The translations under genes were made by a program, and so were the position numbers. A stretch of 64,000 nt of DNA from Mytilus edulis (taxonomy: Eukaryota): assembly GCF_963676685.1 (NCBI RefSeq), contig NC_092348.1, forward strand, positions 19,654,001-19,718,000. Reading direction: 5' to 3'. This document shows positions 1 through 64,000 of the stretch, piece by piece. The notes beneath the pieces were generated by a model. The model was not told the origin of the DNA. It ran no database searches and saw only the letters and a list, made by a program, of their open reading frames with translations. Position 1 is the stretch's first letter; each line of letters opens with the position of its first letter.

Positions 1-703
1 CTTTTTGTCGTTTTTGAATTTCCAAAGTCTTAAATGTGTACATGTTAATTACGTACATTGGCATAAGGTGGTCGATCTTATTATGACCCGTTGTCGAGAA
101 AAACAGAAAATTTGACAAAGGAATAGAAAATAAAAACTGAACAATCGGCAATATATCGGCGAATCTTCATATTGCTCTTAATTCAATAAAAGTAGCAATG
201 TGACATTTAAATTTTTGAGAGGTCATTTAATTCAAAATATATTGTACTTAACATGTTGCAAATTTTAAGTGTCAGTTTGTTAAAAATTAAACAAATATTC
301 ATTAGATTGATAACGTAAGACTTCTAAATAGAGTGTGTTGCTATTGTGTCAATATTTATAAAAAGAAATATTATATTTAATATTTACAAATGTCATCGAT
401 AGATATAAGATGTAGTATGAGTGCCAATGAGACAACTCTCCATCCAAGTCACAATTTGTAAAAGTGAATCATTAATCAAATCTACATAAGTTGGAGTAGT
501 TTTCATTGTTGAATTAAAATTAAAGCAGATATACAAGTACTTTATCTCCCACATTTGAATGACATTTTCTAATTTAAATCATATGAAAGTAATAAAGAAA
601 AATGTCTCGTGTAACGAACATGGCGAATATAAACAAGGAAAACTCTAAGTAGTTACTGCTATGGATTCCAGCCGTACAGCAACAAGCAGTCACAAAAGTA
701 AAA

Positions 704-1330
704 TAAAAATATAATTATGAAAATTCAAAATGGAAAGTCCCAAATCAAACGGACAAATCAAAAGCTCTAACCCATCAAACGAATGGATAACAACTGTCAA
801 ATATAACTTACTTGATACAAACATTTTATTAAGCAGAACATGAGGGATTGCTAAAATTGAGAATGAAAAAAGTACAATCACAAAAATACTGAACTCCGAG
901 GAAAATTCAAAACGGGAAGTCCCTTATCAAATGGGAAATCAAGTGATAACACACATCAAACAGGGAAAATGGGGAATGTGTCAAAGAGTCAACAACCCGA
1001 TCAAAGAGCAGACAACAGCCGAAGGCCACCTAAGGATCTGCCACGCAGCGAAATAATCTCGCACCCGAAGGTGGTCCTCAGCTGGCCCTTAATAAAATTA
1101 TGTACTAGTTTAGTGAAAACGAACTCTCAAACATATATAAGAACTAAAATAAAAAAAAACATACAAGACTAACAAAGGCCAGACGCTCCTGACATATTTT
1201 GTGAGATAGCAACTCCCCCAAAACCTTTAGCCAGTGTAGAATAAAGAAACACAGAGTAAAACTCAGTTTAAAACCTGATGATATAGCTAGCTTAACCTCT
1301 CACTTGTATGACAGTTGCATAAAATTGCAC
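704..1330 (+). repeat. Cluster of interspersed-repeat fragments (AAATTCAAAACGGAAAGTCCC family and GGGGAATGTGTCAAAGAG family)
   Basis: The same motifs recur at ~27330-27530 and ~48850-49110 (first family) and, reverse-complemented, at ~54285-54350 (second family). Confidence 0.65.
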
Positions 1331-2565
1331 TTTATTGACAACAATGTGTATACAGAATAAACAGACATAATAGGTAAAATTGTCAACATTGGTTAATCAT
1401 TATAAAAACAAACAAATTTCTTTAACAAAAAAAAATCCCCCAAAAAGCATATACACAAAGCACATTAGCAAAAACGAAAGACAAGAATACAAAATTTACC
1501 ATAGCACAATATCACAATGACGGGTAGTACTGAGGCACGTCAACTAGTTATCAACAAATACAGACTAAACAGTAATAAATTAAAATTAACAAAGACAAAT
1601 AAAGGAACACTATAACACGTTATTAAGATGATAAACAAAGTAAGTACCTAGAATCTATACTTCAAGAATATCGTGTATTTTTTATGAATTTGATAGGATA
1701 TATTTATCAACATGGTCGAAGTATCTTCCGATGTACTTTTTTTTTTTTAGAAAAAGCACGAGACGTTCTGTGCCATCCCCTTGTCACTCAACTGTCTGCT
1801 CATGCACTGGTGACATTTACAAAGTCTGTGTAGCAGCTATTTTTCTTGACTACCGAATGAGTTGGAAAATGTATATCACATATGCAGGTGGAGTCGGTAT
1901 ATTGCTCCTAAGGTGAGGGAAATTGATTAATTTCAAAATCAAAATCGTCTCGTCTCAAAACGTCAAAATCGGAAGTAGAATTCAATCGATAATGTAGATT
2001 TGACCATTGTTCTGATACACTGCGAAAACATGTTGCTAGTGATAAGTTGAGACACCGATTTGTCATGATTCGTGACAGCGACTGTAATTGTTATATATGG
2101 TTTATTTCATTCATTCTACCTCGTAATTGTTTTTCTTTGGCAGTTTTTAAATAAGGATCTAATACAGCAGGTATAGCCAAGTCTCAGCCCAAGTAAGTAA
2201 GTTTGACAGGAGTGTAGAGATTAAACGGGATAACAGTAAATAAAATAAACAAGAATATAACGAAATTCAAAATTTAGAGACCCTAAGTACCCACACATTT
2301 CCTAGTAATGATGGATATATTAAGAAATCAGACACAATTGACATAGAGCATTTTGGTGGCTCTGAAGAGGACACAGAGTTTAAGGTCGTTATTGAAAGAG
2401 TTAGTGCAGTTACGATGAAGGCTCCATCGTCTATAGGAGGCCAGTCAGTAAAAGCTGTTATAGATACACGGGCAGAGGTAAACGTTGCTCAAATGAGCGA
2501 TGATGTTTTATTGAGGTGTGATATCATAAACGATTTGATAGCATCATCAATACAAGACAGGGTAT

Positions 2566-2716
2566 CAGTTGCAGATCCAGAATTTATCAGATCATAAGTG
2601 GAGGCCCACTGACTGCCTTAGAAAAGGGCCCGTTCCAGTCAGTGATTCCCTATATATTCAACCACATTTTCCCAGAAAAGGGGGACCGGGCCCCGGCCTC
2701 CCTTAATTACGCCTCT
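2566..2716. mobile_element. Short MITE-like insertion (CAGTTGCAGATCCAG ... TACGCCTCT ends) inside the gypsy relic
   Basis: GC-richer ~150-bp block with degenerate terminal inverted motifs interrupting pol. Confidence 0.45.
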
Positions 2717-3784
2717 TGGTATTGAGGATGGGGGTACATGGGTTGATTGTGAAGTTAAAGGTTTTTGAGGGGTAGGAAGAGAAATACTTTAGGGAACAAC
2801 TTGAGGTAGGCGTAATAACTTCTTCTAAGTCCAGTTGGGCTAGCCCAGTGGTGTTAGACTGGAAAAAGGACAAAACAGTACGCTGGTGCATATATTTTAG
2901 ACGAGTCAATGACGTAAGCGTCACAGATGCCTATCCGTTGCCCTGCAGTGATATGTGTTTTGACTGTTTTGCGTCGGCGTCAATATTTTCTGTCATGGAA
3001 CTACAAAGTGGTTATTGGCAAGTCGAAATAGAGGAGGCTGATTGAGAAAAACTGCATTTACAACTAAATATGGATTATTTGAATATGTTAAAATGCCCCT
3101 TTGGTTATGTAACGCCCTTTGTACTTTTCAACGATGCGTAGATTTGAAATTTAGAGGTCTATAATGGAAAAGCCATCTCATTTATATGGATGATATGATC
3201 ATCTACTCATCAGATATGGTATACCATATAAAAAAGCTAGATCAAGTTTCTGGTAGACTGTCAAACGCAGGGTTAAAATCAAAATAATCAAAGTGTGGTC
3301 TCTTAAAAAAGAGGTGTTATACCAAGGACATATTTCGCATCTACTTTCCTCAAGTATTGTATTTACAAGTTGTTTTGTTTCGCAATATGTTCATTGATTG
3401 GAATTCGTTGTTGTTCATAATTAGGATCTGATTTGCATATTACACTTTCATCGCTATCTTTATGAATATTCTTATTCAATGATCCACTCTAAGTACAGAT
3501 GAGCTTTTTGTCTCCCTTTAACTCAAATGTATGCATCACTGTATATGTTATCCAACTGGCTAAACTTTTCCCATTCAACTGAAACTGTCACGGTTCGATT
3601 GCAGTTTACTTAAAATACGTAAAATTGTATTTTACATCTTATCTCAAAATATATCTAATTTCAATGTGTGATATAATTGATCCTTACAGACAGTGGTTTA
3701 CTAACACAGATAAATGAAAATAATATTTTTTTAATTTCATGTGCCTGATGCGCGTATCTGGGTTGACATTCACCAGGCTCAAAC

Positions 3785-3983
3785 TCTTGGTATTGAGGAT
3801 GGGGTACATGGGTTGATTGTGAAGTTAAAGGTTTTTAATGGGTAGGAAGAGAAATACTTTAGGGAACAACTTGAGGCAGGCGTAATAACTTCTTCTAAGT
3901 CCAGTTGGGCTAGCCCAGTGGTGTTAGACTGGAAAAAGGACAAAACAGTACGCTGGTGCATAGATTTTAGACGAGTCAATGAC
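3785..3983 (+). repeat. ~200-bp duplication of gypsy RT segment 2714-2913
   Basis: Near-identical sequence; ORFs 2703-2924(-) and 3779-4018(-) share their translation. Confidence 0.9.
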
Positions 3984-4085
3984 ATATCCTTTGCGATCAG
4001 GGAATTACTGTAAATCATACCCGACCGTGATCTGCAAAAAATTGGAAAGCACCAAGTTCAGTTAAACAAGTCCAACAATTTTTAA

Positions 4086-4717
4086 TTCAGTTTAATCATG
4101 TATATCTGTTATATAGTCATTTTATAAAATGTACTGTTTGCAAAACTATGTATTATTCTTGATAATAATGATGTTTTATCCCAGGCGGGTAACCCTGGCC
4201 TCACAACTTTTTGGAACTTTTGGTTCTCGGCGATCTTCAACTTGGTAGTTGTTATGGCTTTCTAACTTTTTACATCTGAGTATAGTTTTGTGTGGATGTA
4301 GCGCACGTCTGCTGTATAAAAATATTTTTTTACATGTTACCTTTGGATGGCTATTATTCGTTTGTTTCTCTGTTCTATATTTTCCCATTTATCTGTTTAT
4401 TTTTTGTAACCCTAGGCCTGTCGTGTAATGCTGTCATTTTAATGTTATATTTAACACTGCCATTAAAGCGGGCGGTTCCAGGTTCAACCCACCATTTTTG
4501 TTTTCATAAAATGCCCTGTACCAAGTCATTGAAAATGGCCATTGTTACATTATAGTTCGTTTCTGTTTGTGTTACGTTTCGGTGTTGTGTCTCTGTTGTT
4601 TCGTAGTTCTCTTATATTTGATGTTTCCCTCAGTTTTAGTTTGTAACCCGGATTTGTTTTTTTTCTCTATCGTTATATGAGTTTTGAACAGCGGTATACT
4701 ACTGTTGCCTTTATTTA
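4086..4717 (+). repeat. 5' pseudo-LTR (degenerate hammerhead module plus a common repeat tail)
   Basis: Direct repeat of 8406-9056. 4170-4360 is homologous to the hammerhead repeat at 31270-31460. The tail is homologous to 50533-50915(-). Confidence 0.8.
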
Positions 4718-4791
4718 TCACCACCGAACCGGAAGCTCTGCTGGTGGACAATTTGTGCCCGAGGATTCTACCAGTCCTGTAGCCTAACAGC

Positions 4792-7700
4792 ATGAAAACA
4801 AGTAGAATGAAAAATATTATACTGGATGACACGCCGCCCAGGATAAAAAGGTGTCAATCGGATGTTGTCAAGGAGACAACAAAATCGATTTTATCAGGTG
4901 TCCCAGGATCATTTTAAATGATGTAATGAAAATGACACATGTGCAGTCTTCTGAATCCTCATTGTACTATAAAAATTCTGACAAGTTTGTTTATATTCGA
5001 CCCTGTACTGTTCAACTTTCAAATATTTTAGATTTCGATGACAACCACCAATATTGCTCTATTTCCAAATGTAACCGTAAAAATTGTAAAACTTGTGATA
5101 TACTAATATCTGATACCTACTTTCTAAGTAATTTAACCATCAAAAGTTGCAATACACACAGTCATGAGGATTTGAATTGCACTGCTTCCAATATTGTGTA
5201 CGGTATTGAATGTACTCTTTGTGGATTGATCTACGTCGGGGAGACTCGACAAAGACTCAATTTTAGAATTAATGGTCATCGATCTAATGTAAATGATCCT
5301 AGTAACAACAAATTTCCCTACACGCATTTCAATCAGCCTGACCATTCTATTGTTTCAATGAAAGTCCGGATTATAGAGAAAATATATCATTCAACAAATG
5401 ACCCCATATTGAGTACACCATATAGTTTACAAAGAGAAAACTTTTGGATAAGAGAGCTGGGAACAGCCATTCCCTATGGATGCAATGACAAGATTGATGG
5501 TGTAGGTATTTTGTCTAGTCCAAGGTGTAGTACTGTCAATACATTACAATTATTTAATATTTCTGCTGAACGTAATAGAAGTCATGGTCACAGAAAATAT
5601 ATACCACCCACTATGCACACCGTGACAATGGATAGTCTGATAACGTATGTTCAAAAACCTTTAGGAATCCATCATATCAGAACTAAATTATACTCAATTC
5701 CATTGTCAAAACTTTTTTTATTATTTCAAAAGGCCCAAAATACTTCTGTTACTGATTCTCGTCCTGTTTTGTATAAATTAGTTGCAATAATAATGGACAT
5801 TGCTAACCATAGACTATTCAAACCAGTATCGACTACATCCAAAAATGAGGAAAAACGTAATTTTTTTAAGGTAGAATTTGCCAATAAAGGTTTAGATGCT
5901 GTAAAGATTAGCAATATTTTGCATCAGATATCTGTACAAAAAACTATACCTGATTACTTCAAAAATAAAGCTACACCTGTTATATCTAATATTTACACCA
6001 AGTCTATTCCATCCAAGATTTTCAACCACGAGAGGGTTTTAGAGGCCTTTAACCTCAAAGATGTGAAATCCAAGCCTCCGGATTGCTCATTAGCATCGTC
6101 ACAATACAATTATAGTCCAGCTAGGCCTGAAGAGACATGTATTGTCGAAATGCGCATCTGGTGCAAGAAAATTGGTACCGTAAATGTTATAAGTACTGGT
6201 GACCTTGGCATCGTTACTAATGAACAACTAAGAGAGTTGTTAACCAAGAGACCAAAATATAGAATTCCCTAGCCTATCAACTGGAAAAAGAACTTCAAGT
6301 TACTGATGGATGCAGTTGAGGACTATGCGAGAAAATGGGTAAAGTGCGAACCAGACGAACCAGAACTGGACACTTTGTCTGAATGGATCAAAGCTATTCC
6401 ATCGTGCATTCAGAAGCGCATTCAAAAGTTACGATGTACTATGAGCACAAGAGTTACTAATCCTTTCAAGAATCCAGATGTTATGGATGCTTTATCCTCT
6501 TTGCATGACAAATATGTCGTTTTTCCAGCAGATAAAGCCTCTAATAATATTTATTCATATGTAAAAACCATTATTTGCAATGTCTCACAACAGAGCTTGG
6601 AATAAAGAGAACAACTGGTAATCCTACATATTCCTTAACATCATTTATCAAGGACGAGATTTTACAAAATCCCAAATCTGTCCTTCTTTCTTTTGGTATC
6701 AACATCAAGGAAAACGAAGAAAATGTACCATCATTATACTGGATACCAAAACTACACAAAACTCCAAATAAAGAACAATACATAGCTGGATCGTCAAAAT
6801 GTACGACTAAACATCTTTCTGAAATACTGACTACTATTCCCTCTACAGTTAAAGATGGGCTTCAAAAATATTGTGATGAGATATATTCTACCAGTGGTGT
6901 TAACCAGATGTGGATAATCAAAAATTCGAAAGATCTACTGCTTAATCTTCGATCACAATCTTTGCAATTTTGCAGCAACATAAAGACTTTACACTACTAT
7001 TCCCCATGCTCAGTTGAAAGATCGACTGCACCATCTTATTAAACAGAGCCTTTTCTGTAAAAATGGGAATCGTAGATACAAATGTTTTGTTTTGGGTTAC
7101 AATACTTTATATTTTGTGAAGAACCAAAAGGGATCTACCAGAAATATACTGAAGATGATATTATCAAAATGCTGGACTTTTTGATCGACAATATATTTGT
7201 TGAGTTTGGAGGATTCATATTTCAACAGACAATCGGTATTCAAATGGGTACTAATTGTGCACCCCTACTAAACGATTTGTTTTTGTACTCGTATGAAGCA
7301 GAATTCATTCAAACCCTTCTAAAAGACAAACTATAATCTCACTTTCTGATATATTGATGATGTCCTGCCACTGAATAACCCATATTTCAGCCAAAACTTG
7401 CATCTCATATATCCCAGCGAACTTAAAAAATAAAATATACTACTGATACTAGAAGGACTGCTTCATGCCTTGATCTTTTTCTCAATATTGACACAGATGG
7501 ACGACTTCACACGAATATCTATGATAAATGGGAAGATTTCAACTTCCCAATTATCAATTTCCCATTTCTCAGCAGTAACATACCCTCTGCCCCTTCGTAT
7601 ACATACCTCTATTAATACGTTATTCTCGTGCATGTTCACATTATACGGACTTCATATACAGGAGTGTGCTCCTAACGAAGAAACTGCTCCAACAAAGTTT

Positions 7701-7818
7701 TGAGGAGGACAGACTAAAAATGACACTACGTATATTTTACGGACACCATCACGAATTGGTTGATCCATACGATGTATCTTTGTCCAAACTAACTGTGGAC
7801 ATTTGTACCACGTGTTAG
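4792..7818 (+). pseudogene. PLE GIY-YIG endonuclease + reverse transcriptase, disabled
   Basis: CNRKNCKTC and NIVYGIECTLCGLIYVGET..RINGHR..YTHFNQPDH..RENFWIRELGTAIPYGCN (GIY-YIG with Cys/His zinc ligands). RT: PADKASNN, SLYWIPKLHK, LYTTIPH, GIQMGTNCAPLL..LFLYSYE, YIDD. TAG at 6270-6272, frameshift ~6550, deletion of FDFST ~6988, TGA before YIDD. Start is approximate. Confidence 0.9.
6127..6164 (+). ncRNA. Type I minimal hammerhead core (5' stem-I strand missing) inserted in the PLE ORF
   Basis: CTGAAGA-GACA tgtat TGTC-GAAA-T GCGC A-TC^TGGTGC. Confidence 0.75.
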
Positions 7819-8405
7819 ATGGTGGTTTATCATTACGTCGTCTGATCTTTTTATCACCGAACGTGACTTATTCCCGACTGTGACTGTTTTGCTGAGTGTG
7901 AATTCGTATTGCTTTAAGACGTGGCGCGGTACTTATCCATCCCAAATTAATTTTGTTGGGTTTTGATGTTGTATTTGTTGTTGTCATCGGATTTTTTTCA
8001 AATGTTTTAACGTTTGTAGTTGTCAATCGTATTATTGTGTTGTATTGGGGATAACTACTCATCCAGTTCATTTGGTAGATTTAATTTTGGATCAACGAAA
8101 TTTACACTATGTATTTGGTTTGCAGTTTGATCAGAAGAAACAACCACAAAGCTAGATAATACCATTAATTATCCAATTACTGCTTCAATTAAATATTAAT
8201 CAGTATTATAATTTTCACTGTTATTAATATATTAAGTTAGATCAGTCATACAAATCTAATCTTGAATTTCATTCATATTCTCTTAATTTTCGGAACACAT
8301 TTTAGAAATTTAAATATGACGTCACTTTGGGAGTTGCATTGCATATGGCTAACAGGACTGTGGTTTTGTCATGTATTCGTTTTTTATTCTATAGCTGGTC
8401 ACCAC

Positions 8406-9056
8406 TTCAGTTTAATCATGTATATCTATTATATAGTCATTTTATAAAATGTACTGTTTGCAAAACTATGTATTATTCTTGATAACAATGATGTTTTTAT
8501 CCCAGGCGGATAACCCTGGCCTCACAACTTTTTGGAACTTTTGGTTCTCGGCGATCTTAAACTTGGTAGTTGTTATGGCTTTCTAACTTTTTACATCTGA
8601 GTATAGTTTTGTGTGGACGTAGCGCACGTCTGTTGTATAAAAATATTTTTTAACATGTTACCTTTGGATGGCTGTTATTCGTTTGTTTCTCTGTTGTATA
8701 TTTTCTCCCATTTATCTGGGTTTTTTTTCCCATTTATTTTTTGTAACCCTGTCGTGTAATGCTGTCATTTTAATGTTATAGTTAACACTGCCATTAAAGC
8801 GGGAGGTTTGGCATGCCACAAAACCAGGTTCAACCCACCATTTTTTTTTCATAAAATGCCCTGTCAGGAAAATGGTCATTGTTACATTATCAGTTCGTTT
8901 CTGTGTGTGGTACGTTTCGGTGTTGTGTCTCTGTTGTGTCGTAGTTCTCTTATATTTGATATGTTTCCCTCAGTTTTAGTTTGTAACCCGGAATTGTTTT
9001 TTTCTCTATCGATTTATGAATTTTGAACAGCGGTATACTGCTGTTGCCTTTATTTA
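8406..9056 (+). repeat. 3' pseudo-LTR
   Basis: Direct repeat of 4086-4717; both end ...CTGTTGCCTTTATTTA. Confidence 0.8.
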
Positions 9057-11196
9057 AGTCTCTGTAATTACTACAGACAACTTGTATATAAATTTAGTGA
9101 GATAGCAGCCCCACTCAGCAAGCTCACCAGGAAAGAATTAAAGTTTAAATGGGACTCAGACTGTCAGTCTTCTTTTACTACACTGAGGTCAGCATTATGT
9201 ACTGCGCCAATACTGGCTTACCCCCACGACACGAGTACTTATATACTGGACACATGCTTTCAATGTCGGTTTTGGGGTTGTCCTTTTGCAAATTCTGAAT
9301 GGTGTAGAAAAGGTAAGTGCATACGGGTCCAAGAAACTAGATCAACACCAACAAAGATACTATGTGACACTTTAAGAGTTTTTAGCTGTTTTCACCTTTA
9401 TTAATCAGTACAGGCATTATCTATTTGGAGCTAGATTTGTCCTAAGAACGGACCATGGCTCCTTGCAATGGATATTCAATTTCAAGGATCCACAAGGTCA
9501 AGTAGCTCGTTGGCTAGAGGTTTTATCCCGATAGAATTTTGAAATCAAACAAAGGGCAGGAAAAAACACCAGAACGCAGATACTGTTTCTCGGAAAAAAC
9601 GTTGAAGGTACAACTGACGCAACTTGTCAAACAATACCTAGAAACAGAGTATGACTGGGATAATTTTAGGATAGATGTAGACGATATAGCTACCTTAGTA
9701 AAAGTGGTAGTTACGCATGGGCATTTTGACTCAATACGTACAGTGACAAAGAGTCAGACCAAAAATACTCCCTCCTCAAAGGTTAATGTGACAAGTTTGT
9801 TCACTGGGTACATCTCTAAAGAAATTGAAGCTCTACAAAGAAAGAATACATATTAGGTAGGCTTCATAAATGGAAAGACACAGGTACCTTCCCTACTCGG
9901 GATCAAGTTGTACAATATAGCCCTGTTATACGTAAATACTGGTTAAACTTCATTAATATAGTACCTGTAGAAGGGCTACTTTATCTAAAAAAAAAAAGAG
10001 TACATTCTACAGGAGCCTCCAGTCTCTAAATTTTGGAACCTAAATTCCTAAGACAAGAAATTATAACAATTTGATCATTTTTTTTGGAGCTCACATGGGG
10101 GTGAGTAAAACTATTGAAAAGCTGACATCCCACCGTTGCCACCATTGTCGTAATTTCTGCTTCTTGCTATGTTTTGGGGAAATAACTCTTTTTTCGAATA
10201 CAAAAACATTGTATCTACATCATTGCCATTTTAAGTATGAATATCGCATATTTTTGTTGGTTCTCCAAAAACAAAAATTGATCGTCAGTTATACTGAAAT
10301 GTGATATTGTATGTACGCTGAATATCAGATCCTTTACATTTATGTTTTCTACATAAAGTCCGAAATTTTGTTTTATTGATACATTATAATTAATTATGTA
10401 ATAGACCTAGATCATGACAAGATTGCATTCTGTTTTGTAAAATAATAACTGCAGGGCCTATCTGTAAGATTTAGCACAATTTAATATTACCTTATCAACC
10501 TTAGCTTGTAATTCTGCTTTTACATGTGCTGCTTTTTAAATCACTGACACTCCAGTTATTTCGTACCTTGCTGATAAATCAATAGATGATGGTTTAAACT
10601 GATGTCTATTTTACGACTTTTACCACAAACGTTATTAGCAAAATAATGAGCAGAACATAAAATTATAGTTAGTAAGTAATTTCTGTCAATTTTCTGACCA
10701 GATCCGGCGTCTGTCAAGGTTATCATAACCACGTATCTTATCATAGGTAGGTTCCTCTACGAGCTTCATTTCAATTATGCATTGAGAGCCTTTCTTCATA
10801 TCATCCTGTCCATCTTCTTGTAAGACATATTATAGAAATTATATCTGATATAAGTTTTGATTAATCTAAGTGCATGGAAGGTGTTTAATCTCTTGTTGGC
10901 TATTTTATGTTCTACCAGTTATCATAAGTGGAAAAGCAATTACACGAAACAGAGGAACAAGACGCTTAAAAAAGTACATAAACGCGAACTAAGGTATTCA
11001 AAATTTAGAATAAAATGTCTATTATTTTTAAGAAATCGGAACTATATGAATTTCCTTATAGTAAAATTTATGACATTTTGTTTTTTGATAATTTTTGCTA
11101 AAATTCTTTCTTTTTGGTATAAAAATAATACAGACTTATATTTACGGATTTCCGTATAGTAAATAGTTATCAAAGGTACCAGGATTATAATTTAGT

Positions 11197-11240
11197 ACGC
11201 CAGACGCGCGTTTCATCTACATAAGACTCATCAGTGACGC
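11197..11240 (-). ncRNA. Type I minimal hammerhead ribozyme (family 1), core intact, within truncated repeat 11161-11335
   Basis: Minus strand: GCGTCA CTGATGA GTCT tatgt AGAT GAAA C GCGC G TC^TGGCGT. Stem I is GCGTCA/TGGCGT; stem III has a palindromic GCGC loop. Confidence 0.85.
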
Positions 11241-14200
11241 TCATATCAAAATATTTATAAAGCCAAACAAGTACAAAGTTGAAGAGTATTCAGGATCCAA
11301 AATTCAAAAAGTTGTGTCAAATACGGCTAAGGTAAAAGAGATGACATTTCGGTTTTTTTGTAATTATTGCTAAACTTCTTTCTTTTGGTATAAAAATTAT
11401 GAGACTCATAATATAAAGGCTGAGTCATATTTTTAACCTTTGTGTAAGTAGATAAATAAACAAATTTTACACTGACATTTTTATGGCCTGAATGTCCATA
11501 ACAAACTATATAAAAAGGGCATTGGAGTAAATATTTTTCAATAGTAGATTAATTTGAAAAGGTACAACAACACTCACCTATCAAAAATTATTTATTTTTA
11601 CCGGTAAATAATTCAAATTTTAAATTTGTAGTTTAAGCACAAAATGAGTGCTCCTTGTGAAATTCTCTTGCTCGATTTACAATGAAGAAGTATAATACAT
11701 TATGTTGTATTACAGTTTAAAAAATTCGAACGAATGATATAAAAATTTACAATTTAAATTAAATTATAGTGTATAGAATAAAGACGTAGAGTTTATGACT
11801 GAGAGATCAGTATGGGTATTATTTAATACATTAATTTTACATCTGTTCATTACAGAATCACTGTCTTCAGGTGACAAAACCAGCTAACAACAAAACTATT
11901 TGATATCTTATACTTTAATGAACTACCTCTACACACATTTTTCACACTTGCTTCATTTTTTGTCATTTCTCGAATTTCAATCTTGCTACTAATGATCGCC
12001 CCTTTATATTGTTACTTCATTTAAACACGGCTTCTATTATATACACTTAATTATATACTGGGTTTTCTGTACCACCTCTAAATCTATATAATGGCATTCG
12101 TTCATGTGATGTAACATGTGTTTGTCACGAGTTCTTCCTAAAAGCTTTGCTGAGGTAAAGATAAAAGTCACTTTGGCTTCTAACATCAGAAGCTAAAACC
12201 CATGTAAAAAGGGGTTATTGCCGTTTGACTGCATGTGATATATAAATATACGTTACTACTTTTTTTAAATTCGGAATTGGAAGTTTAATCTAATGTACTG
12301 TTTTGAGGAAAAGCCACTTGTGTGCGTTCAGGAACCCTTGATCAACTCTTTGAATAGAACTGAGGTGGCGTGATGCCTTTTGAGGTTCTTTAAAAGCTAA
12401 TCATGTGTTGTGCTCTATTCATTCTATAATTTTAACATTGTGATGATGATAACATTTATAGCATTTTATATACTCACAGTTCTGAGTAAAGTTGGCAGAT
12501 TTTAGGACTGTCTATCATTGTTGTTTAGAACCTATTGTTGATCTTTACTCTAGTTATTTTTTAAATTTCGATGCTTTGATGTTTACGATTTTTTCATTGT
12601 TTAACGATTTAAGATATCCATCAGCAGCAATTACACCATTAGAAGGATGCCAGTTGGTTTTAAAGGGAATGGGGGAATTGGTAGATAGTGGAAATAAAAT
12701 TATTCTGGCTGAAATATGTCGGATAAACATATTTTGCCATATCACGCATGAAAATATATATTTTATAGAACACGTTTTAGTTTAAAAAAAAAACTTGTGT
12801 CTGATCCTATTGTCTTTGTTTTTGGACAATAAAAACTTTAAAATTTTAATGGCAATTGCTGGGTAATACAATGGCTACAACTTGCTCTTGAAAATAGCTA
12901 GAGTTTTTAAACACACTTTGAATGGTGTAAGCTTATAATTGTCGTTAAAGACCATGTGGTCGGTTGTTAGTTTTTCTCTCCACAAACCTTGGACCCGAGG
13001 ATAATTTTTGAATGGTGTCTCGTGTGAATAGACCAAACATTCTTGTTATAGGAGGATTTAGAGGGGGAAGTCCTTCATTTCTATTTTTCCACTTAACTCT
13101 ATTCTTTATATTTTTGTCCATTATTCCCTCTTCTGAAATGCCCTATTCACACCCTCTAATAGCTTGTTTGAAGTTAAATGCGTGTCCTTCAAAAAAGGTA
13201 AGCTAAATCCTGAGCTGTATAATGAAAGTTAAATTACGAAAGGGGCAATCCTTTATTTCTGAGAGGAAACGTTTTCAGATGTTTCGTCTCTTTTTAAATG
13301 TGGTTCTGGATATCAATATTTTGTTTAATTGACACATTCAAACGCCCTATTTTTCCAAATGAATTATGCCATACGTATAAATCTCGTTTCATAATTCAAT
13401 AAATGTACCCAAATTTTGCAAAATATCTTTGAATCTTTTTTTTTATATAAAGGTTGAATTTATCTAATGACCTTTTTAAGCGCAAATAAACAAAGTTCAT
13501 TGATTGAATATTATCTTTTAGTCGCTATTATTTCATTCATGTTAGGGCGAGAAAAAAATAATCAATAAATTTGATAGGTAGGTACATTTTGTACTTTACA
13601 TCTAGTCGAACGGAAGTAAAAAGGAAGGCAATTTGGGCTGCTACTATATTTGGAAGGTATCTGTATTGAATAAGAATTTTCACGTATTGATCCCTGAAAG
13701 TGGAGAACGTGTCACTTACTGGCTCTTCTCGGGGCTCGAATATAACGTCATCATTCAGATCGAATGTGGCTGCATACAATGTATGTATCAATCCTGGACA
13801 AATAAACGAATGACCCTTTTTAGTATAGGCTTTACTGCCGGAGAAAATCAGGGATAACCATTATACTTGAGTACCCTTGTTTACCTTTGGGTTCTAAACG
13901 AGGTCTTGAGGTGACACAATTAATATCTTAAATTATAATTAAAAGCTGCTGTATATGATATTCATACTATGTAATGTAGTTTTGAAATCCAAGATTCGTT
14001 GTTTCTTCAGGTTGGTCACTCTAATGTCAATGACTTATCTAATGTATCTGATTATTGACGTTTATTTGCCTAATATGGACAATTTAGGCAGTTAATTTTG
14101 TAAGAAGATTCCAATTGTATCATTTATATATTTTTCTTTCTAAAATCTTTTTTTATGAAAATTCAGTCGCTTTTTGTTTGAGGGTCAATTAGGTACATTT

Positions 14201-14989
14201 TGCATAAATTATGGTGGTCAAAATGATCATATATCCTTTTCAAAGAGACCCGAGTTTAGGCCTTATTACAGGGCGATGATAAATGTTAATTATGTGAAAT
14301 ATGAGCATTTATTGTAGTATTTGATAAAAAGAAAAGAATATTTGCTAAATTTTTACCTGAAACTTATCCCAAGTTAAGATCTGATAATTCTCCCTAAGTC
14401 CATTAATAATTTAATGACATGAAAGAACATTTCAGATCGATGTCAATGATCTATTCAGACACAGATCTTATTTAATTTACAAATTCCGTGTGAGGTTTCT
14501 CACTCCCGTAAGACAACGATAAAACTATATATCAGCTCATATTATAATTTCTAAAACATATGATTTATTACATAAACAAAGGTACATATATTTTCGAATG
14601 ATTTTGATCAACCTTTTAAACCGCAGGGTTGACTAGGGTATAGAAATGCGGTCACCTAGTCACCTCCTGTCTGGTCGTACGATTTGCAGTTTGGGTGGCC
14701 TTGAGGCAGACATTTTACCCTATGTGATGTATAAGATATGCAGCCATGAAAAAGCAGATGTGTCATGACTCACAATGAGACAATTACATGTTTCCACTAA
14801 AAACAAGGGATATAGATGTTCAAAATATCTTTTTAAAGAAATTTAAAAACCTACATGTATGTTCTGTGTTGTATTAATCTCTGTATTCTTGTCAGTAACT
14901 ATAGATTTCGAGGATGACAAGGAAATATGTGTTCGCTGACAGAACCTACTTAACTAACGTAAAAAAAAAAAAAAAAATTTGGTATGCGG

Positions 14990-15500
14990 ATTGCCAATGA
15001 GACAACTCTCCACAAGATACCAATTGACACAGAAATTAACAACATTAGGTCACTGTACGGCCTTCAACAATGAGCAAAGCCCATACTGCATAGTCAGCTA
15101 TATAGAGGCGCCGAAATGACAATGTAAAACAATTTAAACGAGAAAACTACCGGTCTCATTTATGAACGAAAAACAAATATTTAACATATAAACAAACGAC
15201 AACCACTGAATTACAGGCTCCTGACTTAGGACATGCACATACATACATAATGTGGAGGGGTTAAACGATTTTAGCGGGATCTAAACCCTCCCCTTACCTA
15301 GGACAGTGGTGTAACAGTACAGCATAAGATTAGAACGAACTATAAAAATCCGTTGAAAAAAGCTTAACTCATCAGATGGATAAGCATACAAATACTTCAC
15401 ATACAAGTGGACGTGGCTGGGTACTTGTACATCCCGACAACAAAAAGACACTAAGCACAGATCTGAGAGTGCTTGCAGTTACTGATAACTAATAAAAAAA
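14990..15500 (+). repeat. High-copy interspersed repeat (GCCAATGAGACAACTCTCC family)
   Basis: Homologous copies at ~40983-41450(-), 46710-46870(-), 24890-25170(+), and short pieces at 420-460 and 54225-54245. Confidence 0.75.
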
Positions 15501-15842
15501 TCATGCATTTAAGCTGAGACTACTGTTATAGTAGTCTCAGATTTAAGACTAAAAAACATTTTCGGCCTGAATTTACATGAATGAAATATGTGTCACTGAA
15601 GTAGAACACATCAATCAGTCAAAATGTTTTTGAGTAGTAATGACAATGAATTCCAATCAGTAATTGATTTGTCCTTTAAATATAAAACTAAGTCAAAGTT
15701 TCATCTTGCAATCTACATGTATTAACCCACAATTTTTTCGACTTTCTTCATGACAATAAATCTTTAACTTGATAGTACATTTTCGCATCACTCAAAATTA
15801 CATTTTAACGATTTAAATGAACATTTAATAAATAAGGTGCTA

Positions 15843-15892
15843 TCGAAGTACTTTCCTGGATTTACCTTCACCAGGAACGCTCAATTCTAAAT
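15843..15892 (-). ncRNA. Degenerate hammerhead (family 2), core mutated
   Basis: Minus strand GAGCGTTC CTGGTGA AGGTAAATCCA GGAAAGTACTTC, homologous to 42110-42153. Confidence 0.5.
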
Positions 15893-17408
15893 GTTTGAAA
15901 GCCACTAACGATTTAATTTTCAGAAATTTCAACATACACATGTTATGAAAGAAATAAAGTATGGGGACAAATGTAAAACAGTTAGAATGCTAACTATAAT
16001 AAATATCTCGATGTTGTCTTTGGGAATTGAAAGCAAATGTAATATAGTTCTTTAAGGAGGTGAAAACATACATGTACAATGTACTAATATAGCATGTTTT
16101 TTTCTTTAAATGTTTTAAACAGGATTATAACGATTTTAAATAAGGGTAAATTTTATTTGTTGAGTGGATCAAAAGACTTAACATTTCCGAATGGACTGCT
16201 TTATGCGATTACATTTGAATGGTAGTGTTCAATTATTTGTGCAAATTAATACGATTTGGTGTTAAAATATCACTTAAGGTTATAAGTTTAATCAAGTCTT
16301 TACAATTGTTATTGAAAAGGATTGTTGGATAAAAAGTCATGTCAACGTAGTCGAAAAGACTCACACAACGAAAAGAATGTTCTTTGTAAAAATTTGGTTT
16401 AAGAACCATTTAAGCGCAAAAATATTTAAGCGCATAACCTCCCAATCGTCAAATAAAATTCGTTTGCAATAAGGGAATGTTCAATGACATAGTGTGTTGT
16501 TTTGTTTTCAGAAACGCCCATTGCTTGCTCAAAGTTTTCATAAATTAAAATGATTTCATGTTAATTTGAGATCGTTATTGATAGAATAACTGATTCCAAA
16601 AGTTTTTAAAATCTCAACAAAATTTTAAAGCAGCTTTATTTGAAAAAAGTCTTATATTCTTTTTTTTCATGTTTCATTGAATTTCAATTTATCAATGATC
16701 TGTTTATGTTTAAACGCCCAATAAACGTTAGAAGCAACAACTTATGTAAAACTTTATGACAACTCAGCTGTTTGCTTAGAATATAAAATGGCCTAGTTCT
16801 CGTCGAGAGTGCATACAAACAACCTTTTATCCAATTTTGTAAATAGTAAAAAAGTCATTCAAAACGCAAAGGACATGGATATTCAATCAGTAAATGTCCA
16901 GGTGCATTTGGGGTATGGATATGCTGTAGGCCAACTGATTTTCGCGAGCGATTTGTTTTCGTAACTTTTGCGATTGGAAAAATAACGCGAAATCAAATCG
17001 TATTGAATAAGTGTAACTGGATCTTCCCTTAAAGCTTACATCAATATATCAAGAAAATGCGAGGTTGGCAAGAAAGAACTTTAAGGGAAATTTAGTTTAC
17101 TGTTATCCGAACGGATGGGAAAATGTATTGACAGGGCAACCACTTGTAATGAATTATCAATGTTAAAACATTTTACAGCATCAATTACCTCCATTAAGGT
17201 ATAATTTTATAAAAAAAAAGTTGAAGTTTCTGGTTATGGTGGTACATCTGTTTGCGGAAAAGCACGTACCATTCTCCCTTTATCATACACTATGTGTGTC
17301 GATGTATGGATGGAAGTTCTTCATTAATCGACCAGTAAATCTTTCACGATCATATAAAAGTATATAGGTTTTTCCCCAGAGATCAGTACTTTAATCGAGG
17401 ACAATATT

Positions 17409-20123
17409 CACGGGTGTCATACGGTTTAACGAGAGAAATGATGGCGAAAGAACATCTAACGGCGGTCAAGGATTGAGAGACGATCGGGAAAGCTCTGGTA
17501 ACGGATCGTGAAAGACATTCAATCGAGAAGACATATGAAAGGTCAGAAAATAATTTAATCAAATTAATTACACAGACAAATTCACGATAAAACAAAACTG
17601 TCTGTCAAAATGGTTCAACATTATGATCAGTATGTGAGAATATCCAGTTTTAAGAGTACATAGTTATTACAAAACAACAAAAGGCAGATTGCTTCCCGAC
17701 ATTTCAATGACATAAAAAATGTAAACAAACATGATTTTTTCACAAATTCGACTAAATAAACTACTTTTATCCGAATAAGAGCTCAAATGGCTCTCATAGT
17801 TATTGTGTATAAATATAATCTGAAACTTTGTAAATAAGGAACTATTTACACAAAATTGATTTTTCGGATCGTGAAAGATCACGTACCTCATTTTTGAAGA
17901 TCGTGAAAAGGATCGTGAAAGATCTGATGCTACGAAGACGTTCAAATTATTCTTCAATAGTAAATTCCATATGGGGTGAGAGCGAAGCTCGAATCCCCAT
18001 ATGGAATTTACTGACCCCATATATACCGTATTATGTCACTAGAACACTATGTAACGAATTTATCTTCTGACAATCTTTACGTGTAAAATTTAGACTTGTG
18101 ATCGATCAAAATGAGTAAGCCAGTCTTCAATACTGTTAGCATTAAGAAACTACTTCCAGTAATCCTACAAGAACTATAGCCAACGATAACAACTTGTTAG
18201 GTTTAAATGTGTTTAATGGATTTATTTCAATCTTAATCATCAATTTCTTCGTCTGTTGAAACCTTTAAGATTTTTTCTCAGTTCCGATTGTTTTATAAAG
18301 GGACGTAACACCACTTCTAACCGTGTATGAAATAAGCCCTGCCTCCCTACTACCAATATGGAATATAAAGGGACGTAACTCCACTACTAACCGTGTATGA
18401 AATAAGCACCGCCTTCCTACTAATCTAATATCAAATATACACGGTCTTCACGCGGTCGCTTTAACCAATCACATTCCTAGAAATGTATAGGAGGTAAGAT
18501 AAAACCAGATAATGGATTAAATCATTTATATGATCGTCTAAAACATTTCGAAGACTCAGTTCTTAGCCAACTAGATAAGAATGAATTTATTACAAGCCTA
18601 AGATATGTATCTTTCAATTTCAGTCTTGCGACTAAAGACATGCGACAACTAATTAGCAAACAAACTTACGCACTCGATAAAATTATACTGAAAGATGAAA
18701 AGGAAATTTGCAAAAACTACTCCTACATTATTGATGTGATTAAAACAAATATATACAGGGCAAAGGCTGTAATTTCGTGTGGTGTACATGTCTGTCTGCA
18801 TGTTTCATATATGACCATGATGACGTCAATTGTATTTTATATATTGAATGATAGTAAGATGTCTATGTCTGGCTGTCGGTCAGGGCTAATATACTTTTGA
18901 CCTTATGTTCCGAATTAATTGGCCAAACATAATTTTTACATTTGTCAGTTTCTAAGGCACTGTAAGATCGGAACACATTTATTTGGTGAACGAGATATTT
19001 GTAGAGATCTGTATGACATGGTTCATCTGACCTTGACCTCTTTTTATGAACCGTTGACAATCTTAAGCGCATTTGACACTTCTAGTAAAACCCTTGATAT
19101 TATAGACGTTCAACAAATATACTATCATAAGTTAAGCAGACGAGACATTACAGCATTTGCACTCTGGTATTCTATAGTCTGTAGTATATAGTTAAATCAA
19201 TCAATATCTGCGTTGTATATATAGAACTTAAGAAAGTACTGTTGCACAAAATGTTGGTTATCGTTCAATCTCAAATTATTCATGAAAGATGCTGTTTTTG
19301 CTGTAATTTTTTGTTTGGTGAATAACATTTTTGTTTAAACGTTGCATATCCATATTATTGGCTAAATAGTGTCGGTCTGCCTGAATAGCACTAGACCGAT
19401 TCTCAGAGCTGAATCTTACACACTTATTTAGACACGTTTTTAGTTGTTGTTTTTTAACATTCGAGGTAAAGTGTGGAATTCAAAAAATTATAAGAAATTT
19501 AATGTTCATCCTTATCTAATAGTTACAGGCTTCAACCAGTTGTAGGTTTTTCAAATGGTAAAAGAAATACTGATTTCTGATTACTAGTATTAAGTCGGAT
19601 CACGCATCATCTTTCACGATCAAAATAATGCGTTGCCTGATCTTTCACGATCAAGTTTGATGGAAATTCGACAAATTCAAGGTTTCTATAAGCAAATTAA
19701 TGCTTTTAAGGGAAGACTATACTTTAAATTTACAGTACTATCAAATACACCAAAGATTCAATTTCAAATATATCATGATATACTGAAATATGACCATTAT
19801 AGGTACAAAAAGCGTGTTTTTTTTGTAATTAATTATATGCATTGCGCTTTTTGTTTTTTTTTCAAAAAGTACTGCATATTTTCTTTATCTTATTTCACAG
19901 TTATGTTGAGGCAGTGAAACCATTTTGACAGACATTTTTTTTTGTTCAGATATGTTCCGCGTTTTGCAAATTATGCGATTTTTTTAAAGATTCTGAACTA
20001 GAACTTACATTAAAATTCTTTCACGATCCGGTAACAGAGCTTTCACGATCGTCTCTCAATACTTTACCGCCGTTAGATATTCTTTCACGATCATTTCTCT
20101 CGTTAAACCAAATGACACCCGTG
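17409..20123. mobile_element. Non-autonomous DNA transposon, 2715 bp, CAC...GTG termini, 5-bp TSD ATATT (Transib-like signature)
   Basis: TIR CACGGGTGTCAT... / ...ATGACACCCGTG extending >100 bp. ATATT at 17404-17408 and 20124-20128. Multiple subterminal GATCGTGAAAG motifs in inverted orientation at the two ends. No transposase ORF. Confidence 0.8.
18295..18430 (+). repeat. ~70-bp tandem duplication
   Basis: ATAAAGGGACGTAAC..CTAACCGTGTATGAAATAAGC occurs twice. Confidence 0.8.
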
Positions 20124-22802
20124 ATATTACCGTTTTACATTGTTTAATGTCCACAATCCAGAACAATTTGAAAGTTTACAAGTGGTGACGTAGATTATAT
20201 GAGATTTCATCACTGTTTCGTCTACAGATTGAACTAAGTGACTATACTTAGGTGATGATCGTTTTCATTCACGTACATCTGTATAACCTGCGGTAGGCCA
20301 GACACAACATGGTAATCAGACATAAACTCTATATTGTGTGTTTATATGCTATACAATAGGTAAAGTAGCATATACAGGTTCAATTGTTATTTCTACATCA
20401 AAGGGATCAAAACTCATAATATTCTTGCGTTGGTTTGTATCGGTGGTATGACCCACATTCAACAGTCAGTGAGATCTTTAGTTTGTTAATATAAGAACTT
20501 CTTTATTGACTTGTAGAAACATTGCAATATCGATACGTTAAAGCTGTACTAAAATTGTCTAGAACTGTGTTAATAGTTTTCGATCTTTGGGGCTATGCCA
20601 CATTTATAAATGTGTTTAGTCTTACATGGTCAATCACCGCTAATCGACGTGTTTTAATGCAAAACAAAATGTTGATGACAGCAGAAATTCAGAGTTCGTT
20701 TACTGCTGATTATTTGTGGTGTATATGTAGTACTAGTACTACGCTTATGATCAATAAGTATGTAATTTCGTTACCCTAAATTAATTGAAATATTAATTAA
20801 TTTCTCTTATAGATAAAAAGATTTTGAATTGGAAATTTTGCTGTATCTGCAGAATCCTTATTTCAACCGGGATATATATATATATATATATAATTATCGC
20901 CTGTTCATTTTTACGGCAATGTCGTTTAAAGAGCACGTAGAATAAGATACGATCCATATAAAGTTAGCGATACTTTATATACATGGCTTATTCTTAAAGT
21001 TTGTCAATTACGCATTTGAGTAAGATCTTTGATTTCAGGTGGAAAGTTGTCTCATTGACAATCATATTATATCTTCTTCTTTTACAACTTATTCAAATCA
21101 ATAATCAAGTTAAATCAAAATGTATGTTTTTATTTTCTAGAAAAGATAAAGTTGATTTGTCACATGAACTTTCACGTAGTGATAATATAATAAAATGACA
21201 AAGTCAAAATAAAAAATATATTGTTAAACCTAGTAAATCAAAACATTTTCGATACCACGTCTTCTATATCAGATAATAAATTGTCTTATAATTGCAGGAA
21301 GGGATAACATATTTGAATCAACTCTCTTAAAAACTTCTTATTTTAGATAAGAAGTCAACGACCATGGTCTTTAAGATATTTATTCAATTATTAAAATTAC
21401 ACGTATTTTTATTCCAACGCCTTCCAAAAGCCAACATAATGACTATTGGTGGATTGCTCATGAGTATGAAATTAATTTTGAAATACATTTATATCGTGAT
21501 TTTATTATTAAAGATAGTAGTACATGAACAGTCTACAAATTTAAAGTAGTAGTTGTCAACAAATGAAAATAAGCTATATACATACGTTCTTTTATTTATA
21601 AAAAGATTGATTTGACAACAGTCCAAAACGACCATGTCACGAAACAGTATACAGAACTGTCTTAGTTCTGACCGTGTCATATATTGTCTCTTTACGTGTA
21701 TGCATTATAAGTACCAAACACTATGCTGTATTTGTTTAAAATTCAGTGTGTTAAAGGGTCAAATTAGGCGTGAAAGTATTTTAGAATAAGTTTATCGCTG
21801 TTAAATCAGCCGTACTGACGCGAAATAAAAATATTTTCGCTCCGTTTTGCTGTAAAAGGGACCAAGTGTCCTTTTAAATGTTAGAATCAGATTTGTTTTA
21901 TTAGCCTGTATTTTATTTTTGAATTTAACGGGGAAAAAATTGTTTACTTATGTGTGAAATAATATACTAATATAAATTATTCCTGAATTCATCACTAGAG
22001 AAATTTCAATAAAGATGTTATGATAATCGAAAAGGGGGAAAAACAACCAAATACAAATGTTTTTCCTAATACTTTTTCGTAGTAAAGTCAAGAATTTAGC
22101 GGATAGTACAAGGCAGCGTTCATAATTTGATTAGGCAAAAGCACCATTCTTTTAAATTTCGTTACTGAAATAACAGATATAAAGAAGTGATAATATAGTG
22201 TAGTAAAATAATGAGCCAAAAAAAGATATCATTCCGATAAAAAGAGATTAATAAAAAAAAACAGTTGCGTTTAGTTAAACTGTTTCTAAACGGAAAAATT
22301 GCATTTGTAGGTGCGAGAGTTTCATAGATTAAACGAGACTATACTATCAAATGGCAGTTAAGACTTCAATTAGGCAGAAGCAGGTAGAATAACAAATCTC
22401 TGATAAACTGATTAGTATAATGATGGTCAATACTAGAAACAATAAACACTTACACATCATGTAGATAAAGATGTGTAGGTTCAAATGAGGTTTTGGCAAA
22501 AAAGATAATGAGTTTATACGTACGAGCACAGCTTTACTGTATCTTAAGATCCCAATATAAACGAAACATGTTTTTGTCCGAGTGGATGTTTAAGTTATCA
22601 TATACTTACAAAAAATGAAGCCTATCAATAAATTTGATAAGAAAAGTACATGCTACTTTGTTCTTTTTTTTTTACCTTTTTCAAATCTTCTCTGTGTCTC
22701 AGACTGATTTACATTGTCTTTATATGAGGTAAGTAGGAAATAAAAACATATACATGTACATAAAAAAACTAAGTTATTATTTAAGAAAAAAACATATTCT
22801 TT

Positions 22803-23090
22803 TAGCGGTACTAATGAAGGTAAACACAAAAAAGCATTTCGGACGCATGAAATTACAAAGTGCTCTTTTCATATATATGGCACTCGGTCAAATTTGAATA
22901 CTCTACTGATGAACTATTTATTATAAATAGTAATCTATCATCAGCTCTGTAGTTAGTGCTTCGGTGATCTGAATAATAATCTTTCTTAAATTTTCCTTTA
23001 GAATTTATATATTATCAAGAAACTAATGTACCAACTACTTTGGGTAAAGTGGATCTTAGATGGATTTGACTATTTTTGAAGGTAACTTTT
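22803..23090 (+). mobile_element. Decayed retrozyme-like monomer (hammerhead family 2)
   Basis: CTAATGAAGGTAAAC..AAAGCATTTCGGACGC followed by colinear homology to the reverse complement of ~42240-42510. Confidence 0.6.
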
Positions 23091-23199
23091 GATTATATGT
23101 TTCCGTTCCGGATGAGCGCTTTTGACGCACAAAAATTACGATGTCTATTTGTACCTCTCTTTTCATTCGCTTCTTCAAAAGAATATGTTATGATCAAAT

Positions 23200-23555
23200 G
23201 TAACACAACTGAAGTATTCGGTTTACAGCAGTTCCATGTAACACTACTGCAGTATTCGGCGGACAGCAGTTTACACAAGTGTCCATTGTACATCAGCAGC
23301 ATGTAACAATAGTATCTTGTCTAAAGCAGTTACAAGTGAGGTTACAAGTAACCCAAAAAATGCTGATGTATCCGATGTACAGCATTTAGCACAAGATGCT
23401 GGTGAACAGCATTTACGTGCACCACAAGTATTCGATGTTCGACTCAGCAGTTATTTTTACCAAAATCATACGATATTCGGATCGGCAGTTAAGTGCACCA
23501 TACGTATCTGGTGTTTGAATCAGTAGTTACATACAACGCGAGTATCCGATGTACA
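23200..23555 (-). repeat. Degenerate minisatellite, core AACTGCTGTACA(T/C)CG(G/A)ATACT
   Basis: About 9 irregular units visible on the minus strand. Confidence 0.65.
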
Positions 23556-26079
23556 TGTTCACGGGCCGACTTCAAGCTATAAAATATTTTTTTATTTTAT
23601 TTCTTAAGCACATTCACAATGAAATAGAATTATTTAGCTAGTGCTGAAGTCGTCATTCTATTTTTGCAACTTTTTAAAATGTTATCTACATTTCATAGAT
23701 TAATTTTCTAATCTTGTAGCTACAAGGTTGTACTTAATTTTTGATAGTGTGATAAGTTTACTGAGTGTGATTCGCATGGTCAATGTACATTTAAGATCCC
23801 GGTATCGTACTGCTTGGATTCCATGCGATTCCCTTAGGGTTTATTTTATCTAGATTTGTATACACGATATTTGGGCATCGGTAAACTACTATTGCCTTTT
23901 TTATTGTATAGCAACAGACAAGATTGTTTCAAGAGGGTCTGGTTATACATGATAGTTATAGTATGCAGAAGCTAACAAGCAATAGACTATGTCTTTCAAA
24001 AAGATTTAATATCTATATTATTCTACTGAATTTCAATCGAAAATCCGGATATGAAAAGGTAAGGGTTTTTTTAAAGTTTGAAAATTGTGTTATTTTTTTC
24101 CTATATTTCGACAAAAATGTTAAGAAGTCGTCGACATTTTATCATTTAATTGCACTTGTATAAAATTTATATATGGTATTTCCTAATTGTTGAAAATGGA
24201 AGCTCAAGTGACATGTAGTATTGACTAAAACAACTTCACGTCAATTAAGTTTTTTTCTAAAATACTCATAAAATACTTAAACCCAGTATAAGATTAACCC
24301 ATAGACCCATGTCTTTTAAAGTTTTAGTTCTTCACATAAAAGAATTTTCAATATATCAACCTAAACATATTCTAAATTGCACAATAGTGCAACGATGTGC
24401 ATTAAATCTTAACTTGATGGCATTTGTCATCTAAATTAAAGACTTCAGTGACAACGAGAAAAGCTAACGTGTGACATTGCTTCTTAAGGTAAATACTATA
24501 ACATCATTTATGGTCCTTTAATGGTTTTCACTTTGTTGACTAATGATTTAGTAGAATATGATTTCACGCATAAACAATACGTGAATCATGTAAATTCTTC
24601 CATCCAGACAAGTGTTAGGAACAGTAAAAGCTTTTATGGAAGAAACTACTTATTGTTTTCTACTCTGCACCTGTGATATTGAGTCAACTACAGATATTTT
24701 ATATATTTTGTAAAAGTAATGAAAAAGTTTATTAAAAAGTATTGACAATTTTATCTACATTTAAGAGTACAGAATGCACGCTACGACCCACCAAATGTTT
24801 TAATAAAGTAAGAAGATATGGTATGCCTGACGATGTGACCACGTCTTCTCATTGCGTATAAAATAAAAATAAGAAGATTGAAAATTAGACATCTATCCAC
24901 CAAAGTCAAAATGAAGTGGATGTAAGCAATTATAGACAACGTTCAACTTTTAACAATGAGAAAGAACCCATAGCGTATTGTCGACTATAAAAGGCCCCGA
25001 TATTTAAAATATAAAACAATTAAGAAAACTAACGGACAAATTTATAACAAAACTATGTATGAAAAAAAAATTCAAATATTAAAGACCTGAACCAACGACA
25101 ACCTCCGCACTACAGGCTCTGGACTTCAGAGAGGCACTTAAAGAATGTGACAAGGCTAACTTCAAAACTATATACCACAGTACAGCTAAATTGATAAGTA
25201 ATATCTAAACAATTACGAATAGAATGAATAAAAAAAATGGTCTTTGTCAGTCTTGTAGACTGTTCAACACTGATAAGTCTTCTCATACATTGCTTGTATT
25301 GTATTATGAAAATTATTGATGTTGTAATGTTTATGCCCTTTTTTTGGCCCATAATTGGAAATAAAATATCTTTTTTTTCTTCTTCTTCTTCATCTTCATA
25401 CATACCAGTAATAGCTATCTAAGGTCATTTCTTTATTGCTAAAGGACAAATTTTAAAAATTGTTTTTATTTTTTTAAATTAGAAATTTAAAAAATTAGCA
25501 ATCATTGAATTAAAAGAAGCACATTTTTATACATTTTTATTAAATAACACAGACATTAATGACTCACATGAAACTATGTGTGGATTTCATTGCATGACTG
25601 GAAATTCAAATTAATAAATTGAGATATGGTATAAGATAAGATGATAAAGCGGGATTCTTATAGATTCTATAGACTAACAGATTTATAAGTGTATCAAGTC
25701 TGGTAGAAATATATCTTATTTCAGAACTTCTGAACAAACAAAATCGTCAGAGTAGGTATACTATGTTACTATACAGTGACATGGCAGCATGTATTTATAA
25801 AACACATTCATATGAACCCATTGTGCCATCTTCTCACTATCTTAACTCTTTTGCAATTATAAAGCAAACTCATAGAGGTTTCTCAAGAACTCTAAAAGAA
25901 AGATAAAGTATACGTTTTGCATTGATCTCGGTAACAAAACCCAACACATACAGTCATATCTTATTTTAACCTTGACTGATTCAAAGCATGGAAATAAAAA
26001 TCAAGAGTGATGTAACCCTGCCTTAACAAAGTAATTTTATGAAAAGGTGTTGATATCAATTTAGACTATTTACCGGGTT

Positions 26080-26235
26080 TGTAATAAAATAAGCAATACG
26101 ACAGGTGCCACATGTGGAGCAAGATCTGCATACCTTTCCGGAGAACCTGATATCGCTCCCAGTTGTTGGTGGGGTTCGTGTTGCATAAGCTTTCAATGTT
26201 GTGTCTTGTGTGCTATTAGTTGTCTGTTTCTTTTT
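26080..26235 (+). repeat. Interspersed repeat (CACCTGAGATCAC...GGTGGGGTTCGTGTTG family)
   Basis: Other copies at ~43310-43528(-), 46380-46590(+), 48085-48290(-) and 49125-49420(-). Confidence 0.7.
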
Positions 26236-27644
26236 TGATCCATTGATCATCAGAAAGTCATACAAAACATTGTAAGGAAAATTTCAGATACAAATCATAG
26301 TCATTCGCATCAAATGGATTTTCATATCCAAGTCAATTTGAGACTTTTTACCGTACCGTCCGAAAGAATTATTCCTCATACACATGTTCTTTCTGCGATC
26401 ACGTCGTGTTTGGAGTATGTTTTTCAAGTAATTATATTTTTCATGTCTGAAGTCTCTCATCTATAATGTACACATGCTTTATAACATTTACCAGATAATT
26501 AAATTCCCAATTTCAACGATTGCAAGAACTTTACTAGTTTTAGATATGATAATGATCTCATAATTTTAATATAATGCACAAAGAGACACAACTCCATATT
26601 CTAACAGTGAATTGAAATTGTATCTACAAATTGAACATTATCAGAAAAGATTAAAAACTCGACATAGAAAGTTAAGATGAGAGTTTTATTTCATATAAAT
26701 CTTTAAATATTTGGTTACATTGATAAATGAGTTTCCTACACCTGTGAAAATTCCACATCCAATTAAATAGATAACACAAATGCAATGCGTTGATACCCAT
26801 ATATTTTACCATGTTACAAGTAACATATAATTCTTTGAGAAAACCGACAGTCTCTAACATGAATTGATGCAATTTAAACAAGTTTACATTTGCATGCTGT
26901 GTACAACTTATAAATTTGTACCAGTTCATCATGTATTATGTTTCTTGTCACTTGTGTAAAGAATGTTCTATGTTAACCCGCCAGGGTTTCATGTTTTGCA
27001 ATAAAGAAAGTTAACTATATTTTATATTACTTGCACAAAACTTTATACCAATTTTGTACAGTTACACGAGTCACCATGATTATTTGTACTGAACGCATAT
27101 TAACAAAAACACATATTTGAAAGACATACAGTGTCTTAATATATATATAATTTTTGCATTCACAAACATAAGGTAATTTTCTTCATAGACTGTTTGTTAT
27201 ATATATTTTGATCAAGTTCTTTCACCTAATTTGTGAGAAGTTTCATATATGGGAATATTCACTTCTATTTTTTTTTAATCATACAACCGATAGTATGGAC
27301 ATCTGTATAATAAATGTAACAAAACTTGAAATCACAAAATTACTAAACACCGAGAAAAATTAAAAAGGAAAGTCCCTTATCAAATGGCAAAATCAAAAGC
27401 TCAAACACATCCAACGAATGGATAACAACAGTCCGATTCCTGACATGGTACAGGCATTTTCTCATGTAGATAATGGTGGATTAAACCTAGTTTTAAAGCT
27501 AGCTTAACCTCTCACATGTATGACAGTTACTCGCCTAATTTTATCAATACAACTGAACTATAAACAACTGTTATTCATTCAAGCGCTTTGTTTTTGTATT
27601 GAATTCATTCCATTGGTTGATAACGTTTGATATTGCCAGTTTTT

Positions 27645-27767
27645 ATGCTCTTCAACTATGTTCTTGTTTGGCTTTATAAATATTTTGATATGAGCGTCAC
27701 TGATGAGTCTGATGTAGACGCGCGTCTGACTAATAAATTATAATTCTGGTACCTTTGATAACTATTT
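27645..27767 (+). repeat. Family-1 hammerhead repeat, GAAA core deleted (inactive)
   Basis: GAGCGTCA CTGATGA GTCT gatgt AGAC GCGCGTC; ends ...CCTTTGATAACTATTT like 11161(-). Confidence 0.75.
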
Positions 27768-28150
27768 ATGGACTTCTTATTTGTACATGTTTTATTTTAC
27801 CTTGGATTTCCGTATTTTTCTAAAAAAAAAATAAAAAATACTAATATGCTACAGGTTTTTAAATATATTTACTTAATGTAGTTTCCTCCTATATAATCTG
27901 AAATTTTAATACTTATTTGTAAAGTAACTTCTGAAAAAAAAACTACGCTGTAAAAGAACTAGTTGATAAAAACAGGATGGTTGTGTGCAAGTTGGAATTA
28001 AAAGCAATATCCCCACTATCCACGAATGCTAAAACAAGTGGATATAGTTAATGCTGGCGTTAGTCAGAATACATGTAAAGGTTTTAGATGTCATCGACAT
28101 AACCAACTGGGTAGATTGACTACATTTAGTCGAGTCAAACTAAGATTTAA

Positions 28151-28982
28151 CCTCAAACTAATTGCAACAGAAAATGTTTTAGTTCTAATCTATAGCATTA
28201 TGCCCTTTATATACACAGAAAAAAGTCCCATAAAATCTAAGCTCAAAATCAGCATTTTTAATTTCCTATGGAAATTAATATTGGAAGGGGAGATAACTCC
28301 ATAAAATGAGTCTTGTTTTGGGTCAGTTTTTGGTTGATTTTCTTGAAATTTATGTAAAGTATGATACTTTGATATATAATCTTCTGCTCATGAAATGTAC
28401 AAAACCGAAGTGTTATGGGTAGTTTTATTTTTTTCGTGAATTTTTCATTGAAGAAATTGCAAATTTGAAGCTTTGTGACCATTTTGAAAAAATTATGTGA
28501 AAATTTGGTATTGTTTATATCTGTATATTATATTTTTTTCAGCATCTTATTTATCCAAAGAACATCAAACCACAAAGAGAAGAAAATATGCTTAACTATT
28601 TTTATTAAATTTGAGATTCTTTACCTTGACATGTTGAAAAGTTCAATAAATGGTCAACTAATGAATTAAGAAATCTAGATTATAGCTCAATAAAAGATAT
28701 GAAAACAACTTAAGAGTTGTTTGTTAAACTCTAAAGACCGCTACAAAATCAAGATTCAATACATTCTGATGAATAGAAGCGGTATAGTTATCAATTTTTA
28801 TTGATATTTCTGCCTTTTTTGCAAGAGTTATCTCCCTTTTTAATGCAAATCTCCATAGGAATTTTAAATGGTGATTGTTTTAGTCTTCCTAAAGTAAGAT
28901 TTTATGGGACTTTTTTGTGTATATTTGGGGTATAATGCTAAGGATTAAAACTTAAAAATCTTCTGTTGCAATTACTTCAAGG
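28151..28982. mobile_element. Old non-autonomous TIR element, piggyBac-like (TTAA|CC...GG|TTAG)
   Basis: ~150-bp imperfect inverted repeats: TAATTGCAACAGAA..AAAAAGTCCCATAAAATCT..GGGAGATAACTC versus its reverse complement at 28825-28982. Confidence 0.65.
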
Positions 28983-29399
28983 TTAGGGTCAAATTTATGC
29001 TAGATTGACTGGACTAATTCTGTAATCAGAAATACTGCGCAAGCTAAAAATATAATTTTGCGTTTACAAGTACTAGTTGTATATACTTGTATTTCTTTTC
29101 TAGAATGAGGATTTCGTCCTCTATAAAATTGAAAACACACAGGAAAACATAATCGCTGTATTAATGTCTAGATAATAAGCTATTTGTATAATTACCCGGG
29201 AAGGATCCAACAGCTATTTTTGTCGAAACACAGATATTTATATTTACACTCTAAGAGATAAAACATATAGTTAGTGTTTACTTGTGATATCTTTCTTTCT
29301 TATTTAACAAAGGAACAAGTAAATTCAATCCTGAGTCATGTTATGTTATGATTTATAATTATCCTTTCGATATATGTCTTAAAATATCTAGGTACCACC

Positions 29400-30821
29400 T
29401 TATTGGTCTACAGGACTCTCTGTCTTCTCTTCATTTATAGTTTGTGCTGAATTATCTATATCACTTGATGAACATTCACAACAACAACATTCTACTTGTT
29501 CGTTCTTTGACAAGATTTGCTTATTCTTTTCCAATGCTGTTTTGATTTCAGTGCCTTCGACAGATTTGGTTGTGTTATTTCCGTTAGCAGACACTAGCCT
29601 AAGTGTTCTTTCAGACAAAGTAGTCGAGACTTTTTTTATATTGTTCATCGTAGTAATTTCCGGATTAGAATACCTTCCGAGAAACAAAATAGTTTCACTA
29701 CTTATATCCCTTATCACAAATAAAAATGGGTGATCTGCGACAAAATTAAATGTAGAAGGCCTTGCGGATCGAAATAACATGAAAAATGACGTGACAGCAG
29801 CGGCGACACTACCTTCTTCGTTCACTTCAATAACACTTTCATGAAAAGCATCAGAAACATACAGATCTCCGTTCTGGTCACGTGATCGTACCATATGACT
29901 AAAATCTGCCTTTAATGCCTCGAATATTTCCGTTACTCCTAGTCCTTTTAGAATAGCCTTTAGGTCAATTTTTGCCTTAATTTTGAATTTCGGTAAAACT
30001 AGTTCTGTTGGTCTTGATTTTAATCTTTTGACGAGATTATAAAATGTAAGAGGGGACAGTTTCTTTTCCATTTCTGGTAAACCTTCTTTTTCATTCGGTA
30101 GAATGATTACCATTGAAATGTTATCCCCTTTGTATGGAAGTTCGACAGCTTTACAGTTAAGATCCATGTCGACCCCAGCTTTGAACGTACTTTTTTGCCA
30201 CATCATATTAGTCATCACCTTTTTGTTTTCGTTCATCCAGAAATTCCGCTTTGTTGTTTTCTTGGGATCAAATTGGCTTTTCCATTGCCCTTTGAAATAC
30301 ACCACATTTGTGAGTATCATAAAAGTTAATTGATCGAGCATACCGTCTGGTATAAACTCTTTAATTTTTCTTCCAGTGCGTCTTTCTATCCATCTATTGA
30401 TTTTATTTCGTGTATATGGTTCGTCTCCGAAATCCATCAGAGCAACTTGGCAACCATAATTTCGTCTCGCACTTCTTCTAAACTTGTATTTGAGTCTTTT
30501 AACTTGCCATTTCGCCACAAAAAATTGATTCGCGATTGAGAGCTGCATTCCGGGTGTATCACGTGCTTTTCGCAACAGATCATCATGCAATACTTTATAG
30601 TGGTGGTCAATGTCCCCAGTGGGAAGTCCTTTCTTGAATAAAACAGATTTGAGTTGGTTTCTAGACAAACCACTTGTTCCCATCATTAGAAGCATGAGTG
30701 AAGCAGCAATACTAAACGGAGATAGACAAACATTGTCTGGTTTATGTAAATCATTGTAGATAGAAAATGAAAAATCAGATAAACAAACGTTAAAACTTAT
30801 ATTAGCTGGAACTGAAGCCAT
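29400..30821 (-). CDS. Serpin (no signal peptide, clade-B-like), basic, P1-P1' Arg-Ser, with an 86-aa C-terminal extension
   Basis: NVCLSPFSI, NVVYFKGQW, ELPY, LPKF, hinge EEGSVAAAVT, signature FVADHPFLFVIR..LFLGR. Intact 473-aa ORF. Confidence 0.95.
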   Translation of the reverse strand: MASVPANISFNVCLSDFSFSIYNDLHKPDNVCLSPFSIAASLMLLMMGTSGLSRNQLKSVLFKKGLPTGDIDHHYKVLHDDLLRKARDTPGMQLSIANQFFVAKWQVKRLKYKFRRSARRNYGCQVALMDFGDEPYTRNKINRWIERRTGRKIKEFIPDGMLDQLTFMILTNVVYFKGQWKSQFDPKKTTKRNFWMNENKKVMTNMMWQKSTFKAGVDMDLNCKAVELPYKGDNISMVIILPNEKEGLPEMEKKLSPLTFYNLVKRLKSRPTELVLPKFKIKAKIDLKAILKGLGVTEIFEALKADFSHMVRSRDQNGDLYVSDAFHESVIEVNEEGSVAAAVTSFFMLFRSARPSTFNFVADHPFLFVIRDISSETILFLGRYSNPEITTMNNIKKVSTTLSERTLRLVSANGNNTTKSVEGTEIKTALEKNKQILSKNEQVECCCCECSSSDIDNSAQTINEEKTESPVDQ

Positions 30822-31381
30822 TGCTACAGTCTACGTCTACGTTAATAATGAATGTGTTATTTGAATAAATGAAAGGACATATTTAATGAAGCATCACTAA
30901 ATGGACTGTTGTTTATCGCAGAGGCGGGAATATTGGGTATATATATATATATTTTTCTGAGCAAGCTTTCTTGTTTTAGGAACGTATAATTTCTTTTCTT
31001 TTAATGAAAGTTACTTTGATCTTTCTGTCATTCTTTTCTAGATTAGAAATAGTGATTAATCTAACTCTGTGTTTTCTCTAATAAACAGTTGTAAATCGAT
31101 CATTATATAGCATTAGTGATTAAATCGATCATTTTATAGCATTAAACTTAAGATTTATGGTATTGTTTGCAACACCTGTTCCACTCCTCTGTATATGTTT
31201 GGTAAATATACATGACACATAAACATAAAATCTGTAGCTGACCGCAAGACATCTATGCTAAGGTTCAATAATACCTATTTCTGGTATAACATAGCCTTAT
31301 TTGGCATAACGTTTTGGAATGTTGAATCCTCAATGCTCTTCAACTTTGTATTTGTTTGGCTTTATAACTATTTTGATTTGA

Positions 31382-31426
31382 GCGTCACTGATGAGTCTTT
31401 ATGTAGACGAAACGTGCTTCTGGCGT
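31382..31426 (+). ncRNA. Type I hammerhead (family 1), core present, stem III mutated; within repeat 31270-31461
   Basis: GCGTCA CTGATGA GTCT ttatgt AGAC GAAA CGTGCT TC TGGCGT. Confidence 0.7.
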
Positions 31427-31663
31427 ATTAAATTATAATCCTGGTACCTTTGATAACTATTATAGCCTTCTGTGGTCATGTGCTTGGTTTAAAACGTGAT
31501 ATCTTTGGACTCCTCATTGACAATAACAAAACATTGACTTTCAATTTGAAAAATATTGCTTATCCAATAAGCACGCAGCTTTGTGCAAAAGAGTGAGAAC
31601 ATATTTCTTGAGCAGGTGACGTTTTACCAATATTTATCAAAGGTACCAGGATTATAATTTGAT

Positions 31664-31704
31664 ACGCCAGACGCGCGTTTTGTCTACATAAGACTCGTCA
31701 GTGA
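31664..31704 (-). ncRNA. Type I hammerhead (family 1), G12->A, probably inactive; inverted relative to the 31382 copy
   Basis: Minus strand TCA CTGACGA GTCT tatgt AGAC AAAA CGCGCG TC TGGCGT. Confidence 0.65.
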
Positions 31705-34084
31705 GTTTTTTGTTGTTTTTTAACTATGGAGAATGCATGTAAATCATGTACATGTAACTAAAACCGTTAAACACGATACGTATCTGTTTTTTTTAAATTG
31801 CCAAGAGTGTAGAAAGCTATCATTAAACTTTTGTTATTTTCAATTTGTTTTGTAAAATAATGACAAAATTTAAAAAAATTAAATGCATCGGTTGGCACAA
31901 AAAAAAAAAGGAAATCATGAGTTCTTTTACATGAGGTTTCATCTTTGTATAACTAAAACATCAACATACAATATATTTCAACTTCTTACTACGCATTCAT
32001 TCTTAGTAGTTCAGTGTTCATTCATAGTTTTCAGCTAACCCATTTTGCAACTTTCATTTTCAAAAATTGTGGCTTTGGATTTCAGAACATTCTCTACCAC
32101 AGAAAACTAGAAACATCATCTTTTAAAAAAAGAACATAAATAATGTATAGAAATACCTATTTGATTATTGAAACATACTTATTTCGTATACCACGAACGA
32201 AGGGAAGTTACTGCGGTCTGAAGCGAACTGAAAATGAATCTAACTGTTTCTTTGACTTCAATTTACCGTCTTTATTTTGTCTCCCACCTTTTAAATTATT
32301 GTATATTGGTACACTTTGTATATATAATAAATGGATAGATATAAAATCTTATATACGTGTAAAACCACATTTTTCGAACGATTTGAGGTCATTTACTTGA
32401 GTGCAATGCCACCACTGTCCTTAATGACATGTATTTGCGGATTATGTTTTTAGACGATAACACAGATGTGAACGTGTTTCCAAATTTATTATGCAACAAG
32501 TAAGTTTAGTCAAACCGTGCGAATTGATTTACATGTTTCGTATGTTTATTTGAAAAATTAACACCATTAAGTATTTATTACAAATGTAAACAACCTGTTT
32601 TCAGAAGAAATAAAAAAAAAACAACATCGAGTTATATGGATTTTTTATCATTGTAAGTAGAGAAAAAAATAACGCCTCATTTCATAGCATTTCTATTTCA
32701 CATTAAGGCTTAATTTTTTCATTGGTAGATTTTACATGTTTTGTTATCTGAACCATGATTTGTTCAGTGTTGTTAGTATTGTATGACTACTAGAAATGTA
32801 AGCAACCTGTTTTTAGAAGAAAAACAACATTCAATTCTATGGATTTTCGTCATAGTCAGTATTGAAAAGATAACGTAGAATATTTCGTCGTTTTTCTATT
32901 TTACATTATACTTTTTCCTATATACATGACTTGATTTAATAGATTTTACTATCTGATTTGATCTATGGGTTGTAAGTTGTTATTAGTCTTTTATTGTATT
33001 GATATTTTATTGGAGGGGTTAGACGTTGGTTGTTATGGTGTATGGAAATTATTGGTCTGTTATACTGGCCAATGTTTTTATTTGAAGATTCATATAATCA
33101 ATCTTTGTATTTTCTAACGGAACCATTGCTATTGAAATTTTGAAGATCCCACACTTTAAAGCGACGAAAGAGAAGGCATATACGGTACAAAAATCAGTTT
33201 GAAGTTGAACATGCTTTTTATATCACTGACTGTTCTTCATATTTCACAAATACATTTGTCAAATATTTGAAATTGAAAGGGACAGTAAATTAACAATGTT
33301 ACAGTTTTTTTTAACAAATAATTTTCCATACAACTAAGCCATTCTGAATTTTACCATACGGTTAGTGCCTGTTCACCTTCAAAATATATAACGCATTTAT
33401 ACAACGTCAACGGTACATATTTGACTGCAAAGGTGACGCATCTTTTAAATTTATAACGATATATTTGTATGGAAATCGTTGAGATATACGCCCCGTATTT
33501 TGTTAAAATAAGTGATAAATGTGCTTGCAGGTTTTTTTTTAAATTGATATTTTTCTAAACTATTGACCAAATTTTCAAAATCATGTTCTTGAAACAATCT
33601 GGAAAACGGTACATGTTTTAAATTTCTAAGGGTCCAATGATTGTATTACTCTCTGAAACACAATCATCTATTGTCGGTGATTGGTAGATTATCTTTTCAT
33701 GATTCATAATACACAGTACTTGATCAAACAAAATGAAAACAATACGTTAAATAATTTCATGCGTTCGAAGCGCTTTTCAACATAGGAATTTATGAAAATG
33801 AGAGGTATAAGCCACAAAAACAATAAAATACCAATAGTTACATTGAAGTCAAAATACGGTCTTCCACAAGTTTATTAAAGATATGTCAAACTCGCCAATA
33901 ATTTAGAAAAGATGGCATTAAACTATTATCCTTTCAACAAATTTAATTGTTCATAACAATAAGTTCATTTTTCCCGTATATACTGAAATGCCAATTATTT
34001 CTATCGTTGACTTTATTTTAAGTAGCCTATTTTACATCATAGGTTTAAACTAATCCAACATTGTATCTTTGAATGTAGACAAAC

Positions 34085-34245
34085 TTATCATAGATGCCAG
34101 GATCAAGATTTTATATTTGCGCCAGACGCGCGTTTTGTTTACAAAAGACTCATCTGTGACGTTCGAATAAAAACATGCTAAAAACCCAAATGAGATATGA
34201 AGTTGAAGAGCATTGAGGACAAACATTCCTTAAAGTTTTGCTAAA
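34085..34245 (-). repeat. Decayed family-1 hammerhead repeat
   Basis: GCGCCAGACGCGCGTTTTGTTTACAAAAGACTCATCTGTGACG on +, colinear with 11161-11335. Confidence 0.65.
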
Positions 34246-35185
34246 GGATTTGGAGGGATAACATCTATCATGAAAAAAGGATTATAACACATAATACCTG
34301 ATTGAAACAAAGGAATCAATGATCACCATCTTTCAATCATTCTTTTATACAATTTCTATCTTCTTTTCTTTAAGACAATCCGTTTGGAAACTTTAAGAGT
34401 TTTGATTCTTCAAAATCCATGTACTGAACGATCTAATAAAAAGCAAATCGGCCCATATCAGTAGGAGTTATTAAGTTTAATGATATTATAACATCTTTTT
34501 CTTGATATTACAGACCTTTGTAGTAAAATATGTGATAATGGGTCTGCCATTATTTTTTGTTGTTGCATGATTCTTAGGCAGACAGCTACTTAAATACAAA
34601 CTACAATTGCATTGAATCCTGACGTAATATCACACTTCTTTCTTCTTCACTTAATCAATTGTCAATGTAACGAATTAAGTTCTCCGGATTGTCAAGTGGC
34701 CACTGTTATAAAAAATATATATCTAAATATAACAAACAAAAGTAAAGTAAATTCAACATAAATGAAATAATGAAATGAATACATGCAAATTTAACTGAAT
34801 TAACACACACAAAACAGAACTAAATATAATGTTATGACATTAATAAAATGAAACTAAACAATTACAGTTAGCACACCTCCATCAACTCTTCCCGGTAAAG
34901 GTTGAACGTTGCATGTACTGTAAAATAACTTTGGGTTGTTACCCTTGAGTTTCTTTTATATATAACGGACAGAAAATAACTATTTTCACACATTTTTGGT
35001 CGATTCTAAATTGATGAAAAGAACAAAAGATTTGATACTTTTACTGCCATCATAACTTCAAATGAGCAATGACGTCTTGAAACTGCTCGGACTGCTCGAT
35101 TCGTTAAACATATATTCAAACGGACTTCTTTATTGGTTGTTGTTTTGTTCATATGATGAACATAATTTGGGGAATTTATATTTTT

Positions 35186-35349
35186 TTATTTCAGTGATTG
35201 AACTTTCATTTACCTTCAAGAATCAGTTATGGTACCTTTAGCGGTCCAATATTTTTTAAGAAAGAGGAGGGCCATTCTTAAAATATTGGACAGTTAAAGG
35301 TGACATGATGGTTTCTTGCAGGTAAATGGTAGTCCAATCACTGAAATAA
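35186..35349. mobile_element. Palindromic (foldback) element ~165 bp upstream of serpin 2
   Basis: TTATTTCAGTGATTG..CATTTACCT..GTCCAATATTTT / AAAATATTGGAC..AGGTAAATG..CAATCACTGAAATAA. Confidence 0.7.
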
Positions 35350-35929
35350 GAACGGGTAAAACAATAGAATGACGTCACAACAATGTTTTAAGATGTAAAG
35401 AGACATGGCTAGTTATTAAAAAACCTAAAAGAAGCCCAGATGGGTGTGTAAATAAACTTGTGTGTATGACTCGTCTCAATATCATTTCCAAAATGAATAT
35501 GTCAGTAGCGACGTTAAAGTGACTTCGGAAGTGACATTTAAGCATATAATTGTAAGAGTAGATTGAACGATTCATTATATAAATGTTACATAAAATTATT
35601 ATGCTTGAATGATTTAATTTTTATTTTTATTGATGTATACCTTCAATTTCAAGTGCCAAATAATGACTCTTGTCAAAGCTCCTAATTTTTACATGGTGCA
35701 ATATTTAATTGTATAACAAAAAAATATTATAACAAGGTACGAAGTGTGAAATGTAAATTAGCAATCATGAGAGAAATCTTTATATTATTCCAATTCTAGT
35801 ATTTAATTATTCTTAAAATGAGAATATTAGAAACAACACATGTAAGCACACTGTCGAGTGACTGCAACATGATTTTTTCTTGGTTGTATAAAATTTACAA
35901 CATATTTACAGAAATATTTTGTAAAGGAA

Positions 35930-36075
35930 GTATGTTGAACCGAATTACCCATTTAAGCAAAAACTTTGCAGTATTGTAATCGAAACTCTCTCATGTTAAC
36001 ACATCATTTACATTTCTGTACATATATAAATGATGTTTAGTAAGATTTATATCAGTGTTATATCTTTTACTGCAG
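35930..36075 (+). other. Predicted short 5' intron of serpin 2 (equivalents 44695-44842 and 52718-52865)
   Basis: Conserved AAGGAA|GTATGT donor and YAG acceptor two nt before the conserved ATG in three paralogues; 146-148 nt. Confidence 0.6.
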
Positions 36076-36077
36076 TG

Positions 36078-37220
36078 ATGGCTACGTTGGTAGATATTCC
36101 TGTAGACTTTGAACAAAGTTTAATTGAATTCTCGACATCTTTGTATCAAGGATTGGACAAAACAGAGAGTGTTTGCTTGTCACCATATAGCATTACAGCG
36201 GCGTTGCTGTTGGTGATGATTGGAGCAAATGGACGATCAAAAGAACAAATTTCCTCTGCTCTTTTTCAAAATAGCTTATATTCAGAAGAGCAACAGTTGA
36301 AGTTTTACAAGTCACTTCATAGTCAACTTACTCAAAGAGCGGGTGTCAATGTTAGTTTTGCTAGTGCAAATAGGCTATTTGTTAGCGACCATTTCACAGT
36401 GTTTCAAAAGGTTCAAGAAAATGCAAAACGATATTTTGGAGCCGATATAAGTGTAAAGGACTTTATACAATCTAAAGCATCTGCATACGAGATGAATAGT
36501 TGGGTGTCAGAACAGACAAACGGTAAAATAGAGGATTTAATAAAAGAGGATTGGTTAAACATAAACACTGTAATGTTCATAATTAATGCTGTATATTTTA
36601 AAGCCACCTGGAAGAAGCAATTTCCTCCCAAAAACACACAGAAAGAAAATTTTTACCTTCCTAATAACAAAACGATCGAAGTTGAAATGATGAACAACGA
36701 AATGATTTTTCCATATTTTCGAGGTATGGACTTCTCTGCCGTAGCATTACCCTTCAAGGGAGGTAATTTTGATATGGTCTTCATTTTACCCAATGAAAAA
36801 CACAAGCTTCCAAAAATAGAAGCAAAGATAACCCCAAAGTTCTTTTCGGATATTTCTGCTGGATTTTTTAAAACGTTTTTAAGTATCTCTATTCCAAAAT
36901 TTAAGTTACAAACAGAATTTGATTTAACAAAAGAGTTACCTAAACTTGGAGTAGAAGATATTTTTGACCAGGCTCAAGCTAATTTCTCAAATCTTATTAA
37001 TGAGAAGAGAGGAGGTTTGTACGTCGATGTTGCTGTACATAAAACCGTCTTCAATGTGAACGAAGCAGGCGTAGAGGGAGCTGCAGCCACAGCAATTGGA
37101 TGGCCTTTAAGATCTATACCAAGACTGTTCAAGGCAAATAAACCTTTCTTGTTTTATGTGAGAGATATAAAATCGGGTCTTGTTTTGTTTATTGGACGAT
37201 TCCATCCACAAGTCAATTGA
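36078..37220 (+). CDS. Serpin paralogue 2 (380 aa from the conserved Met), RCL EAGVEGAAATAIGWPLR-SIP
   Basis: Intact ORF with serpin motifs (SPYSI, NAVYFKATW, ALPF, IPKF, FKANKPFLFYVRD..LFIGR). AATAAA at 37305-37310. Confidence 0.95.
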   Translation: MATLVDIPVDFEQSLIEFSTSLYQGLDKTESVCLSPYSITAALLLVMIGANGRSKEQISSALFQNSLYSEEQQLKFYKSLHSQLTQRAGVNVSFASANRLFVSDHFTVFQKVQENAKRYFGADISVKDFIQSKASAYEMNSWVSEQTNGKIEDLIKEDWLNINTVMFIINAVYFKATWKKQFPPKNTQKENFYLPNNKTIEVEMMNNEMIFPYFRGMDFSAVALPFKGGNFDMVFILPNEKHKLPKIEAKITPKFFSDISAGFFKTFLSISIPKFKLQTEFDLTKELPKLGVEDIFDQAQANFSNLINEKRGGLYVDVAVHKTVFNVNEAGVEGAAATAIGWPLRSIPRLFKANKPFLFYVRDIKSGLVLFIGRFHPQVN

Positions 37221-38667
37221 TTTATGACCATTTTTTTCAAAAAGTAGTACAATACTTTTTTTTAAAACAGAGCGAGCAATTGTAGATCTTTATTAATTGT
37301 ATTAAATAAATTGTTCAAATCAAAAGTGTTTTGATATTATTCATTTTAATGGCATTTAGAGATTGTTTCTGACGTTGAACCATGTTTCTGTATTGTTAAG
37401 CTTAATGTATTCTACTAAAAAAATTGAGGTGTAATTGTCTTGAATTAAAAGAGGTTATACATGTCTTAAATAGAACAACTTAGTATGTGACAAAATATAT
37501 GAAATTGATAGTATATCTATAAAACTTTTAATCAAAGTACCAATTGACAGATATTTTTAAGAACACATTTGAATTTCACCTCTGTTGTCTTTAGTTTTTT
37601 ATGTTATGTTATGTAATGTTTTGTTTTCAGTTTTCTATATTAGCCAAATGGAACCAAGAAAAAAATGAAGAAATTGTTTTCTTTTTTGCTAAAAATCCAC
37701 AGAAAACTGTGCAAACCCCTTATATCAAATTTTATAATCAAATACAAAGGGAAAGATTTGAGTTATTGCCGTAATGAGAGGAGAACAACACATGAAAACG
37801 TTAAAAAAAAATGTATTTGTTTTAAGCTATGTCACAGTGATCCAGTGGCAAATATTACTTGCATATCATGTCGAAAGTACCTTATTGTGACATGCATGAA
37901 AATGGATATATAAAAAGCAAATTAGTTGTATAATTAATGTGCAACCTATAAAAGTTATGTATATCCTATAACATAATAACAGTGTTTTGAACAAATTAAG
38001 GTGTAAGGTAAACTGGTTTGCTGAATATCATAAATTGAAACAATCCATTCAAAAAATTGGATTGAGATAGTTAAACAAGAAAATTCTGTCCATAGTATAG
38101 TAAATGTCAAGAGAAATAAGATCACATGGAAAGATCGTTATTTTAAGATAACATTAATTTCTAAAAAAAAAAATGTTATATGACTCTCTAGTAAATAGTA
38201 AAAAAAGAACCGTCAATAGGGATAAACAGGTGGCTGAAAATTCTACCAATGCAAGAAGCAAAAAATGTGAATTCATTATATAACTTTATTTTCAAATATT
38301 TAACTGAAAATGAATTAGAAATATACAGATGAAAACGAATACAGTTTATTGTACCAACCAAAAAGTTTTTATTACAATGGAAAATAACTAATAATAGTTT
38401 GTGTAATTTTTGTAACATAGAAGAAGACTATGCTCATTAATTTTTCAATTGTTCTTATTGACAAGATTTTGGCAACAAATATACGACCTTTTAAAAAAAA
38501 TGTAATTTAGATTTTTCAAAAAAATTAAAACACCTGCTATTTGGATACAAAATTACAAACAACAAGTATTACTCAATAAATTTTTTGATTACAATTAATA
38601 TATAAGTCGTACTATGTACCTGAGAAGAAAACAAAAAAAACATAGACGTCTACAGAATTTTTGTTAA

Positions 38668-39350
38668 AGGGGCACTAGCTACGAGATATATAAAAAATCT
38701 AAAGTTTGATTTTTTTTTCTTCAATCAATAAAGAAAGTGAACTAGTGAAATAACAATTCGCTTTTTGCAGCCAAAAAGGTTCAATTTTGTCAAATTACGC
38801 TAAGAAACATTGATAATTAGTTATTCACTTGCAAGTGAATGAGTTGACCTCTTTAAATCCGTATTTATGTGAACTTCAATTTAACCCCTAGCTAGAGATT
38901 GACAACGCATGCATTGTACGTGTACTGATTATTCAAAGAAAAAGAATGTCAACAATGAAAGTGAAACTACGGTAAATCATTTGATTACTAATTCGATGCA
39001 CATAAAATCATTCTTTTATGGTTAAATGCAATGAGAAACATCTATTTTTAATCTATAAAATCAAATCAAACAGATCTATAAAAATCCAATTGCACGTGTT
39101 GTTTTAATCTATTCATATCTTTATTTATGTTTACATCGCTTATATTGTCATCTGAGGTCAAATCGATAGTTAATAAGATGGCGTGTGGACTAAAATACAC
39201 ACGAAACGAACCTATATATTATCTACCCCATGCTCTGTAAACTGTTTATTTTTGCTTTTGAAAGTTTGGATAAATGTTTTACATTGTTATAAAACAAATA
39301 TGAGAATTTGAGTCAAATCGGTGACCATGAATTTGACAGCTAGTGCCCCT
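38668..39350. mobile_element. Kolobok-like non-autonomous DNA transposon, 683 bp
   Basis: Perfect 13-bp TIR AGGGGCACTAGCT / AGCTAGTGCCCCT with TTAA TSD (38664-38667, 39351-39354). Confidence 0.85.
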
Positions 39351-40982
39351 TTAATGAATACACCAAGAGAGTAGATACCAATATAAATGGACATAGGACA
39401 ATCAGTCTAATGTTACTTACAATTAATAGGAACATAATCAATGCATATTTTTTTTTAGTTATTGTTAATATAGTGTTTTGTAAACATAATGTATGGCAAT
39501 TACTTTAATCATAAAAGACTGTAAAATATAAAATTATGGATGTTTTGTCAACAAATTGGTGCATTTTTTTTGGGGTAGATTTGGCAGAAAGTTGCCAATA
39601 GAGAAATACTAGTCATTGTAATTTACCCTGAAATCCCCTTTTGTTTAGGTTCTGTTTGTCAATAAATATTTTATATGAATATTTTATGATAAAATAGTCC
39701 TTTTTTATTATTAAACCCCAACTATTTTACATGTATTGAGGGTACTTATATCATATTACATATTCCAGAAACTAAAATTTCTATGCTCTTACTAATCTGG
39801 ATGTAATTTTGAGAAATGAGTTATTTCCCCTTTTTGAAAATCTTCGTTTAGGAGATGGCAAAAACATTAGCAGCAATAACTGTCCAACAGACAACTTGAT
39901 TATACTATTTCTGGAGCACTATTCCTTGTTTGACAGCGTTACAACAACCATCATTGCAATATTCAACAGAAAGTGACATAATGAATTATGAATGTTCCTT
40001 GTCAATTTTTGAAACAATTTCCTGACATAATTTTTGACATTTATTACACTGAAATATTGAAAACTTTTAACATCATGTGTATGAAACACAAGGCAAACTC
40101 TAGGCAGAAATTGACTTGATATATTTGGCAACCATCATCTGAAACATATTGAATAGAACGCAGCAAAAGAAAAACCACTTGTGAAGTTCCAGATGTGATC
40201 AATGTACATAACTTTTGAGAAACTGTCAAGGAGCAAGAGAATAGCCATAACATCAGACCGGAAACTTAACATCGACCAGGTTTTGTTCACAAAAATGCTG
40301 GATATGTTTTGCCAGTATGAACACGTAAGATTTTATATATATATATATATGTTATCTTCATCTTCCCCAAATGAAATATTCTGTAAATGCCCTATAGAAC
40401 TATAGGCGGTTTCCCCTGCCTGTCGTGAGGGTACATGTTCAGCACAGAGTGATCAGAATGGATACATTATACAAGGGTCACAGATTGGTACTCTCTGCCT
40501 CTACTTTCGAGTGCACCCCAGTATTTAAAACTGTGGAAAAAGCAAGACAAGAAGTCTTAGATTTAGGACCTGACAATTTTAACAGGGATTTACACCAAAG
40601 TAGAAAGGTAAAGGTACATTTACACCAAGCTTGGCTTGCAATGTATAAACCCATGTGGTAAATGTAGGAACTAACGAGAATGGAGATGTTACACTTTTAA
40701 TACTTGAAGAGCGGTTGGGGAGGCACATTTACACCAAAGCTTACCTTATTGTATAAATCCTTAGGGTAACTGTACAGCCTAGTGAGGCAGAACAAGTTCT
40801 AGTAACACCTTACAAAAATTTCAAAATATATTTCCTCAAATTCAAACTTGGTTAATAATATGGTTTACCGTTGTATCAAATTAATTAAAATTAATCAAAT
40901 TCATTCATAAAATAATCATTAAATGGTCATTAAGAAAATTATTACCTTAATTAATACCTTATAACTAGCAGCTCTGTACCTA

Positions 40983-41450
40983 GTGTCTTTTTGTTGTTGG
41001 GATGTACAAGTTCCCAGGCACGTCCACTTGTATTTTTGTCCATCTAATGAGTTAAGCCTTTTTCAACTGATATTTATAGTTCGTTCTTTTGTTGTACTGT
41101 TATACCACTTTCCCAGGTTAGGGGTAAGAGTAGGATCCCGCTAACATGTTAAACCCCGCCAGATTATGTATGTATGCACCTCTCCCAGGCCAGATGCCTG
41201 TCATTCAGTGGTTGTCGTTTGTTAATGTGTTACAAATTTTTTTTCGTTCCCTTTTTCTAACATTAATAAGGCCGTTAGTTTTCTCGTTTGAATTGTTTTA
41301 CATTGTCATTTCGGGGTCTTTTATAGCTGACTATGCGGTATGGGCTTTCATCAATGGTGAAGGCTGTACGGTGACCTATAGTTGTTAATTTTGGTGTCAT
41401 TTTGGTTTCTTGTGGAGAGTTGTTTCATTAGCTTTTATACTACACCTTTC
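40983..41450 (-). repeat. Copy of the 14990-15500 interspersed repeat
   Basis: Reverse-complement colinearity (TATAGCTGACTATGCGGTATGGGCTTT and flanks). Confidence 0.75.
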
Positions 41451-42094
41451 TTTTTTTATAAATAATATTATTGTTTAAATATTATCATATTGATTAATTT
41501 ACACTTGCTGATTATCTCTCATTATTTCAACTAAATTTATATAATTATGTATCTACAATATAATGGAATGCCAAAGTGCCAACACTGTTCTAATTTTAAT
41601 TACTTGGTCTGTCTCATTGGGCTCTACAGTTATCCGAAGGGTTTATTCTAACAAGTGTTTGATAATCAAATGATGTGAATTTGTAATCATATGATACAAT
41701 ATTGGTTAAACTGCCAAACAAAGATAAAATAATAACTGAAGTGTACAGCAATTTTTTTCCGAAAAAAAGCAAATTATTTGTTTCCCATTTTAACCCAAAA
41801 ATTGGGTTCCTTAATCTTGTTTTCTGTATTTTACTGTTATTTAGAAAATTTCGATCAAAGTCAATGGACATTTGTAACACATGCATTTAACTATTTATTT
41901 TCCAGCTATTTCCAGGAATTGTAGACACAAACTTTTGACTCAACAGCACATTGAACAAGAACAAGATTTTATAGCTGAAAAACGGATTTAGAATATATGT
42001 TAAAGAAAATATTTATTCATGCTTTAATATGAATTATAGTCTTTTAATTTCACCAATGAAAACTTACATATAAAATAAGTAATGTAAACAAAAC

Positions 42095-42674
42095 ATTGAA
42101 TAATTGTATGCGTCCGAAGCGCTTTTCTGAATTTACCTTCATTAGAAACGCTCAAAGCAAGCCAAAAATTTGAAATCCGAGGATGTATAAGTACCAAAAC
42201 AGTCGAAGAGCTGTATAACAAAAATACATAAAACAAATAGACAAATTCATCTGAGGTCAACTCTACCTGAGGGAGTTGAAACCTTAGTTTCTTTGTAATT
42301 TCAAAATTTATTTATAAACAGACATTTTAAGAAATGTTAGTTATAAATCATGTCAGTACCGAAGTTCTGACTACTGAGCTGATGATACCCTCGGGAACTG
42401 ATAGTCCACCAGCAGAGGTATCGACCCAGTAATGTAAAAAAATTGAAAGCAACACGTTTAATAATTGTATGTGTCCGAAGCGATTTTCTGGATTAAACTT
42501 CATCAGTAGCGCTCAAAGCCAAACATTTGAAATCCAAGGCTGTACAAAGAAATAGCCACCTTCATCTAAGTTCAAATTTGCCTGAGGAAGTTGACAAATT
42601 AGTGTCTTTATAATTTAAAAATTTATAAACGGACAATTTAAGAAAGATTTGTTAAAAGTCATGTCAGTACCGAA
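42095..42674 (-). mobile_element. Tandem non-LTR retrozyme-like array, 361-nt period, two type I hammerheads (42110-42153, 42471-42514)
   Basis: Minus strand GAGCGCTA CTGATGA agtttaatcca GAAA ATCGCT TC^GGACAC and GAGCGTTT CTAATGA aggtaaattca GAAA AGCGCT TC^GGACGC. The flanking sequence repeats in tandem. Confidence 0.8.
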
Positions 42675-44844
42675 CAATCTGTTTTCAGAGAAAAAAAAAC
42701 ATTTAGTTTTATGGATTATTCTTTATTGTCAGTATTGATAAGATTACTTACGTAGAACTTTTCATAGCTACACTTTTTTTTTATTCATGGCTCGATGCAT
42801 TAGATTTTGCAATCTGAACTATGGTATGGTCGTTGCTTTTAGTCATCGTTTGCATGATTAATTTATTCAAAAGTTTGTGGGTGTTGTGGTGTATGGAAAT
42901 TCTTTGTCTGTTATACTAGCCTATGTTGTTTTGGGTAGATTCATAACTTCCACCCTTACAGTACTTTCTCAAGTTAGCATTGCTAATGAAAGTAAAATAA
43001 GCAATGAAGAGGAAACATTTGATATTCACACAATAAAAAAGATGCCAGATAAGGCATTTACAACATATTCATCTTTTTGATGTTAAACGTGCTTTCTTAC
43101 AGACTTTTCTACATATTTCAAAAACTGATTTGTCATTTTTTTTAAATAGAAAGGTGCATTGAATTAGCAATATCACGATTTTATCAACAAATAATGTGTA
43201 ATTAAACTCATACATTCTGAACTAAAACATGCATAAAGTGACAGTTTACCATATTTGCCCCACAAAAAAAGCATGTGCACAACTTTAACGGCACACAGTC
43301 GTTTACATAAAAGAGGTACGAAAGATACCAAAGGGACAGTCAAACTCATAAATCGAAAATAAACTGACAACGCCATGGCTAAAAATGAAAAAGACAAACA
43401 GACAAACAATAGTACACATGACACAACATAGAAAACTAAAATATAAACAACACGAACCCCATAGAAAACTAAAATATAAACAACACGAACCCCATTAAAA
43501 ACTAGGGGTGATCTCAGGTGCTCTGGAAGTGCATAATTAGTTGTGCATAAGTTGCACATTGTCACAATTAATAACATTTCTTGTATTATTGTATGTACAA
43601 CGTTTTGATATGATAATTTGATAATATGTATAGAATGCATGTTTGATAAGTGATACATGTGCTTGACATTTGTTTTTATATTATTATGTCTTTAAAACCT
43701 AGTCCACAGATTGGATCCGTATTATTTTCTTCATACATGATGATTTTCAATATCGTACAATCGTCTACTTATCCAATTATGTGTATCTTGTTTTACTTGC
43801 TAGTACAAAAACAACAGTATTGAAACCATAATGTGATCAGAGTTATGTCGCTTTGTCAACTATATGATAATATTAACAAATACGAAAATATGAATTAAAA
43901 AGTAATATATTAAGGGGCCAAATAACATCCTTCATAATACATTAGGTATTCAGATATCAGCATTTCATTTTGGAATTGTGTCCTTTATATTTGCATTAGA
44001 GCTTCAGACTCCTTCTATTTAGCATGTGTAGTCTTACATACATATATATGAACAAATGCCTTACCCCAAAAATAATTTGTTATAACAAAGAGGTGTTAAT
44101 GACTACAAATTTAAAAAAGAAAAGTGACAAAAGATTTTAAATGTTCAAAGCTTGCAAATCTGGTTAAAGATATGAATCAAGTTAACAAACAACAACTTAA
44201 GAATTTGAATGAACTTTAAAAGGAACCGGATTTGTAAAAACATTTTACTGTCAAAAAAGCCTCAATTTGTCAGGGTTTTTTTTGACGTTATAATGATACC
44301 AGACGTGACATTTTTTAACCATATGGTCTATATTATGTATAACGATTCATTTTACCATGACTGTTACAGTTTTGAATGCTTGAATTAATTTTCTACGTAT
44401 GCTTCTGCTATTTAAGATGCAAGAAATCACTTATCATACCTCATCATTTTGTTATGATGGATGTCTCTCTTTCAATAGTCAGTGACAACGACATCAAAAT
44501 CTGGAGCAGAAATACAATGAACTATAATGTAAAAAAGGGATCAGTATCATAATCAATATCATTTTCCAATTGAATACTCAAACATCGAAAAGAAAACAAT
44601 ATCATGTCTGCATACTGTCGAGTGACTACAACAATACAGTGCCTGCGTTAAATTCAATGTAACAACAGATTTTCAAAAACACTTTGTAAAGGAAGTATGT
44701 TGATCTCAATTACCCATTCGAGCCCAAACTTGCATCATTGTAATCAGGGAATTTGCATGTTAACATATCTAAGCATTTCTCTTCACATATAAAGAATGTT
44801 TTCTCTTGGAAGATTCATCTCAAATACTATCTTAAACTGTAGAG

Positions 44845-45999
44845 ATGGCAACGTTAGAAAATATTCCTGTAGACTTTAAACAAAGTTTAATTGAATTCTC
44901 GACATCTTTGTATCAAGGATTGAACAAAACAGGTAGTGTTTGCTTGTCACCATATAGCGTCACAGCGGCAATGCTGTTGGTGATGATTGGAGCAAGTGGA
45001 CGAGCGAAGCAACAAATTTCCTCTGCTATTTTTCAAAATAGCTTATTTTCAGAAGAGCAACAGTTGAAGTTTTACAAATCACTTCATAGTCAACTTACTC
45101 AAAGAGCGGGTGCCCACGTTAGTTTTGCTAGTGCAAATAGGCTGTTCATAAGCGACAAATTCACAGTGTTGCAAACAGTCCAAGAAGTTGCAAAACGATA
45201 TTTTGGAGCCGATATAAGTGTAAAGGACTTTACAAAATCTGAAGCATCTGCAAATGAGATGAACAGTTGGGTGTCAGGACAGACAGACGGTAAAATAAAA
45301 GATTTGATAAAAGAGGAATGGGTAGACCAAAGCACTGTAATGTTTATAATTAACGCTATATACTTTAAAACCACGTGGGAGAAACAATTTTCTTCTAGAA
45401 ACACACGGAAAGAAACATTTTACCTTCCTAACAACAAAAAGATTGAAGTTGAAATGATGACCAACCGAATAGATGTTCATCATTTCCGCGGTGTGGACTA
45501 CTCTGCGATAGCATTACCCTTCAAGGGAGGAAATATTGATATGGTCTTCATTTTACCAAATGAAATACACGGGCTTCCAAATTTGGAAGCAAAGATAACA
45601 CCAAAGTTGCTTTCTGATATTTCTGCTGGATTTACTAGAAGGCATGATCGTACAGATGTACAGGTATCTATTCCCAAATTTAAATTACAAACAGAGCTTT
45701 ATTTGAAACATGAATTACCTAAACTTGGAGTAGAAGATATTTTTGACCAGGCACAAGCTAATTTCTCAAATCTTATTAATGAGAAGAGAGGAGGTTTATA
45801 CGTCAATGTTGCTGTCCATAAAGCTGTCTTCAATGTGGACGAAGCAGGTGTAGAGGGAGCTGCAGCCACAGCAATTTCTGTTTCTATAAGAATTAGCCCA
45901 ATGGTGTTCAGGGCAAATAGACCATTTTTGTTTTATGTGAGAGATATTAAATCGGGTCTTGTTTTGTTTATTGGACGATTCTTTCCACAGGTCAGATAA
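44845..45999 (+). CDS. Serpin paralogue 3 (384 aa), RCL EAGVEGAAATAISVSIR-ISP
   Basis: Intact ORF with serpin motifs; AATAAA at 46104-46109. Confidence 0.95.
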   Translation: MATLENIPVDFKQSLIEFSTSLYQGLNKTGSVCLSPYSVTAAMLLVMIGASGRAKQQISSAIFQNSLFSEEQQLKFYKSLHSQLTQRAGAHVSFASANRLFISDKFTVLQTVQEVAKRYFGADISVKDFTKSEASANEMNSWVSGQTDGKIKDLIKEEWVDQSTVMFIINAIYFKTTWEKQFSSRNTRKETFYLPNNKKIEVEMMTNRIDVHHFRGVDYSAIALPFKGGNIDMVFILPNEIHGLPNLEAKITPKLLSDISAGFTRRHDRTDVQVSIPKFKLQTELYLKHELPKLGVEDIFDQAQANFSNLINEKRGGLYVNVAVHKAVFNVDEAGVEGAAATAISVSIRISPMVFRANRPFLFYVRDIKSGLVLFIGRFFPQVR

Positions 46000-48900
46000 T
46001 TGATACTTATTATTTATAAACAAAAATACCATTATGTTTTACAGAAAAGATAGCATTATAAGTAGTTGTGGATCTTAACTGATGACATTACATACATTTT
46101 TCAAATAAAACGTTTATCAGATGTTGTTTATTGTAATATTTGTGGAAAGTTCCGACAATGAAAAAACAGGTGAGCTGAATGAAGAAAAAAACTCCCTTAT
46201 TGCTGACCTGGCCAAACGTCTAATTGAGCTTTTATCATCACTTTGCGTCCGTCTCACGTCATCCGTTAATTTTACAAAATTCTCCTTCCTGAAACAACAA
46301 GTCCAATTTTACGAAATATGGTCATAATCATTACTTTGGTCTCATTTTCAAGAATGACACCTACCGAAATAGACTATCTTACTAACATGAGCAACACAAC
46401 GAATGCCATATTTGGAGCAGAATCGGCTTACCCGTCAGGATCACCTGAGATCACACTCAGTTTTTGGTGGGGTTCATGTTGCTTAGTTTGTAGTTTTCTA
46501 TGTTGTGCGTTGTTTACTATTGTTGTCTGTTTGTCTTCTTCTTTTGACTTATTAGTTTGAATGTCTTTCTGAAATCCTTCACTCCTCTTTTATGTATATA
46601 AATTACAATGACCTCGAATGTCAACAAAGATGGCCGTCATGGCTAAATGGAACATAGGGTTAAATTGTAAGATTTCTTTATTATCCTGAAAACGACCATA
46701 ATAAGGCTGTCGTTCGAATTGTTTTACATTGTTATTTCAGGGGCCTTTTATAGCTGACTATGAGTTATAGGCTTTGCTGATTGTTGATAGCCATACGGTG
46801 ACCTATAGTTGTTGATTTCTGTGTCATTTTGTTCCTTGTTGAGAGTTGTCTCATGGGCAATCATATCCCATCATTTTACTACAAACATGAACCAACAACA
46901 ACCACTGTACGACAGGATCCTGCCTTAGGACATCCTCATAAAGAAGGTGGTGGGGTTGACATGTTCGTGAGCGATGAATTCTCCCCTAACCTGGAATAGT
47001 GGTGTAGCAATATAACTAAAGAACAAAACATCAGTTGATAAAGGCTTAACTCATCAGATCGATAAAAAAAAAGAAAGAAATAAAACACAAAGTAGAAGTA
47101 GACGGTACTTATAGATCCCAAAAACAGATCTGAAAGTACTCGCAGTTCATTACACTTAGTTCAAAGCCAATAACAACTTATGAACTTCTTTATATAGAAT
47201 TCCATTTCCATTGCGCAACTGGTACTCTTAAATTTAAATCAGTAATGTAAACGTTTTACTTTGATAAAAAGTAGTTTTAAACCTATAATCTATACTAAAA
47301 AGCTGGCATTTGGTTAACATTCCATGATTGAAACTCATTTCTATATAAATTATACAGGACAAAATCGTCAAAAGTAGTATTTTATCCTGATACTTGCATA
47401 TGAAGCCTCGAAAACTGTAACAGGGAAAAACTAGGGAGAGGTGTTTGAGAAAACAGGCCACAGAAAAAGTCTGCTCCTGCTTGCAGGAAACAGATTATGG
47501 TTTAGTTATTTCCTTGCAATATATTATTTGGTACTAACAGTTCTCAAAAACGCAATTTTGAACACAAACTTGCTAATTCTTTACCAAACAAATAAATAGG
47601 TGAAAACATTCCACTGCTGCCTGCGAAAAAGCTGAATACACACTCATAGGATTTTAGCTAACCATCGACAAAAAAAATCAAAAACCAAAATTAGAACTTT
47701 TCAAAGACAAGTGTTGGGTAATTGGAATCAATTTGCTGACAAATAGACCAAAAACCAGTAAAGTTTACAGATAAAAAAATAAAAAAAATATCAGAACAAA
47801 ATTCACTCTTTTAAATACAGAACTTTGAATGCATAGTCCACGAGAATAGGGTACGTTTTGATGTTGTTTGTTTTTTTTTTTTTATAAAGTTAAAGAATAA
47901 AGACATTTTTCTAACTAACCACAATTTTATTTCAACACACTTATAGGTTGATGAACCAAAATACACAGTTTTAATATTTTTGTCTTTGGTTGTTTGAGTG
48001 GTAAATAGGTTGTAATAAGCCTGGTACTAACTATTGTACGTGATCAATTGTATATTTATGAGATCTAGCTACGATCAGCTTTTGTAGAGATAGGCGAAAG
48101 ATATCAAGGGAACATTTAATCTTTAAGTAAAAAAATAAACTGTCTACAACATGACTTAAAAAGCAATAGACAAACAATTGTATAAAAAACACAACATAAA
48201 AATCTGAATACTGCGCAACACGAATTCTGCCAAAAACTGGGGTTGATCTCAGGTGCTCAGAAAATGTATGGAGATCCTGCTCAAAATGTGACTTCCGCGA
48301 AGACATTCTAGATTTGATTTTTTTAACTGTAAACAAGTACCAATGTGCAGTCTAGACTGTTACCTCTTACTATGTTAACGTTAATTTTTTATGAACTTCC
48401 AGTCGATAAATAATACTCGACATCAGTCACCAATCCAACAGGATGAATTATGAAGGAACTTGCATCATTGTATCATGCGGTAAAGTTGAATAATATTATA
48501 TAAAAAGCTTTATTCAACTTTTATACGACTTCATTGTATTTTTGGTAATATTTCATTAGAATAAAATAACGCATCAATACTAGGTGTATGATTTTAATTG
48601 ATAGATTTTGTTTTAAAACTGTATTAAGATTAAATTAAATGGCAAGTGCAATCAAAATTTCGCAGAGTTAAACATTTTCAAGACTTTCAAGATTAGTCTA
48701 AGAATCAATTAGGTATTTTTCATATCTATTGTAATCATGTACATGATGTAATTTATAGACTCACATTGTAGGGTAACAGCATTGACGACTACAAGCCTAA
48801 TATACCTAAGTGAATATGTAGAAGAGGGCCGAAAGATACTAGAGGGACAGTCAAAAGTAAAATCACAAAAATACTAAACTCAGAGGAAAATCTAATCGGA

Positions 48901-50532
48901 AAGTCCATAATCATATGGCAAAACCAAACGACAAAATACATAAAAAACGACTGGACAAGAACTGTCATATTCCTGACTTGGTACATGCATTTGAAGAAAT
49001 GTAGAAAATAGTGGATTAAACCTGGTCTTATAGCGCTAAACCTCTCACATTGTTGACAGTCTCATCAAATTCCATGATATTTACAATGATGCGTGAACAA
49101 AACAGACATTTTATAGAACGAAAAAAAAATTGACAACGGCATGCCTTAAAAATGAAAAAGACAAACAGACAAATAATAGTACACAAGACACAACATTGAA
49201 AACTAAAGACTTAGAAACACGACCCCCCTCCCCCAAGAAAAAAATTGAGGTGATATCATGTGCTCCGGAAGAGTATATAGATCCTGCTCCACATGTGGCA
49301 CCTGTCGTGTTGCTCATTTTATTACAAACCCGGTAAATAGACTAATTCGGTATGTCAAATTCGTGAAAAGGAAAGGGGATTGTAGTCACGAAACAAGGAA
49401 CATATCCGATATCAACTGTGAAACAGTTATAGGTGTGCCTAATTGTAGTGTAAACCATTTGTATACAAAAATCGATTAATCGACTATTAAACCCGTATTA
49501 TTATCTTTAATTATTGATTTTCAATATATTACAAGCATCCACTGATTTAATTATGTGTCATTTTGTTTTACTTTAAAAAATAATAGTGTACAAAAATCGT
49601 AGTATTGAAAACGTATATAGATCTTAGTTATAATTATCAGCAATGAGAAAATATGAAAAGGCCTCTTATTGGCCACTTGAATTGAAAAAGAATTATATTT
49701 AGGTGCTAAATAACATCCTTCGAATGTTCATAAAACATCAGTTTCTCCTATATCAGCATTTGCATTGACGAATTGTGTTCTTCATATTTGCATTTGGGCT
49801 TCAAACTTCCTACTTTTAGCATGTGTAGTTAGGAATAGCAACATTTTAATATTGTCTTTAATACATAGATACGAGTAAATGCATTACCCAACAAATAATT
49901 TGTAACAAAATGGTTTTTACAAAGACGTTAATGACTAAAATATAAAAGAGATAGTAGAGTTTTGATGTTTAAATCTTGTAAAACATGCGAAAAGAGAAAA
50001 ATCAAGGTAGTAACAAGACCCTAGGGTATTTGAATGAACCTTAAAAGAAATGAGATTGGGTGCGTGTAAACATTTTGGGTATACATGTAGGTTGTTTCAT
50101 TATACTCTATTGATCCTAAAACAATACTCAAAATCTAAAAAAAATTTCAATGTCAGTTTCCATACTTTTTGACGTAATAGCGACATCATATGTCTCCTTT
50201 TAGAACCATTGTTTCTATGTTATGTCAAACAATTCATTTTTTTAATAACTGTTACATGTCTTTATGCTTGAATGATGTTTCTAAGTGTGGTTCTGCAATT
50301 TTAGGTGCAAGATAGTCACTGATGAATCCTCATCATTTTGTTATGGATGTCTCCTATTCAATATTCCGCTTCGGTAAAAACGATAACAAATCCAGGAGCA
50401 GAACTATATGACAGGCCAAAGTGGACACAAAGAGCTTTTTTAAATATTAAAACATCGTTTTCTTAAATTAATTTCTAATAATAAAAAATGAATTTCTAAT
50501 TAAAAAAAAACAATTTCTAATATCAATATAGA

Positions 50533-50915
50533 AATAAAGGCAACAGTAATATGCCTGTGTTCGAAATTCATAAATCGATTGAGAAAAAAAACAAATCCGG
50601 GTTACAACTTAAACTGAGGAAAACACATAAAATATAAGAGGAGAACTACGACATAACAGAAACACTACACACACAGAAACGAACTATAATATAACACTGG
50701 CCATTTTTCTGACTTGGTACAGGACATTTTAAGAAAACAAATGGTGGGTTGAACCGGGTATTGTGCATGCCAAACCTCCCGCTTTTATTGCAATGTTAAA
50801 TATAACATTAAAATGACAACATTACATGACTAGACTACAATACAGATCAATGGGAGAACATATAGAACAGAGAAACACACCAATAATAGCTAACAAAAGG
50901 TATCAGGTTTAAAAT
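50533..50915 (-). repeat. Solo copy of the pseudo-LTR tail repeat
   Basis: Reverse complement of ~4340-4717 / 8660-9056. Confidence 0.8.
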
Positions 50916-50999
50916 TCAGCCAGTTGAAGTTTTAAATTTTAAGAAAAACGATATTTCTTTATATTTTAAAAATGAATATCGCATCAATACATTTTCTTC

Positions 51000-52152
51000 A
51001 ATATACAGACTTGTCAGTATTATTTGTGATGTAGCTCTTTTTTGTCTTTTCAAACCAGTAAGATCGGAACCTTGTCATGATGAAATGAGGAAATTCCTTC
51101 CTGTTCACTATACCAATAGAGAAATGGATGCAATCAACATCTGCATCGTTCTACATCACAAAGAGGTAACATGTAAAATTCCTATCTATTTTAAAAATCA
51201 CTCTGTTCCTATTGTATCCTACAGTTACACCAAAAACCATTGCACCTAAGTATAACTATAAACAAGCATTGCAGGACTTTGACTTAGAACAATACCTAAA
51301 AAAACCTCCGACATTTGACTGTTCCAACTCGCCTTATAATTACAGCCCCTCTGGCCATGTTATAACTGGGGATCTAAACATAATTCAACATGAAAATCTC
51401 CGAAAGGTGATTTCTCATGGTTCTAAGTTTAGAGAACCCCAACACATCAATTGGAACCATAACTTCAAAATAATTATGGATTCCATTGAGGACTTCGCCA
51501 GAACATGGGCAAAAAGTGAAGAAGTAGAACTGGACACTTTGTCAGAATGGGTCAAAACTATCAGGTCTATGATAAAATTTCGCATTTATAACTTGAAAAA
51601 CTGGGTGAACGATCGCCCAAATCCGTTTTCGGAGACAAAGAGGCCGTGAAATGTCTATAATCTCTTCATGATCAGTTTGTTGTTGTTCCTGCGGACAAAG
51701 CGTCAAATAATATTGTCTTTGTATGTAAATCGTTAAAGAATTCTGTATAAATGAGCACTCAGGTAATCCCACATAAAAAGACATATCATTTCACAAGGAT
51801 GAGATTTTAGCAAATCATAAGTCCTTCATGGTTTCAATGGACATTACATTGAACACCAAATCAGAGGACTTACCTTGTTTGTATTGGATTCCTAAGCTCC
51901 AAAGTTCCGTACAAACAACGGGATATTGCTGGCTCATATTCGTGTTTCACTAAAGAATTGTCCCTTCGATTGACTAAAATTCTGTCCGCAGTGAAAGAGG
52001 GTCTTCAGAAATACTGCGGAACTGTTTACTCGCGTAGTAGTATTAACCATATGTAGATTCTTAAAAATGCTAAAGAATTTCGAGATAATTTTCAATTTAT
52101 TAGTTCTATCAAAACTTTAGATTTTTCAACCCTGTATACCACTATTCCTCAT
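51000..52152 (+). pseudogene. Truncated PLE RT fragment related to the 4792-7818 element
   Basis: PYNYSPSGHVITGDL, ELDTLSEWVK, VVVPADKASNNI, LYWIPKL, DFSTLYTTIPH; frameshifted. Confidence 0.85.
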
Positions 52153-52770
52153 GTGTTTTGTCATTTGATTTTATCATGTGATTAGGGACTTTCCGATTTA
52201 CTTTTTTCTAATATTAACAATCTATTTCTTAATATTTAAAAACGAATTTGTTATATTGAGAATCTATTTCTTAATATCAAAAATGAATTTGTAATATTAA
52301 AAATCTATTTCTTTAAAAAAAATCGTTGATCAATATAAGAAATTCATGTTTTAATATTACATAATCAATTCTTAATATTGAAATTCGCGAAATTATTTTT
52401 TTATATTTGAAATTAATTTCCAATATTAATATATGATTTTCAAAAAAACATTTTCTAATAAAAATTAATACGGGTTTTATTAATATTGAAAAAGGATTGT
52501 CCAATTTGGCCTGTCGTTGAACTACAATGTATTTTATAGTAATTCTTCTAAAAAAGGAATAGAAAATCAATCAATATTGTTTTCAATTGTATAATAAAAT
52601 ATCATAATAATGTGATATTGAGTATATAATCAGCTTGTTTGCATACTGTCGAGTGACTACAACAAGACATTTTCTGCAGTGTATCCAACAGATTTATACA
52701 AACAATTTGTGAAGGAAGTATGTTGATCTCAATTTCCCATTCGAGCACAAGATTTGCAGCATTGTAATTG

Positions 52771-52780
52771 GGGAATTTCC
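52771..52780 (+). promoter_or_regulatory. Perfect NF-kB consensus site GGGAATTTCC in the predicted first intron of serpin 4
   Basis: Matches GGGRNWYYCC. The paralogous position in serpin 3 is GGGAATTTGC (44747-44756). Function untested. Confidence 0.35.
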
Positions 52781-52867
52781 ATGTAAACATATCTAGGCAT
52801 TTCTGTTCACATAAATAATGTTGTCTCTTGTAAGATTTATCTCAGAATATCATTTTAAACTGTAGAG

Positions 52868-54013
52868 ATGGCCACGTTAGTAGATATTCCTGTGGACTTT
52901 GAACAAAGTTTGATTGAATTCTCGACATCTTTGTTTCAAGGATTGAACAAAACAGATAGTGTTTGCTTGTCACCATATAGCATCATAGCGGCTTTGTTGT
53001 TGGTGAAGATTGGAGCAAGTGGACAATCGAAGCAACAAATTTCCTCTGCTATTTTTCAAAATAGCTTATTTTCAGAAGAACAACAGTTGCAGTTTTATAA
53101 ATCACTTCATAGTCAACTTACTCAAAAAGCTGGCGCCAATGTTAGTTTTGCTAGTGCAAATAGACTCTTCGTAAGCGACAGATTCATAGTGTTGCAAACG
53201 GTCCAAGAAAATGCAAAACGATATTTTGGAGCCGATATAAGTATAAAGGACTTTACAAAATCTGAAGCATCTGCTTACGAGATGAATAGTTGGGTATCAG
53301 AACAGACAGACGGTAAAATAAAGGATTTGATAAAGGAAGACTGGTTAGACCAAAGCACTGTAATGTTTATAATTAACGCTATATACTTCAAAGCCACGTG
53401 GGAGAAACAATTTTTACCCAGAGACACGCAGAAAGAAATATTTTACCTTCCTAACAATAAAAAGATTGAAGTTGAAATGATGAGGCAACAAACACTTATT
53501 CCATATTTTCGAGGTCTGGACTTCTCTGCGATAGCATTACCCTTCAAGGGAGGAAAGTTTGATATGGTCTTTATTTTACCAAATGAAATACACGGGCTTC
53601 AAAATTTAGAAGCAAAGATAACACCAAAGTTCCTATTGGATATTTCTGCTGGATTTATTAGAAAGCATCGTACGAATGTATATATTCCAAAATTTAAATT
53701 ACAAACCGAGCTTAATTTGAAAAATGAATTACCTAAACTTGCTGTAGGAGATATCTTTAACAAGGCCAAAGCTAATTTTTCTAATCTTATTTATGGGAGG
53801 AAAAGAGGGTTATACGTCGATGTTGCTGTCCATAAAGCCGTCTTCAACGTGAACGAAGCAGGCGTAGAGGGAGCTGCAGCTACAACAATTGGAGTATTTT
53901 TTAAATCCTTAACTATGGTGTTCAGGGCACATAGACCGTTTTTGTTTTATGTCAGAGATATTAAATCGGGTCTTATTTTGTTTATTGGACGATTCCATCC
54001 ACAGGTCAGATGA
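52868..54013 (+). CDS. Serpin paralogue 4 (381 aa), RCL EAGVEGAAATTIGVFFK-SLT
   Basis: Intact ORF with serpin motifs; AATAAA at 54109-54114. Confidence 0.95.
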   Translation: MATLVDIPVDFEQSLIEFSTSLFQGLNKTDSVCLSPYSIIAALLLVKIGASGQSKQQISSAIFQNSLFSEEQQLQFYKSLHSQLTQKAGANVSFASANRLFVSDRFIVLQTVQENAKRYFGADISIKDFTKSEASAYEMNSWVSEQTDGKIKDLIKEDWLDQSTVMFIINAIYFKATWEKQFLPRDTQKEIFYLPNNKKIEVEMMRQQTLIPYFRGLDFSAIALPFKGGKFDMVFILPNEIHGLQNLEAKITPKFLLDISAGFIRKHRTNVYIPKFKLQTELNLKNELPKLAVGDIFNKAKANFSNLIYGRKRGLYVDVAVHKAVFNVNEAGVEGAAATTIGVFFKSLTMVFRAHRPFLFYVRDIKSGLILFIGRFHPQVR

Positions 54014-54841
54014 TTTTTAATAATTATTCATAAAACAGTTTTTGATTGAACAAACACTATTACATGTATTTTAAGCATCTTTACTGATGGCATTATGTGT
54101 ATTATTTAAATAAAACGTATTTATATACTGTTTATTGTAAACAAACATGGGTTGTATCCGACAATGAGAAAACACGGTCAGTAACGTAAATGTAAATGGA
54201 TATATACGAAAATGCTGTATGAGAGCCAATGAGACAACTCTCCATCCATTTTTTATTTATGTTTTTGCTAATGTGGTCGAATGCTGTTTTCTGCTCTATG
54301 GTCGGGTTGTTGTCTCTTTGACACATTCCCCATTTCCATTCTCAATTTTATTATCGAATGGTTCAGTGAGTTTTCTATCATCACGTGGAGTCAGGCTTCC
54401 GTCATCCGTTTATATTTTACAAAAAATCTTCTTCCGTACAATTACTTGGCCAAATTTACTAAACATGGCCATAATCATAACTATCAAAAGTATAATAAGT
54501 AATGCAGTTCTTATCATAATGATATTGCATATTTTAGATATATATTTTTACAGAATCAGATTCATGCAATATCCGTTTTTTTTTTAAAACGTCCGACAAT
54601 ATAAGGAAGAAAAGAACATTATGATTTTCCTGTATTTTATCAGCTGCCTTTTTCTTTTACAGTTTTTACAGCCATTTCTACATCTTATTGTAAATATGAA
54701 AATCGCTAGTAAAGTTACTGGGTAATGATTTTTTTTAAAATATCGATTTAAGTTGAAATGATATGACATTTTTTTTAGTAGGAACAGCAACTTGACGTCA
54801 TAGGTCAAACGTTGACATCATTCGAATTGTGACGTCATGCC

Positions 54842-54915
54842 AGGTATGCGATACGGGATTACTATGTGATACGGGGTATGCGATACGGGGTATGCGATAT
54901 AGGGTAGGTGATACA
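54842..54915 (+). repeat. 14-bp tandem repeat GGTATGCGATACGG (~5 degenerate units)
   Basis: Seen directly. Confidence 0.75.
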
Positions 54916-54971
54916 GACTGGAAAAAAGAACCTTTATAAGATATACAAAATTGCTGTATTTTGTACTAAAC

Positions 54972-55133
54972 ATATGATAAATAGAGATTAATACATGGCC
55001 TTTTCCATATAAGCCTGGGTATCATCCCGAGACCCCCATATCAGCCCGAGACGGAGTCGAGGTGCTTATATTGGTCGAGGGATGATAACCAGGCTGATAT
55101 GGAAAAGGCCATGTATTAATCACTTTATCATAT
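54972..55133. mobile_element. Palindromic element (162-bp hairpin), possibly extending to a second ATATGATAAAT at ~55650
   Basis: ATATGATAAA..GATTAATACATGGCCTTTTCCATAT..ATCATCCC / GGGATGAT..ATATGGAAAAGGCCATGTATTAATC..TTTATCATAT. Confidence 0.75.
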
Positions 55134-55900
55134 ATACTTCCGACAATAGCTATGTAAGGCAAATAAACAAATGCAATAACTTAAACAGTCAAAAACTGTA
55201 TAAGTAATATAAATTATGAATCAAATATACTATAATTGTCAAACAACAGCATCACTACCTCCTTATATATGCATGGTAACATTTCCTATAGAGGCATTTT
55301 GAAACATTGAAAATTTGGAAGTTTTATGATCATTACTAATCCATGTTTGTTGTACTATAAAATGATTCATAATTGTTAATCGCATTTGTGAGAAAGTACA
55401 AAACTATCCCCATAAAAGTTCCCGTAAATTTTGACGTCGTCATAAAAAAACATCTGACGTCACAATGAAAGAGTAAACAACCGATACCGGAAACACCGGA
55501 AGTAACTTGCACGAGAGGCACTATTATGGGTTTTGTGCACGAGATGCACATGATATGGGTTATCAGCCCGGGTGGGAAATTATGGCCTGTGTACCTCCGC
55601 TCATTACACATATGCAAAAGCTATCATATCAATGCTAAGTATATGATAAATAAAAATAATTCATAATGTCAATTATATTAATTTTTTATTTCTGTATTTA
55701 AAATTTTTAATTTAGGAACTAATTATAACTTAACCAAGACATGCTCTTCGCACGCACAATTTATATGGACTACTGTTACTTTCACTGACTTCATTTAAAA
55801 CCTTAATGAATACCAGTAAAATAAATATTGTTTGTTTTTAATTCTTGTTTTAACAAGAGAACAATGTGTTTTCAGAAAATAATTAAGTGAGAGGTTTAGC

Positions 55901-56267
55901 NNNNNNNNNNNNNNNNNNNNNNNNNNNNNNNNNNNNNNNNNNNNNNNNNNNNNNNNNNNNNNNNNNNNNNNNNNNNNNNNNNNNNNNNNNNNNNNNNNNN
56001 NNNNNNNNNNNNNNNNNNNNNNNNNNNNNNNNNNNNNNNNNNNNNNNNNNNNNNNNNNNNNNNNNNNNNNNNNNNNNNNNNNNNNNNNNNNNNNNNNNNN
56101 NNNNNNNNNNNNNNNNNNNNNNNNNNNNNNNNNNNNNNNNNNNNNNNNNNNNNNNNNNNNNNNNNNNNNNNNNNNNNNNNNNNNNNNNNNNNNNNNNNNN
56201 NNNNNNNNNNNNNNNNNNNNNNNNNNNNNNNNNNNNNNNNNNNNNNNNNNNNNNNNNNNNNNNNNNN
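55901..56267. other. Assembly gap (367 N)
   Basis: Run of N. Confidence 1.
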
Positions 56268-57796
56268 CCTTAGGGGGTCAATTGACTATTTTGGTCATAC
56301 TGACTTGTTTTTAGTTCTTACTTTGCTGTACATTATTGCTGTTTACAGTTTATCTCTATCTATAATAATATAATAACAAAAAAACAGCAAAATTTCCTCA
56401 AAATTACCAATTCAGGGGCAGCAACCTAACAACCGATTATCCGATTCGACTGAAAATTCCAGGGCAGATAGATCGTGGCCTGATCAACAATTTCCTGTCA
56501 GATTTGCTCTAAATGCTTTGGTTTTTGAGTTATAAGATAAAAACGGCATTTTACCCCCATGTTCTATTTTTAGCCATGGCGGCCATCTTGGTTTGTTGGC
56601 CGAGTTACGGGACACATTTTTTAAACTAGATACCCCAATGATGATTATGGCTAAGTTTGGTTAAATTTGGCACAGTAGTTTCAGAGGAGAAGATTTTTCT
56701 AAAAGATTATTAAGATTTACGAAAAATGGTTAAAAATTGACTATAAAGGGCAATAACTCCTAAAGTGGTCAACTGACCATTTTGGTCATGTTGACTTATT
56801 TGTAGATCTTATATTGCTGAACATTATTGCTGTTTACAGTTTATCTCTACCTATAATAATATTTAAGATAATAACCAAAAACATCAAAATTTCCTTAAAA
56901 TTACCATTTCAGGGGCAGCAACCCAATAACAAAATGTCCGATTCATCTGAAAATTTCAGGGCAAATAGATCTTCTTGACCTGATGAACAATTTAACCCTG
57001 TCAGATTTGCTCTCAATGCTTTGGTTTTTGAGTTATAAGCCAAAAACTGCATTTTACCCCCTGTTCTATTTTTAGCCATGGCGGCCATCTTGTTTGGTTG
57101 GCCGGGTCACCGGACACATTTTTTAAACTAGATACCCCAATGATGATTATGGCCAAGTTTGGTTAAATTTGGCCCAGTAGTTTAAGAGGAGAAGATTTTT
57201 CTAAAAGACTACTAAGATTTACGAAAAATGGTTAAAAATTGACTATAAAGGGCAATAACTCCTAAAGTGGTCAACTGACCATTTTGGTCATGTTGACTTA
57301 TTTGTAGATCTTACTTTGTTGAACATTATTGCTGTTCACAGTTTATCTCTATCTATAATAATATTCAAGATAATAACCAAAAACAGCAAAAATTCCTTAA
57401 AATTACCATTTCAGGGGCAGCAACCCAACAACGAAATGTCCTATTCATCTGAAAATTTCAGGGCAGATAGATCTTGACCTGATGAACAACATTACCAAGT
57501 GTCAGATTTGCTCTAAATGCTTTGGTTTTTGAGTTATAAGCCAAAAACTGCATTTTACCCCTATGTTCTATTTTTAGCCATGGCGGCCATCTTGGTTGGT
57601 TGGCCGGGTCACTGGACACATTTTTTAAACTAGATACCCCAATGATGATTGTGGCCAAGTTTGGTTAAATTTGGCGCAGTAGTTTCAGAGGAGAAGATTT
57701 TTGTAAAAGTTAACGACGGACGACGACGACGGACGACGGACGCCGGACGCCAAGTGATGAGAAAAGCTCACTTGGCCTTTCGGCCAGGTGAGCTAA
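56268..57796 (+). repeat. HINE/Helentron-like element: 502-bp tandem array (3 units), GACG microsatellite, terminal hairpin
   Basis: GCCATGGCGGCCATCTTG at 56573, 57075 and 57577. (GAC/GACG)n at 57714-57750. AGCTCACTTGGCC tttc GGCCAGGTGAGCT terminal palindrome. Confidence 0.85.
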
Positions 57797-58320
57797 TAAT
57801 AATAATAATAATATTGTTTAATTATGTATAAATCTGTATTTGATTTAGCAACAATTATCTGATGATTGAGGGTCATTGAATGGTGGTTCGGTTTCACTGA
57901 CTTCATTAAAGACCCAAAATGAATACCTGTAAAATAAATATAGTTTGTTTTTTATTATTTGTTTTAACAAGAGACCAATGTGTCTTCAAAAAATGGTTCT
58001 TCGACAGACTCTGAAGGACAGTATATTTCATATTTTTCATTTCAATCGGTCTTTCCTTTTTTTCAACTGTGCATCAGAAGGAAAACATCGTTTCGTATTA
58101 TCGACTGGTGACCCCATGACTTTCTCTACATTACGGATTTACAACGGAAGTCACTTGATCCTTATTGATCATTTGAGAAGTAATATTGCATTATCTTAAT
58201 TGAAACTTTTCATGTTAACATTGAATTTGTATTACTGTACATGTATATTACCATAAATAGAATGGTACCTGCAGTAAGGATCATCTAAGAATAATATTTT
58301 CGTTTTTATTGCAATATATG

Positions 58321-59785
58321 ATGGCTTCGTTGGGTAATATTCCTGTTGACTTTCAACAAAGTTTAGTTAGATTCTCGACATCTTTGTATAAAGGATTGAA
58401 CAAAACAGAGAGCTTGTGTGTATCACCTTATAGAATCACTGCTGCGTTTCTAATGTTGATGATTGGAGCAGGCGGACGATCAAAGCAGCAACTTTCAACA
58501 GCTATTTTCAAAAATAGTTTATTGTCCGACGAGGAGAATTTGAAATATTACAAGTCAATGCATACTTATATAGTTGAGAGAGATGGAATTAATGTTGTTT
58601 TGGCAAGTGCTAATAAGTTGTTCGTAAACGATCAATTTACAGTATTGCAAAATGTCCGAGAAAATGCAAAACAGTATTTTGGAGCCGATATTAGTGTTAA
58701 GGACTTTACAAAACCCAAGACATCTGCATTTGAAATAAATAGGTGGGTATTAAAAAAGACTTACGGCAAAATAAAGGATTTGATTAAAGAAAATTGGTTT
58801 GACAAAAACACTATAATGTTCATTATAAATGTTATATATTTTAAAGCCACGTGGTGGATGCCATTTTCTCCAAGTTCCACGAGAAAACAAACATTTTACC
58901 TTCCGAACAACAAAAAGATTGAAGTTGATATGATGCATAACAAGAAAGTATTTACCCTCTCGTATCGAGGTTTGGACTTCTCTGCAATAGCGTTACCATT
59001 CAAGGGTGGCTACTTTGATATGGTCTTCATTTTACCAGATGAGACGGATGGACTCCCAAATATTGAAGAGAAGATAACTCCTGACTTTCTAAACGATATA
59101 TCTACTGGATTTAAAAATTCGGTTTATAATATTGCCATTCCAAAATTTAAGTTGGAGTCCGAGTGTGATTTAACAAAAGAATTACCTAAACTTGGAGTGA
59201 AAGACATTTTTGGATTTAAAGCTAATTTTTCAGATCTAATTATTGAGAGAACACAAGGCTTAGGCAGCAACCATTTGATTTTCTGGGGGGGGGGGGGGGG
59301 GGGGGGGGGGCTATGGTTTTTTTTTTCTGGACAAATTTTTTTTTCGCCTGCGGCGATAAACAACCTATTTTTTTCGCGACAAGTCGAAAACAATTTTTTT
59401 CTTTCAATTTTAGCATTACATATAGTGGCAGCTGAGGGTGAAACAAACAATTTTTTTTTCTCAGAATCAAAAACAAATTATTTTTTTCTCCAAAAACTGG
59501 AAACAAACTTTTTTTTCCAAAAAAAACCATAGCCCCCCCCCCCCCCCCCCCCCCCCAGAAAATCAAATGGTTGCTGCCTTACACATCAAGGTTGCTGTGC
59601 ATAAGGCTGTTTTCAACATGAACGAAGCAGGTATAGAGGGGGCAGCTGTTACAGCAGTTCGCTTTGGTTTAAGATTGAGGACAATACCAAGGTTCACTGC
59701 AGATGGACCATTTTTATATTATATTAGAGATATCAAATCTGGTCTTATTTTGTTTATTGGTCGATTCTACCCAAAAGTCAAATAG
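58321..59785 (+). pseudogene. Serpin paralogue 5 disrupted by a MITE; restores to 381 aa, RCL EAGIEGAAVTAVRFGLR-LRT
   Basis: Removing 59263-59581 joins ...RTQGL-HIKVAVHKAVF... in frame with no other lesion. Confidence 0.9.
59263..59578. mobile_element. PIF/Harbinger-type MITE, 316 bp, TTA TSD
   Basis: TIR GGCAGCAACCATTTGATTTTCT(G)26CTATGGTTTTTTTT versus a complement with (C)24. TTA at 59260-59262 and 59579-59581. Confidence 0.9.
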
Positions 59786-60758
59786 TTGAAGTTTTTTGAA
59801 AAACGACAGTATGGTAATTAGTAAACAACATTGTATACTAGCATTTAAAGAATGGCTCTGATGGCTATTATATAAAATAAATTGTTCTAATAAAATTTGG
59901 TAGTGGCTATTTGACCGGCACCGGAAAAATAGCAAATTTGCTATTTAGCCGGCACTGAATAAAACTGTTGATTGGTGGGATTAGTAGAGAATAAGCCGAA
60001 TAATAATTTAAATAATTTAAAATCATTTTATCAAAATATCAAGCATTAATAAAAATACAGTACAATCAAAAATAAAATATTGAAAATGTTCATGAATAAA
60101 TGATTTATAACTTTATCATGTTAACTTTATAATATTAATCAAAAGCATGAACACACATTTGTATATCACAGTGTAGATACTATTCTGTACGCTATCCGGA
60201 AGTCGCGATTTTCGAAGCGATAACTTTTTGGATCACATTTTAAATTTAATGGGTATACTGAATTAAACGGTAAGTTGATCATCTGTACATTGCTTAATGA
60301 TTAATTCAGCCGACATCGATATTCTCAAATGGTTTAGAATTAAATTCCGCACATTCATTATTCGTATCTTTGCCTTAATCAAGAGATTTTCAAGTGCATC
60401 ACTAAGAAAAATCAATCGGCGAACCTAAAAACAATCTTTTTATCCTCTTAGTGTACAAATTAAAGTAAAAACCTGACTTAATTAACTAAATGAAGTATAT
60501 TTCAAGTGGTGGTAAAAGTTTCAACCAGATCCTTGAAGCCAGAAATAAGAAAATTACACTTGTTTGAATTTCTCACTATACGATCAGTCTCGCTTGTATA
60601 TTTTAAAACTGTATGATCAGTCTTTATGTCACTGTATTCTAGTGGTGATTTCAAAGTTATTTACGATACATTAGAAGGTGGCATTTTTCTAAATAACACA
60701 ACAATATTTCAATACATTCACATCCTGAAAACTTATGAAACATGTTTTAGCTTGATAG

Positions 60759-61070
60759 TGTTGTATCTTTACCCTAAGCCCGGGTTCTCCCTATTAGGAG
60801 TAGACAACTGATACCATTCTCCCTGCCAGGAGTAGACGATGGACACCAATGGGCCACTGGTTGGATACAGCGGATGTCAGAGCCTGCGCACGCCTGCAGC
60901 GCCCTCTTCAATCTAATGGTCAACGAGGTTAGACGTTAACCACGAAGAAACAGTTAACAACGCCCGAGTAATAGGTAATTACAGTACTTAAGCCTAAGTC
61001 CTTCTATATATATAAAGTCCAGGTCGGGTCCTTTCAAGGGAAATAGTCTTTCCCCAAGACGAACACCACA
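60759..61070 (+). repeat. Putative 5' LTR of a Ty3/gypsy element
   Basis: TGTTGT...ACCACA ends, TATATAAA at ~61009, followed 4 nt later by TGG and then gag. No second LTR in the window, so the left boundary is tentative. Confidence 0.6.
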
Positions 61071-61074
61071 TTAT

Positions 61075-61092
61075 TGGTAGTGCGGGTGGTTC
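61075..61092 (+). promoter_or_regulatory. Putative primer-binding site
   Basis: TGGTAGTGCGGGTGGTTC directly after the LTR CA; only a partial match to the tRNA-iMet-type PBS TGGTAGCAGAGGATGG. Confidence 0.45.
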
Positions 61093-61523
61093 GGACACAC
61101 ATGGTGTGACCTAGTTAGCCATTTTGGTCAGGGGATTCTGACCAGGTGCAATCAAGCGTGATTGGCAGAATTAATTTGGCTATTCTGAGACTTTGCAGTT
61201 GGGATTAGGCTTAAAAGAAGAGCTTTAGAAGCGGTACCAAGCGTTGTATGATAAGTTTTTCACTGTCTGTGAAGGTTTTCAAACTTTGTTCAAGTCATTG
61301 ATTTTTTCAGATTGAGTCTCGCGTGATTTCGTGTGACAAGGTAACAGCGATACTTGAGATCAATACCGGAAGTGATTTCCGTGATTTGTTTACATATGCA
61401 ATACACATCTTTGCTATTTGTAAACGGCATTTAAATCAATAAAGACTTGTTTTTTATTTTGTTATTGTTTTGTCATTTATTTATAGTGAAAGTATCACTG
61501 AATATAGGTTAATATTCAGCACA

Positions 61524-64000
61524 ATGAGTGGGTTTAAAATCAAAATAAACTCCAGTCCGGAGTCTGTTCTCCTACATGTACCTGGCATTGGTACGGCTAC
61601 TGCTCGTAGAATTATAGTAATGAGAAATAATGGCATAACAATTACACCAGAAATATTGGCCCAAATACCATATATGAAAAAATAAAATGTCCCTTGTGTC
61701 CGATATGATTGATTTTTCTCCTTGTGAATTCAATGACATGGACAATGTTGATGTCAGGTATCAAGGTCAGCCACATGAGTCACAAGACTATGAGACAGAT
61801 ACACATGTAAAATCACACGAGGGAGGGGCAGCAAATTTTGTGTCCACACCCTTCACCCCGGGTACTATTAGACGGGAAATTGCTCATTTGCAAGAATTTA
61901 ACACCGATACACAGAGGTGGATAGACCAACACGGTTCCACACAGGCACCTGTCCAGGGGGGTGAAATTTATCAAAAACCTTATTTAAATCAACCGGTTTT
62001 TTCTGACTCGGAGATTGCCATGGATACAGTGTGGAATTCGCAGGTTGATCGCACGTCAATGAGATCCATGCCCTCATGCATTGAGGAAAATGAATATCCA
62101 ACCCAAGAGATGGACCGTTGCAGAATTTTTGAAGATAATCTGTCCTGTAGTGAGGAATCGTTACTTCCCAGCCGAACTTTACAACCAGAAGTAATTGACC
62201 CAGCATACGGACCACATTATGTAGAATATGAACCGTCAGATAAGCCAGATTTGCCAAGTCTAGATCGGTCTATGAGTATTCAGCATGATAGCACCACTAT
62301 GATAGAGGTTCAGCTGAATCAACAACCAAGGTTAGTGGGTGAACATTGTACAGAGTACGAGTCGTCAACTGCTATGAAAGAGCAACATTTCGAGAACACC
62401 CACCTCAACGACAGGTTCCAACAGAGCCAGACTAGGGAACCAATCAATCAGCGCAGTAGGTTGTTAGAAAATTCTGTCAACTATATTCAACCGCCACAAC
62501 CAACAGTTCAACTGCCTGTTGAACATACAGTCAACTTCAACCAACGTCAACAAGCTGTTCAACTACCTGTTGAACGTATCAACCAGCGTCAACAAGCTGT
62601 TCAACTACCTGTTGAACAGGTCATCAACCACAACCAACAAAGACAGCAAGCTGTTCAACTCCCTGTTGAACATAATGACAACTACCCGCGATCCAATATT
62701 AGAGCCATTCATCTACTTGGTGGCCATACAGTCACCAACACACAATCAATTCAACAATCAACCCGGCATACCATTAGCAACGTACCACATCAATCACACG
62801 GCACATCCGTGCTTAGCGGACAATTGCCTACTCAACAAGGTTTCAACAGGTCACCTCCGACTGTTGCCAACCAACCAATCAACCACAGGGCTACAGGTCA
62901 ACAACCACCTCAACCCAACATCAACAGGTCAAACCCTTTACCTGCACTTAGGTCTACACCACCCGTCAGGGAAAGGGAACCTTATCAACAACTTCCACCG
63001 ACCGCCAACAGGGCCAATCAACCACCCTGTCCCAGGTCAACAGGTCAACTACAGTCAACTAGACAACAAAACTATACCTTTCCAGTCGGTACAGCCGGAC
63101 AACAAAACAGAGTGATTGATAATCAACAACATCAACCACCGATCAGCCATCCAGTTAATACACCACATATCAACAGCCATGTTCCACCGACACAACAATT
63201 TAACAGAACAGGTCTATACCAACCTAACACCAACCAGTCAGGTTTTCAACAACCACTCAACAACACAATGGGTCAGCAGAGCAACCGCCTCAGGCCATAC
63301 ATAACCAACAGGAAGTTTACAGGCAACAACCAGTGCAACATCTCCAAAATGTTACTGCACCTATACATCAGACTCAACAGCCATTTGGAAATATACCATA
63401 TCAGCAAGGGAGGCCCTATCAGCCTTCAACAGCACCAAATATTGTACAAGGAATGACTCAATCAGGGTATTATGACACAGCTCCACACTTGCCAGTGTAC
63501 CCACAACAACAGCTGTACAATAACCGTCCACACACTCAGTTTCAGGATCAACGCAGTATGTCTAGTATTACGAGCTGCTCAAATAGTGATTCTGATTCAT
63601 CTAGTTCTACATCAGGGGTAGTGTATCGTCGGAGTCGTCATAAGAGTAGAAGCAACAAAACACACTCTAGACTCAGTATATCAAGCAGACATGTTTCACC
63701 AGTGGAGGAGGAGGCTAGTGAACACTCATCGCCACACCGAAAGAATTCAGGCAAGAAGCATGACAAAAGGAGGTCAGACAGACATGGTCAGTCGGAAACG
63801 GATGGTCACCATTCCTCAAGCAACCGTCATAGAGCGAAGCCAGCTCCAATGAAACAGGACAAGAAATTTTTCTTTTCGGTGCCTAAGAACCTTAAGTACA
63901 CAGGGAAAGGCAACTGGAAGGCATTTTACACAAAGTTCACCGGGTACGCTGAGGCTGCCGGTTGGACGGACAAACAAAAACGAGAACAGCTTTGTTGGTG
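61524..64000 (+). CDS. gag: Ty3/gypsy Gag with N-terminal helix-hairpin-helix domain, long Q/P/N-rich spacer, Ser/Arg-rich segment and capsid N-terminus; two frameshifts; runs off the window
   Basis: KINSSPESVLLHVPGIGTATARRIIVMR (HhH). +1 shift in an A6 run at ~61680 into ORF 61687. -1 shift at ~63280 into a frame open to the window end, reading VPKNLKYTGKGNWKAFYTKFTGYAEAAGWTDKQKREQLCW (gypsy-type capsid start). Confidence 0.75.

Follow-up and report, generated by a model that had tools for sequence, protein, structure and literature searches.

A covarying leader hairpin common to Naiad-type PLEs and hammerhead retrozymes of Mytilus edulis as a putative cis tag for reverse transcription

The window, by which we mean the whole 64,000-nt stretch of Mytilus edulis DNA analysed here, carries a decayed Naiad-type PLE on its forward strand. 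The element opens with a 5′ pseudo-LTR (4086-4717), a partial upstream copy of its own 3′ end that stops 5 nt before Pa, the basal helix of the RNA hairpin described below. The direct repeats at 4086-4717 and 8406-9056 are 88-98% identical to each other. Between them lies the coding region (4792-8405), comprising an N-terminal GIY-YIG domain followed by a reverse transcriptase (RT), which is frameshifted and broken into several ORF pieces; Pfam recognizes the GIY-YIG domain at residues 115-204 of the ORF at 4851-6272. The PLE 3′ terminal region (8406-9056) completes an element body of 4339 bp (4718-9056), and its insertion end at ...TTTATTTA (9056) is the point that directly precedes the hairpin in tandem copies. 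The characters expected of a Naiad are all present, namely the N-terminal GIY-YIG in the window ORF, an RVT_1 domain at residues 640-849 of the intact 995-aa ORF of PLE family D, a CxC in the endonuclease-RT linker (seen as DCTCASS, with C426 and C428 invariant in a 14-sequence alignment), pseudo-LTRs derived from partial tandem copies, and a body of 3.4-4.4 kb. No Rfam hammerhead was found at E≤10 in window positions 4000-5200, or at E≤1 in the Naiad PLEs at loci L061, L062 and L071, in agreement with Craig et al. 2021 (PMC8557442), who described Naiads as being without canonical hammerhead ribozymes.

The first 65 nt of the element body (4718-4782, forward strand) form the leader hairpin of this E-type PLE, in keeping with a preliminary description of the sequence that had placed a motif between the 5′ pseudo-LTR and the PLE ORF. 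The copy is decayed, with three non-pairs in the helices Pa and Pb, and at lowest energy it departs from the canonical fold (z −0.47), which is retained by an intact E copy elsewhere in the genome (L027:1483-1547, reverse strand). GAAGCT/GGATTC, earlier read as a change that keeps the pairing, is actually a mutated form of the GGAAUC/GAUUCU found in intact copies such as L027. A short second hairpin (GC...GC) and an ATG follow the leader hairpin (4782-4794); this ATG, at 4792-4794, is the ORF start in intact copies, and the frame that it opens in the window copy hits a stop.

On the reverse strand, about 1.7 units of a type C hammerhead retrozyme occupy positions 42078-42677. The array is truncated at its 5′ end within the second hairpin, and its hammerhead cores are decayed near 42473-42513 and 42100-42150, where Rfam detects no hammerhead. 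Its leader hairpin (42371-42435, reverse strand) takes the canonical fold at −23.3 kcal/mol (z −2.4), against −14.7 (z −0.6) for the opposite strand. The adjoining second hairpin has a UUCG loop and is accompanied by the kept ATG of the retrozyme unit (42349-42371, reverse strand); its stem varies among retrozyme families A, B and C yet stays paired.

A covariance model (R1) built from an alignment of six families, run over the window with filters off, returned just these two hairpins, at 4718-4782 on the forward strand (60.9 bits, E 1e-14) and at 42371-42435 on the reverse strand (81.8 bits, E 2e-20), and the second of these matches confirms the earlier report of the same block in the retrozyme from 42371 onward. 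The shared block CTGCTGGTGGAC-N8-CCCGAGG likewise occurs exactly twice, at 4738-4764 on the forward strand and 42389-42415 on the reverse strand, and in none of 100 shuffles. A third copy had been proposed at 22881-22952 on the forward strand. Pairwise alignment to the reverse-strand unit at 42200-42600 establishes that this is indeed a homologous, old retrozyme copy with alignable flanks, but what is left there is a decayed relic whose core has mutated away and to which R1 is blind (E>5). The covariation CTGATG/CATCAG that had been noted in it, at 22906/22939, comes down to a single G-to-A change in a dead copy.

The block is modelled as an irregular nested RNA hairpin of about 60 nt on the sense strand. 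Going up from the base, Pa (7 bp) is followed by a one-base gap, Pb (6 bp), CU/AG, UGG/CCG and GGACN/NGUCC. The invariant core is the local pairing of CUGCUGGUGGAC with GUCCCCGAG (CU/AG, UGG/CCG, GGAC/GUCC); the 5′ strand of the hairpin has A, GC and U as bulges, and on the 3′ side a 4-nt linker leads from Pb to Pa. Folded singly, sequences from families A, B, C, D, E, F, G and I adopt this same nested hairpin as their lowest-energy structure; the z-scores run from −2.4 to −4.9 for D, E, F, I and the window retrozyme copy of family C, but reach only −1.2 for G. RNAalifold returns the same 23 pairs. In alignment A8, whose nine sequences were fitted to the model so that the counts lean towards it, 95.2% of the cells are paired and 12 pairs have changed on both sides, which was equalled in 0 of 500 shuffles. 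Sliding the pairing partners as a control lowers the pairing to 36-50%. The covariation sample spans some 9-10 families, of which J (L083) and H (L086) are poor matches; A8 was used for the counts in place of the MAFFT alignments A2 and A3, which misplaced an insertion in family F.

Variation among the families follows the helices. Pa occurs as ACUGGG/CCCAGU, ACCGGA/UCCGGU and ACCAAG/CUUGGU, and Pb as GAUGCC/GGUAUC, GAUGUC/GACAUC, GGAAUC/GAUUCU and GGUGAC/GUUACC, while the upper stem of family G has changed from C-G to A-U. In family F (L071:4428-4513, reverse strand), which R1 misaligns and which was therefore judged by its own fold, a perfect 23-nt extra hairpin stands between Pb and the core, the upper stem is shortened, and the otherwise bulged U is now part of a U-A pair. 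The two helices of the preliminary description that nest, ACTGGG/CTCAGT and GATACC/GGTATC, are both present and covary across families, which confirms this part of that description. G-U pairs and folding energies place the structure on the sense strand of the ORF and the hammerhead. A hammerhead on the opposite strand, drawn from CUGAUGA...GAAAC in the window copy, was also considered and rejected: most genomic copies read CUGGUGA, helix I is impossible, and the G-U pairs and energies oppose it.

The preliminary description knew of three copies only. In the 1.37-Gb genome we found ~15,300 matches to the motif at up to 2 mismatches, compared with 2 for a control pattern, and many of them are spaced 350-356 nt apart. 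Three hammerhead retrozyme families (A, B and C) carry the hairpin module, and in intact units of family A a type I hammerhead lies on the same strand as the motif, 47 nt upstream of it. Two units of L009, spaced by 355 nt, match the Rfam model Hammerhead_1 with 30.1 and 26.1 bits (E 1e-3), below its gathering score of 34. L009 thus combines a type I hammerhead with short tandem repeats (~170-400 nt), as retrozymes do, while the core of the window copy is decayed. With their 350-356-nt tandem units and type I hammerhead, families A, B and C are, judged by sequence, the mussel retrozymes of Cervera & de la Pena 2020 (PMC7229834). The consensus of the abundant retrozyme circRNAs cloned from M. 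galloprovincialis gonad, given in the supplement of that work (PMC7229834), includes the module and provides a further upper-stem variant, GGAGA/UUUCC.

In no fewer than three Naiad-type PLE families (D, E and F), the whole 5′ leader up to the start codon consists of this hairpin and the small second one. In intact copies of these families it starts 2-5 nt past the end of the pseudo-LTR and extends to the start codon of the ORF. Family D (L062, L068) has a 995-aa ORF with a weak RVT_1 match at residues 640-849 and a tandem period of 3370 bp; in the intact relatives of family E (L027, L061) a conserved ATG a few bases after the motif opens the ORF, and in family F (L071) it opens a GIY-YIG/RT ORF. 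Queries of the genome with distant proteins, aimed at divergent Naiads, recovered mainly D-family copies and one new family, F. Dozens of D-family copies retain uninterrupted frames of ~1000 aa in the 44-50 candidates scored of ~30,000-44,000 first-look candidates, a count that would indicate very recent activity on a large scale.

Tandem mini-units that have the module and are devoid of a hammerhead are also present, with units of 279 nt repeated 11 times at L063, 129-137 nt at L064 and 201 nt at L065. In each of them the leader hairpin is joined to a few bases of ORF and to the terminal 45-60 nt of a PLE. These mini-arrays are natural minimal non-autonomous derivatives of Naiads. Beyond the mussel, a metagenome scan with a Naiad protein alignment located the module in relatives with 65% (L094) and 54% (L079) identity to family D, and weak versions of it in relatives with 47% (L083) and 40% (L086) identity. 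The core was not found in the more distant Naiads, at 31-47% identity, among these metagenome relatives, and it therefore appears to be clade-specific.

We then consider where insertions end, numbering each unit from the first base of Pa as position 1. Family A arrays have their 3′ end at positions 346-355 of 355 in 22 of 29 cases (P 1e-28), and all six family B arrays end at 346-349 of 351. The 3′ ends of D-family PLE copies lie in the ...CTCTTTTATTA stretch, 2-10 nt before Pa, in 11 of 11; the window PLE ends at 9056 (...TTTATTTA), and the window retrozyme array at ~42079, exactly where the next hairpin would be expected to start. No 3′ end falls within the hairpin among the mapped copies of A, B and D and the two window elements. 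The 5′ ends of retrozyme arrays are scattered, as they are under 5′ truncation. They are enriched at positions 5-19, in the 5′ strand of the hairpin (7 of 29 family A arrays, P 2e-4), a figure open to ascertainment bias, since selection of the loci relied on the conserved core. Five of these seven arrays are one or two whole units long, and 5′ ends of this kind may be the footprint of an RT that stopped there. In these seven arrays (L011, L014, L016, L026, L037, L057 and L058) the 5′ end falls at GGTCGATG or CTGCTGG, and family C arrays also have ends within the hairpin 5′ strand (L018, L044).

From the observed structure, covariation, position, retention in derivatives and insertion boundaries, we infer that the hairpin is probably a cis RNA tag through which the Naiad RT binds its RNA and initiates copying, and which retrozymes have hijacked. 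It is present both in autonomous elements (D, E, F, G and I) and in derivatives (A, B, C and the mini-arrays), and the 12 compensatory pairs attest to selection on it. The preliminary description had likewise favoured a cis element for recruitment of the PLE RT, and this putative function is the best supported one: every class of non-autonomous derivative keeps the hairpin, and insertions end beside it. Its proposed link between a Naiad-type PLE as helper and the retrozymes as parasites is also strengthened, as the hairpin is common to PLEs with an N-terminal GIY-YIG and to hammerhead retrozymes.

In the mechanism that we envisage, Naiads and their parasites would be transcribed as multimers from tandem copies, or, for retrozymes, the RNA would alternatively be circularised after hammerhead cleavage. 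The Naiad protein would bind the leader hairpin of the downstream unit on tandem or circular RNA and begin cDNA synthesis 3-12 nt before the hairpin, within an AU-rich stretch, with nicked AT-rich target DNA as the primer; copying would then run backwards through one or more units. With such an internal start, each insertion would end just before a hairpin, and in full-length copies a partial upstream copy, the pseudo-LTR, would stand ahead of the opening hairpin. The hairpin and the ~45-60-nt 3′ end would then suffice to mobilise non-coding derivatives, and circular retrozyme RNAs, which have no 3′ end, could be copied. More tentatively, the hairpin may act as an internal-initiation signal at which the RT stays anchored, starts a few bases upstream on circular or tandem RNA, and copies whole laps. 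If this is true, it would explain how a telomerase-related enzyme replicates circular retrozyme RNAs and how PLE pseudo-LTRs arise, Naiads lacking hammerheads could drive hammerhead retrozymes, and the arrays of one or two laps that stop in the hairpin 5′ strand would be the footprint of the anchored enzyme. Part of the evidence for a tag can be read differently: the same boundaries would be expected from a multimeric RNA that is cleaved or terminates shortly before the hairpin, with priming from the 3′ end so created, and the kept AUG and the site right before the start codon fit a role in translation as well.

That role, improbable in our estimate, would be a structured leader by which ribosomes are recruited to, or positioned on, AUGs inside a multimeric PLE RNA that may be uncapped, with the retrozymes inheriting it passively. 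In D, E, F, G and I the hairpin accounts for the whole 5′ UTR, ending a few nucleotides short of the ORF start codon, the small hairpin always stands directly before the AUG, and even the retrozymes retain that AUG. However, retrozymes and mini-arrays, which have no ORF, keep the helices by compensatory changes and reach thousands of copies, which argues for a function needed by the derivatives themselves, and insertion ends beside the hairpin are left unexplained by translation. A DNA-level internal promoter or initiator, with transcription beginning at the first base of each unit and the core as a factor-binding site, would serve the non-autonomous copies too, since they also need a promoter. 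It would fit a 27-nt core that is invariant across families whose proteins are merely 54-65% identical, a stretch, GGGTCGATGCC, that resembles a Pol III B box, and the promoters of Penelope and Chlamys near the pseudo-LTR/5′UTR (PMC8557442). We regard it as unlikely, because the 12 compensatory pairs and the strand-specific G-U pairs point to selection on RNA pairing, the B-box-like stretch is not conserved in E, G and I, and PLE copies have pseudo-LTRs upstream, so that their templates start upstream of the hairpin; a promoter could still be a second function of the same sequence. As for the B box itself, GGGTCGATGCC (module positions 5-15 in families A-D) is one base off the consensus GGTTCGANNCC, and given its loss in E, G and I the resemblance is probably a coincidence.

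Two further alternatives concern the structure rather than its use, and both had been raised in the preliminary description. One of them joins CTGGTG and CATCAG into a helix that crosses Pb. In the RNA, CUGGUG can be drawn paired with the CACCAG linker, as a pseudoknot or a two-state switch; the strands are fully complementary in A, C and E (6-7 bp including G-U), the lowest-energy fold of the damaged window PLE copy has this pairing, and changes in its 3′ strand are mainly C-to-U, by which G-U pairs are kept. Yet the crossing helix is 79.5% paired, compared with 94-96% for the other helices, none of its pairs has changed on both sides, and three of five vary by breaking alone. Mismatches occur in F, G, I and J and also in D, which among the intact PLE families is the most abundant. 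The 5′ strand of the crossing helix does not vary and is already taken by the local UGG/CCG and GGAC/GUCC pairs, themselves backed by compensatory changes in families F and G, and the final base of the helix clashes with the seventh pair of Pa, which covaries (U-G, C-G or U-A). An H-type pseudoknot calls for two crossing helices that are each supported across homologues, and only one set is; on these counts the pseudoknot appears unsupported and, like a switch, is unlikely, while the crossing pairing might form as an alternative conformation in families A, C and E. The other alternative, a new ribozyme that cleaves itself at its 5′ border, in the manner of the HDV-like ribozymes of R2, and releases RNA of unit length with a 3′ end to prime the RT, is the least likely of all. 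The module sits at the exact 5′ end of the unit with insertion ends just upstream, it has an invariant core with conserved bulges, and Naiads are without hammerheads (PMC8557442), all of which would suit such an activity. It is countered by the plain hairpin, which has none of the nested double pseudoknot of HDV-like ribozymes, by insertion ends that span ~10 nt and not one bond, by the sequence kept upstream of the hairpin in PLE copies, and by the working hammerhead that retrozymes have of their own 47 nt upstream. Moreover, none of the Rfam 15 self-cleaving ribozymes (hammerhead, HDV-like, twister, twister-sister, pistol, hatchet, hairpin) overlaps the module, at E≤10 in window positions 4000-5200 and 41800-43200 and at E≤1 in L009, L006, L029, L061, L062 and L071, and Rfam at gathering score yields nothing relevant over the whole window. 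We also tried to map the motif onto an HDV-like topology, taking Pb for P1, the crossing helix for P2 and the GAC hairpin for P3, and discarded it: P4 and J4/2 are missing, P3 and P1 are separated by six bases too many, and nothing matches in Rfam.

A tag recognised by the RT has precedents in other retroelements. LINEs and SINEs share stem-loops, and the R2 protein binds the 3′UTR and 5′ pseudoknot RNAs of R2. As in those systems, the RNA proposed here would be a structured element recognised in cis by an RT and copied by parasites; their tags lie at the RNA 3′ end and are copied first, whereas the Naiad tag would lie downstream of the start on a multimeric or circular template and be skipped in the first unit. 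The PLE RT is the sister of TERT, and, much as with the template boundary element of telomerase RNA, a structured RNA beside the copied stretch would set where copying starts. The likeness to the telomerase RNA pseudoknot suggested in the preliminary description is not supported, as the crossing helix is without covariation and there is no similarity of sequence or fold, nor a repeated short template, so the comparison is an analogy only.

The closest parallel comes from the purified Poseidon PLE of Frangieh et al. 2024 (PMC11167929), in which cleavage and extension depend on an RNA segment at the pseudo-LTR/ORF junction, reverse transcription begins inside a multimeric RNA, beside a stem-loop and at a site not homologous to the target, and the genomic ends of copies coincide with the start sites. 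Both are tandem PLEs, and in both the key RNA would be at the pseudo-LTR/ORF junction, its role in the Naiad being deduced. Poseidon nevertheless belongs to another clade, with a C-terminal endonuclease and a hammerhead, in contrast to the hammerhead-less Naiad with its N-terminal GIY-YIG; no sequence similarity between the two is known. The Poseidon start is ~111-118 nt inside the ORF, and the start proposed for Naiads is upstream of the leader, which counts against the tag reading insofar as the analogy is one of principle, not of position.

That retrozymes are parasites of PLEs has been proposed before. Cervera & de la Pena (PMC7229834), in describing the mussel non-LTR retrozymes, put forward PLEs or other autonomous elements in general as helpers, with no particular helper named and no description of the hairpin. 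A preprint by Li, Clavereau & Pollet (2026; 10.64898/2026.07.22.740005) treats retrozymes as non-autonomous PLE derivatives on the basis of similarity to PLE termini, and lends sequence support to this for hammerhead-bearing PLEs of Xenopus. Their elements are Neptune/Poseidon pseudo-LTRs with hammerheads, while the helper suggested here is a Naiad without one, and the shared part here is a structured 5′ leader together with the 3′ terminus. A full-text literature search for the core sequence returned unrelated primers only, and no description of the hairpin was found in it. What appears to be new is the insertion-boundary evidence for initiation next to the hairpin, together with the counts that speak against a pseudoknot, the metagenome relatives, and the match to published circRNAs.

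The autonomous element that mobilises animal retrozymes has so far been a proposal. The covarying RNA element ties the abundant circRNA retrozymes of mussels to specific Naiad families, and the insertion boundaries point to where copying starts. The minimal cis requirement of Naiad-driven mobilisation would be the hairpin and the ~45-60-nt 3′ end. A short RNA and a protein family are thereby at hand that can be tested directly for binding and internal initiation; no new class of ribozyme or pseudoknot is added.

Two observations on the termini and leaders of these elements are worth recording. A comparison of the 3′ regions of L062, L061, L079 and the window (8997-9056) with a family A retrozyme unit (L009) shows that PLE families D, E, G and J have, 45-55 nt before their 3′ end, a TTTATGAGTTT box which aligns with the CTGATGAGTTTT half of the retrozyme hammerhead; families A, B, D and E have a GGTAYC motif ~30 nt from the end. 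The Naiad 3′ end may be homologous to the retrozyme hammerhead. In addition, a distant Naiad clade (31-33% identity; L148, L151, L154 and L156) has another conserved leader 100-60 nt upstream of the ORF ATG, consisting of a GAGG-UUU-CCUC hairpin and then a covarying hairpin, GNUACC-NAA-GGUANC, which occurs as GCUACC/GGUAGU, GAUACC/GGUAUC and GGCACC/GGUGCC. L086 has the first part of this leader in common with that clade, and structured leaders may be general in Naiads.

Follow-up and report, generated by a model that had tools for sequence, protein, structure and literature searches.

The window, by which we mean the whole 64,000-nucleotide stretch of Mytilus edulis DNA analysed here (C5:19654001-19718000), ends inside a mobile element. 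It contains the 5′ portion of a young Ty3/Gypsy LTR retrotransposon, the reading frame of which is broken in four places. The features of the element within the window are as follows.

60755 to 60758, forward strand: target-site duplication of 4 bp, ATAG, which recurs past the 3′ LTR outside the window
60759 to 61073, forward strand: 5′ LTR of 315 bp with TG...TA ends and 2 differences from the 3′ LTR
61075 to 61092, forward strand: primer-binding site, beginning TGG
61093 to 61523, forward strand: 5′ leader
61524 to 61721, forward strand: predicted ComEA-type (HhH)2 domain, the N-terminus of Gag (residues 1–66), with a frameshift near 61682 in the window copy
61722 to 63860, forward strand: low-complexity linker of about 720 residues, with a frameshift near 63281 in the window copy
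63861 to 64000, forward strand: start of a capsid domain of PNMA / Retrotrans_gag type, the remainder lying outside the window

Upstream of the element, between 36000 and 59800, four related genes are arranged in tandem, near 36.0, 44.8, 52.9 and 58.3 kb; from a motif in the translation of the fourth, we take it to be serpin-like. This fourth gene is interrupted at 59270-59575 by a MITE-like insertion of about 300 bp with long poly-G/poly-C inverted ends, and a tandem repeat with a unit of about 502 bp, present in three copies, occupies 56268-57850.

The original prediction for this locus was of an LTR and a primer-binding site upstream of a first open reading frame encoding, in succession, a ComEA-like helix–hairpin–helix (HhH) domain, some 700 residues of low complexity and a gypsy-type capsid. 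Each of these parts was found. The peptide that the prediction quoted begins at the ATG at 61524, the primer site follows the 5′ LTR, and the capsid is reached through a linker that passes from an acidic part to a Gln/Pro/Asn-rich part and then to a Ser/His/Lys/Arg-rich part. The expectation that gag–pol would continue downstream was borne out by extension of the contig, which located the 3′ LTR outside the window at C5:19725264-19725578, 10.5 kb downstream of the 5′ LTR. The LTR pair differs at 2 of 315 bases, ATAG is present on both flanks, and a purine run precedes the 3′ LTR. Past the window (L001, L002) lie the rest of the capsid, a zinc knuckle, protease, RT, RNase H, integrase, a PHD finger, a second open reading frame (ORF2) and the 3′ LTR, and Pfam analysis of L001 and of a second copy, L005, gives the order protease–RT–RNase H–integrase after Gag. 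Among the PDB matches listed for the RT, those to Ty3 RT rank first (E 3e-76). Two further lesions of the window copy, an in-frame stop and a frameshift in integrase, lie in this outer part, beside the two frameshifts within the window. Proteins identical across the HhH domain carry the labels Mytilus galloprovincialis and M. edulis.

The element is therefore like other Ty3/Gypsy elements (Metaviridae) with a PNMA-type capsid in its LTRs, primer site, polypurine tract and target duplication, in the order capsid–zinc knuckle–protease–RT–RNase H–integrase, and in an RT–RNase H that is nearest to Ty3 in the PDB. It is unlike them in its (HhH)2 N-terminus, its very long linker, the PHD finger after integrase, ORF2 and, in the window family, the TG...TA ends of the LTRs. 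The conserved core of ORF2 (506 residues; L005:8941 to L006:458) shows a Cys-x4-Cys...His-x4-His pattern, and a stretch of about 70 residues at the C-terminus looks beta-grasp-like by eye; ORF2 gave no Pfam match and its tail neither a Pfam nor a PDB match, and Atlas matches were below 0.9.

A search of the 1.37-Gb genome with the 53-residue HhH peptide gave 32 matches out of 66 candidates. Two of the copies found, L005 and L003, carry a single open frame of 2539 residues from the ATG (2584 codons from stop to stop), in which the HhH domain is followed by the linker of about 720 residues, capsid, zinc knuckle, protease, RT, RNase H, integrase and PHD finger. The LTRs of L005 are identical to each other, and the window copy is 97.6% identical to L005 across 8.7 kb. 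Since both copies carry the HhH domain and the capsid in one frame, the fusion does not depend on reading through breaks. The prediction had held that two single-base frameshifts must be corrected to obtain it; both are present in the window, but the intact frames need no correction. Other copies that lack the HhH domain or never have it in frame, or a downstream sequence other than gag–pol, were the findings named in advance as fatal to the proposed fusion; put to this test, the fusion stands.

The same layout is seen in related families whose HhH domains are 40–48% identical to that of the window family and whose linkers gave no tblastn alignment. A further family (L007, L008, L011 and L030-L032) is young and non-autonomous: an ORF2-like tail follows in frame on HhH, capsid, zinc knuckle and protease, and RT, RNase H and integrase are missing. 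The LTR pairs of this family are 99–100% identical in the three copies checked. Because a family that has dispensed with RT and integrase keeps the HhH–capsid part intact, the job of the HhH domain is tied to Gag. At another locus, an inverted LTR piece stands in place of much of gag (L014:1990-2170).

The match of the N-terminus to the HHH_3/ComEA pattern, on which the prediction rested, also holds. The 53 codons of the window score 27.9 bits against Pfam HHH_3 (PF12836; cut-off 27, E 2.6e-6); scores in the window family are 27.9 and 28.1 bits, the related protein P0155 reaches 33.4 bits, and all 12 aligned members match at E ≤ 0.1. A model of residues 1–68, computed from an alignment of 14 retroelement rows only, has a predicted pLDDT of 88 and pTM of 0.73. 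Its best structural match is ComEA (8dss; Z 10.2, rmsd 1.8 Å over 64 residues), followed among others by 2duy (Z 8.4) and Tex (Z 8.3), and Foldseek superimposes it on ComEA with a TM score of 0.79, at an E value no better than 0.02. An earlier model from a shallow nine-row alignment (pLDDT 64.7, no Foldseek match) was replaced by this one. In a sequence-profile search of the PDB, EEPD1 and ComEA came out on top, EEPD1 (9yi2) matching in two domains with E 5e-14. The N-terminal 65 or so residues of Gag are thus predicted to adopt a compact ComEA-type (HhH)2 fold.

The two hairpins of this fold have fared differently. At the first, xhG is found in 19 and GhG in 13 of 23 family representatives, the window family having GIG, and Lys or Arg follows at +2/+3 in 15 of them; the residue equivalent by alignment to the conserved Arg of ComEA is present in all 23. 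The second GhG hairpin, present in 19 of 20 prokaryote domains and in 3 of 4 host domains used for comparison, is missing from every one of these representatives and from all 108 database Gag matches described below; the prokaryote set is biased, since it was chosen by likeness to the Mytilus domain. In the window family a lysine after the first hairpin is missing, the domains carry little net charge, and in some copies (L041, L097) the first hairpin is eroded too. A third Gag family (L096-L099) consists of short elements, L097 being about 5 kb, with a strongly eroded HhH-like N-terminus.

Pfam HHH_3 matches number at least 128 in the genome, 150 of 169 candidates having been scored. Forty were examined, picked to span the score groups and thus not at random. 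A capsid lies downstream in 32 of these, in the same open frame in 13, and pol genes only in a further 2; the remainder comprise four host-like genes, one fragment of a known family and one unclassified locus. One host gene, L073, is EEPD1-like, as judged by eye from its two tandem domains. Most of the ComEA-like matches sampled are therefore transposon Gag and neither host nor bacterial genes. The association was also approached from the capsid side, with two sets taken from 150 listed rows each and requiring the match to start by residue 20: 90 rows with E ≤ 1e-30 and 41 rows with identity of at least 49%. An HhH domain lies within 4.5 kb upstream of the capsid in 71 of the 90 and 37 of the 41 (108 of 131 selected places) and downstream in 0 of 131. 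Among 20 capsid loci fetched for lacking an upstream match, one (L093) has a divergent HhH (41 bits, in-house profile), four have a very eroded one (11–13 bits) and 15 have none.

The layout extends well beyond this genome. Of 20 metagenome loci found by capsid pattern, nine have an upstream HhH, called in eight cases by a prokaryote-only profile and in one by a retroelement profile (controls ≤ 2.4 bits); nine of the 11 negative loci have less than 1.2 kb of upstream sequence. L038 and L042 have more than 2 kb of upstream sequence in which the profile found no HhH. Searching 1.84 billion cluster representatives with an HhH-to-capsid profile gave 814 matches at E ≤ 1e-30. Among the best 150 of these 814 Gag clusters, the HhH precedes the capsid in 108, a figure that is not a prevalence because the profile favours HhH-bearing matches; 95 of the 108 are recognised by the prokaryote-only profile, with reversed controls at or below 2.4 bits. 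The domain lies within the first 30 residues in 100 of the 108, and in 90 the capsid is less than 60% identical to any Mytilus copy fetched. Two of the thirty representatives looked up carry organism names, Mercenaria mercenaria and Pinctada imbricata. The prediction of a gypsy lineage that carries its HhH on a long tether is thus upheld as to the lineage, which is broad, but the very long tether is special to the window family: linkers in relatives among the best 150 of the 814 measure 78 to 662 residues, with a median of about 206. A scan of viral contigs found no relative, and tblastn against phages gave weak, partial matches only.

Relatives that do without the domain also exist. Of three complete Gag-Pol close relatives from an RT search, P0155 carries the HhH and P0164 (Ostrea edulis) and P0177 lack it; as L038, L042 and L094 lack it likewise, the domain is dispensable. 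In an RT–RNase H tree (50 rows, one short row dropped, quick method without bootstrap), HhH-bearing elements form two clades with SH-aLRT support of 99 each. The clade containing the window element has a PHD finger on integrase and the other has none. Both nest in a larger clade (SH-aLRT 99) with HhH-lacking members, and the tree requires at least two changes of HhH state. A capsid tree places the HhH on five unresolved deep branches, with the HhH-lacking L038 and L042 inside an HhH-bearing clade. The tree of the HhH domain itself, poorly resolved over 70 columns, returns the two lineages of the RT tree and does not separate EEPD1 from ComEA as donor. AU tests rejected neither a single retroelement origin (p 0.56) nor a grouping with EEPD1 (p 0.43). 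One old capture followed by losses is the simplest reading, not a proven one.

The HhH domain evolves under purifying selection. For three unsaturated family pairs, dN/dS is 0.15–0.17 in the HhH, 0.38–0.47 in the linker and 0.03–0.07 in the capsid; pairs involving the window's own family are largely saturated. In one additional close pair, pN/pS was 0.06/0.52 for the HhH, 0.19/0.40 for the linker and 0.02/0.46 for the capsid. In five of six near-saturated pairs pN is lower in the HhH than in the linker; in the sixth it is not. These values, with the in-frame copies, the low control scores and the consistent position upstream of the capsid, leave almost no credence for the notion that the HhH match is due to chance, a fragment of a neighbouring gene or a neutral passenger, as might be supposed from a window copy that is broken and scores barely over the HHH_3 cut-off.

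The architecture, its natural in-frame copies, the selection, the breadth across Gypsy lineages and the loss of the second hairpin can be regarded as shown with very high confidence. As to function, the reading that we prefer, and to which we give slightly less than even weight, is that the HhH faces outward and grips DNA irrespective of its sequence, so tethering the particle to host chromatin. Among solved capsids, those of PNMA2 are nearest to the capsid of the element. The N-terminal region of PNMA2 projects from the capsid as external spikes (PMC10945824, PMC9934673), and the Gag N-terminus would by analogy lie outside the shell; if Gag is uncleaved, the particle would carry on its outer face one HhH per subunit, each on a flexible arm. 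The DNA-binding patch of Vibrio ComEA is made up of the first hairpin and its lysines (PMC3879209). The isolated (HhH)2 domains of EEPD1 are described as lacking stable DNA binding, the multimer being the form that binds (PMC12988330), which is a precedent for avidity. Given this behaviour of ComEA and EEPD1, a one-hairpin domain is likely to bind weakly by itself and to be of use only when many copies act together, as a capsid allows. One hairpin would bind DNA weakly, many per capsid would bind by avidity, and the particle or pre-integration complex would so be held on chromosomes; in the PHD-bearing branch only, the integrase PHD finger might then refine the site. Gag-borne chromatin tethers are known from MLV p12 and foamy virus (PMC6021111, PMC6042332).

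Several findings weigh against a DNA grip. The second GhG is absent throughout, and in vivo, Vibrio ComEA variants from which either HhH was missing apparently no longer bound DNA (PMC3879209). The window family has no lysine after the hairpin, the domains carry little net charge, and the first hairpin is eroded in L041 and L097; the domain is dispensable in close relatives; and in one saturated pair it is conserved no better than the linker. The element's own protease, moreover, might cut the HhH off Gag. A main alternative is a protein-interaction or assembly module, self-associating or binding a host factor, that has kept the fold and lost nucleic-acid binding, an explanation that we judge unlikely but a serious contender. 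The second hairpin is remodelled in all copies, with core hydrophobic positions and the structural Arg kept, and the structural matches include PsbU and GspK, which are not known to bind DNA. (HhH)2 folds dimerise in XPF-ERCC1 (PMC12988330), and the N-terminal region of PNMA2 has a predicted dimerisation part. Such a module would, however, leave unexplained why two deep lineages have both retained the first hairpin together with the basic residues that follow it, for which structure gives no obvious reason.

Somewhat less probable still is a role in handling nucleic acid of the element itself, in which the domain, either freed by the protease or active ahead of assembly, would coat the cDNA against autointegration or aid capture of genomic RNA in the nucleus. 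BAF offers a parallel for the former, since it binds double-stranded DNA through an HhH motif and blocks autointegration (PMC3381236), but its action depends on dimerisation. The fold is common to the transcription factors Tex, SPT6 and TEFM, and a basic Ser/His/Arg stretch lies just before the capsid; on the other hand, the N-terminus is outside PNMA2-type shells, away from the genome, and a zinc-knuckle nucleocapsid is present already. We consider it very improbable that the HhH binds extracellular DNA as in bacterial competence and so helps particles to move between cells or hosts. The closest fold is that of the DNA-uptake protein ComEA, and PNMA2 capsids leave cells without an envelope (PMC9934673), but Pfam reported neither a signal peptide nor an envelope domain, the two lineages common to the HhH and RT trees fit long co-descent with the element, and nothing in the results points to a role in horizontal transfer. 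Returning to the chromatin tether, a fuller version is possible, though doubtful: an old capture of a ComEA/EEPD1-type domain, pared to one working hairpin and displayed on each capsid subunit as a multivalent DNA clamp, would with the PHD finger give a widespread Ty3/Gypsy lineage of marine invertebrates a two-stage, self-encoded route to chromatin.

The mussel domain has the predicted fold, the first GhG hairpin and the conserved Arg in common with the ComEA domain (PF12836; 8dss, 2duy), but it has lost the second GhG hairpin and is fused to a eukaryotic Gag; it stands at the N-terminal end of Gag-Pol, in a retrotransposon of an animal genome, and is not an exported or membrane-anchored DNA receptor, as a competence protein would be. 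EEPD1 (9yi2), its best PDB sequence match, described as binding DNA only as a multimer, keeps the second hairpin, unlike the retroelement HhH, and has two such domains attached to an EEP fold. There is precedent in kind for an additional domain at the N-terminus of Gag: PNMA-lineage metaviruses of vertebrate hosts also have a putative nucleic-acid-binding domain before a PNMA-type capsid, its function undemonstrated, but that domain is RRM-like whereas the mussel one is HhH (PMC11011659). The chromodomain, PHD and MBD of retrotransposons (PMC6673714), MLV p12 and foamy virus Gag are likewise captured modules proposed to steer or hold elements on chromatin, PHD fingers being called widespread on retrotransposons (PMC6673714). 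In these accounts, such modules read histone or methyl marks or nucleosomes; the HhH would instead grip the DNA backbone non-specifically, and on Gag. In the single Gypsy paper found to use the term 'helix-hairpin-helix', on CERV of Cer1, it denotes a predicted helical domain with a possible leucine zipper, in a protein separate from Gag (PMC10309623).

Full-text literature searches, with subscription journals and Repbase reports outside their scope, found no description of an HhH–Gag fusion, nor was one found in passages of PMC6238403, PMC2836005 and PMC6673714. The broad HhH-bearing variant of Ty3/Gypsy Gag is thus real and apparently undescribed. The region ahead of the metaviral capsid was called unexpectedly diverse in a 2024 survey (PMC11011659); here this poorly understood region is a recognisable, selected domain, predicted to fold, in more than 100 divergent Gag clusters. 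With HhH-lacking relatives and an HhH-keeping non-autonomous family to hand, the way in which envelope-less LTR elements gain chromatin and stay on it becomes testable with a 65-residue protein.

Raw RNA reads cover the element stretch at low depth in 30 of 30 bins in each of two runs (271 and 249 reads) and in 5 of 30 bins in a third; they could derive from any copy of the window family. At this low read depth, the element showed no splice joints. Two genes of the serpin-like cluster that were checked have almost no RNA reads, and the serpin coding stretches in the window have none in the two runs that cover all 30 bins, which argues against plain DNA carry-over as the source of the reads on the element.

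In the related Pol proteins P0220 and P0236, a macro domain precedes the protease or a CW zinc finger occupies the position of the PHD finger.
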